A stretch of 64,000 bases of DNA, taken from the NCBI GenBank assembly GCA_902787685.1, contig CADAHH010000004.1, positions 27,677 to 91,676 on the forward strand, written 5' to 3'. Position 1 is the first letter of the stretch. Each line of letters opens with the position of its first letter. The position numbers and the translations under genes are program-made. This DNA is from an uncultured Eubacteriales bacterium (GTDB taxonomy: Bacteria > Bacillota > Clostridia > TANB77 > CAG-508). The notes beneath the pieces are model-generated. The model had not been told where the DNA came from and did not search any database. It saw nothing but the letters and a program-made list of their open reading frames with translations. Of the stretch, positions 1 through 64,000 are shown in pieces.

Positions 1-51
1 TCATATTGTTCTCTAAGTGCTTCCATTGATTACTGTTCCTCCTTTCTTAAA

Positions 52-357
52 TTAATTTATTTTAGCTCCACATTTTTTACAAACTCTAAATTTCTTATCA
101 TTTTCAATTACATAACCAATTCTAGTTGCTTTTCCACACTTTGGGCACACAATGTTAACAATTGATGAATGAATTGGAAATTCTGAAGCCATTATTCCAC
201 CTTCTCTATTAGGTGCTGCTTTAACATGTTTTTTTCTAATATTAATACCTTTTACTATAACTTTTTCAGTTTTAGGTATAACTTCTAGAACTTCACCAGT
301 TTTACCTTTATCATTTCCAGATAAAACCATTACGTTATCACCTTTTTTGATTTTCAT
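52..357 (-). CDS. rplX: 50S ribosomal protein L24 (uL24); C-terminal tail carries CPKC...CKKC, a zinc-ribbon-like motif
   Basis: KGDxVxVxxGxDKGKxGxV KOW motif; sits after rplN in spc-operon order; ATG of rplE lies at position 4 running off the window. Confidence 0.85.
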   Translation of the reverse strand: MKIKKGDNVMVLSGNDKGKTGEVLEVIPKTEKVIVKGINIRKKHVKAAPNREGGIMASEFPIHSSIVNIVCPKCGKATRIGYVIENDKKFRVCKKCGAKIN

Positions 358-637
358 TTAAGGTTTTCCTCCTTTTTTACTATTTTATATTTACTGTTTC
401 TTAGATAAATACTCTCTTAAATTTGAAGTTATCAAAAATATAATTTGCTGTACTTTAATTGTATATACATTTCTAGTTTTCAAAATTTTGAAAACTAAAA
501 AGCTACGGTTAATATTTTGTAAAATTCAGCTAGCCTAAGGGCTATCTTAATTTAACAAAATTTAAACCTATGCATCTTTAATCTGTAAAATACAAATGTC
601 CACTGATTTATAATGCAATACTCTATTTATCATCATG

Positions 638-760
638 TTTCCCGTTTTCAAAAGAATGGTTATATTGCAAGGCAAGATTTTACGAAAAAACCGGAGCGTA
701 CATATTGTACGTGAGGATTTTTGAGTGAAATCTTAACACAGCAAGATGGCCATTATTTTG
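638..760. repeat. About 125-nt structured repeat element, copy 1, in the unusually long rplN-rplX spacer
   Basis: About 80% identical to 3096-3222; internal hairpin CGTACA-TAT-TGTACG with compensatory changes versus copy 2. Confidence 0.6.
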
Positions 761-764
761 AAAA

Positions 765-1133
765 CTATAGTACTTCTGGTGCTAATGAAAGAATCTTAAG
801 GTATTCTCCATCTCTTAATTCTCTAGCAACAGGTCCAAATATACGTGTTCCTCTAGGTGTTTTATCTTCTCTTATAATTACTGCTGCATTATCATCAAAT
901 CTAACATAAGAACCATCTGCTCTTCTAATAGGGTTTGTAGTTCTTACAATAACTGCTTTTACGACATCACCTTTTTTTACAACTCCACCTGGTGTTGCTT
1001 CTTTAACAGATGCAACTATTATATCTCCAATACCAGCAGTTTTTCTATATGATCCACCTAAACATCTTATACACATTAGCTTTTTAGCTCCAGTGTTATC
1101 GGCTACGTTTAGGATACTTTGCTGTTGTATCAT
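765..1133 (-). CDS. rplN: 50S ribosomal protein L14 (uL14)
   Basis: MIQQQS...[12 protein letters not shown]; true start at the internal Met with GGAGA RBS; the listed ORF is 5'-extended. Confidence 0.9.
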
Positions 1134-1153
1134 ATTAATATCTCCTTCCCAAT

Positions 1154-1420
1154 CTATTTTATGTCTGCTTTTTCGATAATCTCTACTACTCTCCATCTCT
1201 TATCTTTAGAAAGAGGTCTAGTTTCCATAACTTTAACTTTATCTCCAATATTACAGCTATTATTTTCATCATGTGCTTTTAATTTATATGTTCTTTTAAC
1301 TATTTTTCCATAAATATTATGTCTTACTTTTCTTTCAACAGCAACAACTACTGTTTTATCCATTTTATTTGATGTAACAATACCTATCATTGTTTTACGA
1401 AGATTTCTAGTTTGTTCCAT
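1154..1420 (-). CDS. rpsQ: 30S ribosomal protein S17 (uS17)
   Basis: KMDKTVVV...AHDENN motif; operon position. Confidence 0.85.
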
Positions 1421-1628
1421 TGTTTACCCCTTTCTTCTCAGCAATCTTTCTTTCTGTTAGAATAGTATTAATTCTAGCAATATCTTTTTTAACTTCTCTA
1501 ATTTTCATAGGGTTATCTAAAGAATGTGATGCTAAGCTAAATTTTAATTTGAATAATTCTGTTTTTAATTCACCTAATTCTTTCTCCAATTCAGGTGAAG
1601 ACATTTCTTTTAATTTATTTAATTTCAT
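1407..1628 (-). CDS. rpmC: 50S ribosomal protein L29 (uL29)
   Basis: ELxxLKxELFxLKF motif; operon position; overlaps the rpsQ start by 14 nt. Confidence 0.8.
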
Positions 1629-2056
1629 TAATTTTCACCCTCCTCGATTGTTCTTTTAACAAATTTTGTTCTAACAGGTAATTTATTTGCAGCTAAACGT
1701 AATGCTTCTCTAGCAGTTTCTTCAGAAACCCCAGCAATCTCAAACATTATTCTATCTGGTTTTACAGCTGCTACCCAAAATTCTGTATTACCTTTACCTT
1801 TACCCATACGAGTTCCAGCAGGTTTTCTTGTAATAGGTTTGTCTGGGAATATTTTAATCCAAACTTTACCATCTCTTTTCATATAACGAGTCATTGCAAC
1901 TCTGGCAGCTTCAATTTGGTTTCCTGTAATTAATCCTGCATCAGTAGCTTGTAAACCAAATTCTCCATAAGAAACTGTATTTCCTCTTGTTGCTCTACCT
2001 CTATTTCTACCTTTTTGTACTTTTCTATGTTTTGTTCTTTTTGGCATTAATGGCAT
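1628..2056 (-). CDS. rplP: 50S ribosomal protein L16 (uL16)
   Basis: [11 protein letters not shown]...GKGKG motif. Confidence 0.9.
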
Positions 2057-2712
2057 TATTGTTCTCCTCCTTCCATTTTTTTAGTAGGAAGAACTTCTCC
2101 TTTATATATCCAAACTTTTACACCGATTTTTCCATATGTAGTATTTGCTTCTGCAAATCCATAATCAATATCAGCTCTTAAAGTTTGTAATGGAATATTT
2201 CCTTCTTTATAGAATTCAGTTCTTGCCATATCTGCTCCACCTAATCTACCAGATACTGCAGTTTTAATTCCAGCAGCTCCTGCTTTTAGAGTTTTTTGCA
2301 TACATTGTTTCATGGCACGTCTGAATGAAATTCTTCTTTCCAATTGTGAAGCAATATCTTCTGCAACAAGTGTTGCATCTAAACTTGGATTTTTTACTTC
2401 AACAATATTTAAATTAACATCTTTACCAATTAATTTTTTAATATCTAATCTTAATGCTTCTGCTCCAGCTCCACCTTTTCCAATTAAAATTCCAGGTTTT
2501 GCAGTATAAACATTAACTTTTACTGATTTTGCAGTTCTTTCTATTTCAATATTTGCAATTCCAGCTTCATATACTTTTTTCTTTAAAAATTTACGTATTT
2601 TTTGATCTTCTATTAAATAATCTGCAAAATTTTTGTCATCTGCATACCATTTAGATTTCCAATCTTTAATTACGCCTAATCTTGCACCTAGTGGGTGTAC
2701 TTTTTGTCCCAT
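2056..2712 (-). CDS. rpsC: 30S ribosomal protein S3 (uS3)
   Basis: MGQKVHPLG...KH domain; operon position. Confidence 0.9.
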
Positions 2713-2719
2713 ATTGTCC

Positions 2720-3073
2720 TTATGCCTCCTTTTCCTCTAATTTTATTGTTATGTGACTTGTTCTTTTTCTGATTCTAACTGCTGAACCTTTTGCAGCAGG
2801 TCTAATTCTTTTTAGAGTTGGACCTTGATTTGCATAAATCTCAGAAATATATAATTTATCATGTTTCATATCATGATTATTTTCAGCATTTGCAATTGCT
2901 GATTTTAAAAGCTTTTCAATAATTTCTGATGATGCTTTTGGTGTAAACTTAACTATTGCTAAAGCTTCATCTACATTTTTTCCTCTAATTAAATCTGCAA
3001 CAATTTTAACTTTTCTAGATGAAATTCTTGCATATTTTAGAGTTGCTTGAGCTGTTTTTACTTCTGCTTCCAT
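2720..3073 (-). CDS. rplV: 50S ribosomal protein L22 (uL22)
   Basis: [10 protein letters not shown]...RISSRKVK; start taken at the internal Met; the listed ORF is 5'-extended into the repeat element. Confidence 0.85.
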
Positions 3074-3095
3074 TTTTTCTATCCTTTCATAATAA

Positions 3096-3222
3096 TATTT
3101 ATTTTCCGTTCGCGGAAGAATGGTTATATTGCTAGGCAAAATTATATGAAAAAACCGGAGTGTGCTTTGTGCACATGAGGATTTTTGAATAAAATTTTAA
3201 CAACGCAAGATGACCATTATTG
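3096..3222. repeat. About 125-nt structured repeat element, copy 2, filling the rpsS-rplV spacer
   Basis: Homologous to 638-760; hairpin TGTGC-TTTGT-GCACA covaries with copy 1. Confidence 0.6.
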
Positions 3223-3228
3223 CACGAA

Positions 3229-3537
3229 CTATTTTTTAGTAGTTTTTTCTCCTGCATGACCTTTGAATGTTCTCGTAGGAGCAAACTCTCCTAATTTATG
3301 ACCAATCATTTCTTCTGAAATGTATACAGGAACATGTTTTCTTCCATCATGAACTGCGATTGTATGACCAACAAATTCTGGATAAATAGTTGAAGCTCTT
3401 GACCATGTCTTAATAACTTCTTTTTTGTTTTCAGCATTCATAGCTTGAATTCTTTTCATAAGCTTTTTATCCACATATGGTGCTTTTGGCTCTTTTCTCT
3501 TATTAAGATCTTTTTGTGCATTTTCCTTTTTTGCCAT
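3229..3537 (-). CDS. rpsS: 30S ribosomal protein S19 (uS19) with a short N-terminal extension
   Basis: [13 protein letters not shown]...[17 protein letters not shown]. Confidence 0.9.
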
Positions 3538-3562
3538 TTTTATTCTCCTTTCTCAAATTTTA

Positions 3563-4387
3563 TTATTTTCTTCTCTTAACTATAAATTTATTTGATTGTT
3601 TTTTCTTATTTCTTGTCTTGTATCCAAGAGCTGGTTTACCCCAAGGTGTTAATGGTCCTGCGTGACCAATTGGAGCTCTACCTTCACCACCACCATGTGG
3701 GTGATCTACTGGATTCATAACAGATCCACGTACTTCTGGTCTCCATCCCATATTTCTTTTTCTTCCTGCTTTACCAATTTTTACGTTTCCGTGATCTGAA
3801 TTTCCAATTACTCCTATTGTAGCTCTACAATTTGCAAGAACTAATCTCATTTCTCCAGAAGGAAGTCTTACGTGTGCGTATTTTCCTTCTTTTGCCATTA
3901 ATTGTGCACTTTGTCCTGCAGCTTTAACTAATTTTCCACCTTGACCTGGATTTAATTCTATATTGTGGATTAAAGTACCAACTGGTATAGAATTTATTTC
4001 CATACAATTTCCTGGTTTTATATCTGCTGATTTTCCAGATATTACTTTATCACCATCTGTTAATCCTTGTGGTGCTAATATATATGCTTTAACTCCATCT
4101 GAATATTGAATTAAGGCTATATTTGCGCTTCTGTTTGGATCATATTCGATTCCAATTACTTGTGCTTCCATATCGTCTTTTTGACGTTTAAAATCAATTA
4201 TTCTATATTTTTGTCTGTTTCCTCCACCTTGATGACGTACTGTTATTCTACCATAGTTGTTTCTTCCTGCTTTTTCTTTCTTTGTTGTAAGTAAAGATTT
4301 TTCAGGTGTCTTTTTTGTTATTTCTGCAGAATAATCTAATACTGTCATATTTCTTCTTGAAGGTGTGTATGCTTTAAAATGTTTCAT
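3563..4387 (-). CDS. rplB: 50S ribosomal protein L2 (uL2)
   Basis: [16 protein letters not shown]...HPHGGGEG motifs; GGAG RBS. Confidence 0.92.
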
Positions 4388-4424
4388 TATAAATCTTCTC
4401 CTTTTTTACTAATTTGTACGGATA

Positions 4425-4485
4425 TTTTCCTGCTCCGCCTGCAGTTAAAATTTATTATCCTAGTTTTTTCTAGATATTTTTGATG
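4425..4485. repeat. 60-nt direct repeat, copy B, just upstream of rplB
   Basis: Near-identical to 5481-5545 (core CAGTTAAAATTTnTTnTCCTAGTTTTTTCTAGATATTTTT). Confidence 0.7.
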
Positions 4486-4604
4486 CTTTTTACTCACGTG
4501 ATTCTGATAATTTATCTGTTGCTTCAGAAATATTAGAATTTGGATGTTGTATGGTGGTTGCTGTATAGCATGCCAAAGAGTTCTTAAATGTTCTTTTAGC
4601 ATCT

Positions 4605-5426
4605 TCAACAACACCGACGTTTCTTAAAGTATTCAAGAATTGTATTTGAAGCTTTAAGAAATTCTTCTATATCCTGTGCATTTAAATCTCCAGATTCATA
4701 GTAGTTTGTTATTTTTTCTGATACTGTTAATACTTTTCTCTTTATAAGATTAGCTTTATCATACATTTCATCACACCATTTCAATCTGTCTATTATCCAT
4801 GATGCTGCTTCACAATTTCCTTTTCCATCATTAACTACTATATTTTCTATTTGCTTATAAAAACCATTAGAATCAAAATTTGAATTGTCTTTTAATTTTT
4901 TAAGTTTTTCTATATTATTAGCTAATATATCTATAAGTTGATATACAAGCACTTTTAGATAATTATATACCTCGTTAAATGGATCTAGCTCATCTTTATC
5001 ATCTAGATAATCACTTATTGCACTGATCTTCTTCTCAATTGTACCATTTCTAACTTGGCTTTGAGCTTCTTCTGTAAAATTTTTTGTATCCAAGAAAATG
5101 CTCCTTATAATGTTGTCATCATAATCTTTTTCCCAATCATTTGCTTCAATAAATATCTCTCCACCTATTGATAATTCTCTGGTTATTTTATCAACTATAT
5201 TTCTAAGATAGTAATAAAAATTATTATCTTGTGAAATCTCAAGTATTCTAGCAAAATTAAACAATCGTATTAACCATCTTAAATCGTCAACATCCTTTAG
5301 GTGTTCTCTATAGTTCTCTTCTCTATAACCTTTAGAAGCTTTAGAATAATATATAGGACCACCTGGTTTTGAAAAACATTCTATTAAAGTACCCGGAAAA
5401 CTTCTGTAACTTGGACTATCATACAT
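4605..5426 (-). CDS. Hypothetical 273-aa protein inserted in the S10 operon; no recognisable domain
   Basis: Long ORF with AAGGAG RBS; bracketed by the 60-nt direct repeats; in-frame CGG three codons before the stop. Confidence 0.6.
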   Translation of the reverse strand: MYDSPSYRSFPGTLIECFSKPGGPIYYSKASKGYREENYREHLKDVDDLRWLIRLFNFARILEISQDNNFYYYLRNIVDKITRELSIGGEIFIEANDWEKDYDDNIIRSIFLDTKNFTEEAQSQVRNGTIEKKISAISDYLDDKDELDPFNEVYNYLKVLVYQLIDILANNIEKLKKLKDNSNFDSNGFYKQIENIVVNDGKGNCEAASWIIDRLKWCDEMYDKANLIKRKVLTVSEKITNYYESGDLNAQDIEEFLKASNTILEYFKKRRCC

Positions 5427-5480
5427 ATTGAACTACTCCTTTATCTTGACTATCATATTAATTAAACCTACAAAATAAGC

Positions 5481-5545
5481 ATTTTTCCGGCTCTTCCTTC
5501 AGTTAAAATTTGTTTTCCTAGTTTTTTCTAGATATTTTTTATTTT
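5481..5545. repeat. 60-nt direct repeat, copy A, between the two inserted ORFs
   Basis: See 4425-4485. Confidence 0.7.
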
Positions 5546-6021
5546 TATTGTGGTTGTTCTTGAGTATTGTTATCTTTTTTTATATCTGGTGTATTTATTA
5601 TTTGTATAATTTCCTTCAATCCAGTTGATATACTCGTAAGAGATTGATTATTTAAGGATTCAAAATTTGAACTTTTCAAAGTGGTTTTAATACTACTTAA
5701 ACTTCCTTTAATCGAAGCTTCTAAATTTCCTCTATTTATATTGAGTTTTGAAATAAATTGCTCATATGAAGTATCTTGACTTTCTCCCATTGTAATATCA
5801 CCTGAACAACATTCCTGTATTTTACTAATTCTTATTAAAATATCCTTTAAATTTTCAACTGAAAGTTTGTCAAGTTTTCCTTGTAAATCTTGGTTTATTA
5901 TAACTTCTCCTGTATTTGGTTGTTCATAATACACCTCTAATCGAAGTATTGATTCTTTAATTTCGTTTATTATATTATCTTTAATTGTTTCATAAGGTAC
6001 TTGCATTCCATTAAGTCCCAT
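5545..6021 (-). CDS. Hypothetical 158-aa Ser/Asn/Gln-rich protein, translationally coupled to rplW
   Basis: ATG lies 9 nt after the rplW stop with a GAGGA RBS inside the rplW 3' end. Confidence 0.55.
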   Translation of the reverse strand: MGLNGMQVPYETIKDNIINEIKESILRLEVYYEQPNTGEVIINQDLQGKLDKLSVENLKDILIRISKIQECCSGDITMGESQDTSYEQFISKLNINRGNLEASIKGSLSSIKTTLKSSNFESLNNQSLTSISTGLKEIIQIINTPDIKKDNNTQEQPQ

Positions 6022-6030
6022 ATTGTCCTC

Positions 6031-6378
6031 CTACACTCCTGTGAAGTCTTCTATTGAGTCTTTGAATTTCTTAGTTCCTTTTGTTTCCTTTCCACCTTTA
6101 GCTAAGTATGTAGATGCTTTTGGATTGATATCTATTGTAACTATTGCTTTTTTCCAGCTTGATGTCATTCCTTGATGATATCCTACTCTTTTCTTTTTTC
6201 CTTTTACCATCATTGTATTAACATTTAATACTTTTACATTAAAAAGTTTTTCAACAGCATTTGCTATTTCAACTTTTGTTGCTTTTTTGTTAACTTTGAA
6301 TGTGTATTTTCCATCTTGTAAACCATTGTTACTTTTTTCAGTAACTACTGGTGCTATTATAATTTCTTCTGCTACCAT
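6031..6378 (-). CDS. rplW: 50S ribosomal protein L23 (uL23) with an extended C-terminus
   Basis: VVTEKS...KYTFKV motif; operon position. Confidence 0.88.
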   Translation of the reverse strand: MVAEEIIIAPVVTEKSNNGLQDGKYTFKVNKKATKVEIANAVEKLFNVKVLNVNTMMVKGKKKRVGYHQGMTSSWKKAIVTIDINPKASTYLAKGGKETKGTKKFKDSIEDFTGV

Positions 6379-6380
6379 AA

Positions 6381-7004
6381 TTATGCATACACCTCCTCTA
6401 ATTTCTTAACAGTATCAAGTGTTAGAACTAAATTAGTGTATTTTAATAAATCATATACATTTATATTGTTTGCAAGTATTGCTTTTGCATTTACTATGTT
6501 TCTTGTAGAAGCTTCAACATTTAAATTCTTTTCTGGTAATATAACTAATGTTTTTCCTTCTAATTTTAAATCTGCAAATGCTTTTACCATTGATTTTGTT
6601 TTTATTTCTGATAATTCTAATTTATCAACTACTTTTAATTGGTTTTCTAATACTTTAGAACTTAATACTGATCTTATTGCTAATTGTCTTTCTTTTTTAT
6701 TTACGCTATATCTGTATGAACGTGGTTTTGGTCCTAATGCTATACCACCTTTAATCCATTGTGGTGCTCTAATTGAACCTTGTCTAGCACGTCCAGTTCC
6801 TTTTTGTCTCCATGGCTTTCTTCCACCACCACGAACTTCTGCTCTTGTTTTTGTACTTTGTGTACCTTGTCTTTGATTAGCTAAGTAATTTAATAATACT
6901 TCATGAACTATAGTTTCATTTGGTTCAATTCCAAATACATTTTCATTTAGTTCAACATCGCTAACTTTTTTACCATTTATATCATATACGTCTACCTTTG
7001 GCAT
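6381..7004 (-). CDS. rplD: 50S ribosomal protein L4 (uL4)
   Basis: GGGRKPWRQKGTGRAR motif. Confidence 0.9.
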   Translation of the reverse strand: MPKVDVYDINGKKVSDVELNENVFGIEPNETIVHEVLLNYLANQRQGTQSTKTRAEVRGGGRKPWRQKGTGRARQGSIRAPQWIKGGIALGPKPRSYRYSVNKKERQLAIRSVLSSKVLENQLKVVDKLELSEIKTKSMVKAFADLKLEGKTLVILPEKNLNVEASTRNIVNAKAILANNINVYDLLKYTNLVLTLDTVKKLEEVYA

Positions 7005-7022
7005 TTCGTATTTCCTCCTTTC

Positions 7023-7661
7023 CTAATTTATAGCCTTTACAGCTGATTTTATTTTTAGGATTGCACCTTTTGCTCCTGGTACACTTCCCTTTACTAATAT
7101 AACATTTTTGTCCATATCAACAGCTACTACATCTAAATTTTGAATTGTAACTGTAACTGATCCCATATGTCCTGGAAGTTTCTTTCCTTTAAATACTCTA
7201 CCTGGTGTAGATGTTGGTCCCATTGAACCTGGTCTTCTGTGATACATTGAACCATGTCCCATTGGTCCTCTGTGTTGTCCATGTCTTTTTATAACACCTT
7301 GGAAGCCTTTTCCTTTTGATGTTCCTTGAATATCAACTTTTTCTCCGGTTGCAAATATATCTGCTTTTACTTCATCTCCAACTTTGAAGTTTGAAATATC
7401 TTCTAATCTAAATTCTCTTAAATGTTTTTTGTTTTCTAATTTAGATTTAGCAAAATGTCCTGCTTGAGGTTTATTGATATGTTTTGCTTTTACTTCTCCA
7501 TATCCTAATTGGATGGCATTGTATCCATCTGTTTCAACTGTTTTTACTTGTGCAACTACACAAGGTCCAGCTTCTATAACTGTAACTGGAACGACATTTC
7601 CTTTTTCATCAAATATTTGTGTCATTCCTAATTTTTTTCCTATAATTGCCTTTTTTTCCAT
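7023..7661 (-). CDS. rplC: 50S ribosomal protein L3 (uL3)
   Basis: [14 protein letters not shown]...[10 protein letters not shown] motifs. Confidence 0.9.
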
Positions 7662-7850
7662 TTTTTCTCCTTTACTATTGGCTAATATTTATATTTGCAC
7701 ATAATTTGTGTAATATTAGCTTGGTTTTTGAGTTTTTAATAGTTTGCATCTCCACTCATCACAAATTCATCGCTTCGCTCGAATTTGCTGCTCCGATGCA
7801 TAAGTTATAACTAACCATCTCGACTCGCTATCGCTCATCGATATGCTAAT

Positions 7851-8174
7851 TTATAGCTTAATTTCGATATCAACACCAGCTGGTAATTCAAGCTTCATTA
7901 ATGAATCAACAGTTTTTTGTGTTGGATAAAGAATGTTGATAAGTCTTTTATGTGTTCTCATTTCAAATTGTTCTCTAGAATCTTTGTGTTTATGTGGAGA
8001 ACGTATAACTGTTACAACTTCTTTTTTAGTTGGTAGTGGAATAGGTCCTGAAACTTTTGCACCTGATTTTTTAGCAGTTTCTACTATCATTAAAGCAGAC
8101 TGATCTAAAATTCCAGATTCATAAGCCTTTACCTTTATTATAATTTTCTCACTAGTAACTACATTGTTTGCCAT
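7851..8174 (-). CDS. rpsJ: 30S ribosomal protein S10 (uS10)
   Basis: IRIKLKAYD-like N-terminus; first gene of the S10 operon; the 190-nt rpsJ-rplC spacer carries a partial GC-rich repeat. Confidence 0.9.
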
Positions 8175-8409
8175 TGCTATTTCCCTCCTTAATAATATTT
8201 TTGTACTTTTTAGCTTGGCAAGCTGTATTGCACCCTGGTGTTTTGTATTTTACCATTATAAAATCCCAAAATTGCATGAAAACTTTTGGGATAAGTGCTT
8301 TAAATACTCTTACCGCCTGGTCTTAGCCACGACATACTCCATCGAAGTTCCCTCCATCCTTGTGTTTTCACAAGGTGTAGCCACATTCGACTTCAACGCT
8401 AAATTTCAT

Positions 8410-8446
8410 ACTGCAATAGTATATAATAATTTTTATCTTATGTCAA
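8410..8446 (-). promoter_or_regulatory. Candidate sigma-A promoter of the S10 operon on the minus strand (TTGACA, 17 nt spacer, TATACT), followed by an about 235-nt leader
   Basis: Reverse complement of 8418-8446 reads TTGACA-17 nt-TATACT; GC-richer leader before rpsJ. Confidence 0.4.
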
Positions 8447-8587
8447 TAGTTTTTTGATGATTTTTTTTAAAATATTGTTACTAACTTATAGATTTAAAAT
8501 TTTAAAAGCTTAAATATACTATTTTTTAATCACTTGGTGTCGAAATCTTTATGTACCTGTAATTTTTCTTACGAAAAGTTCAGCTAC

Positions 8588-8700
8588 AATGTAGATTTCT
8601 CCAGTTGCCCTGTGCTTCGCTTCGGTTTGCTGTTCATTGTTAAGGCTCTGCTTGTTACAATGGCAGTATGCGTTTGAGCTGTTCGGCTTACGCGTGATTT
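8588..8700. repeat. GC-rich about 100-nt dispersed element (family D), copy 1
   Basis: About 85% identical to 14029-14125; core GCTTCGCTTCGGTTTGCTG...TTGTTAAGGCTCTGCTTGTTACAATGGCAGTATGC; partial relative at about 7766-7800. Confidence 0.6.
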
Positions 8701-8815
8701 CAAAATAGTACATTTAAGCTTTTTCTATAAAACCATTATCAATACCAATATGCTAATTTTAAGAATGAATTTACTAATTTTATTTGTTTTTATAATTCAT
8801 CTGTAGTACATGATA

Positions 8816-10114
8816 TCATTCAGCTTTATCACCAGATTCTTCCCTAAGTTTCCCAAGTGGATTTTCTTTACTCTGTTGTGATTCAGTTTTTATTCTTTCT
8901 CTTTTAATAAATGCCGGATTTAGTCCATCTCCATTTTCTTGTTTTTTGAAAGCGACAAAATCTTGACTAATTTTATTCTCTAGTGAAATACTACGAGATG
9001 AGCTCCACAAATGTCCTAAGAACATTCTCAATGGTGTCATATTTGGATCTTTTAGTTTGTCTCCAAATTTTTGTAAGAATTCTTCTTCAGATTTACTTCC
9101 AGCTACTAATCCTGTAATATCTGCAATCTGGGATTTAAACAAATTAATTGCTCTTTTAATTGCATCTTCTCCTAATAATCCTTCCATTCCTCCTTCTATA
9201 TAATTTCTTATTTGGTCATTCATATCCTTAAGTGCTTGTTCCTGATACTCTTCAGTATTGCCCGCTTTATATTGTTCCGCTATATCTTGAGGAATAACTA
9301 AGTCTGGTGATAATGCTTGAATAAGAGCAAAATGTGTGCCAAATACTTCTCCTTTATATTTGTTAAGTTCCAAAATATATTTAAGTGATTCTAATTGATA
9401 TTTTGACACTAGTTCTATAAAACCTTTAATTTCGTTAATTTCTTCTTCTGTATAATCTTTAGCTATAATATTATGTCCTTCTTTTTTTCCTTCTATTCTA
9501 TGACTCATAACATATAATATTGCATCTTCAAAAATATCATTATGTTCTTCTGCTGTTTTAAATTCCCTTTGATCTTCTGAATTTTGTATTTCTTTGTATC
9601 TTTTAAGATCTTCTGTTCCAATTCCACGAATCTTGTTAAAATCTAATTTGGAAGGACCATTTACAGTAATACTATTAGCTTTAATTGATGCATAAATGTC
9701 ATCTATTGTTGTTGATTCATCCATTAGCATTGAAACCATGTCTTTATTTGTAGCAACTATATTATTTATTTCGCTCTTTATCCTAGCTGCTAAAATTGTT
9801 TTGTGTACTGAATTTATATTCTGAAGTATTTGTCCATACTCTTCTTTGTATGTCTCATTTCTTTTATTCATTTGATCCTTAGTATCATTCCAATTTCTAT
9901 ATGCATCTAAAAGATTACTTTTAGCATTTTGTATTTCATCGTAATAATTTGGTACTACACATTTACTTGGATTATCCTGTCCTTCACTGTGTATTTTCCC
10001 AGTCTCTATTGGTGCTGGTAAAGATAATTCTGATTTTGGTTTTGTTTTCAAAGATTCCCATATATTTTTAAGAAAATTGAAAGGATTACTAATAAAATTT
10101 TTAAATCCGCTCAT
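8816..10114 (-). CDS. Hypothetical protein, about 432 aa, coiled-coil rich
   Basis: Long ORF; start set at the MSGFKNF Met, which has a GGAGG RBS; the listed ORF is 5'-extended. Confidence 0.6.
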   Translation of the reverse strand: MSGFKNFISNPFNFLKNIWESLKTKPKSELSLPAPIETGKIHSEGQDNPSKCVVPNYYDEIQNAKSNLLDAYRNWNDTKDQMNKRNETYKEEYGQILQNINSVHKTILAARIKSEINNIVATNKDMVSMLMDESTTIDDIYASIKANSITVNGPSKLDFNKIRGIGTEDLKRYKEIQNSEDQREFKTAEEHNDIFEDAILYVMSHRIEGKKEGHNIIAKDYTEEEINEIKGFIELVSKYQLESLKYILELNKYKGEVFGTHFALIQALSPDLVIPQDIAEQYKAGNTEEYQEQALKDMNDQIRNYIEGGMEGLLGEDAIKRAINLFKSQIADITGLVAGSKSEEEFLQKFGDKLKDPNMTPLRMFLGHLWSSSRSISLENKISQDFVAFKKQENGDGLNPAFIKRERIKTESQQSKENPLGKLREESGDKAE

Positions 10115-52287: not shown

Positions 52288-52842
52288 TTATATTTCCATT
52301 TGACTTCCTAAAAAAGATGCTGCTGATTGAGCTAATTTTTTTTCAACATCATTCATCTTAGTATTTGCTTCTTTCGAAAGAAGAATTACAGAACCTATAG
52401 TATCACCATTTGAGATAATCGGATAAACAACTTGTGCATTTGATATTTTATTTCCTTCATCATTTTTGGTTATTGGCATAGCTTTATCACTATTATCTCT
52501 ACTTGTATAAATTTCTTTATCTTCCATTAATTGCTCTAATTCATTACTAACATTTTTTTCTAAATATTCTTTTTTAGAACCACCTGAAACTGCTATAATA
52601 GTATCTTTATCTGTAATAAATGCTATATGTCCTGTAGTTTTTGATAAAGTTTCAGCATATCCTGTTGCAAATTCTGTGAGTTCTCCTATTGGAGAATATT
52701 TTTTTAAGATGACTTCACCCTCTTTATCTGTAAAGATTTCCAAAGGATCTCCTTCTTTTATTCGAAGTGTTTTTCTTATTTCTTTTGGTATTACTACTCT
52801 ACCTAAATCATCTATTCTTCTAACAACTCCTGTTGCTTTCAT
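52288..52842 (-). CDS. spoVT: Stage V sporulation protein T (AbrB-type N-domain plus GAF-like domain)
   Basis: MKATGVVRRIDDLGRVVIPKEIRKTLRIKEGDPLEIF SpoVT/AbrB N-terminus. Confidence 0.75.
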   Translation of the reverse strand: MKATGVVRRIDDLGRVVIPKEIRKTLRIKEGDPLEIFTDKEGEVILKKYSPIGELTEFATGYAETLSKTTGHIAFITDKDTIIAVSGGSKKEYLEKNVSNELEQLMEDKEIYTSRDNSDKAMPITKNDEGNKISNAQVVYPIISNGDTIGSVILLSKEANTKMNDVEKKLAQSAASFLGSQMEI

Positions 52843-53015
52843 GATTTTCCTCCTTGTTTTTCAAAGTTTTATATTGTTAGTATTGCAAGAATTTACATTT
52901 TTATACGAAAAAACATTGAACAAAATATATTCAATGTTTTTGATACGTATCCCTTTTTACACTTTGTGTATGACTTTCCTAAGAATATAAAAAAACACAT
53001 ACTTTATGTATGTGC

Positions 53016-53429
53016 TTATTTTTTTCCAAATAGTTTTGCAATTCCTTTAAATGAAACTTCTTGATGAAGAAATTCATTAATTTCATTTTCAACTTTTTGT
53101 TGATATGGAGTTAATTCAACTTTAATTGGTGCTGTTAAATCAATTTCTTGGAATAAAAATGCTTTAATTTTTGACCATAGTCCTTGCTTTGTAACAGCTT
53201 TTTGTTTATCTATTGGTTTAAATGTAGTTCCTGCATCTATTGACTCATTATTATTTCCAGGTTGTTGTGTTTCAAAATTTCCAAATACACTATTTGTAGA
53301 TGCATTTTCAGGATTATTGTTTTGTTGTGTTTCACCAAAGAAAGAAGTATTGTCGGTTCCATTATTATTTTCTCCAAAACCAAAGCCACCAAAAACTCCA
53401 TTTTGATTTTCATTATTAAAATCAGCCAT
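53016..53429 (-). CDS. Hypothetical Asn/Gly/Phe-rich protein, about 138 aa
   Basis: Start at MADFNNEN with AAGGAGGAAAAT RBS; the listed ORF is 5'-extended. Confidence 0.45.
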   Translation of the reverse strand: MADFNNENQNGVFGGFGFGENNNGTDNTSFFGETQQNNNPENASTNSVFGNFETQQPGNNNESIDAGTTFKPIDKQKAVTKQGLWSKIKAFLFQEIDLTAPIKVELTPYQQKVENEINEFLHQEVSFKGIAKLFGKK

Positions 53430-53539
53430 ATTTTCCTCCTTTGTATTTTTAAAATACTCTACAAACTTTATACTACAAATTTTGCAAATAATCAATAGTA
53501 TTTGCGAAATTGTTTCTTTACTTTTTTGTTACATATTTA

Positions 53540-54451
53540 TTACAAAATTGTTACGTTTTTCCAATTAGGAACATATTGAATTTCATTTTCTTCTATATCT
53601 TGTATATATCCGTTCTTTAAATCTGTAGAATAAATAAATTCCTCTATTTTCTTCATTTCTCTTTTAGTTATTTTTCTATTTAAGTCTTTAATGTTTTTTG
53701 CCTTATATGTTGGGAAAAATTGATTCATTACACTTACATAAATATCCTGTGGTAAATTATTATTTATCCAACTTAATACTTTTTTACTATTTTCTATATG
53801 ATTTGGTAGTACTAAATGTCTAATAATTACACCTTTTTTTGCTATACCATTTTTATCACATTTTAAATTACCTACTTGCCTATACATCTCTTTAATAGCA
53901 GTTGTAGCAACTTCAAAATAGTTTTTAACATTAGAATACTTTTCTCCTAATTCATTTTCAGAATATTTTAAATCTGGTAAATAAATATCAATATATCCTT
54001 CTAATAATTTTAATGTTTCAATATTTTCATAAGAATTTGTATTATAAACTATTGGAATATTTAATCCATTATCTTTAGCTATCTTTATTGCTTCTATAAT
54101 TTGTGGTACATAACTTGTAGGTGTTACTAAATTTATATTATTTACATTTTCACTTTGTAATTTCAAAAAAATACTTGCTAATTCTTTAATTGTAATTTCG
54201 TGTCCCAATCCGTTCTGGCTAATTTCGTAATTTTGACAAAATACACAATTTAAATTACAATTTGAAAAAAATACTGTCCCTGAGCCACTTCCTTTACTAA
54301 TACATGGTTCTTCATACATATGTATTGAGGCTTGGGCTACTTTTACAGTATTTTTAGATTTGCATCTTCCTATTTGATTATTTGTTCTATCTACTCCACA
54401 TCTATGTGGACAAATTTCGCATTTTTTTACATAATCTAATTTGCTTTCCAT
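53540..54451 (-). CDS. Radical SAM enzyme (PflX/YjjW-like putative activating enzyme)
   Basis: CNLNCVFCQN radical-SAM cluster motif plus N-terminal CEICPHRCGVDR. Confidence 0.7.
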   Translation of the reverse strand: MESKLDYVKKCEICPHRCGVDRTNNQIGRCKSKNTVKVAQASIHMYEEPCISKGSGSGTVFFSNCNLNCVFCQNYEISQNGLGHEITIKELASIFLKLQSENVNNINLVTPTSYVPQIIEAIKIAKDNGLNIPIVYNTNSYENIETLKLLEGYIDIYLPDLKYSENELGEKYSNVKNYFEVATTAIKEMYRQVGNLKCDKNGIAKKGVIIRHLVLPNHIENSKKVLSWINNNLPQDIYVSVMNQFFPTYKAKNIKDLNRKITKREMKKIEEFIYSTDLKNGYIQDIEENEIQYVPNWKNVTIL

Positions 54452-54996
54452 TTTTCATATTCTTCTTTAATTCTATTTAATACTTCTTCTGGAGTAAGGT
54501 TTCCAGTATCTAATACAAAATCATAATTTGACATATCATTACGATATACTCCATATAATTTATGGTATCTGTTTAAATCATTTTTAGCTCTTCTTATCAA
54601 ATCTTTTTTTTGTGCTTCCAATGTTGGCAAACTTTCAGAGTTTTTCCTGTTTGGGTCTAAAAAAGCTCTTTTAGCGGCAATATCGATATCAACTTTTAAA
54701 TATACTTTAAAAGATTCTGGAACAGCATACCATCCCATTTTAGCATCTATAACAATATTATTATTTTTTTTAGCATATTCTGCAGCACTTTTTTCTATTT
54801 GCATATCTATCTCTGGATGTTTTTCTACATATTCTCCAAATTCTGTGACTGACATATTTTTTTCAATAGCTAATTGTCTAAAATAAGCTCCATTGTGGTA
54901 GAAATAATATTCCAAATCATTTGCTAACATTTTTGCTACTGTACTTTGTCCACTTGCTAAATCTCCTGTTATAGAAATAATATCTTTTCTTTTCAT
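54436..54996 (-). CDS. Cytidylate kinase-family nucleoside monophosphate kinase
   Basis: ISITGDLASGQSTVAKMLA P-loop-like N-terminus; 186 aa. Confidence 0.6.
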   Translation of the reverse strand: MKRKDIISITGDLASGQSTVAKMLANDLEYYFYHNGAYFRQLAIEKNMSVTEFGEYVEKHPEIDMQIEKSAAEYAKKNNNIVIDAKMGWYAVPESFKVYLKVDIDIAAKRAFLDPNRKNSESLPTLEAQKKDLIRRAKNDLNRYHKLYGVYRNDMSNYDFVLDTGNLTPEEVLNRIKEEYEKWKAN

Positions 54997-55041
54997 CTAT
55001 TTTACTCCTTATAATTTTTAGATATTTTATAGATAAAAGCA

Positions 55042-55272
55042 TTACTCATCATCATTATTTTCTTCAGTATTAATAATATCTGAAGATTTAATTTCAACTT
55101 TTCCTTCATTTATCTCATTTGCAGCTAATGTAACTGGTGATTCTTCTTCAACTTCTGTTAATGTATTATCACCATTAGCAATTTCTCTTGCTCTTTTAGA
55201 TGTAGCTATTACAAGCGCAAATCTATTTTCAGCATGCTCTAAAAGTTCGTTTACTGTTGGTTTTACTATCAT
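55042..55272 (-). CDS. rpoZ: DNA-directed RNA polymerase subunit omega
   Basis: NRFALVIATSKRAREI motif; sits next to remA. Confidence 0.7.
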   Translation of the reverse strand: MIVKPTVNELLEHAENRFALVIATSKRAREIANGDNTLTEVEEESPVTLAANEINEGKVEIKSSDIINTEENNDDE

Positions 55273-55289
55273 AAATTCCTCCTAAATTT

Positions 55290-55538
55290 TTAATTTTCAA
55301 TAACATCTTTATCTATTCTTCCAGCTATAGTTTCTGCTTGAACAGCAGAAAGAACTAAGTGATTTGAATTCATTATAATTACAGCTCTTGTTTTTCTTCC
55401 GAATGTTGCATCTATAGCAGATCCATTATCTTTTGCATCTTGTACCATTCTTTTTATAGGTGCTGAATCAGGACTTACAATTGCAATTACTTTATCAGCT
55501 GAAACTGTGTTTCCAAAACCAATATTTATTAACTTCAT
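55290..55538 (-). CDS. remA: RemA/YlzA (DUF370) regulator
   Basis: [31 protein letters not shown] matches YlzA closely. Confidence 0.8.
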
Positions 55539-55618
55539 AAATCATCACTTTCCCTTCTAAATAGAATTAATCTATATGTATTTTATCATATTATTATCAT
55601 AAAGTCTAGTAAAATAGC

Positions 55619-56149
55619 TTAATTATTCCTTTTATAAGCTTCTTTTTTTAAAGGGTCTGAATGCACAATTTCTTTGATATCACTTAAACTATTCACATAT
55701 TCTCTTTTGTTTATTGTATAATTTATTATAAATTTAAAAATATAATAAATTAGATAACATAAGCAAGATATATTTATATATTTTTCAAAAGAAATGTTCA
55801 ATTTACTTATCATAGTTATTGAAATTATAGTGTTTACAGAAAGAAGAAAAACTTCTAAACCATATATAGTTATAATTCCACTTTCCTTTTTATATGCTAT
55901 TTCAAAAATAATAATTGTAACAAAAACTATACTCATGCTAATATATTTATATATTTCTGTAAATTTTTCTCTACCTAAATTAAAGAACATATGATTTAAT
56001 AAATAAAAATATAATACAAAGACTACCAATATAGCAAAATTTAAAAATACCTTTTTTTTATAATTATTCATTAATCTAATACCTTTCTTATTAATTGCAC
56101 AATATAATTCATTATTAATTATTAATTGCGAGGCAGTTATGCCTCGCAC
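55619..56149 (-). CDS. Hypothetical membrane protein
   Basis: Multiple hydrophobic segments; start uncertain. Confidence 0.4.
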   Translation of the reverse strand: MRGITASQLIINNELYCAINKKGIRLMNNYKKKVFLNFAILVVFVLYFYLLNHMFFNLGREKFTEIYKYISMSIVFVTIIIFEIAYKKESGIITIYGLEVFLLSVNTIISITMISKLNISFEKYINISCLCYLIYYIFKFIINYTINKREYVNSLSDIKEIVHSDPLKKEAYKRNN

Positions 56150-56159
56150 ATATAGTAAC

Positions 56160-56234
56160 TGGTGACCCCTACGGGAATCGAACCCATGATTCGGCCTTGA
56201 GAGGGCCGCGTCTTAACCGCTTGACCAAGGGGCC
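56160..56234 (-). tRNA. tRNA-Glu (anticodon CUC), CCA encoded
   Basis: Cloverleaf folded by hand: acceptor GGCCCCT/AGGGGTC, anticodon stem CGGCC/GGCCG with loop CUCUCAA, T-arm GGGTTCGATTCCC. Confidence 0.85.
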
Positions 56235-56273
56235 AAAATATATTACCCTATATTTATAACACTTTTTTATAAA

Positions 56274-57468
56274 TTAGTCAATGGTTTTTGTTTTTTCTAT
56301 TTCAGCTTTTTCTGTCTTTGTTTTCTTTTTAAAATCTGTATATCCCATATTTATTGTAATATCAGAAGTGTTTTCTAAATGCTCTTTTGCCTTAATTTCT
56401 TTATTTGTAAGATTACTTTTCTTTTCTTCTAAATTAAAAGGAATTGATAGTTTTGTTAGAATAGTAATGAATAATGGTTCATTTTTAATTTTTTCAGCTA
56501 TTTTTTGACTATTTAAATCAATTGCAATATTAGCATATTTAATAGCTAAATCCTTATTTCCCCTCATAAGATTAATCTTTGAAAGTTCATAATAGCTATC
56601 TGCTGATAACTCTTCATCATCAATAGTCTCTTGAAAATATTTTTCAGCTAAATCTAAATCTTTGTATAACATTGCAATTTGGGCTAAACTATATTTAGGA
56701 TTATGAATCAAACTGTTAATCTCTGCACATTTTTCATAATATTCTTTTGCACTTTTAAAATCATTTAGCATAGTATATGCTATACCTAGCTCATAATATA
56801 AATCGAAACTATTAGGGTTATACTTAGTTGCTTCAATTAATACAGAAACAGCATCTTTATAATCTTCTTTTTCTATTAATAAATCTCCCAAAGATAAACT
56901 TGCATTATAATAGTCTGGCTTTTTGTCAAGAAGATTCTTAAGCATTTCAATTGCTTCGTCTTTTTTTTCTAAATCACTAAGTAATGTTGCAATTTTATAA
57001 TATGAATTATAATCTTGCTTGTTAATTTCAATGCAAACAACATATTCATCTATTGCTTTTCTTAATCCCCCTTCTTGTTCGTAAATCTCTGCTAATAATT
57101 TATGAGCATAATAATTATTAGGATTTTTACCTATAATATCTAATAAAATACTTTTTGACTTTTTTTTGTTTCCAATTAAAAAAAATAATTTTGCAATAGA
57201 ATATTTAATTCTATATATTATTTTTTTATTTTTATACTCACAAATTAAAACTACTATAGGCATAATAATAGAAATAATATAAATAAAAGTTTTTATAATT
57301 ATATTAAGCTTATGACCTGAAATTAACCCGTATAGCATCTATTATAATACCTAAAGCCTGTAGCCCTAAAAAGTATAAATATCCTGTTTCATTTTTGCTA
57401 ATCATTAAATAAAAAATTGATCCAAAAAAACCAACAGATATTACAATAAAAAAAACTTGTTCTATCAT
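56274..57468 (-). CDS. TPR-repeat protein with N-terminal TM helices; the first TM-encoding ORF (57338-57468, has an SD) joins the main ORF by a +1 shift at in-frame CGG (57328-57330)
   Basis: Upstream ORF MIEQVFFIVISVGFFGSIFYL...IIIDAI ends in CGG then stop; the +1 frame continues GLISGHKLNIIIKTF; the annotated ATG has no SD. Confidence 0.55.
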
Positions 57469-57603
57469 AAATAACTCCATTAAAAATCATCTTTTTATAC
57501 TTTTGTAATTTTTATTTTATACTTAATATGTACTATTATACACTCAAAGTCGAAATTTGTAAATACCTATACAAGAGTCAGATGAGTAATTTTGTTAATA
57601 AAA

Positions 57604-57640
57604 ATAAGAATATCAATAAAACTTGATATTCTTATTTTTG
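57604..57640. terminator. Rho-independent terminator (bidirectional form) after the 57641-58591 gene
   Basis: ATAAGAATATCAA-loop-TTGATATTCTTAT hairpin flanked by A and T runs. Confidence 0.5.
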
Positions 57641-58591
57641 TTAATTTTCTCCTCTACCTTCTGGTAATGCATTACTTGGTAATTCGATTCTAATTCTTAT
57701 TCTAAATACATAAGTTGCAGCTCTAACCAACTTACTGTTTTTAAACTTTTGCCATAAAGAAGTTTTTGTTTTAAATGTTGTTGCTTCATTATAAGCTTTA
57801 ATCTCACTGTTTTCATCTGAAGCTGGAATATTTGCATTTGCAACTTGAACATTTTCAGCTTCATTTTTGTCAGATTTTGTAGCATTAGTTTTTTGAACTT
57901 CTGTAGTTGCAACATTTTCTACATTAGCATTTTGTACTTCTTGAGTATCTACAACATTTTCTATTTCTTCTGGAGCTGGTATTAATTTAAGTGCATCTGA
58001 TACTTCTATTCCAATATAACTTAATGCTCTTGAACTATCTTCTAGTCTTTCCATATCAATTTCAATATAAAGATTAGATTCTAAGTTTGTTACTTTTGCA
58101 TTTAAAATCTTCATTGCATCTTGATATCTTTGAGAAGTTTTTCCTTTACATCTACCAACTACTCCTAAATTTTCAATAATATCCTCTGAAAATTTAGAAG
58201 ATGCAGCTTCGACCTTGTCTTTCCATCCTTCTTCTTTGCTGTTTACAGCATTTATCAAATCAGTCAATTCTCCTGCAAGTATAATGTTTTGTTCTCTTTG
58301 TTTAATTAAATTTTCAACTTTTTTAGTATTTTCCTCAAATTGTTTAATAGATGTTTCAACTAAACTATAAGCAGCATTGTAAACACTACTTGGAAAATTC
58401 TTCTTTTTTGGATATTCTATTATATATGACTTTACAGATTCAATTAAATCTTTAAAATATGTATCTTCTTCTAATTGAATAATCTGTTTTTTATTATTTG
58501 GATTAATTAATTTTTGAATTTTATCTATGTTTGATATTATTTTTTCCTCTGTGATAACCATTCTCACATTTACTATGCCAGATCTAGACAT
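57641..58591 (-). CDS. Hypothetical coiled-coil protein, 316 aa
   Basis: Long ORF; no confident family call. Confidence 0.5.
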   Translation of the reverse strand: MSRSGIVNVRMVITEEKIISNIDKIQKLINPNNKKQIIQLEEDTYFKDLIESVKSYIIEYPKKKNFPSSVYNAAYSLVETSIKQFEENTKKVENLIKQREQNIILAGELTDLINAVNSKEEGWKDKVEAASSKFSEDIIENLGVVGRCKGKTSQRYQDAMKILNAKVTNLESNLYIEIDMERLEDSSRALSYIGIEVSDALKLIPAPEEIENVVDTQEVQNANVENVATTEVQKTNATKSDKNEAENVQVANANIPASDENSEIKAYNEATTFKTKTSLWQKFKNSKLVRAATYVFRIRIRIELPSNALPEGRGEN

Positions 58592-58743
58592 GTAAATATA
58601 CCTCCTTTGTTAATATTAAAAAGATTTTTTACATAAATCATTTTTATTATACACCAAGCCACAAAAAACTACAAGAAAAAACATGTGATTTTTTCTTTAC
58701 ATTTTTATTACATGAATGTTACAAAAATATTACATCTAATTAA

Positions 58744-60468
58744 TTATATTTTTGCTTGATTAGATATTATTTTTTCCATCTCTATATTTCTTTTTATTTT
58801 TAAGGTTGTTGTCTTTACAAGTTCTTCTTCCGTAAGGATTAAACTCTTTACATATTTATATTTAGGTAAAGTTTTGTTTACCTCTTTTACCCAATTCCAA
58901 ATTTTTTCTTTAATTTGGTCTTCTGTAATATCTCCAAATTTATTTTGAATATATTCTTTGTCATATACAACTTTTACCCCAATTTTAACATCATCATCAT
59001 CATCTGGCATTCCATAGACCATAGACTCCTTGATTAAATCTGATCTGTCAATTAAAGCTTCAATTTCTTCTGGATAAACATTTTTTCCATTTTTTAATAC
59101 TATTACAAATTTTTTTCTTCCAGAAATAAATATATATCCATCTTTATCAATTTTAGCTAAATCTCCAGTGTGGAACCATCCGTCTTTATCAAAGACCTCT
59201 TCATTAGCTTCTTCATTTTCGTAATATCCAAGCATAATTGAGTCTCCTTTTGCAAGTAGTTCTCCTACTCCTTTTTCATCAGGATTATCAATTTTAACCT
59301 CTACACTTGGCATTTTCTTTCCAATAGATCCTATTCTTTTTTGTTTTGTAAGTTCTGCAGCTATTACTGGCGAAGTTTCTGTTAATCCATATCCTTGTAA
59401 AACATTGAATCCCAAATTCCAAAATCCTTTTTCTTTTTCAACTGAAAATGGCGCTCCACCAACTACTACTATTCTAAGATATCCTCCTAAGCTTTGATAA
59501 ATCTCTTTAAAAAATTTCTTTTTAACATCAATTCCTACTTTTAACAGAGCATTACTTAATGTTATTCCTTTTTTTACAAAAGACATTTTTCCTTTTTCTT
59601 CAATTGCTTTCATTATTTTATCATACATTTTTTCAATTAAAGCTGGAACACTTATCATAGCAGTAATTTTAAATTCTTTTAATTCTGATGCTATGTGTCT
59701 CACTCCTTTTGAAAAAACAATAGTACTTCCAACTGAAATAGGATATAGAAAACCAACTGTACATTCAAATGTATGATGTAATGGTAAAAATGATAGAAAT
59801 GTATCTGTTTCATTAACTTCAAAGCATTCGCCTATGTCTAAAATATTAGTACATAAGTTTTTATGAGAAAGCATTACTGATTTTGATTTACTTGTAGTTC
59901 CAGAAGTAAATAACATTATATTCATTTCTTCATTGTTAATTTCTGCATTTATGAATTCATTATTTCCTTGCTCTAATAATTCTTTTCCTTTTTGTATTAT
60001 CTCTTTTTGAGAAAACTTATTAAAATCATTTTTTTCTAAATCCATAGAAATAAAATATTTTAATTTTGATTTTCCATTTTTTTGTATAGTCTGCATAAAT
60101 TCATTATATTTTGAAGAATAGAAAATAGCTTCAGCTTCTGATCTAATTATAAGGCTTTCTATTTCATCTATTTGCAATGCTTTATCTAATGGAACTACTA
60201 CTCCTGTTCCGCAACATACAGCTAAATAAGCCACTTCCCATTCATATCTATTTTCTGAAATAATAGCTATTCTTTTTCCTTTTAATCCCATTTCTATCAT
60301 TGCAGTTCCTAAATAATCTATATCATTTACAAATTCATTATAACTAATTTTTTTTGAAGATTCGATTGTGTCTCCTCCAACATAGAATGCTGTTTTATTT
60401 CCAAATTTTTCTCTTGTATTATTAATCATATTTTTTAAATTGTTAAATTTATTTGTTTTATTGGCCAT
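58744..60468 (-). CDS. AMP-dependent synthetase/ligase (long-chain fatty acid--CoA ligase family)
   Basis: MLFTSGTTSKSK AMP-binding motif; GYGLTE motif. Confidence 0.85.
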   Translation of the reverse strand: MANKTNKFNNLKNMINNTREKFGNKTAFYVGGDTIESSKKISYNEFVNDIDYLGTAMIEMGLKGKRIAIISENRYEWEVAYLAVCCGTGVVVPLDKALQIDEIESLIIRSEAEAIFYSSKYNEFMQTIQKNGKSKLKYFISMDLEKNDFNKFSQKEIIQKGKELLEQGNNEFINAEINNEEMNIMLFTSGTTSKSKSVMLSHKNLCTNILDIGECFEVNETDTFLSFLPLHHTFECTVGFLYPISVGSTIVFSKGVRHIASELKEFKITAMISVPALIEKMYDKIMKAIEEKGKMSFVKKGITLSNALLKVGIDVKKKFFKEIYQSLGGYLRIVVVGGAPFSVEKEKGFWNLGFNVLQGYGLTETSPVIAAELTKQKRIGSIGKKMPSVEVKIDNPDEKGVGELLAKGDSIMLGYYENEEANEEVFDKDGWFHTGDLAKIDKDGYIFISGRKKFVIVLKNGKNVYPEEIEALIDRSDLIKESMVYGMPDDDDDVKIGVKVVYDKEYIQNKFGDITEDQIKEKIWNWVKEVNKTLPKYKYVKSLILTEEELVKTTTLKIKRNIEMEKIISNQAKI

Positions 60469-60625
60469 ATTTCATTTTTCCTTTCCTAAAACATACACTA
60501 GTTTGAATATCTTTTTTATATTTCTTTATTATTATATATATTTTCTCTTTTTTTTTCAAGTATATCCTTTGAAATAATTTATTAGGTTATTACTTAGCTG
60601 TAGCAATTGACTTTTTATTCTTTTT

Positions 60626-61141
60626 ATGATATTATACTTTTATCAAAATCAAATGAAAAATTTAGGAGGAATAAAAATGTCAAAATTATTAAAAATATTA
60701 TTATTATCAATCTTTGCAATTATTGTTTCTTTTTCAATTTCTTATGGAATTGATTTAAATTTAACATCTAATGCTACAACATCTAACGCTACAAATAGCC
60801 AATCATCCAATGTAACAAATAATCAAACATCTAATACTGCAAGGTCAAATGTTATAAATAATCAGAATAATAATGTAAATAATTCTACAGATTCAAATAA
60901 TAATTCCACAGGTTCATCAATGACCTTCCAATCTTCATCTGATGATAATTCTTTATTAGATAGTAATATTACTTCTCAAGTACCAAAATCTGCAACTAGT
61001 ATAACAGGAGTACAGAATTCTCAAAATAGCGGAAATACAACTATTTCAAATATTATCAATATTGCTTTAATTGTAATAGGAGTTTTGTTAGTATTTTTTG
61101 CAATTGCAATTTTGATTAGATTAGGAAATCATAATTCGTAG
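60626..61141 (+). CDS. Hypothetical secreted/membrane Asn/Ser/Thr-rich protein with a C-terminal TM segment
   Basis: Signal peptide, low-complexity region, C-terminal hydrophobic segment. Confidence 0.5.
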   Translation: MILYFYQNQMKNLGGIKMSKLLKILLLSIFAIIVSFSISYGIDLNLTSNATTSNATNSQSSNVTNNQTSNTARSNVINNQNNNVNNSTDSNNNSTGSSMTFQSSSDDNSLLDSNITSQVPKSATSITGVQNSQNSGNTTISNIINIALIVIGVLLVFFAIAILIRLGNHNS

Positions 61142-61267
61142 ATTATATAAAAAAGTAATAGTTTTGCTATTACTTTTTTTAGTTTTTTCATCGTATATTT
61201 TTTAAAAAAAGAACAATAATATAATTAAGTTTAATTATAAACTAATTTTTTTAGGAGGAATAATAAA

Positions 61268-61798
61268 ATGATGAAAAAATTTATATTATCTACATTATTA
61301 ACTATATCATTTATTTTTATAATGACTTACACTTTTGCAACTGACTCAAATATGATACAAGATGCTACAAATGCTGTTAGAGATATGGTAGGTGGAGCAG
61401 AAAACGCAATGGAAGATGCTGCTGGCGCTGTTTCAAATACATCTAAAAATATAACTGGAGATATGCAAGAAGGTCTTAATAATATGATGGACAACAATGA
61501 CCAAAATAATGATGATACTAATAATGGCAATAATGGTGATGACCAAAATACAACAACCGGTGCTTCAACAGATAATAATGGAAATGGTGCAAATTATGGC
61601 AATAACGGAAATAATCCTGGTGATTATACTGCACAAAGAACGGCAACTACTACAGATGGAACAATTGCTGGAATGAATTCAACAACTTGGATATGGCTAA
61701 TAATGGCAGTTCTTGCCATTGCAATAATTGCTCTTGTTTATTATTATTCAGTTGGAATGACAACTAATAATAGAAATTATCATAATGGTGATGAGTAA
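61268..61798 (+). CDS. Hypothetical secreted/membrane Asn/Gly-rich protein with a C-terminal TM segment
   Basis: Same architecture as the preceding gene; GGAGG RBS. Confidence 0.5.
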   Translation: MMKKFILSTLLTISFIFIMTYTFATDSNMIQDATNAVRDMVGGAENAMEDAAGAVSNTSKNITGDMQEGLNNMMDNNDQNNDDTNNGNNGDDQNTTTGASTDNNGNGANYGNNGNNPGDYTAQRTATTTDGTIAGMNSTTWIWLIMAVLAIAIIALVYYYSVGMTTNNRNYHNGDE

Positions 61799-61804
61799 TT
61801 AGGT

Positions 61805-61880
61805 ATGAAGTTGGAAGTGAGAAGTGGGATGTGAGATATGAGATATAAGATTTCCATCTCCCACTTCACACCTCTCACCT
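61805..61880. repeat. Imperfect palindromic GTGAG/CTCAC-rich element (family H); likely a terminator-like hairpin
   Basis: GGAAGTGAGAAGTGGGATGTGAGAT...ATCTCCCACTTCACACCTCTCACCTC. Confidence 0.5.
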
Positions 61881-61914
61881 CTATTATATATTTATAATTA
61901 TAAAGGAACAAAAA

Positions 61915-62802
61915 ATGATTTTAAAATATAAAATAACTGAACCAAACCAAACAATTAATCAAATATTAAAATCCAAACTACATTTTTCATCAAGACTTTT
62001 ATATAAATTAATAAATAAAAAATCCATTTATTTAAATGATAAGGTCTGTGACACCAGAAATGTGGCTAACATTGGGGATTATCTATCAGTAAATCTATCT
62101 TATGTTGAATATAATTCAAATATTGTGCCAACTAAAATGAATTTAGATATTATTTATGAAGATGAGGCTATGCTTGTATTAAATAAGCCTTCTGGTATTT
62201 CAACACATCCTTCAATACTTCATTTTGAAGATTCTCTTTCAAATGGAGTTAAATATTATTTTGATTCAATAGGACTACATAAAAAAATCAGACCTGTAAA
62301 TCGCCTTGACTTACATACTTCTGGGCTTATAATTTTTGCCAAAAATGAATATATACAAGAATGTTTAATTCAACAAATGGAAAATAATTCTTTTAAAAAA
62401 GAATATCATGCAATAGTAATTGGACATTTAGAAAATAAAAAAGGCACAATAGACAAACCTATTGCACGAAAACAAAATAGTATAATTGAAAGATGTATTG
62501 ATGAAAATGGAAAAAAAGCTATTACACATTATGAAGTAATAAAAGAATTTGAAAACTATTCTTTAGTAAAATGTACCTTAGAAACAGGCAGAACTCATCA
62601 AATTAGAGTACACTTTGCATCTATTGGTCATCCACTTCTTGGCGATAGTTTATATGGAGAAAAATCTGATTTAGTAGATGGTCAAGCTCTAACCTGTACT
62701 AGGCTTTCTTTTATACATCCTGTTAGTAAGAAAAATGTTGAATTTGAAATTAAGATACTTTTTGATTCATTTGAATTATTGTTAAATAAGATATATCCAT
62801 AA
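61915..62802 (+). CDS. RluA-family pseudouridine synthase
   Basis: HRLDxxTSG and HQIRVH motifs. Confidence 0.85.
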   Translation: MILKYKITEPNQTINQILKSKLHFSSRLLYKLINKKSIYLNDKVCDTRNVANIGDYLSVNLSYVEYNSNIVPTKMNLDIIYEDEAMLVLNKPSGISTHPSILHFEDSLSNGVKYYFDSIGLHKKIRPVNRLDLHTSGLIIFAKNEYIQECLIQQMENNSFKKEYHAIVIGHLENKKGTIDKPIARKQNSIIERCIDENGKKAITHYEVIKEFENYSLVKCTLETGRTHQIRVHFASIGHPLLGDSLYGEKSDLVDGQALTCTRLSFIHPVSKKNVEFEIKILFDSFELLLNKIYP

Positions 62803-62823
62803 TTTATTTTTATGTAATATTTC

Positions 62824-62847
62824 GAGGCGATTAAAATCGCCCCTACA
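62824..62847 (+). repeat. REP-like hairpin element, copy 5, followed by T8; acts as terminator of the RluA gene
   Basis: GAGGCGATTAAAATCGCCCCTACATTTTTTTT. Confidence 0.7.
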
Positions 62848-62861
62848 TTTTTTTTACAAAT

Positions 62862-64000: not shown

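Follow-up and report, generated by a model that had tools for sequence, protein, structure and literature searches.

Background

Ribosomal protein operons are usually compact, and one laden with repeats is an unusual natural test of the tolerance of such an operon to structured insertions. A ribosomal protein operon is present in the 64,000-nucleotide stretch of DNA analysed here, referred to below as the window, which comes from an uncultured, low-GC rumen Clostridia bacterium with CAMVKF01 and GCA_003518755.1 as its nearest records. Two spacers of its S10/spc operon each contain a copy of what appears to be one structured element. A preliminary description offered several options for these elements, from a ribosomal protein leader, riboswitch or attenuator to, as the last in its list, a structured MITE. 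Are the elements control sequences belonging to the genes between which they lie? Or, are they copies of a repeat that is dispersed through this and other genomes?

The ERIC/IRU sequences of enterobacteria have served in strain typing for over 30 years, and act on mRNA stability through RNase E in a manner that depends on their orientation. To our knowledge, neither a mobilising enzyme nor a function for the conserved centre of ERIC has been established, and none was reported in the reviews consulted. ERIC/IRU end in inverted repeats, with 5'-TA-3' at either terminus, and duplicate a TA at the target [PMC2229807, PMC3184786], and in Yersinia they alter mRNA levels in an orientation-dependent manner [PMC2229807]. 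The published ERIC properties used for comparison here are from PMC10969869, PMC2229807, PMC3184786 and PMC2267715.

Results and discussion

Two related rods within the S10/spc operon

Part of the S10/spc operon occupies positions 52–3537 of the window, as identified from open reading frames and from the Pfam families of identical genes in locus L001. It is on the minus strand, which corrects the preliminary description, and contains rplX (52–357), rplN (765–1133), rpsQ (1154–1420), rpmC (1407–1628), rplP (1628–2056), rpsC (2056–2712), rplV (2720–3073) and rpsS (3229–3537). The two look-alike elements are present in the spacers where they had been described. Both are small, non-coding, approximately 122-nt imperfect palindromes with inverted termini, and they are 79–84% identical to one another (79% over 131 ungapped nt, 84% over 108 nt, and 83% as the mean column identity). 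Copy A, in the rplN-rplX spacer, is the 122-nt rod at 644–765 on the plus strand, with inverted arms at 644–668/741–765 and 674–702/706–734; copy B, also 122 nt and in the same orientation, is at 3108–3229 in the rpsS-rplV spacer. The element-sense strand of copy A is the plus strand of the window and is antisense to the operon. A 22-mer common to the two copies, GAATGGTTATATTGCNAGGCAA, occurs exactly twice in the 64 kb, where 0.01 occurrences are expected, and the alignment extends into a common flank ahead of the rods (TATTTAT...TTYCC; 620–643 for copy A and 3090–3107 for copy B, plus strand). Each rod shares one base with the TAG stop codon of the gene upstream, the G of the minus-strand codon (rplN, 765–767; rpsS, 3229–3231) being the terminal base of the rod.

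On the plus strand the predicted fold of copy A has a free energy of -49.7 kcal/mol (z -7.8) and that of copy B -41.2 kcal/mol (z -5.2). At the centre of each rod is a conserved core that is matched over its full length by model R1, one of two models (R1 and R2) built from the repeat family itself. The core is 83 nt in copy A (663–745, plus strand, 94.1 bits) and is at 3127–3209 in copy B (plus strand, 96.5 bits). In copy A it consists, in order, of helix P2 (UUGC/GCAA), an AAGGC loop, P3, a GA/GA loop, P4 (an A-run/U-run with CC/GG), a GGA/GA loop, the apical hairpin P5 and a UAACAC loop. P5 is G.U-closed and folds at 696–712 (GCGTACA TAT TGTACGT) in copy A; its counterpart in copy B is at 3160–3176 (GTGTGC TTTGT GCACAT), both on the plus strand.

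The two compensatory pairs previously noticed in the apical hairpin are real (C-G/U-A and A-U/G-C), and additional ones are present in the middle and outer stems. The local stem TTGC-nAG-GCAA that was proposed alongside them is incorrect; the partner of TTGC is the distal GCAA, at a distance of 80 nt, and this pairing covaries, with GC replaced by AU in 14 of 35 sequences. Both copies also contain a mini-ORF (GTG/ATG AGG ATT TTT GAR stop, MRIFE*), in place of which the variant core would encode MTAF*. The peptide is thus not conserved and the structure is.

Two resemblances of the core to known RNA motifs were set aside. The apical internal loop is 3x2 or 2x2 (GGA/GA or GA/GA) and not the 5x2 of a K-turn, and was read as tandem G.A only. 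The motifs of the sarcin-ricin loop occur in permuted order (GUAC, GAGGA, CCGGAG), which was taken as coincidence.

Relatives in other operons and other phyla

Further copies, which the preliminary description had proposed to look for, were found in sister strains, in other operons and in other phyla. The family recurs in many operons, both of uncultured Clostridia from gut and rumen and of other bacteria, with related copies in gap-pgk, pur, fusA-tuf, ackA, parAB, dnaN, tRNA and other operons, and its members are rods of approximately 120–170 nt around a conserved core of approximately 85 nt. The copies are dispersed in transcribed intergenic regions in either orientation, in intercistronic spacers and usually 0–25 nt from a stop codon. 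The core is present in Bacillota, Bacteroidota and several proteobacterial classes, including beta- and delta-proteobacteria. Full-length cross-phylum matches to model R1 include copies without the pattern used in the search, such as those of Salinicola (65.5 and 55.3 bits). The phage, plasmid and viral collections that were searched contained no copies.

Some of these relatives appear to have moved recently, among them those of the Lachnospiraceae genome MGBC123049 and the Saprospiraceae genome JBLHJZ01. Three Lachnospiraceae contigs carry 190-nt copies that are 99% identical within unrelated flanks, and one Saprospiraceae genome has copies that are 94–97% identical, likewise within unrelated flanks, which points to recent mobility. 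Such near-identical copies at unrelated sites were seen in these other genomes only; the copies of the window lineage are 80–90% alike, and so do not suggest that any moved recently in this genome. The window species does have insertion polymorphism, with copies present or absent among strains. TA is found at both ends of a solo palindrome in the window (470–501, see below) and of the Eubacterium and Lachnospiraceae copies, and at one end only of the window copies, which have CC on the left, TA on the right and no demonstrable target-site duplication. Only MITE-sized pairs of termini were present in the loci examined, and no autonomous, transposase-encoding element sharing them.

Relationship to ERIC

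In several respects the rods resemble the ERIC/IRU/RU-1 elements. The latter are approximately 122–130 nt and form a single long imperfect hairpin, and their motifs come in the same order: a UUGC(A)...(U)GCAA helix, an AAGGC loop, GA/GA loops, a GGAG-[6-bp G.U-closed hairpin]-UGA apex and an AACGC loop. They too are intergenic, at the 3' ends of genes within transcription units, occur in both orientations and have variants with internal deletions or insertions. The approximately 127-bp imperfect palindrome that forms a single long stem-loop is recognisable in both window rods, and the ERIC of E. coli folds alike.

A covariance model built from 11 enterobacterial ERIC copies only (R3) identified copy A and then copy B as its top two hits in window positions 1–6000. 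By E-values that come from a shortened, rough calibration, copy A matched at 641–772 with 31.7–31.8 bits (E 7.5e-7 in 6 kb; 3.5e-5 in 287 kb) and copy B at 3104–3237 with 19.2 bits (E 0.0013 in the 6-kb search). In 287 kb, R3 made 14 hits, all of them same-strand, full-length matches to family copies. The family thus matches the ERIC consensus in both sequence and structure, and pairwise alignments of ERIC with the family give z of 4–5. In the reverse direction the match is local: R1 and R2 matched the E. coli ERIC over the apical 21 nt only, at 10–14 bits and with no global alignment. The relationship is therefore distant, and clear in one direction only.

There are also differences. P4 is an A-run/U-run in the window family, whereas it is CCCCAG/CUGGGG in ERIC; P3 is a regular 10-bp helix in the window family; and the termini are GTT...AAC as opposed to TATAC...GTATA. 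ERIC have been reported from Enterobacteriaceae and Vibrionaceae [PMC10969869], whereas the host here belongs to the uncultured Clostridia, so these elements extend the known range of ERIC and are not classical ERIC. Taken as a whole, both elements are very probably dispersed, non-coding, palindromic intergenic repeats, MITE-like and of the same superfamily as the enterobacterial ERIC/IRU. Of the options in the preliminary description, the structured MITE is the one that the evidence supports.

Other known repeats are less similar. The Correia/NEMIS elements of Neisseria and the RUP and BOX elements of Streptococcus pneumoniae are likewise small non-coding hairpin repeats that are co-transcribed with their neighbours and whose presence is strain-dependent, but they have no sequence relationship to the rods. 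They have conserved termini and a proposed parent IS, whereas the window family has a conserved centre and termini that differ by site. REPINs, the RAYT-mobilised REP doublets, are intergenic hairpins of approximately 100 nt with correlated changes in their arms [PMC3116915]; the window family has neither a short GC-rich palindrome of the REP type nor a conserved GTAG. Integron attC sites (5'-RYYYAAC ... GTTRRRY-3') were rejected as well, since the order of their core sites is opposite to that of the rods, both strands of which read GTT...AAC.

Presence and absence among strains, and the question of domestication

Comparison with sister strains, which have up to 5–6 copies per S10/spc operon and in both orientations, confirmed that the rpsS-rplV and rplN-rplX spacers of the window are expanded, the element-free lengths being 18 nt (L009) and 26 nt (L008), respectively. 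The stop codons differ accordingly. That of rplN is TAA in element-free alleles (L002, L004, L005, L008) and TAG in element-bearing ones (L001, L007), and that of rpsS is TAA in the empty allele L009 and TAG in every filled or truncated allele. Among strains with identical RpsS, the rpsS-rplV spacer is 18, 72, 90, 116, 155, 174, 206 or 224 nt; it is empty in some, truncated or full in others, and in others again enlarged by a 50-nt module. No copy is therefore indispensable.

These repeats may nevertheless have been domesticated: the S10/spc copies would be retained for an effect of their hairpin on the polycistronic mRNA, whether by offering a processing site to RNase III/Y/J or by stabilising the transcript and so tuning how much neighbouring genes yield relative to one another. 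In two species with ribosomal proteins 83–95% identical, copies are found in matching spacers and in matching orientation. Of the metagenome loci of this lineage with a copy confirmed by the family HMM, 8 of 27 (approximately 30%) are in S10/spc, which is far above what random insertion predicts, and simple selfish spread does not account for it. The rods adjoin stop codons or Shine-Dalgarno sites, and the orientation-dependent effect of ERIC on mRNA levels in Yersinia [PMC2229807] would be a precedent. Against this stand the empty, truncated and enlarged alleles and the occurrence of both orientations. In addition, the orthologous copies are 80–84% identical, compared with 76% at the four-fold degenerate sites of the flanking genes, and so are under no clear extra constraint. 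We consider domestication, which is compatible with the elements being dispersed repeats, to be possible but rather doubtful.

Covariation and selection on RNA

In a wider alignment, a check that the preliminary description had asked for, covariation is strong. Within the family 92% of stem cells are paired, compared with 71–78% in shuffles and 29–54% in slid controls, and 21/27 and 26/27 pairs have changed on both sides. The covariation that was claimed is thus real; the selection on RNA structure that was read from it is not proven by it, because stem mismatches are without strand bias (29 G.U vs 55 A.C), one conserved G.U pair aside. For annotation, this is a warning that covariation between two copies does not on its own point to a cis-regulatory RNA.

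Could the core itself be a functional RNA, whether a small RNA, a protein-binding RNA or a ribozyme, with the rod as its closing helix? Unpaired motifs are kept across phyla while the stems covary (AAGGC, the two GA/GA loops, UAAC and the closing G.U of P5, which is retained in 65 of 70 distinct family members), and plus-strand folds are more stable than minus-strand folds both in the window copies and in the E. coli ERIC. However, the mismatches have no plus-strand excess of G.U, the only evident transcription runs opposite to the window copies, for which no promoter is evident, many copies are internally deleted, and Rfam gave no match up to E = 10 for window positions 300–3600 or up to E = 0.5 for seven sister loci. 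This makes a functional RNA improbable.

Least probable, and already largely refuted, is a ribosomal protein autoregulatory leader or an internal terminator or attenuator of the operon: the location within the operon and a terminator-like call on the plus strand, where the apical hairpin is followed by a T-run, would suit it, but that strand is antisense to the operon, the sense strand has no such call, other strains have sense-oriented copies with an intact U5 run upstream of rplB, the spacer is empty in some strains with identical RpsS, and the same element, without an Rfam family or a fixed position and orientation, is in pur, gap-pgk, ackA, parAB and tRNA operons and in other phyla. The elements are not dedicated to the control of ribosomal protein genes. 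An interrupted U-run as a feature of sense copies held for some spacers and failed for the L23-L2 and S10-L3 copies.

How the repeats may have spread

As dispersed repeats of the ERIC superfamily, the copies would have been inserted by a transposase acting in trans. The TA-GTT...AAC-TA termini seen in places, together with the change from TAA to TAG at filled sites, would fit insertion at TA, the target reported for ERIC. The inserted copies would then be read through within the operon mRNA and would form the long hairpin without stopping transcription, and would later decay through internal deletions and swap parts with other copies. By analogy with Yersinia ERIC and the Correia elements of Neisseria, they may also alter the processing or stability of mRNA segments.

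A broader proposal can be put forward only tentatively. ERIC may be no more than the enterobacterial branch of a cross-phylum family, with the invariant core of approximately 85 nt (two tandem G.A loops, AAGGC and UAAC loops, and the G.U-closed hairpin) as a recognition module for a conserved partner, which might be a transposase that works on folded single strands or else an RNA-binding or RNase factor of the host. Copies might then have accumulated in the S10/spc operons of rumen Clostridia because they are useful or specially tolerated there. The relatives in Clostridia, Bacteroidota and beta- and delta-proteobacteria, some of them evidently active recently, open the way to a comparative search for a co-occurring transposase or host factor, and comparison with relatives outside the hosts of ERIC would reveal which parts of the rod are essential.

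Further palindromes in the rplN-rplX spacer

The additional 280 nt of the rplN-rplX spacer had been suggested to contain an internal promoter. None is evident; promoter-like matches in window positions 1–5600 are no commoner than in shuffles (23 vs 27.4). This stretch, the length of which differs among strains, is instead a mosaic of two further palindromes. The first is the solo palindrome TTTCTAGTTTTCAAAA/TTTTGAAAACTAAAAA at 470–501, the arms of which are the outer stem of copy A and which has TA at both flanks. It is also found in L004, which is without copy A, and is probably either a remnant after internal deletion or a bare pair of termini. The second, at 507–568, is an unrelated 62-nt hairpin with 29-nt arms that are 83% complementary. 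In the sister S10/spc operons, up to five or six polymorphic hairpin repeats are accompanied by variable uncharacterised genes.

Two copies of a palindromic repeat in the S10/spc operon

Here the S10/spc operon is read from the minus strand, with genes in the order rplB, rpsS, rplV, rpsC, rplP, rpmC, rpsQ, rplN, rplX. Two of its spacers contain copies of the same element, copy A (644-765) between rplN and rplX and copy B (3108-3229) between rpsS and rplV; these are the only two in the window. An ungapped alignment of 131 nt gives 79% identity between them and a 108-nt alignment gives 84%, and a 22-mer common to both occurs exactly twice in the 64 kb, against 0.01 expected. Each is predicted to form a single rod-like hairpin whichever strand is folded, with energies of -49.7 (copy A) and -41.2 kcal/mol (copy B) for the plus strand, -36 and -34.9 kcal/mol for the minus strand, and z-scores of -5 to -8. 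The two look-alike structured elements noticed in these spacers in the preliminary description are therefore real. So are the pairing-preserving changes it reported in the internal, or apical, hairpin, and such compensatory differences extend to the middle helix and to the outer stem (GTTTTCAAAA/TTTTGAAAAC versus GTTCGCGGAA/TTGCACGAAC). The local TTGC-nAG-GCAA hairpin it proposed is wrong; the partner of the TTGC is a GCAA 80 nt downstream, with covariation. The gene upstream of each rod ends in TAG, and rod and stop codon share one base.

Distribution and mobility

Further copies were sought and were found in other operons, genomes and phyla. A scan for the apical motif in one genome per species returned, among the matches listed, many chance matches as well as true copies. 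The latter include, among the matches listed, copies in the S10/spc and gap-pgk-ispG operons of the related Clostridia genome CAMVKF01 (r-proteins 83-95% identical) and, in other low-GC gut Clostridia, copies 3' of purH and in the fusA-tuf spacer, the spacer of two ackA genes and the mltG-aspS spacer. With a stricter pattern, a metagenome scan gave 31 loci, in 27 of which the copy was confirmed by the family HMM. Eight of these 27 copies belong to the S10/spc operon, an operon that accounts for only about 1% of a genome of this kind; the rest are in housekeeping operons: por, fba-smpB, tkt, gatB, mnmE/mnmG/jag, dnaN, parA-parB, clpP, pheS, pgk-ispH, ackA and rpsG. The element is thus a dispersed repeat with a marked excess in S10/spc.

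Are the copies mobile? Three contigs of the Lachnospiraceae genome MGBC123049 bear 190-nt copies with 99% identity and unrelated flanks, and a Saprospiraceae genome has copies of about 170 nt that are 94-97% identical. Copies in a Eubacterium genome have the ends TAGTACACC...GGTGTACTA. Within the window lineage, mutual identity is only 80-90%, and these copies are accordingly old. Copies A and B show no readable target duplication, and no longer element sharing the termini was seen among the loci examined. Of the options first considered, a structured MITE is the one supported, since the repeat is dispersed, polymorphic and present in other genomes as near-identical copies at unrelated sites.

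Variation between strains

Contigs encoding an identical RpsS protein were treated as sister strains, and between them the S10/spc intergenic spacers vary in length along the whole operon. The shortest allele of the rpsS-rplV spacer is empty, at 18 nt; those of 72 and 90 nt contain the outer stem alone, and in that of 116 nt the middle helix has lost one arm by deletion. The window form has 155 nt and another allele 174 nt, while those of 206 and 224 nt have an additional 50-nt hairpin module inserted beside the apical hairpin. The rplN-rplX spacer ranges from 26 to 407 nt. With an HMM made from copies A and B, as many as five or six are identified in one operon of these strains, in either orientation, in the S19-L22, L14-L24, S14-S8, S8-L6, L6-L18, S17-L14 and L23-L2 spacers. 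At both window sites the upstream gene ends in TAA in element-less alleles and in TAG in filled alleles, which is consistent with an element beginning with G having inserted at the stop-codon TA.

Other repeats accompany the element. The remainder of the rplN-rplX spacer in the window is a mosaic of a perfect palindrome (470-501), TA-flanked and with the arms of the copy A outer stem, and an unrelated 62-nt hairpin (507-568). Another palindromic repeat, GGGGACATATCTT...AAGATGTGTCCCC, is found in the L5-S14 and L22-S3 spacers of some sister strains and is truncated in others (sister-strain loci L001 10052-10186; L002 6885-6981; L005 6042-6092). A unit of about 105 nt, GCTCTTAGGTTTTAAGTTC...GTAAGTGCAAAA, is present in one or two copies in the L2-S19 spacer of some strains, with similar, GC-richer units in the S10-L3 and S14-S8 spacers (L009 843-1104; L007 2104-2259; L004 677-864, 7823-8275).

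A core conserved across phyla and its relation to ERIC

The apical motif, AAAAACCGGAG-[6-8 bp hairpin]-TGAGGATTTTTGA, is found together with helices that flank it and covary, and with (A/U)AGGC and UAAC loops, in Lachnospiraceae, Eubacterium and Acutalibacter, in Bacteroidales, Rikenellaceae and Saprospiraceae, in Burkholderiales, Methylophilaceae, Salinicola and other Gammaproteobacteria, and in Deltaproteobacteria and Bdellovibrionota. R1, a covariance model trained on 35 Clostridia copies and covering the 84 positions of the core, matches the cross-phylum copies at full length with 35-65 bits, and recovers copies lacking the search pattern, such as two extra ones in an 8-kb Salinicola locus. 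Some copies sit between tRNA genes, in the tyr-gly-thr cluster, which in E. coli is upstream of tufB.

The centre of the element resembles the centre of ERIC, a 44-mer known from the ERIC-PCR primers. E. coli genomes contain this 44-mer with 100% identity, at a median of nine places each, and an E. coli ERIC copy is predicted to fold into a 130-nt rod. The apex of that copy is the same as in the element (GGAG, a 6-bp hairpin closed by G.U, UGA), and the rod further contains GA/GA loops, the loops AAGGC and AACGC, and a helix of UUGCA with UGCAA. R1 and a second family model, R2, match E. coli ERIC only over the apical 21 nt, with 10-14 bits. When ERIC is aligned locally with several family members, z is 4-5 and 0-1 of 300 shuffles reach the same score; these alignments occur in a single orientation and keep collinearity between AAGGCG and the apex. 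In the reverse search, a model built solely from 11 ERICs of E. coli, Citrobacter, Pantoea, Klebsiella, Salmonella, Serratia and Rahnella (R3) was run over 287 kb, and all 14 matches (E <10) fell exactly on family copies, on the strand found by R1 and at full length. Copy A scored 31.8 bits (E 3.5e-5); the E-values are rough because calibration was shortened, although the exclusive coincidence of the matches with family copies is independent of calibration. With filters off in window 1-6000, R3 ranked copy A first at 31.7 bits and copy B second at 19.2 bits, and no other match exceeded 11 bits. We conclude that the window elements are members of an ERIC-like superfamily and distant relatives of classical ERIC.

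In published descriptions ERIC is a 127-bp imperfect palindrome with inverted termini and TA target duplication; it is intergenic, often at gene 3' ends, and co-transcribed with its neighbours, and in Yersinia it affects mRNA stability via RNase E in an orientation-dependent manner. Copy numbers run from about 20-30 in E. coli up to about 700 in Photorhabdus, and the stated range is Enterobacteriaceae and Vibrionaceae (PMC10969869, PMC2229807, PMC3184786, PMC2267715). A limited literature search turned up no published Firmicutes or Bacteroidota relatives. The finding is accounted for by a known kind of element; its novelty lies in the host range, in a core shared across phyla and in the unusual repeat load of an r-protein operon.

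In enterobacterial plasmids, annotated ptsG and tesA end a few bases inside an ERIC copy (L166 1-47, L168 1-44), and pgk of a Clostridia relative terminates within the arm of the element (L061 2065-2087), so the repeat sometimes provides the last codons or the stop codon of its neighbour.

Covariation and possible functions

Among 35 sequences, 92.3% of cells are paired in the proposed structure, against 78.2% in column shuffles and 29-54% with slid partners, and both sides have changed in 21 of the 27 pairs; RNAalifold agrees. Across 70 distinct sequences from different phyla, pairing is 91.7% against 71.0% shuffled, and 26 of the 27 pairs have changed on both sides, in an alignment that was fitted to the model and so leans towards that structure. 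One variant core has both C-G pairs of the core helix P4 flipped to G-C and retains the symmetric GA/GA loop. A G.U pair closes the apical hairpin in 65 of these 70. Other stem mismatches on the element plus strand are 29 of G.U type versus 55 of A.C type, so they do not generally mark one strand as the RNA under selection. The covariation behind the suggested selection on RNA structure is upheld; compensatory change by itself is no proof of that selection, the stem mismatches show no strand bias, and either strand folds. Selection on folding, whether of RNA or of single-stranded DNA, could keep the palindrome, and so equally could repair templated from one arm to the other together with exchange among copies. 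Between two species, orthologous copies share 80-84% identity, versus 76% at four-fold degenerate sites of the flanking genes, and so long-term constraint beyond background is not evident in this comparison.

A possible domesticated role in processing of the operon mRNA would be compatible with the S10/spc enrichment and with the retention of orthologous copies. Less probably, the element is an independent functional RNA, as the loops conserved across phyla would allow, but it has no evident promoter, strand bias or Rfam match. The r-protein leader, riboswitch and attenuator readings raised at the outset are excluded by the varied contexts, both orientations, empty spacers in some strains and lack of an Rfam match in window 300-3600 and seven sister loci. 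A terminator-like call was made solely on the strand antisense to the operon.

Other repeats and genes in the window

The rplW-rplB interval within the S10 operon (4387-6100) contains two minus-strand ORFs without a Pfam match, of 273 aa (4605-5426) and 158 aa (5545-6021). In sister strains this interval has 0, 1, 2 or 5 differing uncharacterised genes, and downstream of every such gene comes one and the same repeat of about 60 nt, ATCTAGAAAAAACTAGGATAATAAATTTTAACTGCAGGCGGAGCAGGAAAATATCCGTACA (4425-4491 and 5483-5549 in the window), an arrangement that resembles a cassette array. Elsewhere, a short hairpin repeat, GGCGATTAAAATCGCCCCTACA, has five copies (10316, 32765, 37894, 37959 and 62826). 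A repeat of about 250 nt with 75-90% identity occurs twice, 15.2 kb apart (36045-36292 and 51243-51487), with no Rfam match at gathering score. Tandem 34-nt units with GGGTACATTGGGACCGGTTCTTTTTGTC and an exact 41-nt tandem duplication are found at 26759-27132 and 28280-28361, and an 83-nt GC-richer repeat with 88% identity is present at 8589-8671 and, 5.4 kb away, at 14019-14101.

Follow-up and report, generated by a model that had tools for sequence, protein, structure and literature searches.

An insertion hotspot for ORFan cassettes between rplW and a covariation-supported RNA motif upstream of rplB in uncultured gut and rumen Clostridia

In a group of uncultured Clostridia from gut and rumen, the gap between the stop codon of rplW and an RNA motif preceding rplB was found to be an insertion hotspot. 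Depending on the strain, this gap is empty or is occupied by a short ORF, by a palindromic repeat or by between one and five unrelated ORFan cassettes. The hypervariability of the site is the main point of the present analysis and was absent from the sequence-only reading of the window (the whole 64-kb stretch of DNA that was analysed). Few bacterial gene clusters are as conserved and as densely packed as the S10 operon, and the adjacency of rplW and rplB is treated as near-universal; here, their junction is among the most variable places in the genome. The explanation that we favour, with a probability of roughly 0.7, is that of a native RNA motif next to an insertion hotspot in which cassettes are stacked by recombination, including the guess that the cassettes encode conflict proteins. 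The locus may be used as a strain marker and is a warning to pipelines that assume synteny of ribosomal protein operons.

Gene content between rplW and rplB

In the window, rplW, ORF158, ORF273 and rplB all lie on the minus strand, at the positions already assigned to them from the sequence (Table 1). The arrangement behind the coupling of ORF158 to rplW proposed at that time was borne out, with the ATG 9 nt past the rplW TAG (6031–6033) and an AGGAGG Shine–Dalgarno sequence (6027–6032, 5-nt spacer to the ATG) overlapping that stop. The ribosome-binding site attributed to ORF273 was likewise present. The L23 protein carries a lineage-specific C-terminal extension of ~20 aa, and 115-aa L23 proteins formed at least 120 clusters with 77%–97% identity.

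Table 1. Features of the rplW–rplB region and the presumed operon promoter (window coordinates)
Feature	Position	Strand	Evidence or remark
Promoter-like site TTGACA-17-TATACT, best of region	8418–8446	−	Upstream of rpsJ; consensus scan 11/12
rplW (L23, 115 aa)	6031–6378	−	Pfam PF00276, E 6.5e-31
rplW/ORF158 coupling junction	6022–6033	−	Read directly from sequence
ORF158 (first-position cassette)	5545–6021	−	Soluble, acidic, predicted helical bundle, fast-evolving
Internal motif copy, decayed	5470–5537	−	Covariance model, 59.2 bits
ORF273 Shine–Dalgarno AAGGAG	5436–5441	−	9 nt ahead of ATG; read directly from sequence
ORF273 (second cassette)	4605–5426	−	Mosaic all-helical ORFan
Short ORF, 48 codons, overlapping ORF273 end	4490–4636	−	ORF map
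rplB-proximal motif, intact	4412–4479	−	Covariance model, 92.6 bits; covariation
rplB (L2), right anchor of hotspot	3563–4387	−	Pfam L2 N and C domains

The direct repeat reported previously was confirmed (4425–4491 versus 5483–5549; 67 nt, 85% identity), but it brackets ORF273 alone and not both ORFs, as the title of the sequence-only reading had it; in agreement with its text, the two copies sit on either side of ORF273, one on the ORF158 side and one on the rplB side. A 32-nt core pattern of the repeat had two exact matches in the 64 kb, compared with zero expected from 100 shuffles. The view of the two ORFs as a two-gene cassette was not sustained, given that ORF158 occurred without ORF273 in L002, L003 and L027, and relatives of ORF273 occurred without ORF158 in L017, L023 and L025. 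An addiction pair, one of the functions suggested for them, fails on similar grounds, with ORF158 alone in L002, L003–L006 and L027 and relatives of ORF273 next to other partners in L017, L023 and L025. ORF158 and ORF273 are two independent cassettes, and what was read as a direct repeat consists of the native motif and an additional copy of it that is decaying. Relatives carrying rplW–ORF158–motif–rplB without ORF273 support the earlier proposal that the unit of motif and ORF273 is a later addition.

A search with the motif pattern retrieved three MAG contigs and 13 metagenome contigs, all at the rplW–rplB gap and with differing contents. Cassette ORFs were all in operon orientation, and each was followed by a motif copy, forming (ORF–motif)n arrays of up to five cassettes (L017) and 3.9 kb. 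The 31 cassette ORFs fell into 17 families. Comparison with L009, a near-conspecific MAG contig, was the most direct: the two sequences shared 96%–97% identity over 4.9 kb of flanks, with an identical rplB protein (dS 0.089), and contained unrelated genes between breakpoints, with homology ending at 6027 and resuming at 4476, the start of the motif. For L025, homology with the window started inside the internal motif, at 5534. At the junction with the first cassette, TAG is followed by GAGG in most cassette-bearing relatives and by AATC in the empty site. Synteny in relatives, which had been proposed as a check on the locus, revealed a strain-variable rplW–rplB gap with zero to five cassettes.

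The RNA motif and operon expression

A native element of ~60 nt preceded rplB in all related lineages recovered, including insert-free ones, and the intact motif was found upstream of rplB in every examined locus that reached rplB (at least 10 L23 lineages). In cassette-free relatives (L010; L028–L037), it was the sole occupant of the rplW–rplB gap, in accordance with the suggestion that the repeat is a native spacer. The P0020 lineage, whose operon is compact, had a diverged form of the motif (10 contigs). A covariance-model search of 186 kb placed 44 of 44 matches within the rplW–rplB gap.

Judging from covariation, the motif is a newly recognised structured RNA. On the mRNA-sense strand, it is predicted to fold into a 5-bp hairpin (H0), the loop of which is A-rich, and then an H-type pseudoknot with stems S1 and S2; G–U pairs occur on this strand only. 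In the proximal copy, H0 pairs 4470–4474 with 4459–4463, S1 pairs 4441–4444 with 4430–4433, and S2 pairs 4434–4438 with 4418–4422, with an A-rich loop 3. Across 33 sequences, 99.1% of cells were paired in an alignment fitted to a model with H0 and S2, which biases these two helices and leaves S1 outside the model; 0 of 500 shuffles reached the observed value, and slid controls gave 25%–53%. Nine of 14 pairs changed on both sides, and since many of the 33 sequences are closely related, the independent compensatory events amount to ~6–8 lineages and not 33. Six further lineages altered the stems by compensatory substitutions. For example, H0 changes from CUAG/CUAG to CGGG/CCCG, CGAG/CUCG or UGGG/CCCA, S1 from CUGC/GCAG to CUGG/CCAG or CUGU/ACAG, and S2 from GCGGA/UCCGU to GCGAA/UUCGC, GUGAG/CUCAC, AUGGA/UCCAU or GCAAC/GUUGC in other lineages. 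The single-sequence fold was weak (z −0.69), and the structure was clear only once diverged lineages were joined. The motif had no Rfam match at gathering thresholds, nor at E ≤ 1 over positions 1–8700; the only match nearby was a weak one to the S10-Clostridia leader, at 8310–8404.

The copies of the motif are not equally maintained. All rplB-proximal copies scored at least 73 bits with the covariance model, and six of 11 internal copies scored < 60 bits (92.6 versus 59.2 bits in the window). The internal copy of the window (sequence ...CTGAAGGAAGAGCCGGAAAAATGC) keeps H0 and has lost the S1 and S2 pseudoknot pairing. Constraint, as read from these scores, is on the rplB-proximal copy only; therefore, the most likely role of the motif is in cis, on rplB and the genes downstream of it. 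It could be a leader bound by a ribosomal protein, or an RNA processing or stability element. A repeat of ~150 nt sits between the motif and rplB in L010, L018, L020 and L043, and tolerance of this insertion argues against a simple operator occluding the rplB ribosome-binding site.

The nearest precedent among ribosomal protein leaders, a candidate L2 r-leader, has been described upstream of rplB–rpsS–rplV–rpsC in Alphaproteobacteria (Eckert and Weinberg 2020, PMC7247131). The present motif resembles it as a structured RNA immediately 5′ of rplB in the S10 cluster, on the sense strand, with covariation and with the proximal copy alone constrained. As is expected of r-leaders, it occupies the upstream position across the lineage and has a covariation-backed structure (from an alignment fitted to two of the three helices), but it belongs to no existing Rfam family. 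It also differs from the L2 r-leader in its fold (hairpin plus H-type pseudoknot) and lineage, in being duplicated along with inserted genes and in tolerating ~150 nt before the rplB start, and is at most a candidate leader. This new motif upstream of rplB is open to tests of ribosomal protein binding.

Several other readings of the motif were rejected. S2 covariation was first read from the internal copy of the window, which was misleading: the same 3′ variant in L025 is paired with a canonical 5′ half, so the 3′ end of the internal copy belongs to the cassette flank and does not represent compensation. A −1 frameshift signal was dismissed, with A AAA AAC in the hairpin loop and AAAUUUU wrongly spaced from the pseudoknot and not conserved in other lineages. 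A boxB/boxA-like antitermination site had the UUUAAC hexamer as its sole common feature. A dif/Xer-like site was only superficially similar, and a loop of variable length does not suit a recombinase spacer.

The sequence-only reading had alternatively taken the repeat for a duplicated internal promoter or terminator. A consensus scan of the operon region of the window (3400–8600) detected no terminator-like site, and neither motif copy contained a promoter-like one; the repeat is instead a covariation-backed RNA structure, and this alternative was abandoned. Promoter-like matches inside the ORFs of the window were not above chance (31 versus 23.7 ± 4.7 in shuffles). These results are consistent with the predicted co-transcription of the cassettes with the S10 operon, and the site at 8418–8446 is the presumed promoter of the whole operon, cassettes included. 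The S10 promoter would then drive the cassettes, the first of which would be translationally coupled to rplW and the later ones translated from their own Shine–Dalgarno sequences. In this way, accessory genes could exploit the promoter of an essential operon.

Cassette ORFs and their proteins

The two ORFs of the window are longer than chance allows. Among 2000 shuffles of the insert (27.6% GC), a stop-free run of ≥ 158 codons arose once and one of ≥ 273 codons never. ORF158 gave a confident helical-bundle model from only five sequences and probably folds in this way. Its hydrophobic columns are preferentially conserved, and its frame stays open, with an open-frame simulation backing a real ORF. 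An open frame could equally reflect selection against polarity and not protein function. Between the window and L002, dS was 0.12 for ORF158 and 0.82 for the adjacent rplW, indicating that cassettes transfer between lineages.

ORF273 is rarer, with six homologues among 5.8 billion proteins and five among 1.84 billion representatives. Its relatives occupy other array positions with other neighbours (L001, L017, L023, L025), and it shows module mosaicism; its AlphaFold2 model was poor (pLDDT 43). The 48-codon ORF overlapping its end could have been left over from a variable C-terminal or downstream module and is a candidate coding ORF. By eye, it is like the 65-aa ORF that follows the L001 homologue and the C-terminus of a 409-aa variant (P0003); a BLAST search with it gave no significant match. 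We infer that the cassette proteins are real, soluble, mostly helical and very fast-evolving.

As expected from the sequence-only reading, neither ORF158 nor ORF273 had a recognisable domain in Pfam, PADLOC, PHROGs or PDB sequences. PADLOC also returned no match for seven other cassette proteins, PHROGs had none for the cassette proteins, and no paralogues of cassette proteins occurred elsewhere in the 64-kb window. A phage origin was rejected, as the motif and the relatives of ORF158 and ORF273 were absent from viral contigs, with no BFVD fold match. A Pfam scan of ~20 cassette proteins yielded one relevant match, of L018 ORF112 to DUF2247, below the 25-bit cut-off (E 1.1e-4, 22.4 bits). The defence or abortive-infection module considered earlier found no homology in Pfam, PADLOC or PHROGs, nor did a toxin–antitoxin system, and no toxin or secretion genes were seen. 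DUF2247 corresponds to Imm38 of ‘heterogeneous polyimmunity loci’ (PMC3482391). Our leading guess, a tentative one, is that the cassettes may encode strain-specific conflict proteins akin to immunity proteins, which would exploit constitutive expression at ribosomal levels. The immunity idea derives from the single sub-threshold DUF2247 match, in a cassette other than those of ORF158 and ORF273.

It is unlikely, in our estimation, that the cassettes are functionless hitch-hikers, i.e., neutral inserts whose frames remain open only because stops would cause polarity or mRNA decay in an essential operon. The dN/dS ratio of ORF158 (~1.5–1.9) was not significantly different from 1, with no pair significantly > 1 (P 0.06–0.16), and other cassette pairs gave 0.5–1.3, as neutral inserts might. 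Codon adaptation was also low (0.61–0.62 for ORF158 and ORF273, below the 0.68–0.81 of every ribosomal protein gene), presence and absence vary to the extreme of empty sites, and palindromic repeats have colonised spacers of the same operons, showing that these spacers tolerate junk. However, the confident helical-bundle model of ORF158, the preferential conservation of hydrophobic columns and the in-frame indels speak against this reading, and the low dS of ORF158 relative to rplW marks spread across diverged lineages. Moreover, later cassettes keep their own strong Shine–Dalgarno sequences, and arrays as long as 3.9 kb, expressed as highly as ribosomal genes, would be expensive to carry if they served no purpose.

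Assembly of the arrays

Recombination between anchors in rplW on one side and in the motif and rplB on the other is the probable source of the stacking. Cassettes would be replaced and stacked without a dedicated integrase, with the motif and rplB as a homologous right anchor and the rplW 3′ end or another motif copy as the left anchor, at times through an illegitimate join. Under this scheme, every stacked cassette would arrive with a motif copy of its own. Left junctions inside internal motif copies vary (positions about 27, 50, 57, 59 and 63), and two L017 cassettes carry a decayed ~95-nt copy of the rplW 3′ end, TAGGAGG included. This remnant was significant for these two L017 cassettes only and not for the ORF273 cassette of the window. 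No recombinase was found in the 64-kb window by reading the translations and by a crude search for tyrosine, serine and HUH motifs.

Minimal mobile elements of Neisseria are islets between conserved flanking genes that are exchanged by homologous recombination. The hotspot resembles them in its unrelated alternative contents between highly conserved flanks, clean breakpoints and inter-lineage transfer, but it lies inside an essential co-transcribed ribosomal protein operon, its first gene is predicted to be translationally coupled to rplW, and a structured RNA motif separates the units. With its known flanks and ORFans of a few hundred bases, it offers a compact natural system in which gene gain and mosaic shuffling, and possibly also interbacterial immunity or the birth of genes, can be followed in these uncultured Clostridia of the gut and rumen.

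T4-type phages carry PeSL (promoter-early stem-loop) cassettes in their hyperplastic regions (Arbiol et al. 2010, PMC2839356), and these are similar in that a short conserved regulatory motif is repeated between ORFans without known homologues. Here too, gain, loss and replacement between close relatives map to motif copies (4476 for the window and L009; 5534 for the window and L025). A PeSL, however, combines a sigma-70 promoter and a terminator (PMC2839356), neither of which was found in either motif copy by the consensus scan, and the present setting is an essential bacterial operon and not a phage.

A site-specific platform is a further model for such arrays. The motif would serve as an attC/attI-like site (folded ssDNA or duplex) for a recombinase encoded elsewhere, and circular cassettes of ORF and motif would enter and leave the region behind the S10 promoter site-specifically. 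The arrays recall integrons and the integron-like rAID-1 immunity-gene arrays of Bacteroidales (Ross et al. 2019, bioRxiv 10.1101/471110): the cassettes share one orientation, each has a repeated element, they appear promoterless behind one strong upstream promoter, their content varies by strain, and the L018 cassette has the weak, sub-threshold immunity-family match. The motif is confined to the rplW–rplB locus, folds into an imperfect hairpin with DNA parameters as well (z about −2.5), and L018 resembles L010 plus one cassette between two motif copies. Nevertheless, we consider this model distinctly improbable. Integron attC sites are variable in sequence, carry R″/R′ cores (RYYYAAC...GTTRRRY) and have precise boundaries, whereas the present motif is conserved in sequence, lacks such a pair and has imprecise junctions, with left ends at varying motif positions. 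It pre-exists in empty sites, including cassette-free, compact-operon lineages, and its loop lengths vary. Its G–U pairs point to a strand-specific structure, as expected for RNA, and the rplW-tail remnants in some cassettes point to unequal or illegitimate recombination. No recombinase signature was present in the 64-kb window, including, by a crude test, an adjacent intI-type tyrosine recombinase; unlike rAID-1 arrays, which are headed by an XerD-family recombinase, this array is headed by rplW. A broader proposal, which we also think unlikely to be correct, is that the rplW–rplB slot might be a Firmicutes platform for gene capture and expression equivalent to an integron, with the S10 promoter as the cassette promoter and the pseudoknot as a recombination or insulation module. 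Such a platform could store strain-specific immunity or anti-conflict proteins or serve as a gene nursery under guaranteed high expression.

We regard it as highly unlikely that the cassettes encode factors, particular to the lineage and produced in step with ribosomes, that associate with the ribosome or modulate translation. The S10-operon position and the predicted translational coupling of the first cassette to rplW would suit this role, and the coupling to L23 could suggest the tunnel exit; the lineage-specific L23 extension and the small, soluble, helical proteins are also compatible with it. However, near-conspecific strains carry unrelated proteins or none, which is unexpected for a partner of the conserved ribosome, and the proteins evolve very fast and lack homology to known ribosome-associated families.

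Finally, related contigs are mostly short metagenome assemblies and repeats can mislead assemblers, but chimeric joins caused by the repeated 60-nt element are extremely improbable, given that the same architecture recurs in > 40 contigs from many samples, assemblers and sources (ENA, JGI, Logan, NCBI MAGs), identical arrays were recovered independently (L003–L006; L009/L015; L023/L024; L025/L026), and single-cassette arrays have one motif copy only and thus no repeat to cause a chimera.

Inserted ORFs and their relatives between rplW and rplB

The sequence-only reading had described two ORFs between rplW (L23) and rplB (L2) accompanied by a direct repeat, and both features were recovered. ORF158 starts 9 nt after the rplW TAG, its AGGAGG overlapping the rplW stop, and ORF273 has an AAGGAG of its own. 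The direct repeat extends over 67 nt at 85% identity, and its core pattern occurred exactly twice in the window (0 expected). The insert DNA had a GC content of 27.6%, and shuffling it produced a stop-free stretch of 158 codons in 1/2000 cases and one of 273 codons in 0/2000; such open frames are therefore very unlikely by chance. Codon adaptation of both ORFs (0.61–0.62) was below that of every ribosomal protein gene, and neither matched Pfam, PADLOC, PHROGs or PDB sequences.

Features in the window and in related loci (L numbers)
Feature	Locus	Positions	Strand	Remarks
447-aa ORFan	window	8816-10159	minus	directly upstream of S10 promoter
30-nt inverted repeat	window	8504-8533 / 8694-8723		90% complementary
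Leader match	window	8310-8404	minus	S10-Clostridia (Rfam)
rpsJ	window	7851-8174	minus	
rpsJ-rplC spacer	window	7662-7850	minus	about 190 nt
rplC	window	7023-7661	minus	
rplD	window	6381-7004	minus	
rplW	window	6031-6378	minus	
ORF158	window	5545-6021	minus	
Direct repeat	window	4425-4491 / 5483-5549		
Internal motif copy	window	5470-5537		
ORF273	window	4605-5426	minus	
rplB	window	3563-4387	minus	then rpsS, rplV, rest of operon
R2 copies	window	3106-3231 and 613-772	minus	
AddA-like ORFs	window	24491-26584 and 26831-28342	minus	
rpsJ-rplC ORF	L021	793-1023		76 aa
Short slot ORF	L038	2851-3021		56 aa
Short slot ORF	L049	2151-2312		53 aa
Short slot ORF	L052	2181-2366		61 aa
C-terminal module carriers	L009; L016; L013; L025	444-758; 94-969; 1471-1647; 546-863		operon sense (L009, L013, L016: reverse complement of stored loci)

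A search of 5.8 billion proteins returned six relatives of ORF273 and four of ORF158; for ORF273, a profile search covering 1.84 billion representatives added only five. Every relative with readable context, including all three traced ORF158 relatives, resided in the rplW–rplB gap. An ORF158-like gene lay between rplW and the repeat preceding rplB, without ORF273, in L002, L003–L006 and L027. ORF273 relatives formed the fourth of five cassettes (L017), followed rplW immediately as fusions with a new N-terminal module of 125 aa (L023/L024) or stood behind two other ORFs of 133 and 105 aa (L025/L026). Because each ORF was found without the other and in other arrangements, they represent separate cassettes; the earlier suggestions of a two-gene cassette and an addiction pair thus did not hold.

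Scanning genome and metagenome collections with the repeat core yielded three MAG contigs and 13 metagenome contigs, with all matches in this gap. The slot was empty in L010 (rplW, 14 nt, repeat, rplB) and held one ORF of 85–163 aa in L014 and L019–L022, two ORFs (104 and 107 aa) in L009 and five cassettes over 3.9 kb in L017. The 31 cassette ORFs fell into 17 single-linkage families, one being a network of mosaics with modules in common; none of the 31 had a transmembrane-like segment, and about 20 representatives contained no Pfam domain. L009 (MAG UBA9784) matched the window at 96–97% identity over 4.9 kb of flanking DNA and encoded an identical L2 protein (dS 0.089); homology ended at window position 6027 and restarted at 4476, the genes between being unrelated. 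Slot content therefore differed wholly between strains of what is essentially a single species. In the comparison of the window with L002, dS was 0.12 for ORF158 versus 0.82 for the adjoining rplW, indicating that cassettes cross lineages. The S10 operon of this widespread uncultured Clostridia family thus contains a hypervariable hotspot of ORFan cassettes. A literature search found no description of the hotspot or of the rplB motif, and we know of none.

The L23 family is large, since proteins of exactly 115 aa formed at least 120 clusters (77–97% identity). This constant length includes an extension of about 20 aa at the C-terminus (...YLAKGGKExKGxKKFKDSIExFxGV).

A predicted RNA structure upstream of rplB

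The repeat is predicted to form a hairpin, H0 (CUAG/CUAG in the window; CGGG/CCCG, CGAG/CUCG, UGGG/CCCA and CUGG/CCAG in other lineages), and two stems interleaved as an H-type pseudoknot with an A-rich loop 3: S1 (CUGC/GCAG; elsewhere CUGG/CCAG and CUGU/ACAG) and S2 (GCGGA/UCCGU; elsewhere GCGAA/UUCGC, GUGAG/CUCAC, AUGGA/UCCAU and GCAAC/GUUGC). Searching 186 kb with a covariance model built on H0 and S2, leaving S1 out, gave 44 matches, none of them outside the rplW–rplB gap. Across 33 high-scoring copies, 99.1% of cells were paired and 9 of 14 pairs had changed on both sides, a level reached by 0/500 shuffles; sliding the 3' partners reduced pairing to 25–53%. S1, outside the model, was 100% paired with two compensatory variants. 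Sense-strand G-U pairs pointed to an RNA element within the operon mRNA. No Rfam family matched, and the element contained no promoter-like or terminator-like site.

Copies adjoining rplB all scored at least 73 bits, versus < 60 bits for 6 of 11 internal copies; that of the window (59.2 bits) has lost S1 and S2 pairing. This difference indicates that the rplB-adjoining copy is the one under constraint. The motif was kept even with a palindromic repeat of about 150 nt between it and rplB, so it is unlikely to act simply by blocking the ribosome-binding site of rplB.

Six further lineages, named by L23 entry, were looked up. P0020 (10 contigs, some labelled human gut) had a compact operon with an ORF-free rplW–rplB spacer of 98 nt; P0039 had the motif and a palindromic repeat; P0109, P0119 and P0097 had a short ORF (56, 53 and 61 aa, respectively) and then the motif; and P0058 had a palindromic insert before the motif. 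A diverged version of the repeat preceded rplB in all six, with compensatory differences. As the repeat also precedes rplB in the empty L010, the idea that it is a native spacer was confirmed. A previously undescribed structured RNA motif, as predicted from covariation, is present upstream of rplB. It resembles ribosomal protein leaders, the closest precedent being the candidate L2 r-leader, likewise upstream of rplB, in Alphaproteobacteria (PMC7247131).

The single short slot ORFs of L038, L049 and L052, from distant lineages, are Lys/Glu-rich and stable across contigs within each lineage. The cassette ORF stop codon falls within the first hairpin of the motif in L038, L018 and L019.

Evolution and possible role of cassette proteins

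ORF158 showed dN/dS of 1.5–2.0, the excess over 1 not being significant (P 0.06–0.16). Its frame stayed open in just 0.6–1.1% of simulations with random substitutions at the observed level, indels were in frame, and hydrophobic columns were preferentially conserved (odds ratio 2.5, P = 0.018). The main alternative to a functional role is that the ORFs are passengers whose frames are kept open to avoid polarity. As for a role, the cassette proteins, being fast-evolving, strain-specific, soluble, arranged in arrays and predicted to be highly expressed, resemble immunity or other conflict proteins; the sole direct immunity lead was a sub-threshold DUF2247 (=Imm38) match in another cassette.

ORF273 was predicted to be all-helical (poor model) and is a mosaic, its C-terminal half near-identical to that of L001 and the N-terminal halves unlike. 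A C-terminal module of about 45 aa (FPY..LADVLEHGNPE...FKV.P.VEEA..EA.G) is found in otherwise unrelated cassette proteins, suggesting that these share a partner, a signal or a module for recombination.

Probable cassette turnover and neighbouring features

The right-hand cassette boundary was always the motif start, and first cassettes began at most about 10 nt from the rplW stop, usually at TAG|GAGG. Internal motif copies were cut at varied points (about positions 27, 50, 57 and 59), and homology between L025 and the window started within the internal motif. Upstream of two L017 cassettes, about 95 nt of degenerate sequence repeated the 3' end of rplW, TAGGAGG included, so that the DNA for the L23 tail is duplicated there (shuffle p < 0.002); L018 could be derived from the cassette-free L010 by adding one cassette and another copy of the motif. 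The 64-kb window contained no recombinase signature. Together, these observations are consistent with allelic replacement and with unequal or homology-facilitated illegitimate recombination, for which rplW and motif/rplB would serve as anchors; precise site-specific capture fits them less well. Integron-like capture by a recombinase whose gene lies elsewhere appears improbable. Comparable recombination hotspots or cassette arrays are PeSL regions (PMC2839356) and rAID-1 (bioRxiv 10.1101/471110).

A second repeat family, R2 (about 130–150 nt), has terminal inverted repeats of about 33 nt and a central hairpin with covariation (GUGC/GCAC versus GUAC/GUAC). It also occurred in L007, L009, L010, L016, L018, L020, L021, L027 and L043, and only in S10/spc spacers (rpsS–rplV, rplN–rplX, rpsN–rpsH, rpsH–rplF, rpsJ–rplC and motif–rplB). 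Since it is spacer-confined and present in both orientations, R2 appears MITE-like; the loose likeness of one of its ends to the rplB motif core was not significant. An ORF separates rpsJ from rplC in L021, one of the relatives, indicating a second S10-operon junction able to carry an extra ORF.

In the window, the rpsJ–rplC spacer is unusually long and locally GC-rich, with a 22-nt stretch similar to 8614-8635. The S10-Clostridia leader match at the expected rpsJ 5' UTR was weak (21.3 bits, below the gathering score of 35.1). A further small palindromic insertion may account for the inverted repeat, whose arms enclose about 160 nt shortly before the S10 promoter. The 447-aa ORFan, in whose place relatives have other genes, had no Pfam, PADLOC or PHROG match. 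An AddA-like helicase-nuclease was apparently split into two ORFs, which may reflect a frameshift, pseudogene or assembly error, and a short duplicated peptide (GQKEPVPM) lies near the end of its upstream part.
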